A stretch of DNA of 63,645 nt, the filler included, from Chrysochromulina tobinii (lineage: Eukaryota), in the NCBI GenBank assembly GCA_001275005.1. It is 7 parts of 7 records of this genome, joined end to end, with 100 filler letters (N's around TTAATTAATTAA, not from the genome) between each part and the next. Parts side by side here need not be neighbours in the genome. Positions count along the whole stretch, not along the records: positions 10,349 to 23,168 come from JWZX01000592.1; 6 more parts are not named here. One strand, written 5' to 3'. Below, piece after piece: positions 1 to 63,645 of the stretch; positions within the stretch are counted from its first letter, which is position 1, and every line of letters starts with the position of its first letter. The translations under genes and the position numbers were made by a program. The notes beneath the pieces were generated by a model. The model was not told where the DNA came from. It made no database searches and saw only the letters and a program-made list of their open reading frames with translations.

Positions 1-10348: not shown

Positions 10349-10698
10349 TTACGTGTGTAGGCTTTACTATTGACCCGCATTCACTCATTTGTCGGAAAGC
10401 GACGCGCTTGGTTTCACCCTGGCGTGCAACACGTCAATACGCCCCCCGCGCGCCGCGGGTAGCGAGACCGCTATCTACGAGCGCTCGAGTAGCCGCCGGT
10501 CTTCGTCTATAGCGACGGTAGCCAGAAGCAACGCCGCTCTAAAACGAAATGCTATACGGAACATACCGACGAGCACGGGGCGCTTCGTTGGCGGTGCGAG
10601 CTTCAGAAGAGTCGTATTAAAATTAGAGACCCGTATCGTTATCTGCGTCGGCTAGAGACAGGCACCTTGCGAGTTCGTGTCGTGCGGGCACCAAGCGC

Positions 10699-13317
10699 TC
10701 ATTCGAACAGCTTGTCCTTGCGCTTCACCGTCCTCCTCTTCTCGGGGTTGGCGGCCGCAGCCTCGGCGGCCTGTTTGGCTTTCTCGGCGTCGGCCTTTTT
10801 CTTTTTCTTGCCGATTCGGTCAAGGAGCGATCGCTCCTTTTGCTTCTTATCGTACTCCACCTTGAGCTTCTTCGCAGCCTTGATCTTGTCGCGCTTCATC
10901 TTACGCATGCGGTTGATATTGCGCCGCTCGCGCCACTGCGCGCGGCGCACCTCGAAGCGCTCGCGCAACGAGAGCGGCTTGCGGCGCTCGAGTTCGTCCC
11001 ACACGACTTGGGTGTGAACGACCGTATACGCGTCGTTCAGGATCGCAAGGAAGATGTTGAGCACGATGAAGAACATGAAGACGACGAAGAAGATGAAGAA
11101 AATGAGCGACCAGAGCGGCGAGACCTCGCGCATCTCCTCGAAGTCGAACTCGCCGAGCAGGATGAGGAAGAGCGTGCCAAGCGTGTCGATGAGCGATTTG
11201 AACCCCGCCGCCTGCATGCCGAAGATGTTGAGGCCCATGATGACGAAACCCATGAACAGGAAGACGAGCATGAGGAGGAAGACGCCCAGATCCGAGATCG
11301 CCTGCGACAGCGTGCGCTGGAGCAGCATCAGGTCTCGTTGCAGCGAAAAGTACTTGAGTGACTTGATGACGAGGACCATGATGGTGAAGGCGTCGATGAT
11401 GAAGACGCCTCCGTAGCTGCGTGCGAGTTCGGCCATCTCGCGGTACTCGTCCTCGGGCACCAAAGGAAATGGGTCGAAGGACGTGCGATTCTCGTTGAGG
11501 AAGAACATGAGGCGCAGAAAGATGGATAAGACCAGCGTGCCACAGAGGATGACGTCCACAATCACCCACGAGTCCTTGAAGAGGTTGCGGAAGTTCTTCG
11601 TGACTTTTTTCATGCGGTACATGCGCCACAAGATGTGCACACACTGCGCGATCGTGCCGATGACCACCATCGCCTCGGGGATGTACAGGAATATAATGCG
11701 GTTCGTCTCCTCGAAAGATTTGGGCTCGTACAGGTCGACACGTAGGATGCGGTTGAGAGCGTTTGGCACTACGCTCCCGCCCTGCGTGAACTCGATCATA
11801 AACTGCGAGATGCAGTAGTAGTTGTAGTTGCCATTGTACGTGTTCAGCGAGACGATGACCGCACGCGTCTGCACGTCTATCCACAAGTTCGACTTGAGGA
11901 AGTGGAGCGCCTCGATATAGGCGGAACGATTTCGGGGATCGAGGTCGCGCACGAAGCCGGAGCCATCGAAACTCGCGCCTGTCGCGGACCCTGAGATGTA
12001 GACGCCCTCCAGCTTGTTAGCGATGTCGGTCGAGAAGGTGAAGCCGGTCCCGTCGCCCGCGCCCTCCACCGCCTCCACCTCCCCCGCAAGGGGTCCAAAC
12101 GGCGCGGTGGATTTAAAGGCCTCGTCGTACGGCCCGTAGCAGTGGTCCACAAACTGGCGGTGGCGATGCATGCCGCTGCTCGTCACGTCCGTCTGCGAGA
12201 TGAGCTTCGAGAGGGTGCACGTGGTATCGGGCGCGATGCGCAGCTGGCGCAGCCGGATCTTGCCCACCACGCGGTTGTACGTCATCACATACCCTTTCCG
12301 GGCGTCTGGCACGTCGGCGCCGTTGTAGAGCGCGTCGGGGAATAGACCGTTCTGCAGCGGCCCCTCCATCCAGTCGAACATTTCGTTGGTGTTCGCGATG
12401 TCGAGGAAGGTGATCTCGCCGTACTCACCAAAGACCTCCTCCACGAACGCCGTCTGGATCGCCTCCTGCAGCAGGAACGCGTCGCGCACCGTGCGCCGGC
12501 TGTAGAGGGTCCAAATAAAGATGAAACTGAAGAAGAGGAACAGATAGAGCTCGTTGCGCATCTTGCGCCGGAGCGAGAGCTTCTGCTTCATGGTGAGGGT
12601 GCCGCCTTTGGCCTGCGCGAGCAGCAGCTCGTCCTCGACCGACGCGGCGATCGCGAGAAAAGACTGGTCCATCTCCTCCTCGCTCTCCTCCACCTCGGTC
12701 TCGGCACCATACATCTCGCCGCCCTCGTCCTGGACTTGCACCGCGACCGGCTTGATCTTCATCGCGATCTTGGACGCGGAGTTCCGATGCATCTCCAGCC
12801 GGCAGTACCCGTCGTTGGGCCAGATCGCGCCGCGCTCGTCCACCAGCATCACATCCTGCGCTGCCACGTCCCAGTAGCGTGCCGCATCATGTAGCAGCAT
12901 CTCGAAGGTGTAGTTGTCTTGCAGCGTCCAGAAGACCTCGTCGTCGTCAAACTCGACGCGCACCTTATCACTCACCGATACCGCCGACTGCTCCGTGATC
13001 GCCGAGGTGAACGCCTCGTCGCGGAAGCGCTCCTCCAGCACCTGCAGCAGCGCCGTCTCCACCTTCCGCGAGAGCTCATCCATCGTCATGCGGCTGTCGG
13101 CCACCACGATTTTCTCCTGCTGATCCGTCAGCTGCTTTTGCGCGTGAAGCTCGCCCATCAGCTGCTTGAGCCGCACGTTTGACGAAATGAGCTCCTCCTC
13201 CACATTGGCCCGCTCCTGCGTGATGTCCTTTAGCTTCTTTGAGACCTCCGCGTACTCCGTGTCCGCCTCATCGAACTGCTGCTCCAGATCCTTGATTTCA
13301 CGGCGGATAGCCGCCAT
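10699..13317 (-). CDS. Polycystin-2 / PKD2-like (TRPP) cation channel
   Basis: 872-aa intronless ORF: RLRQLR and LWIDxxTRAVIV extracellular polycystin-domain motifs, six TM helices, pore TLFLILLGEFDF, FIVLNIFLAILNDAY; N-terminal coiled coil. Confidence 0.92.
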   Translation of the reverse strand: MAAIRREIKDLEQQFDEADTEYAEVSKKLKDITQERANVEEELISSNVRLKQLMGELHAQKQLTDQQEKIVVADSRMTMDELSRKVETALLQVLEERFRDEAFTSAITEQSAVSVSDKVRVEFDDDEVFWTLQDNYTFEMLLHDAARYWDVAAQDVMLVDERGAIWPNDGYCRLEMHRNSASKIAMKIKPVAVQVQDEGGEMYGAETEVEESEEEMDQSFLAIAASVEDELLLAQAKGGTLTMKQKLSLRRKMRNELYLFLFFSFIFIWTLYSRRTVRDAFLLQEAIQTAFVEEVFGEYGEITFLDIANTNEMFDWMEGPLQNGLFPDALYNGADVPDARKGYVMTYNRVVGKIRLRQLRIAPDTTCTLSKLISQTDVTSSGMHRHRQFVDHCYGPYDEAFKSTAPFGPLAGEVEAVEGAGDGTGFTFSTDIANKLEGVYISGSATGASFDGSGFVRDLDPRNRSAYIEALHFLKSNLWIDVQTRAVIVSLNTYNGNYNYYCISQFMIEFTQGGSVVPNALNRILRVDLYEPKSFEETNRIIFLYIPEAMVVIGTIAQCVHILWRMYRMKKVTKNFRNLFKDSWVIVDVILCGTLVLSIFLRLMFFLNENRTSFDPFPLVPEDEYREMAELARSYGGVFIIDAFTIMVLVIKSLKYFSLQRDLMLLQRTLSQAISDLGVFLLMLVFLFMGFVIMGLNIFGMQAAGFKSLIDTLGTLFLILLGEFDFEEMREVSPLWSLIFFIFFVVFMFFIVLNIFLAILNDAYTVVHTQVVWDELERRKPLSLRERFEVRRAQWRERRNINRMRKMKRDKIKAAKKLKVEYDKKQKERSLLDRIGKKKKKADAEKAKQAAEAAAANPEKRRTVKRKDKLFE

Positions 13318-13770
13318 CGGCGACGGCTAGGATGCGTGGCAAGGCGCGCTTCGTGCTCGCACGCGCGGATGCGCGATATCGCCGACCGCACCCTGGGACA
13401 GCCCGGCGGCAGGGCCATCCAAAAATAGCCAACTTCGGAATTCGTTCGTTCGTTTCAGGGCCCTCTCGGCCAGACACACACCCACAAGCCCCGAAAAGGC
13501 GTGCGTCTGAGTGTGAATTTCAAGGCTGTGAATCCTTCACAACGCGCGCTTCTCCGGAGACACACTGACGCACATCCTTACGGACATATTCTCGGACACT
13601 TCACACATGCGATGACATCAGGGAGGACGCCGTCACGGACTCTCACCGTACACCGATAACAACCGCATCCAACAGGGCGTGGACGCGTCGTGCCGCAGAT
13701 GGTTGTGTGGCCCCGCGCCCCCCCCCTATGGATAGATTGCTGCGCCTTGGTCGTCGCCCATCTTGGCGCC

Positions 13771-16700
13771 TCACCTTTTGAGGGCCGCCGACTCGGAGAG
13801 CGTCTTCTGCAACCGCTGGGACAGGTCGACGTACGCGCCGCCGTGCTGGATTGCGAGGCGTGCCACGTGGGCCGCCGTGTTGCGCAGCTGTGCCTTGTCA
13901 TTGGGCGTGGGCGCCACTTTGGCCGCGAGCCCGAGCAGCTTGGCGCAGAGCGCGACGATTGGCTTGCTCGGCTCGGCGGTGCCGACGGCGAGCTCAAGCC
14001 ACTGAGTCAGGATCGCCACGAGCGCCCGCGCCGCATTCGCCTCCGTTGCCGCGAGCTCTCCCAGAGCGCTCAGCGCCGCCTCGAGCTCCCCGAGCAGAGA
14101 GCTGATCAGCTCCTGCAGCTTCTCCGTGTACTCGGGCTCGGAGGCGTACAGAACGTCGTTCGAGTCCACGCCGGGCACGCGGTACGGCAACTGGCGCTGC
14201 GCGTACGTCGAGAAGAGCGCGAGCATGCGCAGGTAGAGCAGCGGCTTCGACGCGAGCAGGCGCCACTTCAACTTTGGTTTTTGGACCTGGTTGAGCAGGC
14301 CGGCGGCCAAATAGAAGGGGCCGTTCTTCGGGTGGCCTGGCACCACGACGAGGAAGGCACATAAGCTCGAGAGCACCTCAAGCAGCGCCTCCTCGCGCCC
14401 GTTCGCCTCCCGAACGGCCAGGTTGCCCTGCGCCTCCGCGTGTTCGCCCTCCGCGAGCACCTCGGGCACCGCGGTCACGGCCGCCATGACCAGCGCGTCC
14501 ACCTGGGGAAGGAGCTGGTTCGCGAGCGCGACCTGCGCGCCGAGCAGGTTGAGCTTGATGCGCATGAGCGGCGCCTCGATCGTGGGCACCGTGATGAAGA
14601 CGAATGCGGCGCACGCGCGCTCGAAGGCGCCCGTCTTCTTCGTGTGACGCCCGCGCACAAGCGCGCGCGTGCTCATCATGAGTTGCGTCACGCCGAGTAC
14701 GAGCGTCGAGTGGACTGCATCGAGGTTGACGAAGGCGGCGCGGCAGTCGACGTAGAAGGAGAGCTGTGCCTCAAAGTCGGCGCCGAAGCCGACCTTGCGG
14801 ATGAAGGCCGTGATGAGCACACCCAGCTGGCGCCTCTCGTCATCGAAAGAAGTCGCATCGATCGAATCATGGAGCTGACGCGCCACATGCATCAGGCTAT
14901 TCACGAGCACCGGGTCCACAAACGTACCCGGCGTCGCGGCGAAGGTCTCCATGATGCGCCGCCAGATCTCAACGGCGTGCTCGCGGTCGAAGAGGGCGAG
15001 CAGCCGTTGGAGCGGCTCGAGGACGAAGATCGTCCCGAGCCTCTCAGGCCCCGACTGCTCGAGGATCGTGCTCACCTGATGAGGAAAGCAATCAGACGCA
15101 ATCAGTGGCCATCATCAGGGGCCATCAAGCATCATCAGGCCCCGACTGCTCGAGGATCGTGCTCACCACGCAAGCGAGCGGCCCATAGAGCTCCGTATAC
15201 GCCTTGTCGACGCTCACGCGCTTGAGCAGATCCTTGAGCAGCTTGTGCACCTCGGGCACGCCAAACTCGGTCAGCAGCAGCTGCAGGTACTGCGCCGCCA
15301 CGTCGACATAGATGCGTGCACTCTTTGATGCGCCGAGCTCCGCCCACACGTCGTTGAGCACCTGGAGCAACTCATCCTTCTTGGGCGGCTGCTTGCACAG
15401 GACGCGGCCGAGCGACACGTATAGGTGGTGGCGCGAGTACCCGCGCGCGTCGCTCTCCTTGATGAGGTCGCACATTGGGAGCGCGTTCGTCGCGATCACG
15501 CTCGCGTCGAAGGAGGAGATGATCGCATTGAGCACGATGGCGGCCTTGCACTGCTCGCGATATCTTTGGATGAGTGCGACGAGGGTCGCCTGGGTCGGGT
15601 GGTACTCAGCGAGCGAGTTGAGCAGCCACTCGAGCGCGGGCTGGAAGGTGCCAAAGTACTCGGTCGTCGTGATCTCCATCTTGACGTTGTGCAGCCCACG
15701 GATCAATTTTCCATCGGCGGCGTCGGCCGAAAAGGCGAGCTGGCGCTGGAAGATGGTGAATGTGTCGAGGACGGGCTCCTTGACGAGCAAGTGCGCGGAC
15801 GAGGGCGTGAGGTCGATCGCCTTGTGCACGAGGTACGAGCGTGCGTACGTGGCGGCGAGCGGGTCGCCGAATCCGCGGATCATGCGCGCGAGCCGCTGCA
15901 CGATGCCCGGCAGCTCGGAGCTGTCGATGAGCAGCCGGTAGCAGCGCAGGATGGAGAGCTCGACGTAGAATCTCGGCACGAGCTCGCGGATCGAGGCGAC
16001 CTTGTAGAACCAATTCTTGGTCGTCTCCTTGCCCTCCTCGGTGATCTCGGCAGGCGTGTATCCGGGCGGCAGCTTCTTGCCCGGAGGCTTACCCTTGTCG
16101 AGCACACGCTCGTATACGAGCTCTCCGAAGGCGTCGAGGATCTCGGCGACCACTGCGAAGACGGTCGGGAAAAAGGTGGGGAAGGAGGTGTCGCCGAGCA
16201 TCTTGCTCACCTGGATGGCGATCTTGAGCGCTCGAACACGCTCCTGGCCGTTCCACGCGGCGCGCAGCTCCTTGTTCAGGCTGTCGACACTCTCTACGAG
16301 TTTGCTCTGCGTCATATTTATGGTGCGTCCCTGCTCGACGGCGGTAGCCGCCTCGATCTGTTCGAGCCGGCCGCGCGTCTTGTGGTCGAGCATGACCTTC
16401 TTCTCGCCCGAAGGTCCCGCCTCGTCGATGTTCGAGCCCAGCTTCGAGGCGTCGCCGCCCTTGGAGTCGAGAATGTCCTGGTTCACACGCATGGTGCCTG
16501 TCGCCGCGTACTGCTTGAGGATCATCGCCCGACGGTCGCGCCAGGTGCGACGCGCATGCTCCTCGAGGGGTGGCGGGGCGATCACGGGGTTGCGGCCGCT
16601 CGCCGCAACGACGGACACGTCAAGCTTCGAGGGCTCGCCAAGCGGGTCGCCGAGCACGCCGAGCGGGTCGTCGCTGAGCGGGTTCGACGAGGCCGCCCCG

Positions 16701-16969
16701 ACCGGCTTCGCGCCGAGCGGTTTGTTGGAGCTCAGCGGGTCGCTCGCGCCGAGCGGATCGCTCGCCGCACCCAGAGGGTCGACGATCTCTTCCGGCGCCT
16801 TGGGAGGCGGCGCGCCCTTGGCGACTGCCTCGGCCGCCTCCTCCTCCTTTTTCTGGATGGCTTCGAGGCGCTCGACGGCCTCCTGCAGCGGATGACGTTC
16901 CGGAACGCTCGTAGCGCACGCGCGGGCCACCGCTTCGGCCGCGTAGTCGCGCTCCTTGGGCTGCCACAT
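13771..16969 (-). CDS. VPS35L: VPS35-like Retriever subunit (C16orf62 homolog); exons 16969-15167 and 15075-13771
   Basis: AWNGQERVRALKIAIQVSKML, ETTKNWFYKVASIRELVPRFYVE, RGFGDPLAATYARSYL, QLSFYVDCRAAF, VPGHP, GVDSNDVLY; GT-AG intron 15166-15076. Confidence 0.92.
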
Positions 16970-17371
16970 CGACTCTTGTGTCCCCGGCGGTGCCGGTATT
17001 CACGGCCACTGGTGTGATCAGAGGACTTTGAGCGCCACCCGGGAGGCGTAACCGCAGAGTCAAGTCAAGTCAGGTCAAGTCCCTCAGAATTTCGGCACAA
17101 ACAGTAGTACTTCGTCAGCGACGCGCGACGCCAATTGAACTCCGCACGGTTGCAGACTTGCAGTTCGCCCAGTATGATGTATGTTGTGCAGTACCAGTCG
17201 CTCCGCAGTCGAGTGCTGCACGCACTACAATTGAGGCTCGCACTCGAGCACAGCTAAGATAATAGCACCGCACTGTCGAGTGTGAAAATGCCGCGCCCGG
17301 TTTCGTATTGTAAATTATCGAAATGCCATAGCTCTTTTTTACGGGATTGTGCGTTGCCTGGGCGGGGGCAC

Positions 17372-17656
17372 GATATCGTGGAATCTCACGATATCGTCGG
17401 TGCGCGCGGCGATATCCGGTCCCGCCCCACGATATCGCGCCTCGCGCCCACGACAACGCGGGAAGGCACGATACCACGCCGCGTCGTGCGATATCGCGAG
17501 CCTATGTACGTTACCGCGCGGCCCACGGCATCGCAGATACCCACGATATCGCAGCCTCTCACACGATATCGGTGCCCTCCCAAGATATCGTGCGCGTTAC
17601 GATATTGCTAACCGGACTACAGACGTCTACAAAACGCGCGGAATCTCGCGATATCG
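17372..17656. repeat. Intergenic cluster of GATATC palindromes
   Basis: Nine GATATC sites at ~17372, 17390, 17411, 17431, 17490, 17545, 17565, 17584 and 17650. Confidence 0.8.
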
Positions 17657-17768
17657 TGACCCCCTCGTCGCGTGCTCGTCAAATAATATCGCAGTTATTT
17701 CGCACAAACCGACGAGTGGTGGGGTAATGTGCGTTCGGTTCTACGCGCTCCAAAAGAACTTGCGTGCT

Positions 17769-20277
17769 CTAGTCTGAAACTACGTTGCCCTCATTCAGCT
17801 GGCGCTGCTCGCGCCGCCTCTGATGCACTTCCAGCCAGCTCGAATAGCTGCTGGCGTCGCGGACGGCCTGGACGCCTGGCTGCAGCTCGCCCAGGTTGAT
17901 AAAGCTGGAGTCATGCTCCGACTCCACCGCCAATCGCTCGGCGTGGCCGCCATCGTCTGCGGTAGCATCCGCGGCGGCCGCAGTCGTCGCATCGTCGGCA
18001 CCCTCCTCGCGCCGCCACGCCGCGCGGCAGACAGGGCATTCACGGCGCGCGTGCACACCACGAGCGGCGAACCATCGTTGCATGCAGCGTGCGTGGAAGA
18101 GCCGCCCGCACCCGAGGCCGCAGTGGGTCGTAGGTGGGCCGTCGTGCACGTGCGCAGTCCTCGACGCCGTCGCGGCGGTTGGTGGACCGTGAGCGAGCGC
18201 CTCGGCGAGCACTTCGTCCGCCGCCTCATCCTCGATGGGGTCGTAGCAGATGGCGCACGGCTCATCCGCGTCGGCCGCTCGCGCAGCCACCTCGGCCACC
18301 ACCGGCGCCGGCGCCGGCGCCGCCGTCGCCTCCTCCCGCCCCATGACGCGCTGGTACGCGCGGCGTACAGCCGGGGACGCCAGTAGCTCCGCCGCTGTGC
18401 CCTCCTCCAAAGGCGCTCCGACGCCGCTGTCAGAGGCGCGGCGTTCGGCTGGCGTCTCGCCGTCGGGCAGCCCGTCGCCATCGGCTGGCGCATGGCCACG
18501 CGCGTGGCGTGGGGTGAGGATCTGGCGCAGCTCCTCGCGCAGCAGAGCGCGCTGCTGCAGGATGTGCAAATCGCGCTGTACGCGAAGCACCTTGGCATAC
18601 ACGAAGAGCAGGTGCTTGCACACCGTCCGCCGATCGCGGAAGTCGACGCATGTGCAGCTAGGCATGCGCGCCACGAGCACCTCGTACACGTTGCCTGTAG
18701 AGCCGAGCACTGCGAACTGCACGCGCAGACTCACCAGGCCGCTCTGGCTCACCTCGGAGAGATCGCGTCGCTCGATGAGGTAGAGTCGCTCTGACATGGC
18801 GCGCTCGAGACGCTGTGCAGATGCGACGCTCGACGAGCGGAACGGCGCCGCGCGCTTCTCGCCGCCGCCGCCGCCACCGCCCCCACTGCCACCAGGACTG
18901 GCGCCGTGGCCGTCCGCGCCGCTGCCCCCGGAGCGTGAGCGCTTATGCCCCGCCTCCTTCCCTTTGGCCTTTGGTGGAGGTGGCTTGGGCGGCGGGGCCA
19001 GCAGGCCCGCGCGCATCGCACGGGCGCGACGCACGACCCACGACTCATGCACGATCGGGGCGTATGGGCACGCGCCACGTACAATCGAGCCCGCCTCGAC
19101 ACCCTCCGCCGCGACAATCAGCGTCACCTCCTGCTTCGAGTACCTGCTATTCGCGCCCACGACGGCGGCGCCCAGCTCCTGCAGTCGCGCCATCAGCACC
19201 TCTCGTGACTGGTAGAGCTTGAACTCCTTGCCTACTACCCATGCGACCGTGCCGGGAGGCAACTCGAGCGGCTCCTCCGACGCGGGCGCCGAGGCCGGCG
19301 TGGCCGCGCACGCCGACGAGGAGGGCGTACCGGTACCCGCCGCGACGGCGCCGCACGCCCCATGCTCGCCCGCCGTCTCGGGCACCTCACCTTGATTCGG
19401 CCCGAAATGGATCGCCAGGGCCGCCTCGACGCTCCCCTCGCCCTCTGCGAGGATGCGCGACAGGTACGCCGGCGATGCATGAATCCCAATCACCTCGGCC
19501 AGCATCGCCATCAGCGGCGCGCTGGCCTCCGCCTGCGCCGCCTCTGCCACCGCCGCTGGCTTGAGAAGAGGCAGGCTGCTGCTGCAGCTGGGGCTATAGC
19601 TGCTGCTGCTGCTGCCCAGGGGCAACGGCGAGGCAGAGGCCAGCGGCGGAGCCAGCCGTCTGCCAGAAAGACGCCAGAGCGTTTTCTGGTGCTCCACGTC
19701 CACGTCAGCCATCCACGCGTCCTCCACAGAAGAGGACGGACGGACGGACGTCAGGTCACCAACACGGCGCTCGTCGCGCCGACCTGAGCGTCCGAAAGAG
19801 TCCGCATCGATGCCGGTCCCGCTGCTCCCAGCCATCGGCGCGTCCTTGGGCCGAAAATGCCACGTGAGCGTGCGCCGATCGTGCGCCGCGTTCATATCCT
19901 TGGCAAAGAGGCTCGCGAGCTTCTCGCGGGCTGCAGCCGTGTCCGCATTGACGGTGGGTACGAGCACCGACGGGCGCAGCGCGCGAACGAGCGCATGAAG
20001 CTCGGGGAAGGACGAATGCTCTGAGTAGGGCACTCCGTACAAGCGCGTGCGCCCGTCGTTCTCCGTCCAGGGCTTGGGGATGAAGATGGAGCCGCATGGC
20101 GGGCAGACGCTAGCAGCACTGCCGATGCCGATGCTGCCGATACTGCCGATGCTTCCGCCTCTGCCGCCGCTGCCGATGCTGCCGATGCTGCCGCCGCTGC
20201 CGCCGCTGCCGCCGCGGCCGCCGCTGCTTCGGCCGCGGCCGCCGCTGCTGCGTTTGCTCGCAGCAACACAGCGTGTC

Positions 20278-20312
<35 letters not shown>

Positions 20313-21533
20313 GTTACCATCGACAGCATCGGCCGGGCGCCCGCGACGGTGTGGGATCATATCGATCTCATCCTCGTCCTCGGAAGAGGACTCGACGGTG
20401 GCGGCCTCAATGGGGGCCTGGAGGGAGGCGGTGGCATCGCCGCCCTCGCCGCCGCCGTCGCCCTCACCGCCCTCGCCGCCCCTGCCGACCTCGCCGCCAC
20501 CTCCGCCACCGCCACCCTCGCCGCCGCCCTCGTCGCCGCCCTCGTCGCCGCCTGCTGCTGGACGCGCGTGCGCATACGCGCGCTGGCACGCGTGCGCGGC
20601 GTGCGCCTTGGTGTACGTCCATCCGGTCGGTCGGAAGGTGACGACCGCCGCGTACCGCTCGCCGCTCTGCTGCAGGGTCTCGAGCATCTCCTGATGAGCC
20701 TCGAGTCCCATGCCGCCCAGCGGGCTCACGTGCACACGCACATCGGGCGCGTCGGACTCCGTGTGCAGCCGATCGTCCCAGGCGTGGCAGAGCCGAAGCG
20801 AGACGGCGCGCCGCGACGGCACGAGCGCCCGCCCGCCCGCGGCGCGAGCCACCGCCGAGATGGCCTTCTCCTTCCCGACCTGATACGAGCCAACGACGAA
20901 GAGAGTGCGCGGCTCGCGCGCGAGCTCGGCCGCGACGATGGCGCCCAGCTGCTCGAGCGCGAGCTCCTGCGGCGGGAACGTCCAGCGCGACTGCGCGTAC
21001 GTCGTATCAAGGTAGAGGCAGTCGAGGTAGGAGGCGGCGGCGACGACGGCAGAGTCGGCACAGGCACCTCCGCTTGAAGCGGCAGGAGTGGAAGCGGCCG
21101 ATCCCTCTGTAGTCGCCCGCGATGCGGCAGCAACGGCTGCACTGATTATGGGGTCGCTGGCGCGGCAGTCGCCAGTGTGCAGCGCGCGATAGCCAGTCGC
21201 GAGGTGTACGAAGAGGAACATGAGCGAGCCCGGGCAGTGGCCCGCGTCGAGCGCAGTGACGGCCACACCCTCGACGGTGAGCGTCTCGCCAACCTCGAGC
21301 GTCTGGAGGAGCTTGCCTTTGACTCCGATGGTTGCGCGCAGCACGCGCGCCGTGAGCCCCGAGCAGTAGATTGTGCCGACGTCAAAGGAGCTATGCAGAC
21401 CACAGGTGTGGTCCGAGTGGGCGTGCGTGAGAAAATAGTGGCGTACCTCGGGCTGGAGGAAGTTGAAGCCATCAACGATGAACGCGTCGAGCGGCGCGCG
21501 CAGCCGCTTGAGGCTGGAGTGCTGCGTGGCCAT
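17769..21533 (-). CDS. SNM1/PSO2-type metallo-beta-lactamase/beta-CASP DNA repair nuclease fused to BRCT-like, SWIM and RING domains
   Basis: THAHSDH, DAGHCPGS, HTGDCR, LYLDTTY, FRPTGW, PYSEHSS. BRCT-like LGAAVV...IVHESWV; SWIM CTCVDF..CKH; RING CAIC...C..H..C...CPVCR. Confidence 0.88.
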
Positions 21534-21836
21534 GATGTTGCGCCCTCGCCGAGGGCGCAGGCAGCGCGCAAGCCTTCGGCAGCCGTGGCGCGTGCAAAAA
21601 AGGTGTGAATGACGCAAACCAGGCTGTGAATGCCAACAACCCTCTTAATACCCGGACGGTGCGGCAACAGCTCCAGGTCGGCTGTGCTGTTGGCTCCAAT
21701 CTCCATGATGATCTCCGTCGTACCCAGCGCTGTGGGCAGCGTCCCATTCCGCGCGCAGCCTCGCCACGTCGATGGTCGCGGAGAGCATCCCGTTGAGCCG
21801 AGTCGGGCGCTGGCGACACATCCGATCGGCAAGGCG

Positions 21837-23168
21837 CTAGTTTCCAGTGCCGTTGAGCACGAGAGGAACCCACGTCCGTGCTGCCCACGTCGGTGCCCAC
21901 GTCGCATCGAGGGGCCTGAGTGCCATCCTGCACTCCTTAATCGCGGCCTCCTCGATCTTGGGCTCGTAGACCCGGGTGTCGACACCATACGTCAGCGGGT
22001 TCGATCCTGGACCGCTGTGGGCGGCGTCAAGTTCTCTGACCGTCAAATTTCCAGCCGTGCCCACAGCCTCGAGGAAGATATGCCGGAACTGCTTCGACCC
22101 GAGCTGGGGTCCTTTGGAGCCGGGTCGACCCCAGCTTAGGCCCGAGCCTGCAATGATTCGCTTCGCCCATACGTGCCCGCCAGAGAGCCCTCTCCAGAGA
22201 CTGCTCGGGAGCACGCTGCACGGTGCGTTGCCGCTCAGCCGGACCCATCCGCCGCTGATCAGCGGGAAGAGCGTATTGCCAAGCCGCCGTTGCTCGCAAT
22301 CGGAACTGGCGTCGGTCGGTGCAGCACTCTAGCCAAGAGCGCCTCGTTGCTTTCACCGCAGCACGCAGGTCGTAGTGGAGACATCAGACGGCGCCCATGA
22401 AGTTGAAGACGGCGTCCAGACGGCCGGGCGCAGTTGGCCGGTAGATATCGCGTGACTTGGGTGGGTCCGAGCTTGCATTCGTAAGAGCCCAGGTGCGGCT
22501 GTCCGCGCTGGCACTGTGTGATCGCTGGCACTGTGTGATTGCCTCAGCCATCCCGAAGATCTGAGCGGCGAGATCGCGCGGAGCTGCCCAGAAGCCATCA
22601 GACCCAGGGGCGTGGCATGCGAGCGCCGTCGTCGCGGACGGCCACCGGCACCACGGCAGCACTGGGCCAGCAAAGAGCTGGTCCGGACGTGCGTATGCAA
22701 CCAGCCCGAATCTCCGGCCGTGGGCGGCCTCGTGCCGCGCGATGGCCGCAGCGCACCACGAGAGCCCCAGAGCCATGTGCGCACCACGCGGGAAGGACTG
22801 GTTGCGGTAGTGCCTCGTGGCGCCTTGAATCTCACACAGGCTAGCTTCGGGCTGGAGGGCCTCAAGCAGCGTGTCATTCGCTTCCACGACGGCTGCGAAC
22901 GCGTTGGCATCCTCGCCGCGCCAGCCCACCGTGGTCGCTGCTATCGCGCCACTCCCGTTGAGGACCACAGCCTCGCCCAGCATGGGGCGCGACCATCCTC
23001 GCTCGAGGGCGAGCAGAATTGTTGGAATGCTGGCGGACTGCGAGCTGCGATCGCTCTTGAGGTGAAAAAAGGTACGGTGGCCATGATCAGCTTTCCGATC
23101 TGATGCGTCGGGCGCCAGCGGCCGCACAAGAAGCTGCCAATGTTGATCGAGCATGAATGGCGTCGCAA
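21837..23168 (-). pseudogene. Fragmented hypothetical gene, 5'-truncated
   Basis: Successive coding-like ORFs 22384-23154, 22259-22531 and 21837-22214 lie in different frames. A perfect 17-nt tandem duplication at 22506-22539 explains the first shift. The ARPD motif suggests a glycosyltransferase-like protein (weak). Confidence 0.4.
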
Positions 23169-23268
23169 NNNNNNNNNNNNNNNNNNNNNNNNNNNNNNNN
23201 NNNNNNNNNNNNTTAATTAATTAANNNNNNNNNNNNNNNNNNNNNNNNNNNNNNNNNNNNNNNNNNNN

Positions 23269-26200
23269 CGGAGCGGCGGCCGCGGCTGCCCGCGCCGCCG
23301 CCGCCGCCGCCGCCGCCGAGAAGGCCGCACACGCCGCCGCCCTCGCGAACGTGCACCCCTCGTCGGCGCTCACCGCCGGCGCCACTGCGCGCAGCCTGAC
23401 GCCGAGCTCCGCTCTCGAGGAGGAGACTCGCAGCCTCGAATGCTCGTACCATGGACTGTTTGCCAACGGCGTGTGCTACTGCATGGAGGGGTGGCGCGGC
23501 CCGGCGTGCCAGCTCAAGGCGTGCCCCAATGAGTGCCACGAGCGCGGCGCGTGCGTGGCGGGCCTGTGCCGGTGCAACGCAGGCTTCGAGGGAGTCGACT
23601 GTGCGGTGGTGCAATGCCCAAACAAATGCTCGGGGCTCGGCCGCTGCTATGACGGCGTCTGCCTCTGCGAGCCGGGCTACGGTGGCGACGACTGCTCGCA
23701 TCGCCACTGCCCGTTTGACTGCTCGGGCCATGGTGCGTGCGCGCACGGCGTGTGCGTGTGCCACCCTGGCTGGGGCGGCGTGGGCTGCTCACTCGCGCTC
23801 TGCCCGAACTCGTGCTCCGGCCGCGGTAGCTGCGTCGCGGGCGTGTGCAGCTGCGTGAGCGGCTTCGGCGGTGTCGACTGCGCACTGCCCGCCGCGAGCG
23901 CCACGGCAGCCAACGGCACCTTGGTCGAGGACCCAGGGAAAGACACGTGCCCGGGTGGCTGCGGAGCGCACGAGCAGCGGGGCGCGTGCATCGGCGGCCA
24001 CTGCTACTGCGCATACGGCTGGACGGGGCTCGACTGCGCACATCGGCTGCACGAAGAGACGCCACCGCCCGCGCGTCTCACGGTTCGGAAGCCACCGAGC
24101 CAGGAGCACACGAAGGGAGGCGGTGCGCGGCCTGCACACGTTGGGCCCGCGAGCTTCCTCGAGCTCGACGAGGTGTCGGAGCAGCACGTGCTCGCGCCGC
24201 GAGATCTGATGCTGCACGAGGTCACGGTGCACGAGGAGGGCGAGGAGCCGACAGAGGCGGGGTCAGGGGGCGCGGGCGCAACGGCGGCGTCGTGGGAGAG
24301 TGCTTCATCCTCGTCTCTCGAGCTCGCGAACCGTCGCCCCTTTTCAACCCCACTCATGGGCGTGTTCTTGGAGCTCGACGAGGTCGCTGCCTCAGCGGGC
24401 GCGCCAGTGCACCGCACGCCTCGTCCTGCGTGTCCCGGTGGATGCGGACTGCACGGCATATGCATCGCGTCCTCGTCGTCCTCTGCCGGTACGATGGTCA
24501 ACCGACTGCTCGCACCATCCGCCACGTGTCGATGCTATCCCGGATGGGCGGGCGGGCGTTGTGAACAGCGCGTGGGCGAACCATTCGCGCTCTTCGGCGG
24601 TGCGAGCGAGGGCGCCGGCGCCTGCGGCGCGGGCGCGGGCGCGACCGGCGTGTGCAGTGGGCACGGTGAGTGCTTTGAGGGGGTGTGCTCGTGCGAGGAT
24701 CTATGGGGAGGCATCGACTGCTCAGCACGCCTCTGCCCCTCAGGCTGCTCAGGCCACGGTTACTGCGTCGACGGCGAGTGCCGCTGTGACCTTGGCTGGG
24801 AGGGGACCGACTGCTCGGGTGAGCCGACCCCGTGCCCGTTTGACTGCTCGCGCCATGGGCGTTGTGACGGGGCGCGCCGGCGGTGCACGTGCGACGAGGG
24901 CTGGGGAGGCGAGGCGTGCGACGAGGACCTGACTGCGGCTTGTCCTGGAACGCCGCCGTGCTCAGCGCGCGGGCTGTGCTATCGCGGCCGTTGCGCATGC
25001 GACGACAGCTGGCGCGGTGAGGCGTGCCACCTGCCCACGTGCCCCAACGGCTGTTCGGGCCATGGAGCATGTACGCCCTCCGGCTGCGAGTGTTCCGAAG
25101 GATGGACGAGTGAAGACTGCTCCGTGCCAGCGTGTGCCGGCTGCCTGCACGGCGCGTGCCGCGGGGAGCAGTGCGTCTGCGAACCCGGCTGGGACGGCAG
25201 CCAGTGCGAGCGACGCGCGTGCGACCCGCTCTGCGTGAGCCCGCACGGCCGATGCGTCAACGGCACGTGTGTCTGCGCGCCGGGGTGGGAAGGATCCTAC
25301 TGCGAGCGGCAGGTGTGCCTCAACGGCTGCTCAGCCCATGGGCAGTGCGTCGCGGGGCAGTGCAAGTGTGCCGCGGGCTGGGGCGGCGACGACTGCTCGA
25401 TCGCCGACTGCGACGGCGGCAGGAAGTGTCACGGGCGCGGCGTGTGTCTCGGAGGCGTGTGCTCGTGTGCTGAGGGCTACGCGGGCGTCGAGTGCACGCT
25501 GCGGACCTGCCCGCGCGACTGCAGTGCCCACGGCACGTGCGACTCGGAGACGGGGCTGTGCAGCTGTGCGGTCGGGTGGGAGGGGGTCGACTGCGCGAAA
25601 CGCTCGTGCGACGGCGGCTGCGGCACGCACGGCGTTTGCGTCGACGGTCTGTGTGCGTGTCGGCCCGGATTCGTGGGTAAGCAGTGCGAGGCGCCCGCGT
25701 GCGCGCCGGGCGGCTGCTCAAGCCACGGCAAGTGCGTCGCGCACGCGTGCGAGTGCGCCGTCGGATGGAGAGGCATCGACTGTGCCATACCGATGGGCTG
25801 CCAATCGCATAACTGCCATGGGAATGGGCTGTGCACCAACGGCACGACATGCGTGTGCGCCCCGGGCTTTGCTCCGCCGACGTGCGAACACCCGGCCTGC
25901 CCGGCCGAATGCAGCGGCGCCGCCAACGGCGCGTGCGTGCTCGGTGTGTGCTTTTGTCGGCCGGGTCGCTTGGGTTATGACTGCTCACAGGAGGGCTGCC
26001 CGCACGACTGCAACGGCAACGGCGCGTGCCGCGACGGCGCGTGTGTGTGCTCAACGGGCTTCAGCGGCGTCGCGTGCGCCGAGGCGGATGCGACGACGCT
26101 GCTGCACCACCAGCGTCGCCACCACGCCGCCGTCGCTGCGGCCGCGTCGCCCGGCCTCGGCGCCGTCCTCGCATCCGCCGCCACCCGACCGCAGCCGGTT

Positions 26201-26539
26201 TCGCTGGTGGAGTCGGATCGTTTGGCGCGGCTCGCGGCGGCGCAGCACCCGCTCGTCGAAGCGCCGACGGCGGCCGCCGCCGCCGCGCGCGACCCGATGG
26301 TGAACCTGCGCCAGGGCGCGAGTCCGCAGCCGGTGCCGCGTCGCTACCTGCCCGTACCGTCAGGCTCGAACGACGCAGCTGCACTGCACGACGCGGCGCG
26401 CACGCTCGCGGTGCGCTGTGCGACGCGCTGCGCCGCCGGGTGCGCGCACGCCTCGTGCCCGCAGGGAGGCTCGCGCACCGCATGCCACTCGAGCTGCGTT
26501 CTCGAGTGCGTCCCCGAGTGCCTTGAGACAGAGAAGTGA
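23269..26539 (+). CDS. Tenascin-like EGF-repeat protein, 5'-truncated
   Basis: More than 20 repeats of CPxxCSGHGxCxxGxCxCxxGWxGxDC. Confidence 0.9.
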
Positions 26540-26762
26540 GAAAAACATGGCAGCGTGTCACGCCCTCGATAGGCGTCGTTTTGGTGCGAGGCGTCTTTTG
26601 TCAATCTCGGCGAGGAGAGTTGCGGAAATTCCTCGCGGAAGGCGGAACTTGCTTGAACTCGCGACGCCGATCTGCCTTCTCCCTTAAGCCGCTCGGCAAC
26701 GTCGGCGCATCTCCAGCTAACGGAGGTCGTCGCCAGGGCACAGAGCCTGTGTACAGGAAGAC

Positions 26763-27557
26763 ATGCACATCGGCACGCCATTCACGTCCAATGGCTATAC
26801 TTCGACACCCAAGACACCGGACCGGCGTACATACACGCCGCCAGTGATGATCCCTAACGCACTCGCTGCATGCGTGGCTGGAACCGGTGCTGTGTGCACA
26901 GTGGGAGCCACTGCAGTGGGTGCACCTTTCAAGGTAGCGCTGGCCTCTTACATGACCGCCTCGGTGGCCAGCTACTGCTTGAGGCGCGGCATTTTGCATC
27001 GATGGCCAAATGGCAAGCCACTGGGCGCCGCAGAGGTGCTCCGTCGACACATTCAATACGAAGACGAATGGCACATGCCCAACAAACCGGTGCTGCAGGG
27101 TCGGCTTTGGCACTTGGCGCACGTCTCAGCGTGGATCTTATTTTTTCAACCCTTTTACCCGATTCTTGAGATGGCCTTATATCCGTGGGATCTTGCGGCC
27201 TTTTGGTTCTATTACCCGTCTGCGCGCGGCGCAGGTTTGGTCATCGATAGCCGCGAGCTGCGGCGTCGCGGTAAGCGCGGATCTCGCGCTCAGGTTTTCC
27301 GTCTGGACTGGCATCGCTTCGAGCTCAATGTTGGCAAAGCGTACCCGCCACCCAACACGGGGCGCCACCCGCCGAGCATCCTCTGCAATTTGCCGCACGT
27401 AGATTTGCCGCAGCGCAGCGTACGTCACTGGCCGTGGAGGCAGCACACGGGCCGTCTCATGCGGCTGCTACCGCAGCCTTGCACTCCTGCTCCGAGTGCC
27501 AGCACAACAAACCAAGGGACTGGGAGAGAGGCGGCTGGGGTTGCGGCTCTCCAGTGA
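26763..27557 (+). CDS. Hypothetical protein
   Basis: 264-aa non-repetitive ORF with hydrophobic/aromatic segments; start uncertain. Confidence 0.55.
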   Translation: MHIGTPFTSNGYTSTPKTPDRRTYTPPVMIPNALAACVAGTGAVCTVGATAVGAPFKVALASYMTASVASYCLRRGILHRWPNGKPLGAAEVLRRHIQYEDEWHMPNKPVLQGRLWHLAHVSAWILFFQPFYPILEMALYPWDLAAFWFYYPSARGAGLVIDSRELRRRGKRGSRAQVFRLDWHRFELNVGKAYPPPNTGRHPPSILCNLPHVDLPQRSVRHWPWRQHTGRLMRLLPQPCTPAPSASTTNQGTGREAAGVAALQ

Positions 27558-28318
27558 GTGTACGTACAACACGACAGTAGTGGTCTAGGCTCTATTCTAG
27601 TGAAGAGCTTTCAGATTCGGCGGTGTGTACGGTTCGCATGTTCCTGTGTCGACTCAAGTGCCGACTCGCGTACGTCCGCACCGCACGCGCACCACGTGGT
27701 TGGATCGGTGTGGACGGTCGGGTGCGGCGGGGTGGCTTTCGCGGCCCACGTTACGGTTGCTGGGTACGTTTTCGAATCCGAGACCCAGAGGCAGAGCGGA
27801 CTGAGCGGAGGACTGTGCGCGACCACCGCACTTTCCGACGACCTCTAACCGCGCGCACCGCACTCTGAGCCACAGACGCCAGAGATCTCTGCACTCTGGG
27901 CTGGTCTCGTGCCCCTCCACGGTCCACGCTCGGCTAGGGGCTAGGGCGCAACTCTTCCCCCACCCCAAACGCCCCAGCCCCACCCCACCCGCCCGCCACC
28001 GGATGTTGTACGGGCCTCGTGCCCACAAAAGCTTTGTGCTCCACCCTCCGCCACACGCAATCACGTGCGAGGATCCGCATCGAATGCCTTTGTGCATCAG
28101 CAACATGGCACATCTGCCCCGCCGACAGCGCCATGCGTATCCACGCTCACGCCATGGCCTCGTCCAAGTTCCCGGTTCCTCGCTCCCACGACCCGCCGAG
28201 TGCCTTCCCCTGCCGCTTTCGGCTCGCCTCTCGACGCCTCGCGCGAAGAATGCCATGGCCGCCGGCGGCAGAGGCGCCTCGAGAGCGCTGCCTTCGAGAG
28301 CGTTGCCGTGGGCGCCGT

Positions 28319-31300
28319 TCAGGGCACGGCACCGGCCGCGCCGCCCTCCTCGGGCGCCTGTTCCTCAGCGATGACTGCCGCGTACCGCTCGGCGAGCTTA
28401 CCCGTCTTGAGGTTTGTGCGCACCATCTCGCCAAACTTGGCGACCGTCTCGGCGTCGGGCAGCTTCTCGAGAGCACGCACGGCGCGCATGGCCGAGCGCA
28501 CGAGCTCATTGTGACGCTCGATCTGCTGCTTGACAGCGTTCTCCTTGAGCGTCGCCGTGAGCGTCTTCAGCAACGGATCGACCATCGCCTCGAGCGTGGA
28601 GATGACCACCGGAGCTGCGGGAGCGAGCAGCGTGAGGTCAATGAGCATGCGGTGGCACAGGAGCTTGATGTCACCGTCGTCCTTGAGCCCAGTGACCAGG
28701 TGGGTGAGGAAGGCGGAGAACTCGAGACGATCGGCGCACTTGGCGAGCAGCGTCTCCATCGTCTCAAAGGCAGCCTTGCGGATCTCGAGGCCGTCGTCCA
28801 CCGTGTGCTTGAACGGCCCCAGGTCGACCTGGTGCACGAGCTCGGGCCTCATCACCGTTTCGATATAGAGCAACGGCAGCAGCTGCGGCAGCAGCTCCTT
28901 GATAGCGAGCGGCTTGTTGTGCGCGAGGCAGTTGAGTGTCAGCACGGCGCCGCGGCGCACACGCAGGTCCGTGTCCTTGAGGGTGAGCAGGAAGCCGAGC
29001 AGAGATGCCGGCAGCGGCGGTGGCAGCGAGCCCGTGCCCAGCTCGGTCACGGCGCACCGGATGCACCCAATCACTGTCGAGCGCGTGGCTGCCGAGGGCG
29101 AGGGCAGCAGCGCCTCGAGCTGTGGCACGACCACCGCCGGCGCCACCGCGCACAGACGTCCGAGGCACTCTGCCACGACGTTGCGAACGCCCTCCTCGTC
29201 GCGCTCGGCAAATGCGAGCAGCTTGGGAAGCAGCTGCGCCGCGAAGCCGGCAAGCGCGCCGCCGCCCGCGCCGAGCATCTCCTTGAAGGCGTGTAGCATG
29301 AGATAGTCGTGCTCGGACGCGTCCACTTGCGCGAGCAAGTGCGGCACGTACGCGCCCAGGTTGCCCGCGGCGATCGATCCGAGGGCGAACGAGGCGGCCG
29401 AGCGCGTGTCCTCGTCCTCGCTGGTGAAGGCATTGGTCACGGTCGCGAGCAGCGACGAGTGCGACGAGAGGTCGGTGCGCTTGCCAATCTCGCCCAGGCA
29501 AAACAGAGCGAACGCAGCGTTGGGCGCGCTGCCGCTGCTCAGTTGCCCGACGAAGCGGTCCACCATCGCGACCGACTTGGCGGGAGCGCCCTCGCAGCAG
29601 GCGGCGATGGCTTGCGAGACAGCCGCGAGCGAATGGCGCGGCACGTCCGAGGCCTTAGCCTTGGCGGGAAGCGCGAGCAGCTCAGCCGTGATCGTCTCTA
29701 GCGTGAGGCCCGACAGGTCATGCGCCACGAGCTCAGCGAAGAAGGCAAGGAGCGAGCGCAGCGCGACGCCCTGCAGCAAGGACGACTGGAGCAACAGCAG
29801 CACCTTGGGCAGCAGCACCTCCCTGAGGGGGCCCGCCATCTGCTTGGATCGCTGGGCCACGACCGTCCTGCCCAGGACGAGCGCTAAGTGCGCCACGTGC
29901 AGGTCTGCGTCCGTCACAAGCGCGGCGAGCTCCGACACGACTGCGGCCACGTCATCGTCCGTGAGGGTCTTCGCGTGGTGAAGCAGGAGCACGTTGAGCG
30001 TCGAGAGCGAGGCCTGCCGGAGCGGCCGGTTGGACTTGCGTAGGAAGGTACACAGCTCGGCGACGGTGGACTGCAGCAGCGTCTGGCCAGAGTGAAGCGC
30101 CGTGGTGAGCTTCACATCGAGCTTGGCGACGGCAATGGCGGCGAAGGTCTTGACGGCGGTGATACGCGTGATCTCGTTGTGCATGCGCTCGAGCAAGATG
30201 GGCAGGATCGTAGGCAGCTGCACCGCCGGGTGGTCGGCCAGCCGCGTGACAATCGCGCCCATGCACACGATCGCACACTCCTTCACCTCCTGGTCCTGGT
30301 CCTGCGCTTGCAAGCGCTTCTCGACGACAGCGTACAGCTTGTTCACGTGCGCGTCGTACGCGAACGACTTGTCGGGCGGGTTCGGGCGCAGGATGCAAAC
30401 GAGCTCCGTACACACGCGCAGCGCCTCGGCCACCGTCTTGTAGTAGCGGTCGTCGGCGAGCGCGAGCACCGAAGGGAGGACGGTGGCCACGTGAGGCTGG
30501 AACGTAGACGGCTTGTGCGTGGCGAGGCACAGGCGCAGGAAGGTGAGAGCCTCGATGCGCAGCGTGTTCGATGAGACGTCGGCGAGCGCCTTCGCAATGC
30601 CCGGCACGACACTCGCCGCGTGCGCCTCGAGGCAGCCGGGCAGCGTCGACGCGAGCTGGCGCACGCAATGGAATGCCGCGACGCGCGTCTTCTGCGACTT
30701 CTCCTTGAGCTGGCGCACAGCAGCCTTGACGACGCGGGGCACCTCCGCGAGCAGCAGCGCCGCCGCCGTCGCGCCCGCGTCATCCACCGCCATCGCGTCC
30801 ACCCCCATCTCGCCCTCGGGCGAGCGCGTCACGGCCACCTGCATCATCAGATCGTTGAACGTAGCGAACACATCCATCTTGACATTCTCCTCGCGCTCGG
30901 CGAAGCGTCCAATGAGCGCGGGCGCGTACTTGGGAAGCAGCTCCTCGAGCCGGTCGGGGCGCGAGAGGACGAGCGACGAGAGCAGCTTGGCCGCCGCGCG
31001 CCGCACTGGGGGGGGGGGCGGGCGAGGGGGGAGGGGGGATGGACAGTCGGGAGGATAGCCGAGGATAGCCGAGGAATGGCGAGGAATGGCGAGGGCGGGC
31101 GATCCCAGCTTAGGTTGAGGGGGTAGCTAGCTACCCCCTTTTCCATAGGGGCGGATGCGCACCCTTCCACGAGACATCATCATCGTCCGAGTAGTTCCCG
31201 GCGTCCTCGTCCTCCTCATCCTCCATGTCGTCGGCCTCCTCCATCTCCTCGTCGCCGTCGGCCGCATAGTTGGGGTCGTACGACAGGTAGGCAAGCGCCG

Positions 31301-32352
31301 CCTCGCCCACCCTGTCGTGAAAGGCGCCCACCTCCTTGGGGCAGCGCGCCACGAAAGCCTGGCACGCGACGAGGCACAGGACGGGAATGAGCGCATGGGG
31401 CACGGGGGCACCGAACCGGAGCTCGCCACTAGGTGATGGCGCAGCGGGTGGGTCTGTCGAGCAGGCCAGTGGGCTGCTACGCTCGCTCGCACGCTTGCGC
31501 CGGAGGACGCACCTCGAGCGCCTGGAGACATGACTCGATCATCTCGGCGTCGTCGGTCGAGTAAGCGGGCATGCACTGGTCCAGCACCAGAGGCACGACC
31601 TTGCCGAGCTGCTTGCCCAGCCGGTAGCCACCCGACCGCGAGATGGCCGCCAGTGTCGAGATGTACGTGCGACGCAGCTCAGGCTTCAGACCGACGGTGC
31701 CCACCTGCGTGAAGATGTTGCCAACGAGCTGCCCCTCGAGCATGCGGTCGGGCAGCGAGGCTGAGAGCGATGCGATGCACGAGATCGCCCGCTTGCGCGC
31801 CGCCGCGCGCGTCGAAGTGAGCTCGCCGAAGAGCGCGGCGAGGCACTCCTTCGACTCAGCCTCGGCCAGGCACGAAGCGAAGCGGCGGAGCAGGTCGCTG
31901 AGCACCTCGAGGCACTCGAGTTTTACCTCGAGCTTGTCGCTCTGCACGCCCTCGAGCAGCCCGGGTGTGACTCGACGGATGGCCGTGCCCGCCATCGACG
32001 AGGGCATCTCGACCACCATCGTCTTGAGGCCGATGGCACAGATGTCGCGTTGCTCCTCCGAGCCGGTGAGCACGCTCTTGCACAAGCTCATCATCATCTC
32101 ATCGACGTATTCCTCGTGCACCTTACGCACGAGCGGCGTGAGGCACTTGACGGCGAGCGACTGCACATCGGAGGACTGGTCGTTGATCAGGGCAAGCAGG
32201 CTCTTGCACATGCGGCGCTCACCGTCCGAGTCGGGCTTGAACGAGTCCTTGGAGAGCTCTGCGAACAGGTCGGAGGTGGCCATGTACCGGAAGTCCTTGT
32301 CGCGATTCTCCGTCTTCTCCAGGAGCGAGCTGAGCGCGAAGGAAGACGACAT
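28319..32352 (-). CDS. CAND1: Cullin-associated NEDD8-dissociated protein 1; exons 32352-31513, 31358-31163, 31005-28319
   Basis: DKDFRYMATSDL, VQSLAVKCL, YLSYDPNY, DDDDVSWKVRRAAAK, RFAEREENVK, NEITR, EEGVRNVVAECLGRL, DLGPFKHTVDDGLEIRKAAFE; two GT-AG introns preserve frame. Confidence 0.96.
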
Positions 32353-32514
32353 CGTGTTCTGTCGCCGATGCCGCCGCTGAATATGTTTGCGTTTGCGAGC
32401 GAGCACGCAAACGCGAGACACGCTGGCAAGGCGTACAGGCTAGAAAGTAGGGGGTGTGTCTGTGGTGTCTATGTGTTTTCACACCTGACGAAATTCCGAA
32501 CTTTTCCGCCGGAA

Positions 32515-33012
32515 ATGTGGGCTCTTTTGATCGCCAGCGCAGCGTGCACCCCGCCCGATTGCGACCGCCCCGATTATGGTTCCTGCGGCGTTGCGTGCTG
32601 CAAGCTCTTGGTCCACTTTCCGAACCTTTCGTCGGTCGCACTCATGCAGAAGCTGAACACCTCCCTCGCCATGGGAGGTCCGGACGCACACTTCACACTA
32701 AAGCCGACGGCCGAGTCGCCCTACGGTTTCGGCGATCTGCGCCCATACCATCCCGATGCCGCCTCTTTCATTGGTCAGGCGTGGCACCTCACGGAAAAGG
32801 CGACGTACAATGACACGCTCAACTTCCTCATCCTGAAAGACTCCCCAAATGCAACGATGCGCGCGTTCTCGATCAGTCAAATCGGAGGCGCGTACGGCGA
32901 CGACGGCCAAAATTACAAGAATATTGCGGTGCTTCTCAAGAGCCTCAACGAATCGTACACGGAGCTGGAGCACCAGGGCTGCGATCCGGCGCCCAAAGCC
33001 CACCAGATGTGA
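32515..33012 (+). CDS. Small putatively secreted Cys-containing hypothetical protein
   Basis: MWALLIASAAC hydrophobic start, CDRPDYGSCGVACC, SISQIGGAYGDDGQNYKNI; divergent from CAND1. Confidence 0.7.
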   Translation: MWALLIASAACTPPDCDRPDYGSCGVACCKLLVHFPNLSSVALMQKLNTSLAMGGPDAHFTLKPTAESPYGFGDLRPYHPDAASFIGQAWHLTEKATYNDTLNFLILKDSPNATMRAFSISQIGGAYGDDGQNYKNIAVLLKSLNESYTELEHQGCDPAPKAHQM

Positions 33013-33365
33013 TCTTCTTACAGTAACTCATACTCTAAGGTACCGAGCAGAATGATCAGCAGTTCACGGCGCATTCACGTTCAGCTTTCGTAATTTTATA
33101 CAATTTTATACCACTCTCACCGACCCAAGCGATGCGGTCGTGATGTGCGCTGCACGCGCAGCGCGCGTGGCGATCGCTGATCGCGCACGCACACTGTGGC
33201 ACACTCGCACGGGCGGTGGCACATAGCTTTCGCACAGACGCACACGCGGCCTCCACACCACCACACCGCGGCACCCTCTCGGCTTCTTTGAGATGCGCGC
33301 CTTGCAAGCGCCACAGCCCACACCTAGCACGCCGTCTCTACGCCCTGCTTCGCGCACGCCGCGGT

Positions 33366-34463
33366 CTAAAGCAACATGGGCTCTTCCCCCCTCGCGCCCG
33401 CCGCCTTCTGCTTTTCCTTCTCGAGCCTCTTCTCGTTCTCCCTCCTGGCCTTCTCTGCAGCGAGCTTCAACTCGTCGCGAAGGTCTTTGGCGCTCATCTC
33501 GTGCAACGCCATGCCGGAGGCACGCGCCATGGACACGCGCGCCGCATCCGCGAGCAGCTTACCATCAGCCTTTTGGGCCTCGTTGGGTATCAGCGCCGGC
33601 AGGAAATCGACCTCGATGACCAAAGACGGGTTTGCGAAGAGTGAGAGTAGATGCTCTGGTAATGTTGAGAGGAAGGCATGCATGTTGAAGTGCCTGTACT
33701 TGTACTGCAGCACGACCGGCTGGACGCTCGAGCCGCCCTCGAAGGCGCCCGGGAAGAAGCCGAGGATCGTGCGCCCGTTGTGTGTGATGCCCTCGGGGAA
33801 GAGAGCGATCGGTGCGTCGTCCACACCTGGCTGAAACGTGCGCTTGTGCTCCAGAATCTTCTCGCGCACGGCCGCGGTGGCCGAAGGCGCCTTGGGCGCG
33901 TCGGAAGCGGCCGTGGTCGCGCGGGTGGCTTTCGCTCCCTCCGCGGTGCCGATGGTGCTCGCGCTCGGTACTGGCACCTCAAGCGCACACGCAACCCGGA
34001 GCAGTGTCTTGACGACGGGAATCTTCGTGTACGCCTCCATGATGATAGGCCGTGGGAAGCCGAGCACCATCCACAGGTAGGCATCGGTCATGCCCACATG
34101 CGGCGCACACACGATCACGGGGCACGTCGGATCCCACTCGCCACGCACAGTCAGGTTGCCCCACCAGCAGCCAAAGGTGGCGAGGCACCCGCGTCCGATG
34201 ATGCCGACGGCCGCCTTTGAGAAGCTCCGCCGCCAGCCGCTGACCGGCTGGCCTTTAGGCAAGCCCAACAGGGCCAAGTTGCACGGCACGAGCAGCGCGA
34301 GCATCAGCAGGAAAAAGGAGACCGCCCGTAGCATCCAGAGCACGACGAGGAGCGGCGATAAGAGTGGCACAAAGATGTAGAAGCAGATGCGCTGGCAGAG
34401 CGTTAGGCGTTCCTCAGCTTTGGCATACGGGTGCGGTTCACGCGTCGTGCGCACAGTGGACAT
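33366..34463 (-). CDS. Lysophospholipid acyltransferase (LPCAT/PlsC family)
   Basis: Catalytic HxxxxD (APHVGMTD), LFPEGITHNG, GAF..G..VQPVVLQY, N-terminal TM. Confidence 0.88.
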   Translation of the reverse strand: MSTVRTTREPHPYAKAEERLTLCQRICFYIFVPLLSPLLVVLWMLRAVSFFLLMLALLVPCNLALLGLPKGQPVSGWRRSFSKAAVGIIGRGCLATFGCWWGNLTVRGEWDPTCPVIVCAPHVGMTDAYLWMVLGFPRPIIMEAYTKIPVVKTLLRVACALEVPVPSASTIGTAEGAKATRATTAASDAPKAPSATAAVREKILEHKRTFQPGVDDAPIALFPEGITHNGRTILGFFPGAFEGGSSVQPVVLQYKYRHFNMHAFLSTLPEHLLSLFANPSLVIEVDFLPALIPNEAQKADGKLLADAARVSMARASGMALHEMSAKDLRDELKLAAEKARRENEKRLEKEKQKAAGARGEEPMLL

Positions 34464-34663
34464 CAGCAGCGTGTCGTCGCGCGGCGGCGCGCATGTGAAG
34501 AGGACTCCCCGCATTCGGGGACAGCGGGTGAGAGTTATCGGCCGCCTGCCTCCACGTTCCACCGAACTTGGCCGAAAATGGCGCCTGAAAAGTCGGGGCG
34601 AATCTTTTGCCGAGATCGACGAGACATCAGCTACCTAACAGTAGCTTTTGGACACAATTGTAT

Positions 34664-36211
34664 TCAAAGCCTCGACGGCACAGAAAATATGGGTAGAGGA
34701 GGGGCACTTGCGCGCATGGCAGAGAGTGTGGAAACGCTCCGCCCCGGCGCAGCGGCCCCGACAGTGTCCGAGTCCATGCCCGCCACAGCAGCGCTCGTTC
34801 TCAGTCTGGCGGATGACGCTCCGTGAGGAGGGTCCTCATCAGTAGAGTGCTCCTGCTTCGCAAAGGCGTGCGCCGCCTCCGCCGCGCGAGTTTCGAGGTG
34901 ATGCAGGAAATGGACGAGCAGACGATCTGTCCACGTGTGCTCCAGAGGCGAGAGGCCAGCCGTGTAGCCCATGTGCCCACCATGGCGCGTGACCGCTGTG
35001 AAGAGGAACGGGTTGGCCGCCATCACGTCGAGCGGCATCGCCGACACGGGGCAGATCGGATCGTCCTCGGAGTGAACGATGAGCGTCGGGCGCCGAATCG
35101 CTCCCAGCCATGGCCTCGCCGACGAGACTTCCCAATACTCTTCCTTGCCCGCGAGCCCCCACGTTGGGCCGTACACGCAGTCGTCGAGGCCCTGGTGCTT
35201 GCCGAGCGCGGGCAGCACGTCGTGCCAAAAGGAGCACGCGCGCGGGCCTTGCGCGAGCGCGTCCCGGTGGCGGAAGAGGTACGCGAGGAGCGGACCCATG
35301 ATGATCGGCAGGTACATACTGTTGATCAGCTTGCTGCCCATGTGCTCGTAGTTTTTGGCCAGGTCGACGAGCGGCGAGACCGCCATCGCGCCCGCGAGCT
35401 CGCATGCCTCGCCCGCCTCGCCCATGTGCCGCAGCAGCATGCCGCCGCCCATGGACCAGCCGACGCCAATGATCGGGGAGCTCGGCAGCCTGGCGCGCAG
35501 ATGCGTGAGGATGCTGCCCACGTCGCCGAAAGCCGCGGCGCTGTACGGCTTGGGCGTCCCCGTGACGCTGCGCAGCTCCTGCCCGCCCAGGCCGCGCCAG
35601 TCCACCGCCGCCACATGCCCGAGTCCCTGGCGGTGCAGCAGATCGCTCAGGTGCATAATGTAACCCATGTCGCTCGGGTTGTTGATCCCGGGGAAGCAGA
35701 TGATGACTCGCTGCCCATCGAGCGGCTCCGACGACCAGCTGAGAGCAACTGTGCCGCCGTCGGGCAGCGTCACTACCTCCTGCCGAACGCGCGACGCGCG
35801 CTTTGGCAGCTTGACGTACCCAAAGAAGCCAGCGGTGTGTGCATTCCACGCCAGTATGTTTGGGACGTACGTGCGCAGCAGCATTGGAATGTCGCGTAGG
35901 AGGGCCTCATTCTCGGGCGTGGGCGAGTAATGCAGCGTCGGCGGGCGCATGCGTTTGATCCATGCTGCAAAGAGAGCTGCGGTGGCCAGCGCGCCGATAG
36001 TTCCAGAGGCAAACGCCGTTGCCAGCAAAGCAAGGAGGGAGTCCGGCTCGGCGTTCGGATTGCCGGTGAAGAATAGGCTCGACTGACGTCGAAAGAAGGC
36101 AGGGCGCTCAGTTCCAGCTGGCTGCACACGCGGCGCGGCCGGGCCGCCGCGCCGCCGGGCTTCGGCAGCTTCTTCGCAAGCGCGGAGGCCGGGCGTGAGG
36201 GGTGCAGGCAT
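34664..36211 (-). CDS. Alpha/beta hydrolase, ABHD1/3-YheT family
   Basis: PDGGTVALSW, DWRGLGG, nucleophile GWSMGG, HSEDDPI, GGHMGY. Confidence 0.88.
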   Translation of the reverse strand: MPAPLTPGLRACEEAAEARRRGGPAAPRVQPAGTERPAFFRRQSSLFFTGNPNAEPDSLLALLATAFASGTIGALATAALFAAWIKRMRPPTLHYSPTPENEALLRDIPMLLRTYVPNILAWNAHTAGFFGYVKLPKRASRVRQEVVTLPDGGTVALSWSSEPLDGQRVIICFPGINNPSDMGYIMHLSDLLHRQGLGHVAAVDWRGLGGQELRSVTGTPKPYSAAAFGDVGSILTHLRARLPSSPIIGVGWSMGGGMLLRHMGEAGEACELAGAMAVSPLVDLAKNYEHMGSKLINSMYLPIIMGPLLAYLFRHRDALAQGPRACSFWHDVLPALGKHQGLDDCVYGPTWGLAGKEEYWEVSSARPWLGAIRRPTLIVHSEDDPICPVSAMPLDVMAANPFLFTAVTRHGGHMGYTAGLSPLEHTWTDRLLVHFLHHLETRAAEAAHAFAKQEHSTDEDPPHGASSARLRTSAAVAGMDSDTVGAAAPGRSVSTLSAMRASAPPLPIFSVPSRL

Positions 36212-36271
36212 ATGCGCGTTTGCGCTCGTGTTACACTCGAGAGAGAAGGACCCACCGCGAGTGTACGAAGA

Positions 36272-36304
36272 CAAGTCAAGTCAAGTCAAGTTCAAGTTCA
36301 AGTT
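36272..36304. promoter_or_regulatory. (TCAAG)n motif in short divergent intergenic region; also at ~1867, ~17059, ~45463 and a TTCAAG variant at ~53868-53938
   Basis: Seen within ~50-200 nt upstream of predicted start codons in five places; regulatory role is inference. Confidence 0.45.
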
Positions 36305-36415
36305 GGATTGTCCCGTTTTACATACAGATGCTTACCGTTCCATAAGAGAGCAGAAAAGGCGAGCGTGCTGCACGAGCGTGCCACGGTCGGAAGCTTGCCT
36401 TCTCGCTCGGGATCG

Positions 36416-38167
36416 ATGGGTTCTGCTCGCTCGGGATTGATGGGTTCAGCTCGCTCGGGATCGATGGGTTCAGCAAGCACCACAAGTGCCCAGACCTGCT
36501 TGACCTGCTCTCGGCCGGAGTGCGTGGTCTGCTCGGAGAGCGAGGACAGCGTTGTGCTCATTCAATGCGACGAGGGCCACCCGATCTGCCAAGTGTGCCT
36601 CGACAAGTACATTCTCTCGAACGTGAAGAAGCTTCGGGAGACAGACTACCTGCCGGCGAAGGCAGAAACGGCGCAGATCAGTGAAGACGGTGCCACACTC
36701 GCCTTCCTCCGCGGCGCCTGCTCTTGCCCGCTCCGCGGCCACGGCTGTGGCGCGGCGCCATTTGGCGACCGCTTGATCGCGTTGAACGTGAGCGATCTTA
36801 CCTTTGCCGAGTACTCCGAGGGGAAGGCGCTGCTCCCCATCGCGCGCAAGGTGGATCAGGTCGTCCAGGAGGGTTCCGAGCTCGCGCTGCTCATGCCCAA
36901 CGCTCGCATGTGCGCGCGCTGCCACTACGGGCCCGTTGAGCTCGCCGCGGGGAGCTGCAATGATCTGACGATGCACCACGGCGAGGTGCGGGCGCCCGGG
37001 AGGGCGCCAGTGAGTAACGCGTGCCCAAACTGTGGCTGGTTCGCGGACACTATCACAGCGTGGCCGAGGTGGGTGCGGCAGACAACGGTCGAGGAGGCCA
37101 CCTGGTCGACGGTGCACGCAGCGCAGGATACCCTGGAACTGGCTCGGGGACGGCGCAGGATACCCACTCTCCCTCAGAGGACGCCATGGACTCCGGTGCC
37201 ATCGCGTCATCGCGCTTCAGCTGAGCCAACTCTCGCCGTCGGCACGCAGGTGACCTATGATCGTTTCAGGGGTTGCACCGTGGCGCTGCTGCACGCGGAC
37301 GGGAGCGTCGACATCAACGTCCCGGGTGTCGGCATCCATTCGCGTGTCGCACGTAGCGCAATCCAAGCAATGTCGGCGGAGGAGGTCGACGAGTTTGGGC
37401 TCTTATCGGCTCGAGATTCTCTGTTCGAAATGATGGGCGGCGTTCTGGATCAGGACATCCCGGAGCATCTGCGGCGGCGTCGAGAGATGCGCGAGAGGCT
37501 TCTTCAGAGGCGTATGGATCGGGGTACACCCAGCTATGACCAACTCCAACCCCCACTGCCGCTCGCTCTGCGGGGTACACCCAGCTATGACCAACTCCAA
37601 CCCCCACTGCCGCTCGCTCTGCCTGCTATTCCCCCAGCAACCCCAGCAAGTGCGCGGCTGGAGGCCGATCTTGCGCGGGCGCGTGCCGAGCGACAGGCTT
37701 TCGAGAGAAGAGTTGGTCCTATGGGTCGGGGGCAGCAAGGGCAGCGCATCGGTGGTCGCGAGGCTGCCGGAGCTCGACCATTCGCTCGGGCCAGTCTCGC
37801 TGCGCTGGCGCAGGCTCTGGCGCAGTCGGCAACCGCCTTCACTCGCAGCCGCCTGCTCCTCCGTGCTCGGCCGGTGGCATCTATTCCAAGGAGCTCGGCA
37901 GTGTCGTCGAGGCAGTTGGACGCCGCCGTCGCCGCTGCGAGACCGGAGGGACGGAGACCGGCGTTGACCCCCACCCAGACAGCAGATCGCGCGCGATCGC
38001 TCGCCCTCCTCGCCCGGCTTACCGGCTTCGAGGTGGGGTCGCAGGCATGCGCGTTCTATCTGGATGAGGCGGGTGGCGACGTGGAGGCCGCCGTGCGCGC
38101 AGCCGTTCAAGGCGCCACTCTGCCTTCACCAAGCTGGTCGTCGCGCGACCCGCAGCTGCAGGCTTGA
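36416..38167 (+). CDS. RING/RBR-like zinc-finger protein with C-terminal UBA-like domain
   Basis: CVVC...CDEGHPICQVC...CPLRGHGC; CARC...GSCNDL..HH...CPNCGW; C-terminal AFYLDEAGGDVEAAV; 51-nt internal duplication at ~37520-37621. Confidence 0.7.
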   Translation: MGSARSGLMGSARSGSMGSASTTSAQTCLTCSRPECVVCSESEDSVVLIQCDEGHPICQVCLDKYILSNVKKLRETDYLPAKAETAQISEDGATLAFLRGACSCPLRGHGCGAAPFGDRLIALNVSDLTFAEYSEGKALLPIARKVDQVVQEGSELALLMPNARMCARCHYGPVELAAGSCNDLTMHHGEVRAPGRAPVSNACPNCGWFADTITAWPRWVRQTTVEEATWSTVHAAQDTLELARGRRRIPTLPQRTPWTPVPSRHRASAEPTLAVGTQVTYDRFRGCTVALLHADGSVDINVPGVGIHSRVARSAIQAMSAEEVDEFGLLSARDSLFEMMGGVLDQDIPEHLRRRREMRERLLQRRMDRGTPSYDQLQPPLPLALRGTPSYDQLQPPLPLALPAIPPATPASARLEADLARARAERQAFERRVGPMGRGQQGQRIGGREAAGARPFARASLAALAQALAQSATAFTRSRLLLRARPVASIPRSSAVSSRQLDAAVAAARPEGRRPALTPTQTADRARSLALLARLTGFEVGSQACAFYLDEAGGDVEAAVRAAVQGATLPSPSWSSRDPQLQA

Positions 38168-38854
38168 GGCGCCCGCTAGCTGCTCTCCTCGCCATGCCCC
38201 TCTTTCTGTAGCTTTGCAGGTTAGCCGCGCCTTGCAAGAGCACGGCGACAAGGGAGCTAACCGGCGCCTTACCGACGCCTGACCGGCGCGCCTGCGAGAC
38301 AGAGCGCTGTGTCGCTCTCTCACGGAGCTGTATGCGGCACACGGCGCGCATGTGGAAATGTGGAGCGCTCCACTGCTCTCAGGATGAGCAAGTGTTGTTC
38401 GATTTGTAAAAGTGTGTGCGTGTGCGTCGTCGTGCGCTGTCCGTTGTGTTAGGGCCTGGTTAGGGCATGATTACTGAGCCGCGCTCAGTTTGGCCCGTCC
38501 CGGGCGTTTCGATTCCGTAAGGCTCTGACTGCGAGGTCCGGGGGTGCCGGTGCGGTTGGAGCCATGGCGCATGGGTTCGGGAGCGGAGCGGTCGGCGTGC
38601 GTGCGAGCTGCGACGGGTCATGGCGGAGGCGCCGCTGCCGGCCGGGTCGGTCTTCTTGAGTGTCGAGTGTTTAACCAATGGCTTTAGAACCTTAAATGTA
38701 CCTGCATGTCCCGATGCATCTCCACTGTAGCCCGCATGGGGGCGCGTGTGCTTTCACATCTCTAGTCACGTCGAAAGTCAAAGTGCCCTAAAATGCAAAC
38801 GCACCCGAATCCTGTAATGCAGCTTCGAGCGATGGGTCCCTGCGAGTGCACAAC

Positions 38855-39235
38855 CTACATCAAGGAGCAGCTGCTGGGCGTCTGCTTGCCTTTGCCCTTC
38901 TTGCCGTCCTCATCCTCATTAGCACCGGTCAAAACTTCCTGCAACTTAATCATGCTTTCTCGCCTGTCCAAAAGTGTCGTTGGCAGCTTCTCGATAGAGT
39001 CGCAGAAGTCTTCAAAATTAATGCCGCTGTTCGCATCCTTATCAGCGCTCACCCAAATATTCTTCAACTCTTTCAACGACAGCTTCACGCCAAACTTCTG
39101 CAAGGCGTCCTTCAGTTCGGTGTAGTCCAATTCGTCGCTACCATCGGTGTCAAGTAGGTCGAAGACCTCACGCAGACGCTTCCGCTGTGGCTCGGTGAAT
39201 TTCCTTTGACCGAGTGGACTAGCTTTCGGTGGCAT
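38855..39235 (-). CDS. Two-EF-hand calmodulin/centrin-like protein with CaaX box
   Basis: DTDGSDELDYTEL and DKDANSGINFEDF loops; ends KKGKGKQTPSSCSLM*. Confidence 0.85.
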   Translation of the reverse strand: MPPKASPLGQRKFTEPQRKRLREVFDLLDTDGSDELDYTELKDALQKFGVKLSLKELKNIWVSADKDANSGINFEDFCDSIEKLPTTLLDRRESMIKLQEVLTGANEDEDGKKGKGKQTPSSCSLM

Positions 39236-40016
39236 TTGTCCGAACAGGGTGGACTCGAGCCCTGTGAGCTCGCGGCGCAGCGGCGTTTGTGCTGTTGGCG
39301 CGGAAACACGGATTTCCTGCTGGCCACTAAACACGTGGCCTAAGTGCGCCCCCCCCTCCGGGGGGGGGGAAACGCCCCCCCCTGAGGTTTCCCAACTTTT
39401 TGTAACCACCACACGGAAGTGAAGCACCCCACAGGACACTTAGGCCACAGGGAAGCGGCGGTGCGATGGGCGCCTTTTTCTCGCGCGAGGAGGTCGAGGC
39501 CGCGGTGGCTCCCACGCCACCGGGCGACAAGATGGTGCCGCCGGAAGCGGGCTACGAGGAGGCCGAGACCGTCGCGCAGCTCACCGGTGCGCGCCATGGC
39601 CTGTCGCCGCGCGCGCTGCCCCGCACTCGGCCGCGCCCCGCACCTCCGTTTTCGAGGAAACACGGGATATGCTGATTGCTCGGGTTCCATGCATTTCCAT
39701 GTCGCGCCCATTGGCCTGTGGCTCTTTTAGAGGGTCCCCGACCACGCCCTGTTGGCCCCGGCTTGTGCCGAGTTGTGCCGTTGGGGCACGATCACCATGG
39801 TTTTGAGCGTTTAGCGCACACCTTTCCTGGCTCCTGATCGTGGCCTGGCGGCGCATGGGCGAGCGTGGGCGCTCCTTTGGCGGCGGCGCGTGCTTCCCTG
39901 GTCCCTGCTCACCCATNNNNNNNNNNNNNNNNNNNNNNNNNNNNNNNNNNNNNNNNNNNNTTAATTAATTAANNNNNNNNNNNNNNNNNNNNNNNNNNNN
40001 NNNNNNNNNNNNNNNN

Positions 40017-41580
40017 GCGAGGGCGAGGGCGGCGGCGGCGAGGGAGAGGGCGGCGGCGGCGAGGGAGAGGGCGAGGGCGGCGGCGGCGAGGGCGGCGGCG
40101 GCGAGGGTGGCACCCGGCACACGGCGCCAAAGCTCCTTGAACAAGGAGCATCGTTCCAGGCCCCATTCTGAACGGTGCCATAGATGAGGGCACAATCCTC
40201 GTCAGCGCCCAGATATGAGTTTGGCTCACCAGGGGCCCAGTTGGAGTAGTCCCATGGAGTGCCGTCGGACCACCTCCAGGTGCCCTCGCTTACCGCGTCA
40301 GTCGCACCGATCCACGCTAAGGTGTTGGATTGAGGGACGAGGGCCAACACAGCGGCATTCTCCGCGGCGCTGTGGATGTTTGCAAGATCGCCGCCGAGAG
40401 CCTGGCACGCTGCGCGCCCAGCCGCCCACGTGCCAAGGGTTGGTACGTAAATGAATGGCGAGGTCGTTTGGCATTCAACGCTCGCCATCCTGTCGAAGCT
40501 GAGGAGGATAGCCAGCCAGACTCTCCATCGAGCACATCCCGGCTGCGACCTTCCTCGCCGACTCCCACGTGCTCCTTGCGAACCGTCTCGCTTCGCGCTC
40601 GAACGCAGTGCTCTGAACAGCCCCACCAACCGTGCGACGAGGCCAGCCATCGCGAAGAAGACCATCGAGAGCAGGCAAGCGAATCGACCCATCTCGCCTT
40701 GGAGAGCGGAGGCCTTCCATCCCGTGGCTGCAGAGTTGGCATGCGTGTGAAAAGTGGCGCCTTTCGGCGGCGGCAGCAAACTCGGCGGGGGCGACGAGGG
40801 GGGGTGCATCGGCGGCGACGGTGGCAAAGGCCGCGGTGGCAAGGGTGCGGACGGTGGCGCCAGCGGCGGAGGGGCCGTTGACTTTGGCGAGGGCGGCGAG
40901 GGCGTGCCGGCCGAGATGCTGCCAGGAGTGGGCGGCATCCTTGGAGGCGATGGAGGCGATAGAGCCACAGGCGGCGACGACGACTGCACCGCGGAGTGCG
41001 ATCCGCAGTTGGCGCCATCGGCGCAGAAGCATGTCTCCAAGCAGATGCCCTTGCCGGGGGGTGAACTAGCGGTCGGCAGCGGTTGGCGCATGCCGCAGTC
41101 GCCGCAGTCGCCGCAGTCGGTGCCGTACTGGCCACCCAGGTACTCGGCGCCCGGGCCGCCGTCGCCGCAGCAGCCATCCGAGGCATGAGCTGGCATTCCG
41201 ATGCGAGTGACAGTGTTGATGCAAAGGGCAGGGGGTGCCGCGGATGCCGGAGGTGTTGACGCGATGGGGCGCGGTGGGCTGGAGACCGGTGGCTGCGGGG
41301 GCGAGCGCGGCATGCGCGGGGCGTAGTCCACGCAGTCGGCGCCGTACGCGCACATCGGCAACTCGGAGCCGGGGCTGTCGCAATAGATGTCCGAGGCGTC
41401 CACGCCCATGTTCATGCAGAGTGAATGGGGAGGAGGCGAGGTGCCGCCGAGAAAGAGCTGATGACTCGCCCGCAGCACGTTTGCCCCAACAAAGCGTGTA
41501 GAGGTTACGCTCTCGCTGCTGGCGACGACGACAAGGGCGACGACGAGCAGGAAGGCTCTGCGCCATGCTCTGCGCATCAT
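40017..41580 (-). CDS. Secreted/membrane Pro-rich protein with C-type lectin domain, 3'-truncated
   Basis: Signal peptide; TWAAGRAACQALGGDLANIHS, AWIGATD...WRWSDG..WDYSNWAPGEPN...WNDAPC; SPPPP repeats. Confidence 0.8.
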
Positions 41581-41702
41581 GCTTGGCGCGAAAACAAAAC
41601 CGGATCGTAAGAAAGAGATGACGCGAGATCATCAACGAGAGATCAAAACCGGCCCCATCGGTCCGGTCTGCTTCGAAAAAAGCTTCCTCTTACATGTAAG
41701 TC

Positions 41703-42154
41703 TCACGCGCAGTGCTGCGCGGCCACCACCCGCTCGCGCACCCGCCTCCGACTCTCGCGCCTGCGCATGGCCTTGAGCACCTGCCGCAGCTTGCTCACGA
41801 TCTGACCACCCTCGGCATCCCAACACCCGAGGCGAGCGGCACGGAATGCTTCGAGGAGCTCCTCCGATGGTCCCTCCTTACCGGTCGTCGCCGCCGCACG
41901 CACGTCCGGCGAGTGGAGCGTCGCTACGGCGGCGCGTGAGCGGCGGCGCTGTCGCTCACTGCGTGCATGCATCCGGCGCTCGCTTTCCCTCACGAGCGCG
42001 GCGGCGGCCGCCGGCGCGCCAAAGTCCGCAATCGCGAGCGCATCTGCGAGCTGCACCGCGTCGAGCAACGCCTGGTTGGCTCCCTGGCCTTTAAATGGCG
42101 ACATTGGGTGCGCGGCATCGCCGATAAGGGTCACGATCGGCAGCCCCGCCGCCG

Positions 42155-42185
<31 letters not shown>

Positions 42186-43919
42186 AACGCCCGCCGCAAC
42201 GCCCGCCGCCGCAACGCCCGTCGCCGCATGCGTCGGCAGCGCTTCCAAAAAGGGAAATGCCGGCAGCGCTTCCAAAAAGGGAAATGCCGGCAGCGCTTCC
42301 AAAAAGGGGTAGCTCTCGCATCGATCGTAGACGGGGTAGGCCGTGATCTGATGCGCCGGCGTACGTCGCAAGAGCGAAGGCACCGGCTCGTGCCATTCCC
42401 CACAGCGCGCACGAATCTCGTCATTGAGCGCCGCCCGGTCACGGCTGTAACGGCAGGCGTCCGTGAGCGAGCAGCGGAAGGAGAGCTGCCAAAAGGTCTG
42501 CTGCGGGCCGAAAGGGATGGCGTACAGGCGCGTCGCGGACTGTGGGGAGATCATCTCGAACGTCTGGGCAGTGCACAGCGGGTGGGTGCCACTCGGTGCG
42601 ATGCCGAGCACGACGATCACCCCAAGATACTCGAGTCGATTGCTCCACACACCCGCATCTCTGCTGTCGCCTGCAGTTACAGCCGTTACGCCTGCCGTTA
42701 CAGCCGTTACGCCTGCCGTTACAGCCGTTACGCCTGCCGTTACACCCGCCTCTCTGCTGTCGCCGTCGGAGGCGTTGGCGTCGTGACGGGCGTTGGCGTC
42801 GTGACGGGCGGAGGCGTCGTGACGGGCGGAGGCGTCGTGACGGGCGGAGGCGTCGTGACGGGCGGAGGCGTTGGCGTCGTGACGGGCGCGGGCGGCGTGC
42901 GTCTGTGCAAGCTCGCGCAGCGTCCGCTCCCGTACGGCACTCCATAGCCCATCGGCGCCCACGAGGACGCGAGCGAGCACGGTGCGGCGCTCGATACGGC
43001 GCTCGTGCGGCTGTTGCGGAGCGGCCGGCTCAGCGCCCGCCACGACGCCACGGAGCTCAGCGCCCGCCACGACGCCACGGAGCTCAGCGCCCTCCGCGGT
43101 CGCGGCCCTTGCTGTTGCTGCCGGCCGCACGAACTCGACTGCCACCCGCCCGTCGGCGCATCGCGCGTGGCCAGCATACTGCCAACCCCACTGCATCAGC
43201 TGCGGGTCGTGATCCATAGAGAGCTTGTCAAGCAGCAGCTCCCGGAGGCGCTGCCGGGGGATGGTGAGGTTGCGATGGCGCTCCCAGTGTGCGCTGTCCG
43301 AAGGTGCCCGCGCGCGCCCAAACTCCTTTGATGAAAAGGCGTTGAGTAGCGCACCGCTGGCCTCGAAGACCCAATGAGCTTCGCTCGGTGTGTCCTCCGC
43401 CCGAGCCGCATCCGCTAGGCCGAGGCGCTCGAGCACCGCGGAGCCTTGCTGCATCGTGAGCCCGTAGCCTTGGTGCCGGGCCGCGAACGTGGCGTCCTTT
43501 TCAAACGCTCGGACGCTCAACTCCCTAGCCTGCGGCTCAGCTCCTGGGAAGCACGCGCTCATCGTGTGGCGGTCGGCGTGGACCTGCTCGTGGTGCTGGA
43601 TCATCCGCCGCGTAATCCCCGGCTCGGCCGTGAGTGGCGACCTACCCGCGCCCTTTCGCACGCCGCCGTCCGGAGGATCTGTGCCGATCAGCGCGCCGCA
43701 CTGCGCACAACGCACAGCGGACTGCAGCAGCGCATTGTTCCGTGAGATGGCGAGTGCCAGGGCTACTCCACCGATGCCGCCACCGACGATGGCCACATCG
43801 ACCGCCTCGGGGCTGGGCGGGACTGTGAGTCGTCGGCGTGCGAGATTCTGCCGAAGACTCGCAGCGATGCCGAGCCGGCCGCCCATGTGCCGTGCACTTT
43901 CATTCGCGCACCATCTCAC
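41703..43919 (-). CDS. FAD-dependent monooxygenase
   Basis: VAIVGGGIGG, RQGYGLTMQQ-like (HQGYGLTMQQG), LVGADGLWSAVR, LIGDAAHPMSPFKGQGANQALLDA. Confidence 0.88.
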
Positions 43920-44067
43920 ATCTCTGAAGAAAAGGTCAGCTCAGGTTTCGTCGAAAAGTTCACTTCTGAGGTGAAAATTAATGAGTTTCCGAGCGTCAAC
44001 GGCCAGCGCGGGATACGAGGATTGCGTCCCACAAATATATCGCCAAATATCTGGTCGATCGTCGTCG

Positions 44068-45387
44068 TCAGCCGCAGCGCGCCACCTCCTCCATAGCAGC
44101 GCGCACCTCCTCTGCGCCTCGCAGGAACGTGAAGGTGAGGCCGAAGGAGACCTCCTCGAGAGGGCCGAGCTGCCTCACGCGGCCCGCCGCTCGTTCCTTG
44201 GCCCGATTGTACGCAAAGTTCGTGCCAGGCTCGAGTCCGGTCACGTAACCGTGGCACTCGTCCAAGTCCGTGTTCTTCCACAGGTTGAACACGGGCAGCG
44301 TGCCCGCTGTGTATCGGAGCCCGACGCCACATGTGCCCGCTGCATCAACGAGGGCCACGCGCACAAATCCGTGGGCATCGGCCTTGGGCGTCACGCAATA
44401 GACCGTCTCGCCGTATCCTTTGGTGGGCCCCTTGAACGTCTTCCAGTCGGCCAGCTCGGCGGCCGCGTCCGCGTTGAAGGGCGTCACGGCCGCATTTGGG
44501 CCGATGACGAAGCGCGTGCCCTGCTGCAGCAGCGGCGCGCCAAAGTTGGTGTGGTAGATCATCTCATACTCCTGCCACGAGCGCCATGTCGAGCACACGA
44601 TTGGAGAGTGGGTGCACCCAGTCGCGCTCAGTCGCACTCAGTCGCACCCAGTCGCACTCAGTCGGCACTCATCAATCGGCGCTCAGTCGGCACTCACCTT
44701 GGGGTAGGAGGCCTTATTCTTGAGCACATCGGAGATTGTGAGCTCGAGCGAGCCGGGGACTGTCGAGACCTCGGTCCACAGCTCAAAGTCGCAGAACTTG
44801 AACATGGCTTCGTCGACGCGGCCGCGCACGCGGATGCGGTGCGGCGGCGCCTCGTCGACGATCACCTCGACCTCCGACGCCGGGAGATTGCCGATGCGGC
44901 CGTGCAGCGTGAGCAGCCGGCCGTCGTCGACGCCGGGGTGGCCGGCGAACGAGACGCCGCACCGCACCAGCCACTCGTTGAAGCCGGTGAGCCAGCCGAG
45001 CCCCGAAAAGTCTTGCAGGTCGACGGCGCGCGGATGCACCGCCTCGCGCACGGGCGACTGCCAGCCAAGCGGCGTGCCGCCGATGCTTACGCGGCCGATG
45101 GACATGCCGCGCGTCGGAAGCACCGTAAACGTCAGCGGGCCGCTCTGCACCTCGATCTCGTCGACGCCCTCCTGCCGGCCACCGTGCAGCGTCCGCTTGG
45201 TGACCGCCCAATTCTCGCCCTTTGCCGCCCATGCCTCGGTCCGAAAGTTCTCGGCGACAGAGGTGAGCGTCACGCGGTGGCCGATTTTGGCGTTCTCGCT
45301 GTCGGCTCGTCGCGAGGAGGTGAACGCGAGCGACGCGGACGCGACGGCGCCGCCCGCGGCGAGGCACACGCGTCGACTCGTCATCAT
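44068..45387 (-). CDS. DUF4432 / aldose-1-epimerase-fold protein; exons 45387-44698 and 44571-44068
   Basis: GGRQEGV, VLPTRGMSI, LGWQSPV, GLGWLTGFNEWLVRCG, LHGRI, YHTNFG, GYVTGLEPGT; GT-AG intron 44697-44572 with GCGACTGAGT repeats. Confidence 0.85.
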
Positions 45388-45613
45388 CCCAGGTGGCCCC
45401 CCCTGCGGCGATCGCACGCACGAGCGTCGGCCACTTGGACGTGCGACGGCTTTCCCTCGTGGCAAGTCAAGTCAAGTCAAGTCTGGGTGTCAAGTCAAGT
45501 CAATATGCCCGACGGATCTCGCGAGACAAGCTCGGTAGTGCGCGCCGCAAGCGGTTCCGCCACGTTCGTGCACGGACCTTTCTGGCGTGATTTCCATTCA
45601 CAGAACGGTCGCG

Positions 45614-47236
45614 ATGGCCGCCCGGAACAAGCGCCCGACCGCGGACGCAGCGGCCGCGCCGAGCCCCTCGAGTGGCGCCTCCGCTGCCCACTCGTCTGGA
45701 GAGGAGGCGTTCATGGACGACTGTGCCGAGGAGCTCGCGCAATCAATGCTCACGATGGTTGGCTCCCGCGAACAGCCTTACACGTCGGACGAGCTGCTTG
45801 TGCGTGCGGCCCAGCTGGGCGAGGAGGTGAGGCGTCTGACCGCCGAGAGTTTTGAGCGCGCCATGGCACAGCGTGGCGAGCGCGCGGCGTTCGAGGAGGC
45901 GGAGGCGCAATTAGGAAACAACGATCCCTCACTTGTTGGCCGCCGCCGCACACGATCAGGTACTGTCGCGTCATGTTCCGAGCGGCTGGCAACGGCGGCG
46001 AGGAGCGCGAAATTGTGGCGAGAGCGCGCCCGCCGGCCAATTGCACGGGGACAAGCACCCTGCGCCATGGACGATGGCCAGCTGAAGAAGGCCTTCTTGT
46101 TCTCGGTGCGGAGGGGCGCCTCCCGATCGCGGCTGCGGCGTGAGAAGTCGCATCTCGATCGCATCCTCCGCGGCGGTGCCCTTGAGGAGCTGACTCGCGA
46201 GCGCGCGTTCGTGCGCGAGGTGCGCCGGTTCGCGCTCCTCGAAGGTCCGCTCCCACCCGACCGTCCCGCCGCCACAATGGTCCGAGATCGTGATCTCGAT
46301 TGCGATCTCGACCGACCCGACGCGGCGGCGACCGTGTTTCGTCACACGGGGATCTGCGTCTTCGAGGGTGCGCTGCCCGAGGAGCTGCTGGACGAGTGCC
46401 GCACGAGCTTTGCGCGCACGGCGAGCCAGGTCGACCAGGCGCTCGCGGCGCGCGGCATGGGCTCTCTCTCCGTCACCGACTTCGTCACGCGCGCGTGCGC
46501 GGGCCACCCGATTGCGTTCAATGAGGTCTGCCAGCGCGGGACGGAGCGTCTGGACATCAAGCTGCATGCGCTGCCGCAGCACTGCCCCGGCGTCTCGAAT
46601 GGGTGGGAGCCGCAGCCGATGATGAACGACCCTCGCCTCGAGATTTGCGCGAGATGGATGCCTTTTGTGCGCGCCGTGCTGGGCGAGGGCGCGCACGAAT
46701 GCTTCCGTGGCGTCGTCGACAATCGGCCGGGCTCGACGATGCAGGCGTGGCATGCCGACGGCGTGCACGCCAGCTACGCCGACGGAGCGCGCACGCCCAT
46801 GTCCGCCGAGGCATGGTACGCTCAGCACGGCGCGCAACAGAGTTCCGCCGCCCGAGGTGTGAATATTCATACCGAATGGTGGGACGCAGAGCTCGTGCCC
46901 GAGGATCCGGTGCAACGGCTCACGTGCTTCCTGCCGCTCACCGACCTGCGTGATGCGTCGTGCGGGCCGACGCAGTTCTTCCCGGGAAGCCAAGGCCATC
47001 GGCACGCCAGCCTGTACCGGCGCCTTCATCCGGTGGACGATGAGTCGCAACCCCCCTTTTGCACGCCGCGCCCTGGCCTCGGCAGCCTCATCTGCTTCGA
47101 CTACCGCCTCGTGCACCGCGGCAGCCCGAACGTGCACGCGCTCGGCGGGCCGACGCGCCCCATCCTGTACATCGTCTACGCGCGCGAGGGCTGCAACGAT
47201 GAGCAAAACTTCCCGACCGACCGCCCCCTGTTCTGA
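45614..47236 (+). CDS. Phytanoyl-CoA dioxygenase (PhyH)-like 2OG-Fe(II) oxygenase
   Basis: QAWHADG (HxD), FLPLTDL, GPTQFFPGS, FDYRLVHRGSPN, RPILYIVY. Confidence 0.85.
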   Translation: MAARNKRPTADAAAAPSPSSGASAAHSSGEEAFMDDCAEELAQSMLTMVGSREQPYTSDELLVRAAQLGEEVRRLTAESFERAMAQRGERAAFEEAEAQLGNNDPSLVGRRRTRSGTVASCSERLATAARSAKLWRERARRPIARGQAPCAMDDGQLKKAFLFSVRRGASRSRLRREKSHLDRILRGGALEELTRERAFVREVRRFALLEGPLPPDRPAATMVRDRDLDCDLDRPDAAATVFRHTGICVFEGALPEELLDECRTSFARTASQVDQALAARGMGSLSVTDFVTRACAGHPIAFNEVCQRGTERLDIKLHALPQHCPGVSNGWEPQPMMNDPRLEICARWMPFVRAVLGEGAHECFRGVVDNRPGSTMQAWHADGVHASYADGARTPMSAEAWYAQHGAQQSSAARGVNIHTEWWDAELVPEDPVQRLTCFLPLTDLRDASCGPTQFFPGSQGHRHASLYRRLHPVDDESQPPFCTPRPGLGSLICFDYRLVHRGSPNVHALGGPTRPILYIVYAREGCNDEQNFPTDRPLF

Positions 47237-48042
47237 GAGCGAACCGGGGACGTGTGGAAGTGTGCCAGTCGGCTGGGAGACGAGGCCCGGGAAAGAGTTT
47301 TGGGCTGGTTTGTGATCCTTGAGGAATTTCCACGTTCGATTCTGAAAGTTTTGAGCACTACTGGGAAACCTTTGGGCAAATTAACGTAACGTGAACGTGA
47401 AGCGTGGAGTGAACGTGAAGCTCTGTGAAGCGGGATCCGCGGCCAATTCAAATTCACGAGACGCACCGGGGCGCTGAGTGCTGTGGGAGCCTCGTCTTGG
47501 CCAATATGCTGTTGCGTATGGCGTATGTTGCATCTCTCTTTTTCCTGTGCAAAGCGAAGGCGAGCACGGGGGCCGCGTCTGCCGGATGGCAAATAAACGT
47601 GAACGTGAACGTGAACGTGATGGGTCGGAGGGGACCCGCCGATTCAAATTCACGAAACTCTTGAGAGGGTTGTTTCTGCGTCAGATTTGTCTTCTCGCCG
47701 GGCGAGGACCGAGGTAACAATCAAGGGCGGTTGGGCCGGGGTGAAGGTATCCGCGGCGAGTTAGGAACCAGAGCGCGCAGGGCGCGCTCCCACCACCAGC
47801 CGGGGATATGGTGGGGAGCGCCCACCCCAAGGGGGGGGGACGGGCACGGACCGGAGTGATATGCGCACACAGCGCGGAAACTCCGATCGCGTCGCACGAT
47901 GCGGATACCAGAGCCAGCCTACGCGCGCCCTCGTACGTGGCGTAGCACGTGCAGTTTTTGGTGAAGAGGGCGGATGCTCCGCTTGAGTTCCTGCGACGTT
48001 CCTGCCACGGTATCCACGCGCCTTGTTGGCCCACGCTGCTCC

Positions 48043-48737
48043 ATGAGTCGAGGCTTGCTGAGGAAACAAAGTCTCATTGTGCTGCTCCTCCTTCAGCTGA
48101 TCGGCACGGTGGGGCAATGCACCAACGAGTGCATCGGCACCCCCATTTGGGGCTCGGATGGCTTCTGCGACGACGGCGGACCCGGCGCCGCGTACACTGG
48201 TTGCCAGTACGGCACCGACTGCTCGGATTGCGGACCTCGTAGCCAGAGCTCGCCGCCGCTGCCCGCAGCCGGAACCTCCTCATCTACGGGCACCACGGCA
48301 TCCCGCCAGGCCGTAAGCATCGTCAACGGAATCACACATTATTCAGGGTCTGGCTCGAGCTGGACCGTGACAAGCAGTGCAATGGAGGGCCGAAGATTAC
48401 AGGCCTCCCCTCAATGCGCTTGCTACCCAGCCCAGCCTCTTTTATGCTGGTCCGCAACGGGTAGGCCATGCTGCTCGGACAATTGTTTTTGGCAGTGCAC
48501 TTGGTTTAATCTGTACACCTTGTGCGTTCCAATGCCATCCCCTCCTCCTTCGCCGCCATATCGACCACCTTCGCCACCCAGACCGCCGTCACCACCACCA
48601 TCGCCACCATCACCACCATTGCCACCCGGCTCACCACCGTGGAATCCCGAATGCGCTTGCTACCCAGCCCAGCCTCTTTTATGCTGGTCCGCAACTGGTA
48701 GGCCATGCTGCTCGGACAACTGTGGTTGGAAATGCAC
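48043..48737 (+). CDS. Secreted Cys-rich/Pro-rich protein, 3'-truncated
   Basis: Signal peptide; DGFCDDGGPGA..GCQYGTDCSDCGPR module; GRRLQ; duplicated CACYPAQPLLCWSATGRPCCSDNC module. Confidence 0.75.
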
Positions 48738-49348
48738 NNNNNNNNNNNNNNNNNNNNNNNNNNNNNNNNNNNNNNNNNNNNTTAATTAATTAANNNNNNN
48801 NNNNNNNNNNNNNNNNNNNNNNNNNNNNNNNNNNNNNGGTGGCGACGGTGGTGGTGGTAAAGGCGGTGGTGATAGCGGCGGTGGTGCGGGCGGCGGGCTC
48901 GGAGGAGGCGGTGACGGCGGCGAAGGCGGCGGCGAAGGTGGCGGACTCGGCGGCGGCGGCACCACCGACGCTTGACGCGCAGCCGGCCGAGGTACTGCTT
49001 GGCCTCGGCGTCCATCGACGCGGCCGAGGGGAGCATTGCCTCGAGCTTCATCAGGTGCTCCGCCGCGCCCATCAACACGGATTCATACATAGGATCCAGG
49101 ACATAGTGTCTGATGATACCAGAAATTGGGCGTTTCGAAACGACCAATTTCTGTTATCATCAGATACCTTGGTCCTGGATAGGATGTATGAATCAGACGA
49201 GGGGTCCTCAACGAATCCAGACGAACCCAGGGTTAGGGAACACATAATGAACTCATAGGGGACACATACACATACGCCCCTGGAACACAAGCAACGCGGC
49301 CCTGGGTTTGTTTTGGCGCTGTATTGAACAGAATGGATGGAAATCTGT

Positions 49349-50688
49349 ATGGATGGAAACCCACGAGAAGCGCTCGTCGTCACGCCTCTCTCTCCTCGCA
49401 AGCGTTCGTTCCATGAGCGCAACGATGGACTCGGCACTCTCGTCTGCGAGTCCTGCACCGAAATCTCCGCAGGTGTTGGGATTCAACTTGACCATGAGCC
49501 CACAAAACTCCAACGACCGCTCTCGTTGCATTCCGCAAGGTGCGCAGCCTTATTAGATGAACCAGCGCGCGACCCATCCCCTCGACAAGCTTGTTATCCG
49601 AACTCTATCATCCTAACTCACCACCTTTACGACACGTATCCTGCGAATCGAATGCGAACAGCGCGCCTGATTGTATTGCTGATTTATCCTTCGCCTGGTG
49701 CGCAGCTGCCAAGGAGACCTTGGCGAACAAGAAGGCGAAGGTGACGACGATGGTGATCACAGACACGTCTCTGAGCATGTCTCCAGCGAGCGCCAAGCTA
49801 GCGGAAGCGATTTTCGCGGCCGAGAGTCTCCTCAAGAGCGTTGGGATTCTCTCGGCATACAACTACAAGCAAGAGCGCGAGTTGGTGACCATGATCGCAA
49901 AGCACTTGGCCCCACGTCTCGGGGACCCTCAAGTGGCTTCGTTTACGTTCCCAATCATCTCGATGCGGGGCCTGGTCGAGACCCTCGGGCAGCCTTCTCA
50001 GGAGACCGGGGAGGGCTACATCTGGAAGCTGGAGACGGCTGCAGCGATACGGGCTTCACTGTCGCGGACGTTGTCGAAGTTTTCGAAGGAGCTGAAGGTT
50101 CATGGGCTCTCGAAGCCGTTGCAGAATCCGTCCGAGAACTATGTCCGGATGATCGCGACGCTCCTCCCGACCTTAGAGATCCACGTGGAGTCGGATGGGT
50201 TCTCGATGGATCGCCTGTGGGTCAACATGATGAACATTATCATCGACGAGGCTGGCGAGATACACCCGCCCAAGAACCTCGACCGCCGGGAGTTCGTCAT
50301 GGACAAGGCGCTCGCGGACGAGATGATGGCGACTGCACATGCGGACCTGAGAGCGATGCATGCTGCGGGAGTGAATCTCTCGCCGAACTTCTTGCGGCAA
50401 ATTGGGGAAGAGGAAGCTGCACGGGAGCTGGAGAGGGCAGCGACTGCGACCCAGGTGAAGCAGGTCATGGAGCAGACGCACTTGATCGAGGATATCTTGG
50501 AGGAGAGGAAGTCAAGCGGCAAGGCGAGGTCGTGGTTCAAGGTGCGGTGGCAGGGCTACCACCCATCGTGGGAGGCCTGGCGGATCGAAGGGGAGCCTGG
50601 CACGCCACTGGTGACATGGGAGCCGATGTGCAACGTGATGGGGACGGAGGCGCTGAAGAAGTGGGGCGAGCAGCCGCCGCCGCCGTAA
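49349..50688 (+). CDS. Protein with C-terminal chromodomain; probable intron 49540-49705
   Basis: IEDILEER...WFKVRWQGY...VTWEP. A GT-AG intron joins ORF 49308-49556 in frame to ORF 49591-50688; start uncertain. Confidence 0.7.
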
Positions 50689-50689
50689 G

Positions 50690-51077
50690 AGATGGAGCAC
50701 ACGTGGCGCGCGGACGTCGGCGAGCAGCTGCACGTGCGCTTTTCGTGGGCGCGCACGCGCCTCTTCGACCGGTTTGCCACGCTCGTCTTGCACGAAAATC
50801 CTTGTTGAACCACCTTGGACACAGCCAAGCCCACCTCGGTCACAGCCAAGCCCACCTCGAAGCTGGCCTCGTCGCACGTGCACGTTGCCTGTTTGCCTCC
50901 GATCAGACGAAGGACATCGCCGTACGCCGAGACCGACTATCAGAGCGGCTACCTGTCGTACCCGCGCACCGAGACCGACTCGTTTAAGAGCTTTCGACCA
51001 GCACGCGCTCATACCGCACGCAGCTCGCCGACCAGCGCTGGGCGGTGTACGCGCAGCGGCTGCTCGACGGTGACCTC
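50690..51077 (+). pseudogene. Decayed fragment of DNA topoisomerase III (type IA)
   Basis: VRFSWARTRLFD, KLAS...YQSGYLSYPRTETDSF (catalytic Tyr motif) and DQRWAVYAQRLL occur in the expected order but are broken by a stop and frameshifts. Confidence 0.75.
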
Positions 51078-51349
51078 CACTACGGAGTTTACCATGTGTC
51101 CATGTACATTTACCATGATCCGTATATGTCCTATCCGCGCCGGAGTGCATTGAATTCGCGGATGCGCGCGTACGGCGTACGCGCTCTGCTTCTTCTGTTT
51201 TGAGTCGGACTTGATTCAGAATACATAATCACGCTGAATCAAGCAAGAAAGCGGGCGGGTAAATGTACTGCATGCAACTACCATCCACATGTCTAACTAA
51301 GAATACATGTAACGCAACGTCTTGGGTGAGCAGTCTCCACAACCCCTCT

Positions 51350-53578
51350 CGCTCGTCGCCTCCACCATCGCCTCCGCCGTTGCCGCCTCCGTCCGCCATC
51401 GCCTCTGCCACCATCTCCATCACCGTCTCCACTGCCGTCTCCACCGCCGTCTCCACCGCCTTCACCGCCTCCGCCATCGCCTCCGCTGTTGCCGCCTCCG
51501 CCATCGCCTTCGCCGCCATCCCCACCACCGTCTCAACTGCCTTCACCACGGCCATCTCCACCGCCTTCACCGCCTCCGCCATTGCCTCCGCCGATGCTGC
51601 CTCCGCCATCGCCTCCACCGCCATCCCCACCACCGTCTCCACCGCCATCACCAAAACCATCTCCAACGCCTTCACAGCCTCCGCCATCGCCTCCGCCGTT
51701 GTCGCCTCCGCCATCACCTCTGCCGCCATCTCCACCGCCGTCTCCACCGCCTTCTCCACCGCCTTCACCGCCACCGCCATCGCCTCCGCCGTTGCCGCCT
51801 CCGCCATCGCCTTCGCTGCCATCCCCACCACCGTCTCCACCGCCATCACCACCACCATCTCCACTGTGCCTTCATAGCCTCCACTATCGCATCCGCCGAT
51901 GCTGCCTCCGCCATCGCCTCCACCGCCATCCTCAACGCCGTCTCCACCGCCATCACCACAACCATCACCACCGCCTTCACAGCCTCCGCAATCACATCCG
52001 CCGTTGCCGCTGCCGCCATCGCCTCTGCAGCCATCTCCATCACCGTCTCCACCACCATCACCACCACCATCTCCACCACCATCTCCACCACCATCTCCAC
52101 CACCATCTCCACCGCCTTCGGCGCTTCCGCCATCGCCTCCGCCGTTGCCGCCTCCGCCATCGCCTCCGCCGCCATCCCCACCGCCGTCTCCACCGCCGTC
52201 ACCACCACCATCGCCTCCGCCGTTGCCGCCTCCGCCATCGCCTCCGCCATCGCCTCCGCCGTCGCCACCTCCTCCGTCACCACCCCCGCCATCGCCACCT
52301 CCGCCCTCACCCCCGCCAACGCCGCCCCAGCCGCCTTCGCCGCCACCGTGGCCACCTTCATCGCCGCCTTCACCGCCTCCGCCACCTAGTCCGCCGCCAT
52401 CGCCGCCGCCACCCAGCCCGCCGCCGAGCCCACCGCCGCCATCGCCTCCGCCTTCATCGCCATTGCCTCGAGGTATGATGGCCGTCGTCTTTTCCATCGT
52501 CGTGGCCGGCGGCGTGTCCGACTTCACGCCAACGGTCCGTCTCGAGTTGCGCACCGCCGTTGCGACCCAGGCGAGCGTGGCCTTGAGTGCCGTCACGCTC
52601 GACGTGACGCCCGTGACGAGATTGCGCGAGCTCACGGAGTCGAGATTGCTCGAGCTACGCCGTGAGCTGCAAGGCAGCTCAGTCGAGCTGACCTTTACGA
52701 TCGCCGTTGAGACGGCCGCCGCGGCGGCGGCTGCTATGAACGCGCTCAGCCCTCAATTTGCGGACGTGACAACAGCGAGCACGTTCCTCACGACTACCTC
52801 CTATACGGCTACCGTCCTCACGATTACCAGCTTGCCCGCCGCGGCCTACCCGCCGCCTTCGCCCCCGCCGCCCTCGCCGCCGCAGGAAGAGAGCTCGATA
52901 GCGAGCACCGCCATGCGCGTAGGCATCATCATTGGCTGGGTGTGCTTAGGGGTCGTGGTGCTCCTCCTCACCTGCTACTGTGTCAATTACTTCCCTCCGT
53001 ACTCAGTGAACAAAGTCGCGCCGGACCAGGTGGTGGCGGGCAACGTGAGGTCAACACTCACCCAGACGACAATATCGAACGTCAAGCGGCCAGCCGTGGG
53101 GCTTGGGCAACAGGGGTATGACTTTCTCGTCGGGCCGCGCTTCGCGCGAGTTGCGCCTGAGCCGGCCTCTGTCCCGGTCGCTGTCTCGGCCGCTATCCCG
53201 GGGGATTGGCCGCCAACCAGCTACAGCAGGAAAGGAGCTGTCTCGCCACGTGGCCTTTATGATCATTCGCAGATCAACGTGCCCGCGGGCGTTACGGCCG
53301 GCCAAATCTTTTCCGTACGGCCCGACGGAGATCGACGGATATCGACGGAGATCATCGTGCCCGCAGGCGTTACGGCCGGCCAAATCTTTGTCGTCGGCGG
53401 GAAGCACTACGTGGCCTTGCCTCGAAACCGTGCAGGTCGCCGTGCACGTGTCTCCCCATCCGTCGGGAGGTTGCCGCCGATCATCACGACCCGCTGGGAT
53501 GGCCCGACCCAAGCCGTCGAGCCCGACGGCCATGTTCTGCACCGAAAGAGGCTGCCGCCCATCTCGACGCCCTACTGA
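51350..53578 (+). CDS. Extensin/pherophorin-like (SPPPP)n membrane protein; 5' repeat part frameshifted
   Basis: Long SPPPP tract, a globular segment, then TM VGIIIGWVCLGVVVLLLTCYC. Frameshifts near 51390 and 51865, plus a TAG at ~51875. Confidence 0.65.
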
Positions 53579-54068
53579 CATGATTTACATCATGGATCAT
53601 GATACGACCCCTGTCATTTTGCCCTGACCGCTGACGGCGATGCGCTCCACTTGGTGCCAATGAGTGCCAAAGCCCCCGGGGCGGGGAGGGTCGGGAAAGA
53701 ATGGCCAATGGTCGAGCCAGACAGTGAAATCAAGCTGGTTCAAGTCTCAGGGGGCACTTCCCGCGCTCGATTTTTATGCGAAATAGGCTGGTTTGTGAAC
53801 TACTATAATTGTAGATATTATGGATTTGTCCACTTTCGATTCTGAAAGTTTTGAGCTAGATAAGATAAAGTTTAAGTTCAAGTTCTGTTGACACAGGGGG
53901 GGGGCCCGGGAGTTCGGTTCAAGTTCAAGTTCAAGTTCCATGCATGTCCATGTGCATGGCTGCATGCAAGCAATCACTGTGGAACGTGAACGGCATTTTG
54001 TCTCAATCTGGGGACCCTTGTGCATAGCCGCGCGCGCCGCGCGCCTTGTCGTGTGGAGACCCTTCCAG

Positions 54069-57000
54069 ATGCGTCCTTATGCATCCGTTGTTACGGCGGG
54101 GCACGACCGTAAGGCATCCACGAATTGTATGCCACTCGCCAAGGCCAACCCATTCGAGGCCTTCCTAAAGGGCACTGAGCAAGTGGTCCAACTGACCATC
54201 GGAGGCACGGAGAAGTTGTTGAAGCAGAGCGGTGACGAGATTGGCAAAATATTCAGCGGTGGCACGCACATGAATGACGATGGTTCTCCGCCAGGGACTC
54301 CAAAAGCCACGCGACCAGAGCTACGTGGAGACTACAGGGGGGGCTTCTCCAGGAGTGGAAGCTCATCGCCTTCATCCTACGCGGCATCTTGCTCGCCGCT
54401 GCCGACGGTCGCACGTCCCTGCGGAGGTCAATCACATCCGACGCCAATCTCATCATCCTGCGCTTCGACCCGGCAATCGAGCCCGACGGCCGAGCTCGAG
54501 GCCGCACACGCACCCAGTCTCCCCCCAAGGATGAAGAGCCGGCAGTGGGAAGCAGAGCCCCCTCTTTGGAGACCACGAACCGACGAAATAGCAGTCGATG
54601 GCTCAAGAGAAGGCTCGAGCAGCACTCGAGGGCCCAAGTCCGAGCCGGAGCACACCCCGGCCGCAGCAGACGCGTTGGAGCCGGAGCGGGCGGCGGCCTC
54701 GGCGTCCTCGGCGGTGGAGGGTCCGCGCGTGGAATCTCGCGAATCTCGCGAGATTCCGATCTCGCCCATGATCGACGACGAGGAGGAGGAGGACGGAGAT
54801 CTGAACCCGGACGTCCCCCTTCGCCCGAGATCGGCCGAGATTAAGGCCGAGATTAAGGCCGAGATCGCCTCGCTGCGGCGGCAGCAGGAGCATCACACAG
54901 TGCACGGCGAACGAGCGGTCGAGGGCTCTGAGCAGGGCGGCGAGAAGCAGGACTCTTCGACCTCAGTCACGGCCGAGCACCTTGATGTCAGGAGTGGTGC
55001 CACGCTGGACGCGAAAGATAAGGCGTCTTCGTACTCCGCGCGCCTCGATCGCGCCAAGAGAGCAAACTATGACCGGCGTGCGAGTACGGAGATTGTAGAG
55101 CTCGCTATGGAGCTCGAGCGTCCTCCGGAGACGCGGCAGTCCCTAATTAGGAACTCTCAGTCGGAGGCGCACGAGCGCGAGCGGCAGCTGCAGATGGCAC
55201 AACGGCACTTGGAGGCAGCCCAGGCAGTGCAGCGACGGTATGAGAGCCCCGCATGGGACGAGAGCGCGGCCGATTGGGAGTTCCTAATTAGGGAGAGCCC
55301 CCCGAGCGGTGCATCGGTGCTCCACGCGCGGATCCAAGCGTACGAGCATCTCTCGTCGAGATCGCCACCGAGATCGCCGCCGCGACCCCCGCCACGAGCC
55401 TCGCCGAGGTTAACGCCGAGATCGTTCGCATCCCCACAGCCGAGCATCGAGGCTGACTGGGAGTTCTACGGGCAAGGGACCCCTGTCGCGCTGCTCGCCC
55501 AGCTTCGCGCGAAGTCACGTGGAGCCATCGTCCGGATGGTCAGGCGCAAGCTAGCCCATGGGTGGAGAACTTGGTTCAGGTTCGCCGTTACGCACGCTCC
55601 GTCCCTTCGCCTGATTAGGACAGGAGTGAGCTTCTGGACCCACCGAACGCTGGCGCTCGGGCTTGCCAAATGGAGCAAGGCGCGCGCGCTCATGCGCGCG
55701 CTGAGGACGGCGAGGCCGTTGAGCAGGGCGCTCTCCTACTGTCTCAAGCGCGAGCTGGCGCGCGGCTGGGTGGGCTGGCTCACGCGGTGCGCTGTGCTCA
55801 GGGCAACGCGCGGCACGATGCGCATGGGCCTCCTCCGCCTGAACCATCGGGGGCTCTCGCGTGGCTGGGGCGCGTGGCTCGAGATGACCATGGAGCGCCG
55901 TCACGAGCGCGTCGAGGCATTGCGCCTGCTTCGCAAAGGGGTGGCGCTCGATACGGCGCTTCGAAATAGGCAGATGGAGCTCGATACGGCGCTGTCTCGA
56001 GCGCTGTCTCCGTCGAGGGTGGCGCTGGATGCGTTGGCCTTTGATGAGGTCGAGGCGCCGGCCACTCCGAAGCTGATGCTGTCACTCGCCCCGATCATCG
56101 AGAGTCATTCGCTCGAATCGCTCGAATCGCTCGTTGACAAAGACGAGGTGCGGGCACGGAGGCTGTGGGAAGCGGGAGGAGCCCTTGACGAGGCCAAGTG
56201 GGACGTCCGAAGAGGTCAAGGAGTCCCCCTCCTGAGCCCTGAGCTGCGGGACGCCGAGTGGGACGACGAGTGCATCGCGTTGAGTGACACGTTGTGGGAA
56301 GTCGAGAGCAGCAGCATGACGAGCAGCTCGAAGCCGCGCGGTATGTTGAAGGCGGAGAGCTCCATGGGCATGAACGAGCCGTCGACCTCATACGAGATGA
56401 GCCCGAGATCGCCTCCCGTCTCGATGACCTCCTTGCCTGCCTTTTGGGGAAGCCCCTCGATAGGCTCCTCTGTCTCGTACTCCCAGCCCACGGAGGGTCG
56501 CCCTGGCGCTTGCTCATCGAGCACCACGCCGTTCTTGATCGCCCCCGCGGCTCACACTGCACTCGCTGTGGTAACCTCGGTCGCTGTGGAGACGGAGGCG
56601 GCAGAGGTGCTCAAGGCACCGCCGGTGGTGGCGGTGGTCACAGCGGAGGCGCTGGAGGAGGCGGCGGGGCTGGAGGTGGGGGCGGTGCTAGAGGCGGGGG
56701 CGGGGCTGGAGGCGGAGGTGGAGGCGGCAGTGGCGGTGGAGGCAGCAGAGGAGCGCCAGTGGAGCGCCTCGCGTTCGTCGACACGTTCGCCGATAAGGAC
56801 ACGATCGGCGCCGCTTCCAACCAGAGGGCCGCCGTCGCCCTCACCTCTACCACAGCCAGTCCTGACTCGAGCGGCGCGCCGCAATCTATTGATCGCAGTG
56901 CTGGGGCTCGTGATGGTTGGTGGCGGTGCCGTGATGATGCAGACCCTCAACTTCGTCAACTTGGCACGCATGGCTCAGTCTCTCGTGGCCGATGGCTGGG

Positions 57001-57869
57001 CGCAGATCATGCCGCCTCTCATGAGCATCAGTCTCTTAGGCTTCGATCTGCATGCAAGTGCTCACCACGGCGCCGCCTCTCCTGGGCTCTTAGGCTTCGA
57101 TCAGATGGAGATGGAGGCGATCGCATTTGGCGCGATCTCGACGCGTCCTCGAGCGATCTCGACTGGTCCGAGATCTTCGAACGAGCTCGCGGCCACTTCA
57201 GCGATACTCCCGAATTGGCATCTGTGCGCCTCGCGCGCATGCGGGCGTCCGGTCGTGCGACGATCGCCGCCGTCGCCGCAGCCGCATTCGCTCCCATCGG
57301 TGCCCCTGCCCCCGCCGCCCCCGCCGCCCCCGCCGCCCGCTCCCCTCCTCCAGCTCGTGTGCGCATCCCTACTCCTCGTAACCGTCTTTGCAGCGGCATG
57401 GGCCCGCAAGATGAAACCCAAGACGAAACGCAGCCTGCCCGGCGGCGCCCCGCCCACGACGGCGCCTTCCCCATGGCCTCACCCACCCGATGCCAAGAAT
57501 GGCTGGGCAGCATCCGGATCTGGGGTGCCACCGGTCGTACCGGTCGTACCGGTCGTACCGGTACGATCTGGGGTACGATCTGGGGTGCCACCGGTCGTAC
57601 CGGTTGGTGGGCCCGCTACCGAGGTGCCGTCGTGGGCGACCCGAGAGCGCATTGACAGCGCATGCGACAGCAACGGGTGCGACGGCAATGGGAGCGACTG
57701 CAACGAATGCGACGGCATGAGCATCGCAGATATCGAAGCGGAGGTGCTTGTGGCCGAGGCGGCCGCAGCAGAGGCGGTGGCAAGGGCTGAGCTGCCGCTG
57801 GCTGCCGAGGAGATATGTCCGAAGGTACCCGCGCCCGCGCCCGCGCTTGTCGCGCACACGCTCGCTCCC
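54069..57869 (+). CDS. Large low-complexity hypothetical membrane protein, 3'-truncated; likely contains small introns
   Basis: Open for more than 1250 codons; W-spaced helical repeats (LARGWVGW, LSRGWGAW), two hydrophobic segments; candidate intron 57040-57093. Confidence 0.6.
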
Positions 57870-58090
57870 NNNNNNNNNNNNNNNNNNNNNNNNNNNNNNN
57901 NNNNNNNNNNNNNTTAATTAATTAANNNNNNNNNNNNNNNNNNNNNNNNNNNNNNNNNNNNNNNNNNNNTCTGACGACACTCCAACGGGACTCATGTCTT
58001 TCGTGGGTAGGGCTCCACGCTTCGAGCTGCGGCCACGCCGTTCGCAGAGCGACTTGTGGGGCATTAGGCGGCATACTTTGTGTCGAGTCT

Positions 58091-61000
58091 ATGTCTACAC
58101 CTTTATCAACGGTCAAGTTTTGGGAGACAACGGGGGCGCTCCGTACAACGCGCCGAAATGGGCACGTCAAGTTTGCTGCGAGCTATCGGCGCTCACTCGC
58201 GCGTGCAGCCCATTCGGCGTGGACGGTGATCGCTCTTCTTCTTCTTGCCTCGCGATGTGAAGCGAGCGGATCGACTGCGAGGTGCTGCACGACGTCGGAC
58301 ATACGCTATGAGGGCATGAGTGGAATGCAGTGCTATGATACAGCCGAGCTCCGATGCTATGGAACGCGGCAGGGCCCTTGGATTAGGCATGCAGGCATAA
58401 AGGCGCAGCTATCGACGAGTTGCGCGGACGTTGAACTCAGGTTCTGGAGATGCACACAGGCGCTTGGGGCGGAGCTAGATCCCACGCCGGCGTTTGACGA
58501 AACTCTGCGGCACGAACTTGAGCCTACGCCGAGCCCGAGGTGGGATCCGCCGAGTCAACAGGAGCAGCAGCGAGCGAGCGCGAGACCAGAACCGGATCTG
58601 CACTGGCAGGATGGAGCGGTTGATGCCGTGCGCGAGACGCGATCACAACGCGCTTTGAGGGCAAGGTGGGCGGTGACGAGACGCGCGTACGTCGTACTGG
58701 CAGATGTTGGAAGCTTGAAGCGGAGACGGCTGCGATGGTACATCAGCAGGAAGGATTGGAAGAGACGTATGAGATCGCTGCGCGGAAACACCGTCGAGGA
58801 AATGTTCAACGTCGCGCTCTGGAATGCGCGGGAGTTCCATGCCGACGCATGCCCGGCGCGCGAGGCATCTCGGGCGAAGGCGCTATGGCTCAGTCGACGT
58901 TTGCAAGAGGAAGACGTTGACGTTTGCTTTCTGCTTGAGATGATGGGATCACAGGAGGCGTTCACAGCTGAGGTCTATGGACTGCGGGCCATGGCAAAGA
59001 AGATTGGCTACGCGGTTCGATGGATGGTGGGCGAGGGTGGAAGTTTGCGCGAGCAGCGACAAAGTGGGGATTCTTTCACCAACGGCATCGCCGTACTCGT
59101 CAAGCAGGCGACGTGCACCATTGAGCGTCACGCGCGTCTCGAGGAAAGAGTTTTGGGCGTATGGATCAGAGGTCGTGGGACGAAGGAGCAGCTGCAGACG
59201 CGGATTGCCGCGGTTCATGGGTTGCATCACAACGGCGCCTCGAGCTTCGAGAGGCAGCTGCAGGCTACGTATGCGTGGGCGGCTGATCCAGCTCAAGCAG
59301 TGAAAGGCTGCATCGTGGTGGGCGACTTCAATTACGTGGCGGAGGAGACGTGGCGATCTTCTCGCACGGCGTTGAGCACCAACGATCGGGTGTTTCGGGA
59401 CTACATCTCGCAGCCAGGTGCGGAATATGTTCTTCCTATTTCTCCACAGCCACTGATCGTTTGGACTCGGAAGGGCGGAGACGCGGCCGAGGCGGGGGAT
59501 GCAGATGGCTTTGGATCCATGCTCGATGGAGCCGTGACAATTGGGGCAGAGTGCAGCCTCTGGAATAGGACGGTGGTGGACTTCGCCCTTCGCCATGACG
59601 GCCCAACGGATGGAACGTCCAAACCGCTCTCGGATCACGCGTGGGTCACCTTCTCCAGAGCGGTTCCAAAACTTGCAACCCGCGGTGAGACGAGACCTGT
59701 CTCAGCGTTACCCAGAGGCGACGCTCGAGTCAAGGACGGTTACTGCAGGCGCGTACGGGAGGGCGGTGCGTTCGAGGAGCTGCTCTCGGCGCGGGGCGTG
59801 GTACATGCTACAGCTGTGGCGGTGCAATCGCTACGAAGGGTGGCGGAGCAGGCTGCCGCAGAAGCACGGAGGCGCTTTGAGGAGCGGCCATTAGAGACAG
59901 CGCACAGGTGGCGCAGATGGCTGCAAGAGGCATACGCAGCACGACATCGGGGGCTATCACCGCACGAGATGGAAGGTGGTCTATTCAACTATCACTCGCG
60001 CCTATGGCTCATTCGAGAGAGATATGCTGGGGCCGGGGACGACGTGTGCTGGGCTAAGATCATCAGGCGATGTCGGCGGTGCTGGACGAGCGCGAACCGG
60101 AGACTAGTGCGCAGGCAGCAGCGAGACGACGAGCGACTCAGGGAGCTTTCATTGGGAATCGTCGAGGGCAGGGGCAGCAAGGATCTAGCGCAGGTGGCTA
60201 TGCAAGCGTGGAAAGCGATCCGCCCTCCGCGGACCAGCCTGGCGTTCGACAAATTCTATCCGAGAGACGATGTCGCCAACGCTCCAGTGACTGCGGCGGA
60301 CGATCCAGACGCATTTCTCAATGGGGTGGCGCGCGAGGGCGACCGACTCGTCAAAGGATTCTCGTCCACCCCGCCGATCATCGACGCGTTCAAAGCCTTC
60401 TGCAAGGTCTTCTGCCCAACCTATGAGACTCTGCGCGGGCGGGATGGTGGAGTTTGGGAGCTTGACAAGGAGCTCACATTCCCGGTCTTCCTGCAAGTGC
60501 TCAAACGGGTGCCAAGGGGGAAGGCTGTGGGGTACGGTGGGTTCTCTATTGAGCTGCTCATTCACGCGGATCGGGAGATCAAGAAGGCGTTCTACGACTG
60601 TCTTATGGCGGACTTGCGAGGTGGGGATTTTCCCCCGTCGTGGCGTAAGGTCATCTATGTACTGCTCACGAAGCCGCCACCCAACAACCCGGCACTCATT
60701 TCTGAGAGACGAGAGATCGCCCTGATGGCGCAGGATATGAAGTTGATCATGCACATGGTGCGGGCGACGGCCTATCGGCTCATCACGGGCAGACTTCGGT
60801 CGGAGCAGTGCGGATGGCTACCGGGGTATGGTACTGTTGACGCCGGGCTCCCATTGGCGGCCGTGATTCAGCAGGCGCAGCGACAGCAGCAGTCGATATG
60901 GATTCTGTACGTCGATCTCGCAACGTTCTTTCCGCGCATCGATCGTGAAGCTCTTACGGTTGCCGAGGTTCTGGTCGGGCTCCCTCCCCAAGTCATTGAG

Positions 61001-61742
61001 CTCGTCGGGCAGATCTATGGCGCGGGGCGCGCGGTGGCGGCCGAGGCGGTTGAGTGTCAGTTCGACACCGCCATCGGGCTCAGCGCCTCCTTCAGAAACC
61101 ATATGGGAGCGTTGATGGGAGAAGTGCTCTCCCCAGACCGAGCAAAGATCATTCTTAACTCGATCCTGTGGGCGATCAAGCTGCACGTGCAGGGAGTTCA
61201 TCTGTTTGGCTTCGGGGAGGACGAGGAAGGGTGCATCCGAGCGATCGCGAGCTTAGCCTACGCTGACGATTGGGCAGGGACGTTTGGCAGCGAAGCGGAT
61301 CTGAAGCGAGCCTGGGCGGTATGGAATGTCTGGGTCCCGATCTCTGGCTCTAAGCTGGGCATCAAGGGCAAGCTCAAAACCGTGGTCACTGGCGTGCATC
61401 GTGATGGGCAAGGCGGGGAGTCTGACATACCTGACCCGCAGCTCATCACTCTCGATGGCACCTGCGTGCCGACTCTCTCACGGAGTGAGGCATACAAACA
61501 CCTGGGGGTCTTACGCGCTGCGCTGGGCGGCGATGGGGCGGCGGCGGAATCGTTAAAGAAGCAGCTGCGAGTTGCGATTGGCCGCGTGGCGCGCATGCAC
61601 AAACCGTCCAGGCGAGATATGATCTTGGTTTCGAATGGTCTATTTCAGGGGCTAGCGGGGTTCAAGTGCAGCACGGTGTACTACCCCTTCGAATGGATGG
61701 AGGACATCGAGAAGGAATGGAGGAGAATGTTCAACAAAAAGG
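58091..61742 (+). mobile_element. Non-LTR (LINE-type) retrotransposon ORF: AP-endonuclease + reverse transcriptase, 3'-truncated
   Basis: EN motifs WNA, LLEM, GIAVLVK, GDFN, SDH. RT motifs KAVGYGG, PPSWRK, EQCGW, YVDL, GEVLSP, YADD, YKHLGV. No stops over ~3.65 kb. Confidence 0.92.
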
Positions 61743-61842
61743 NNNNNNNNNNNNNNNNNNNNNNNNNNNNNNNNNNNNNNNNNNNNTTAATTAATTAANN
61801 NNNNNNNNNNNNNNNNNNNNNNNNNNNNNNNNNNNNNNNNNN

Positions 61843-61908
61843 CAGTACCAGGACGCGTCCGCCGAGGAGGAGGGCGAGTTCGAGGAGGAGGGCGGCGAGG
61901 AGTACTAA
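61843..61908 (+). CDS. TUBB: Beta-tubulin, C-terminal 21 codons only
   Basis: QYQDASAEEEGEFEEEGGEEY*. Confidence 0.9.
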   Translation, partial: QYQDASAEEEGEFEEEGGEEY

Positions 61909-62494
61909 GCATACAGCATGCTCCGACTCTATGGCACGTCCCTCTCTGCACTATCTCTGAGCGGGGAATTCGTATTGCGTCAGTCCATCACGCATCAGTC
62001 GCGTCGCGGATTGCCGTAACTACTTAACTTCTGCGATTTGATGGAGATAAGTTTCGGTGAATGCTCTATGTTAACACCACCTAGGTGTAAGTTGACACCC
62101 CTACGTGAACGAAACCGAAAGCGCCAACGTGCAACGACCAGACGAGCAACGTGCGCCACTTGATGAGCTTGAGTGTGGAGGGCTTATAGAGCATGATTAT
62201 AACTGAGTATGAGCACTGGTTGGTTGTCAGGCAGAGCCGACGGCGACGGATCTATCGGGTCACTCTCGTGGCCACTGTATCTCGAACGCTACGTACCCCT
62301 CTGGTGCCCGCGCAAGAAAGCGCGGTGGTTTCATGCAACTACGGTGGTTTCATATCCGGGCGTGTGTATCGCCCCGGGGTGTGTATACCGCTCGAGTATC
62401 GCGAAGCGGGGCATGGGGATCCCCGGTGATCATGTAAATAGGGTGGAGACGTATCATCACCCCCTCGAGCTCGCAGTGGTACGAGAGCTCCAAT

Positions 62495-63645
62495 CTAAAG
62501 TACGTCTCCCAACTGATGAAGGGACTGTGCAGCCGTAGCGTAGTCGTGGTAGGTTAAGGGTTGGATGTCGTCCCAGGCGACGTGAGCGATTTGGTCGGGT
62601 GGTGCGACGAGGATACGTTTATGGTGCCCCAGTACGTGGCGGATCATGGCGGGCCACCAGTCGGCGAGCGCGCCCGTTTTACCAACGAAGGCGAGGTCGG
62701 CGGGGTGTGCGATACGGTGGGTGTGTATGCCGCGGATCATTTCGTAGCGATGAAGGCTGGATAGGTCCTCGACTTGGTCGGAGAACTCAGCGTAAGTGGA
62801 GAGGGATGGGATAGTGGAGTGGAGAAGTAGGGGCTTCCCGAGGATACTCGACAGTTGGAGGGCAAAGGCCTTTGGCAAGGTGCCAGTGTCGTGCGCGGTA
62901 CGAAGGCGGTGTGCGATGTCGCCAAAGAAGAGTAGAATGCGCTCTTGCATGTCTGGGGTGAGGCGGGCAGTGATGGATGGTAACAAAGTCTGTAATTGGC
63001 CGCCATCGCAGAGGCTGAGGAGTAGAACTGGGCCCCACAGCTTTGTGTAACGTAGCCAGTAAGAGTTGGCCTCAAGGAGGTAGTCAACGTCCGAGCTGTG
63101 TCTCATAGTTGCGAGTTGGGTGAGGAACTGGCGCGCCTCCGAGTGGAGTGCACCATCGCGGGAGGTACCGAGGAATGCACTGCGTATCGCCGCTAGGCAG
63201 ATGCACAGGACACTAAGGAACGATCGTTGAAGGCGAGGGTCAGCTGGATTGCGCTGCGCTTCGACGACGGTGCTGGCGTAGTGTTCCTTATAGTACCCGA
63301 GTTCGGATTTGAGGTGCTCGGCGACATCCGCTGTGACGATCGTAGTGAATTCGGCGGAGTCGTGGTGACGGCGGAGGATGGCCGCTAATATGGTTTGAAG
63401 GGGATCCGTCTCACGGAGGAGGTCGGCGATGAGGGACGCCGTGTCTGTATGGAGCGTGGTAAGGAGAAGCTGCTGGAAGTCTTGGATGCTGAGTCCAGGC
63501 GTCCACGGAGGCAGGGCGCCAGCGACGTCGAGTTGAGGGAGTCGATTCCACAGTGTGCGGCGGTAGGATTCGGGAGGGGACGAGAGGGTTTCTGTGGTAT
63601 GGTCTCCATAGTGTGTGCTCACGGGCTCTTCCGAGTACGGGCAGG
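62495..63645 (-). CDS. Unknown ORF of at least 375 aa, probably running off the window; possibly mobile-element derived
   Basis: Uninterrupted ORF with visibly lower GC and different codon usage than host genes; no motif recognised. Confidence 0.55.
   Translation of the reverse strand, partial: CPYSEEPVSTHYGDHTTETLSSPPESYRRTLWNRLPQLDVAGALPPWTPGLSIQDFQQLLLTTLHTDTASLIADLLRETDPLQTILAAILRRHHDSAEFTTIVTADVAEHLKSELGYYKEHYASTVVEAQRNPADPRLQRSFLSVLCICLAAIRSAFLGTSRDGALHSEARQFLTQLATMRHSSDVDYLLEANSYWLRYTKLWGPVLLLSLCDGGQLQTLLPSITARLTPDMQERILLFFGDIAHRLRTAHDTGTLPKAFALQLSSILGKPLLLHSTIPSLSTYAEFSDQVEDLSSLHRYEMIRGIHTHRIAHPADLAFVGKTGALADWWPAMIRHVLGHHKRILVAPPDQIAHVAWDDIQPLTYHDYATAAQSLHQLGDVL

What the first reader, a model, noticed from the sequence alone, without database searches (positions are those of the whole stretch)
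15044..15167. VPS35L intron begins with a perfect copy of the downstream exon
Seen: an exact 33-nt direct repeat at 15044-15076 and 15135-15167. On the minus strand the 91-nt intron starts GTGAGCACGATCCTCGAGCAGTCGGGGCCTGA, identical to the next exon's start, followed by CTGAT-rich filler and TTTCCTCATCAG. Zero mismatches imply a very young intron. The filler differs from the 24-nt core class, suggesting a second cassette type using the same duplication route.
Basis: partly seen in the sequence, partly recalled or inferred. Interest (0 to 1): 0.75.

Follow-up and report, generated by a model that had tools for sequence, protein, structure and literature searches.

The report
New intron built from exon copy
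A freshwater alga carries a small, spliced intron that its close relatives lack, made of an exact copy of the next 32 coding bases plus a piece resembling the ends of many of its other introns, which likely shows DNA repair copying from existing introns to build new ones.

Summary
Confirmed. The exact 33-nt repeat brackets a 91-nt GT-AG intron in a Chrysochromulina tobinii-type VPS35L gene. RNA contigs skip it in 2 of 2 RNA runs; DNA contigs hold it at flank depth. Orthologues at 80-87% identity read through the site and keep the duplicated peptide, so the exon is the original and the intron is a lineage-specific gain. Near-identical uninterrupted ORFs suggest intron-less alleles (DNA not seen). 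The layout is common: 14 of 39 acceptors of this filler type and 13 of 26 of the 24-nt-core type start with a copy of the next exon (about 0.3 expected). Duplication lengths run from 8 to 55 nt, filler starts vary and the two filler types mix, so this is not a fixed-end, fixed-TSD transposon and not a cleanly separate second cassette. Best reading (0.5): microhomology-guided break repair or template switching duplicates the target and copies the 3' end of another intron between the copies. Rivals are a variable-TSD mobile element and repair from an intron-less template. Chrysochromulina Introners and repeat-flanked new introns in Daphnia are published, with 4-12 nt repeats. The scan noted this footprint before in another gene of this genome.

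The parts
15167..16969 (-). VPS35L coding exon 1 (codons 1-601)
   Evidence: the spliced product equals P0039
15076..15166 (-). 91-nt GT-AG intron, phase 0
   Evidence: only GT..AG register; skipped in RNA contigs of X11 and X13
15135..15167 (-). Upstream repeat copy: last exon G plus the first 32 nt of the intron; supplies the GTGAGC donor
15076..15134 (-). 59-nt filler of CTGAT-type units ending in the family acceptor module
   Evidence: similar sequence in many contigs of X1, summed depth about 7,100-7,500 over 15076-15100 against 88 on the flank, not a copy number
15076..15095 (-). Acceptor module: branch-point-like CTGAT, short pyrimidine run, CAG (branch point inferred)
15125..15127 (-). 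In-frame stop if the intron is retained (614-aa truncated product)
   Evidence: ORF 15125-16969; P0033 ends GPDDA
15044..15076 (-). Downstream repeat copy: acceptor G plus the first 32 nt of exon 2 (VSTILEQSGPE); the original copy
   Evidence: peptide kept in P0077 and P0063
13771..15075 (-). VPS35L coding exon 2 (codons 602-1035 and stop)

Best explanation
This is a spliced 91-nt intron, absent from close orthologues, made of an exact copy of the next 32 exon bases plus 59 bases resembling the 3' ends of other introns in this genome, likely formed in one microhomology-guided DNA repair or template-switch event. Inferred steps: (1) a break or stalled strand end forms just after ...GGGCCTGA in the exon; (2) the end anneals by a few bases to the CTGAT repeats of another intron and copies through its acceptor AG; (3) it rejoins the gene 32-33 nt upstream at G|GTGAGC, which duplicates that stretch. 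The first copy gives the 5' splice site and the filler gives branch point and 3' splice site, so splicing restores the protein exactly (shown). Selection would keep only events that end at an AG and start at GT/GC, or that fall inside or beside an existing intron (inferred).
For: Splicing and presence in DNA. Gain polarity: P0077 (87%), P0063 (80%) and P0081 (81%) read through the site, and P0064, on an NCBI contig of the same 2,622-nt length as P0077's, runs into an intron elsewhere, so these calls are unspliced; 20 of 21 orthologues at 51-65% span the site. Generality: 14 of 39 CTGAT-type acceptors (focal site left out) and 13 of 26 core-type acceptors score 10 or more, against permutation means of 0.37 and 0.23 (maximum 2) and 0 in the offset control. 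Duplications vary from 8 to 55 nt and fillers have no shared start. Duplication-plus-filler units are presence/absence differences between 97-99% identical alleles, e.g. 77 nt (L037 vs L033, L043), 109 nt (L034 vs L026), 75 nt (L032 vs L027, a filler that does not end in AG). One event is antisense to its host gene (window 3102-3205). Mean entry microhomology 0.75 vs 0.38 nt, p=0.002, 18 of 19 junctions testable. A second locus shares 43 nt across the entry junction with 2 differences (X1 record 7). An RNA contig over the same stretch (X11 record 13) overlaps the duplication end by 6 nt and reads an acceptor followed by 12 of 13 bases of the duplication start (rough chance 2e-3): a candidate donor with homology at both switch points.
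Against: The microhomology signal is weak: about 1 nt on average; maximum microhomology was not significant (p=0.12 and 0.21); and the focal junction had no library match in that test. The candidate donor rests on the 30-nt loose end of one RNA contig of depth 4.2, read by eye, and the direction of copying is not shown. Family acceptors are predicted from motifs, not RNA-verified, in loci selected for the filler motif. In 9 of 14 duplications the first copy follows CAG, by eye mostly an older intron's acceptor, so many extend an intron instead of making a new one. One 169-nt family intron is present/absent with only an AG repeat (L027 vs L032). A non-LTR-type endonuclease/RT ORF lies in the window, so retro-mobilisation is possible. 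T645A occurs in both a split call (P0034) and a whole call (P0035), so the apparent intron-less alleles need recombination, loss, RNA origin or assembly collapse.
Confidence: 0.5

Rival explanations
1. A non-autonomous mobile element (Introner) with variable-length target duplications inserts at G|GT sites, mobilised by a LINE reverse transcriptase (5'-truncated copies of intron RNA) or by a Replitron-like HUH enzyme.
For: Dispersed similar 3' ends. Exit at or within a few bases of the AG in clean cases. Replitron-1 inserts after RG with variable TSDs, and one Replitron protein is reported in C. tobinii (passages). An endonuclease plus RT ORF lies at window 58091-61735 (RT below Pfam's cutoff). 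Chrysochromulina Introners are published.
Against: No conserved 5' end, no poly(A) tail or terminal direct repeat seen, mosaic fillers, and polymorphic units whose fillers stop before any AG. No full-length copy of this filler in 266 kb of loci (best 42 of 46 nt). The same footprint occurs with two unrelated 3' modules.
Confidence: 0.22
2. The copy arose by repair from an intron-less template (cDNA or an intron-less allele): an older intron's 5' part was overwritten by the next exon's first bases and its 3' part kept. The duplication would then be younger than the intron.
For: Unit length clusters near 81 nt and long copies go with short fillers (rho -0.58, n=28 after dropping 7 rows; -0.51, all 35 rows). 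Uninterrupted near-identical ORFs exist.
Against: With a truncation-aware null the length constancy is not significant (P=0.14, n=29). Allelic pairs show units added while the older acceptor stays intact (L034 vs L026). Orthologues show no intron here, so a prior gain is needed as well.
Confidence: 0.13
3. Plain tandem duplication of the exon segment, with the filler growing later by slippage or conversion.
For: Pure tandem duplications and unit copy-number changes occur between alleles. Tandem genomic duplication is a recognised route (passages).
Against: The target is GCGTG|GTGAGC, with no AG to serve as acceptor, so a bare 32-33-nt duplication would not be an intron. The filler matches distant loci, and the copies have no mismatch.
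Confidence: 0.1
4. Assembly artefact, or an ancient intron.
For: Only contigs were seen, and the DNA runs may be the source strain.
Against: Loop depth equals flank depth, RNA skips it with GT..AG, and orthologues read through.
Confidence: 0.03

Closest known systems
Neointrons from staggered double-strand-break repair in Daphnia pulex (PMC4202315, passages; review PMC3443670, passages)
   Same: New intron flanked by a direct repeat of the adjacent exon; repeated secondary events inside young introns; presence/absence polymorphism.
   Different: Daphnia repeats are 4-12 bp; here 8-55 nt. Here the insert is recognisably the 3' module of other introns in the same genome.
Introners of Chrysochromulina sp. 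and Symbiodinium/Polarella (PMC9860276, passages and section 7; bioRxiv 10.1101/2020.10.14.339549, part 1 of 4; PMC12130899, passages)
   Same: Families of similar introns; one splice site carried and the other taken from the duplicated target (the Symbiodinium layout: 3' site carried, 5' site from the TSD).
   Different: Published TSDs are fixed at 4 or 8 nt (3-9 bp in general), and the Chrysochromulina example carries the 5' site with a 4-bp TSD. Here the duplication is long and variable, the 5' end is not conserved and fillers are mosaics.
Tandem genomic duplication of AGGT (PMC3443670, passages)
   Same: An exon duplication supplies splice signals and leaves the protein unchanged.
   Different: The target has no AG; the acceptor comes from foreign filler.
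Replitron-1 of Chlamydomonas (bioRxiv 10.1101/2022.12.15.520654, passages)
   Same: Insertion after RG with variable-length target duplications.
   Different: Replitrons are 0.9-3.6 kb with terminal direct repeats; none is seen here, and they are not described as introns in the passages read.

Membership tests
U2 spliceosomal intron | Removed from RNA with GT..AG ends, restoring the frame | tested here: met
Recently gained intron | Absent at the same position in close orthologues | tested here: met
   protein-level read-through in P0063, P0077, P0081; their DNA was not seen
Recently gained intron | Empty allele within the species | tested here: inconclusive
   4 uninterrupted vs 5 split calls among 15 listed of 82 members; DNA or RNA origin not shown
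Introner (TIR DNA transposon type) | Fixed short TSD (3-9 bp) | tested here: not met
   8-55 nt, variable
Introner (TIR DNA transposon type) | Conserved terminal inverted repeats | tested here: not met
   a 7-nt CTGATGA/TCATCAG pair exists here (by eye), but filler starts differ across the family
Introner (broad sense) | Several introns similar end to end | tested here: inconclusive
   3' ends shared; best match 42 of 46 nt, no end-to-end copy in 266 kb; whole genome not held
Introner (broad sense) | Autonomous partner element | not testable with these tools
   no genome held
Non-LTR retro-insertion | Variable TSD and 5' truncation | tested here: met
Non-LTR retro-insertion | Poly(A) or LINE-shared 3' tail (feature recalled) | tested here: inconclusive
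   no poly(A) in the fillers; the 3' end of the window's RT ORF is cut by a contig end
Microhomology-mediated templated insertion | Microhomology at the junctions | tested here: inconclusive
   mean excess significant (p=0.002 and 0.0135), maximum not significant
Microhomology-mediated templated insertion | Identifiable donor locus | tested here: inconclusive
   one candidate from contig loose ends
Tandem genomic duplication (AGGT) | Both splice sites come from the duplicated AGGT | tested here: not met
   the target reads GTG|GTGAGC; the AG is in the filler

The most novel reading that the evidence does not exclude
Chrysochromulina gains introns without a transposon: repair of breaks in exons copies the branch-point and acceptor end of existing introns between two copies of the target, so introns seed new introns genome-wide, and the process is still running and polymorphic in lake populations.
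Probability: 0.35. Interest if true: 0.8.

Novelty: new variant of a known kind. Interest (0 to 1): 0.55.

Why it matters
Where the sequence of new introns comes from is a long-standing open question; most well-documented bursts are put down to transposons. Here about a third to a half of the sampled motif-bearing introns keep a readable duplication, allelic presence/absence units are visible between lake and culture strains, and the species is cultured with DNA and RNA data. That makes the repair-versus-transposon question directly testable on hundreds of events. The single intron by itself changes nothing in the VPS35L protein.

Tried and rejected
No whole genome is held, so no genome-wide count was possible. 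The viral-contig motif scan gave one match inside apparently coding sequence (L001), not used. The search for related loci found nothing in viral contigs and two short VPS35L-like fragments on one contig in genome contigs that do not cover the site. Pfam gave no hit for the gene or its halves; identity rests on PDB and named homologues. The intron RNA folds no better than shuffles (z -0.83), so a hairpin-type element is not supported. Constant unit length looked strong but not under a truncation-aware null. The automated duplication-plus-filler listing (237 rows, 72 tagged with an acceptor) counts nested arrays and both strands repeatedly, so its counts are not used. P0065 breaks near codon 605, but its tail fits a frame-shifted reading of the normal exon over 17 residues (null mean 4.2, null maximum also 17 because null windows could include the true site), so I read it as an indel, not an intron. 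The second read-laying run did not show the loose end of X1 record 7. Eight paper searches listed no paper on long exon-duplicated introns in Chrysochromulina. The supplements of the two Introner surveys were not opened and may list these families; PMC8355091 was seen as abstract and outline only.

Full report
Observation. The window is seven contigs joined by N-linkers; the finding lies in the second, 10349-23168. Two identical 33-nt copies sit at 15044-15076 and 15135-15167. Triplet shuffles of the contig give a longest nearby repeat of 11.7 nt on average and 14 at most (100 shuffles). Deleting 91 nt restores a 1035-aa ORF, and only one of 34 equivalent registers reads GT..AG: minus strand 15166..15076, between codons 601 and 602. 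The protein equals P0039, annotated as the upf0505 protein of Chrysochromulina tobinii, and matches human VPS35L in the PDB at E 1e-144.

It is real and spliced. Of 20 runs listed I laid four. Both RNA runs have a contig that skips exactly 91 nt with GT..AG ends; neither DNA run does. In DNA the insert forms a 118-nt unitig at depth 81.8 beside flanks of 88.7 and 87.3 (X1), and 57.5 beside 43.1 and 45.8 (X9); the repeat core works out at 170 in X1. So the insert is in nearly all copies of that culture. L039 carries the same locus on a 43-kb contig at 99.99% identity. These may all be the source strain, and no raw reads were seen. A retained intron would stop translation at codon 615.

It is a gain. 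The public gene calls do not splice, since P0033 ends inside the intron. P0077 (87%), P0081 (81%) and P0063 (80%) read through the site and keep V-[SQ]-T-V-L-E-Q-S-G-P-E, so the exon copy is the original. P0064 (88%), on an NCBI contig of the same length as P0077's, runs into an intron near codon 537, which points to genomic DNA (inferred to be the same contig). Twenty of 21 orthologues at 51-65% span the site, some on contigs of 19-83 kb; the other is a C-terminal fragment. Among 15 listed of 82 cluster members, four are uninterrupted across the site with 1-3 substitutions (P0001, P0035, P0041, P0043; longest contigs 3.2-10.5 kb), five are split at it, one is the annotated spliced protein and five are uninformative fragments. 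This suggests intron-less alleles, but their DNA was not seen, and T645A occurs in both a split and a whole call.

It is one of many. The filler's 3' end found 44 metagenome loci, 266 kb with L001, that collapse to about 16 locus groups. From 154 raw acceptor-like sites, 64 were unique and 40 had no filler in the next 70 nt. Leaving out the focal site, 14 of 39 have an upstream copy of the next exon scoring 10 or more, against a permutation mean of 0.37 (maximum 2) and 0 in an offset control. For the 24-nt-core type (50 raw, 28 unique, 26 kept) the count is 13 of 26 against 0.23. Copies run from 8 to 55 nt with 0-4 mismatches. Ten of the 14 start with GT, and nine follow a CAG, by eye mostly the acceptor of an older intron, so many events lengthen an intron. 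Acceptors are motif-predicted and the loci were chosen for the motif, so these are not genome-wide rates. Five of 26 core-type introns also carry CTGAT modules.

Allelic evidence. Fifteen locus pairs at 97-100% identity were aligned. They differ by whole duplication-plus-filler units: 77 nt (L037 vs L033 and L043), 109 nt (L034 vs L026), 74 nt (L038), 82 and 86 nt (L041), and 75 nt in L032, whose filler stops without an AG. One 169-nt family intron is present in L027 and absent in L032 with only AG repeated. Polarity is unknown without an outgroup. In the window, 3102-3205 is an 18-nt duplication with filler antisense to its host gene.

Mechanism. Fixed-TSD transposons do not fit: published Introner TSDs are 3-9 bp, and 4 bp in Chrysochromulina sp. 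(PMC9860276, passages and section 7; 4 and 8 nt in dinoflagellates). Simple AGGT duplication fails because the target has no AG. Repair copying predicts microhomology. Mean entry microhomology is 0.75 vs 0.38 nt (p=0.002, 18 of 19 junctions) and 0.83 vs 0.37 (p=0.0135, 13 of 19), but maximum microhomology is not significant and the focal junction was untestable there. The three longest perfect core-type copies run straight into the first G or GC of the core. For the focal intron, X1 record 7 shares 15098-15140 with 2 differences. X11 record 13 shares 15105-15140 with 3 differences, overlaps the duplication end by 6 nt, and upstream reads an acceptor followed by 12 of the duplication's first 13 bases (rough chance 2e-3). 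That is what a donor array offering both switch points would look like, but it is one low-depth contig end and the direction is unproven. I give microhomology-guided repair or template switching 0.5, a variable-TSD mobile element 0.22 (Replitron-1 behaviour; an endonuclease/RT ORF in the window), overwrite from an intron-less template 0.13 (the length clustering near 81 nt does not survive a truncation-aware null), and plain duplication 0.1.

Comparison and novelty. It works like the staggered-break neointrons of Daphnia (repeats of 4-12 bp; PMC4202315, passages) and like Introners that carry the 3' site and borrow the 5' site. It fails the TIR and fixed-TSD tests, and broad Introner membership stays open without the genome. 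Eight searches listed no paper on this long-duplication footprint in Chrysochromulina; the survey supplements were not opened. The scan noted the same footprint earlier in a polyketide synthase gene of this genome (e1-2577349) and read it as a mobile sequence. My tests agree on the footprint but favour repair copying. Verdict: real, a new variant of a known kind, interest 0.55.

Noticed in passing
window 2033-4640 (+): A gene with several stacked repeat-flanked introns (duplications at 3475/3543, 3560/3640, 3758/3863, 4177/4278), one with the 24-nt core; looks like a prolyl 4-hydroxylase-type gene by eye, but its first exon alone had no Pfam hit.
   Followed up: partly
window 5553-5771 (-): Two CTGAT-type acceptors in tandem; the second unit starts with a degenerate copy of the next exon.
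   Followed up: no
window 58091-61735 (+): ORF with endonuclease/exonuclease/phosphatase and weak reverse transcriptase matches, likely a non-LTR retrotransposon cut by the contig end.
   Followed up: partly
window 17769-21533 (-) and 10699-13317 (-): Neighbours of VPS35L: a DNA-repair metallo-beta-lactamase gene and a polycystin channel gene, both single long ORFs, so this contig is intron-poor.
   Followed up: partly
window 261-1200 (+) and 7700-8350 (-): Two arrays of 69-nt units in opposite orientation, probably leucine-rich repeats, with similar sequence.
   Followed up: no
L007, L019, L044 and L026 4870-5170: Head-to-tail arrays of 4-7 intron-like units, each ending in the family acceptor; possible donors or recursive splicing substrates.
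   Followed up: no
L003 about 1400-1540: A 55-nt duplication in which the intron copy reads GTAAGC and the exon GTCAGC, a change towards the donor consensus.
   Followed up: no
L045, L046: Spliced-looking VPS35L fragments on a contig titled as a bacterial MAG, likely a mis-binned eukaryotic contig.
   Followed up: no
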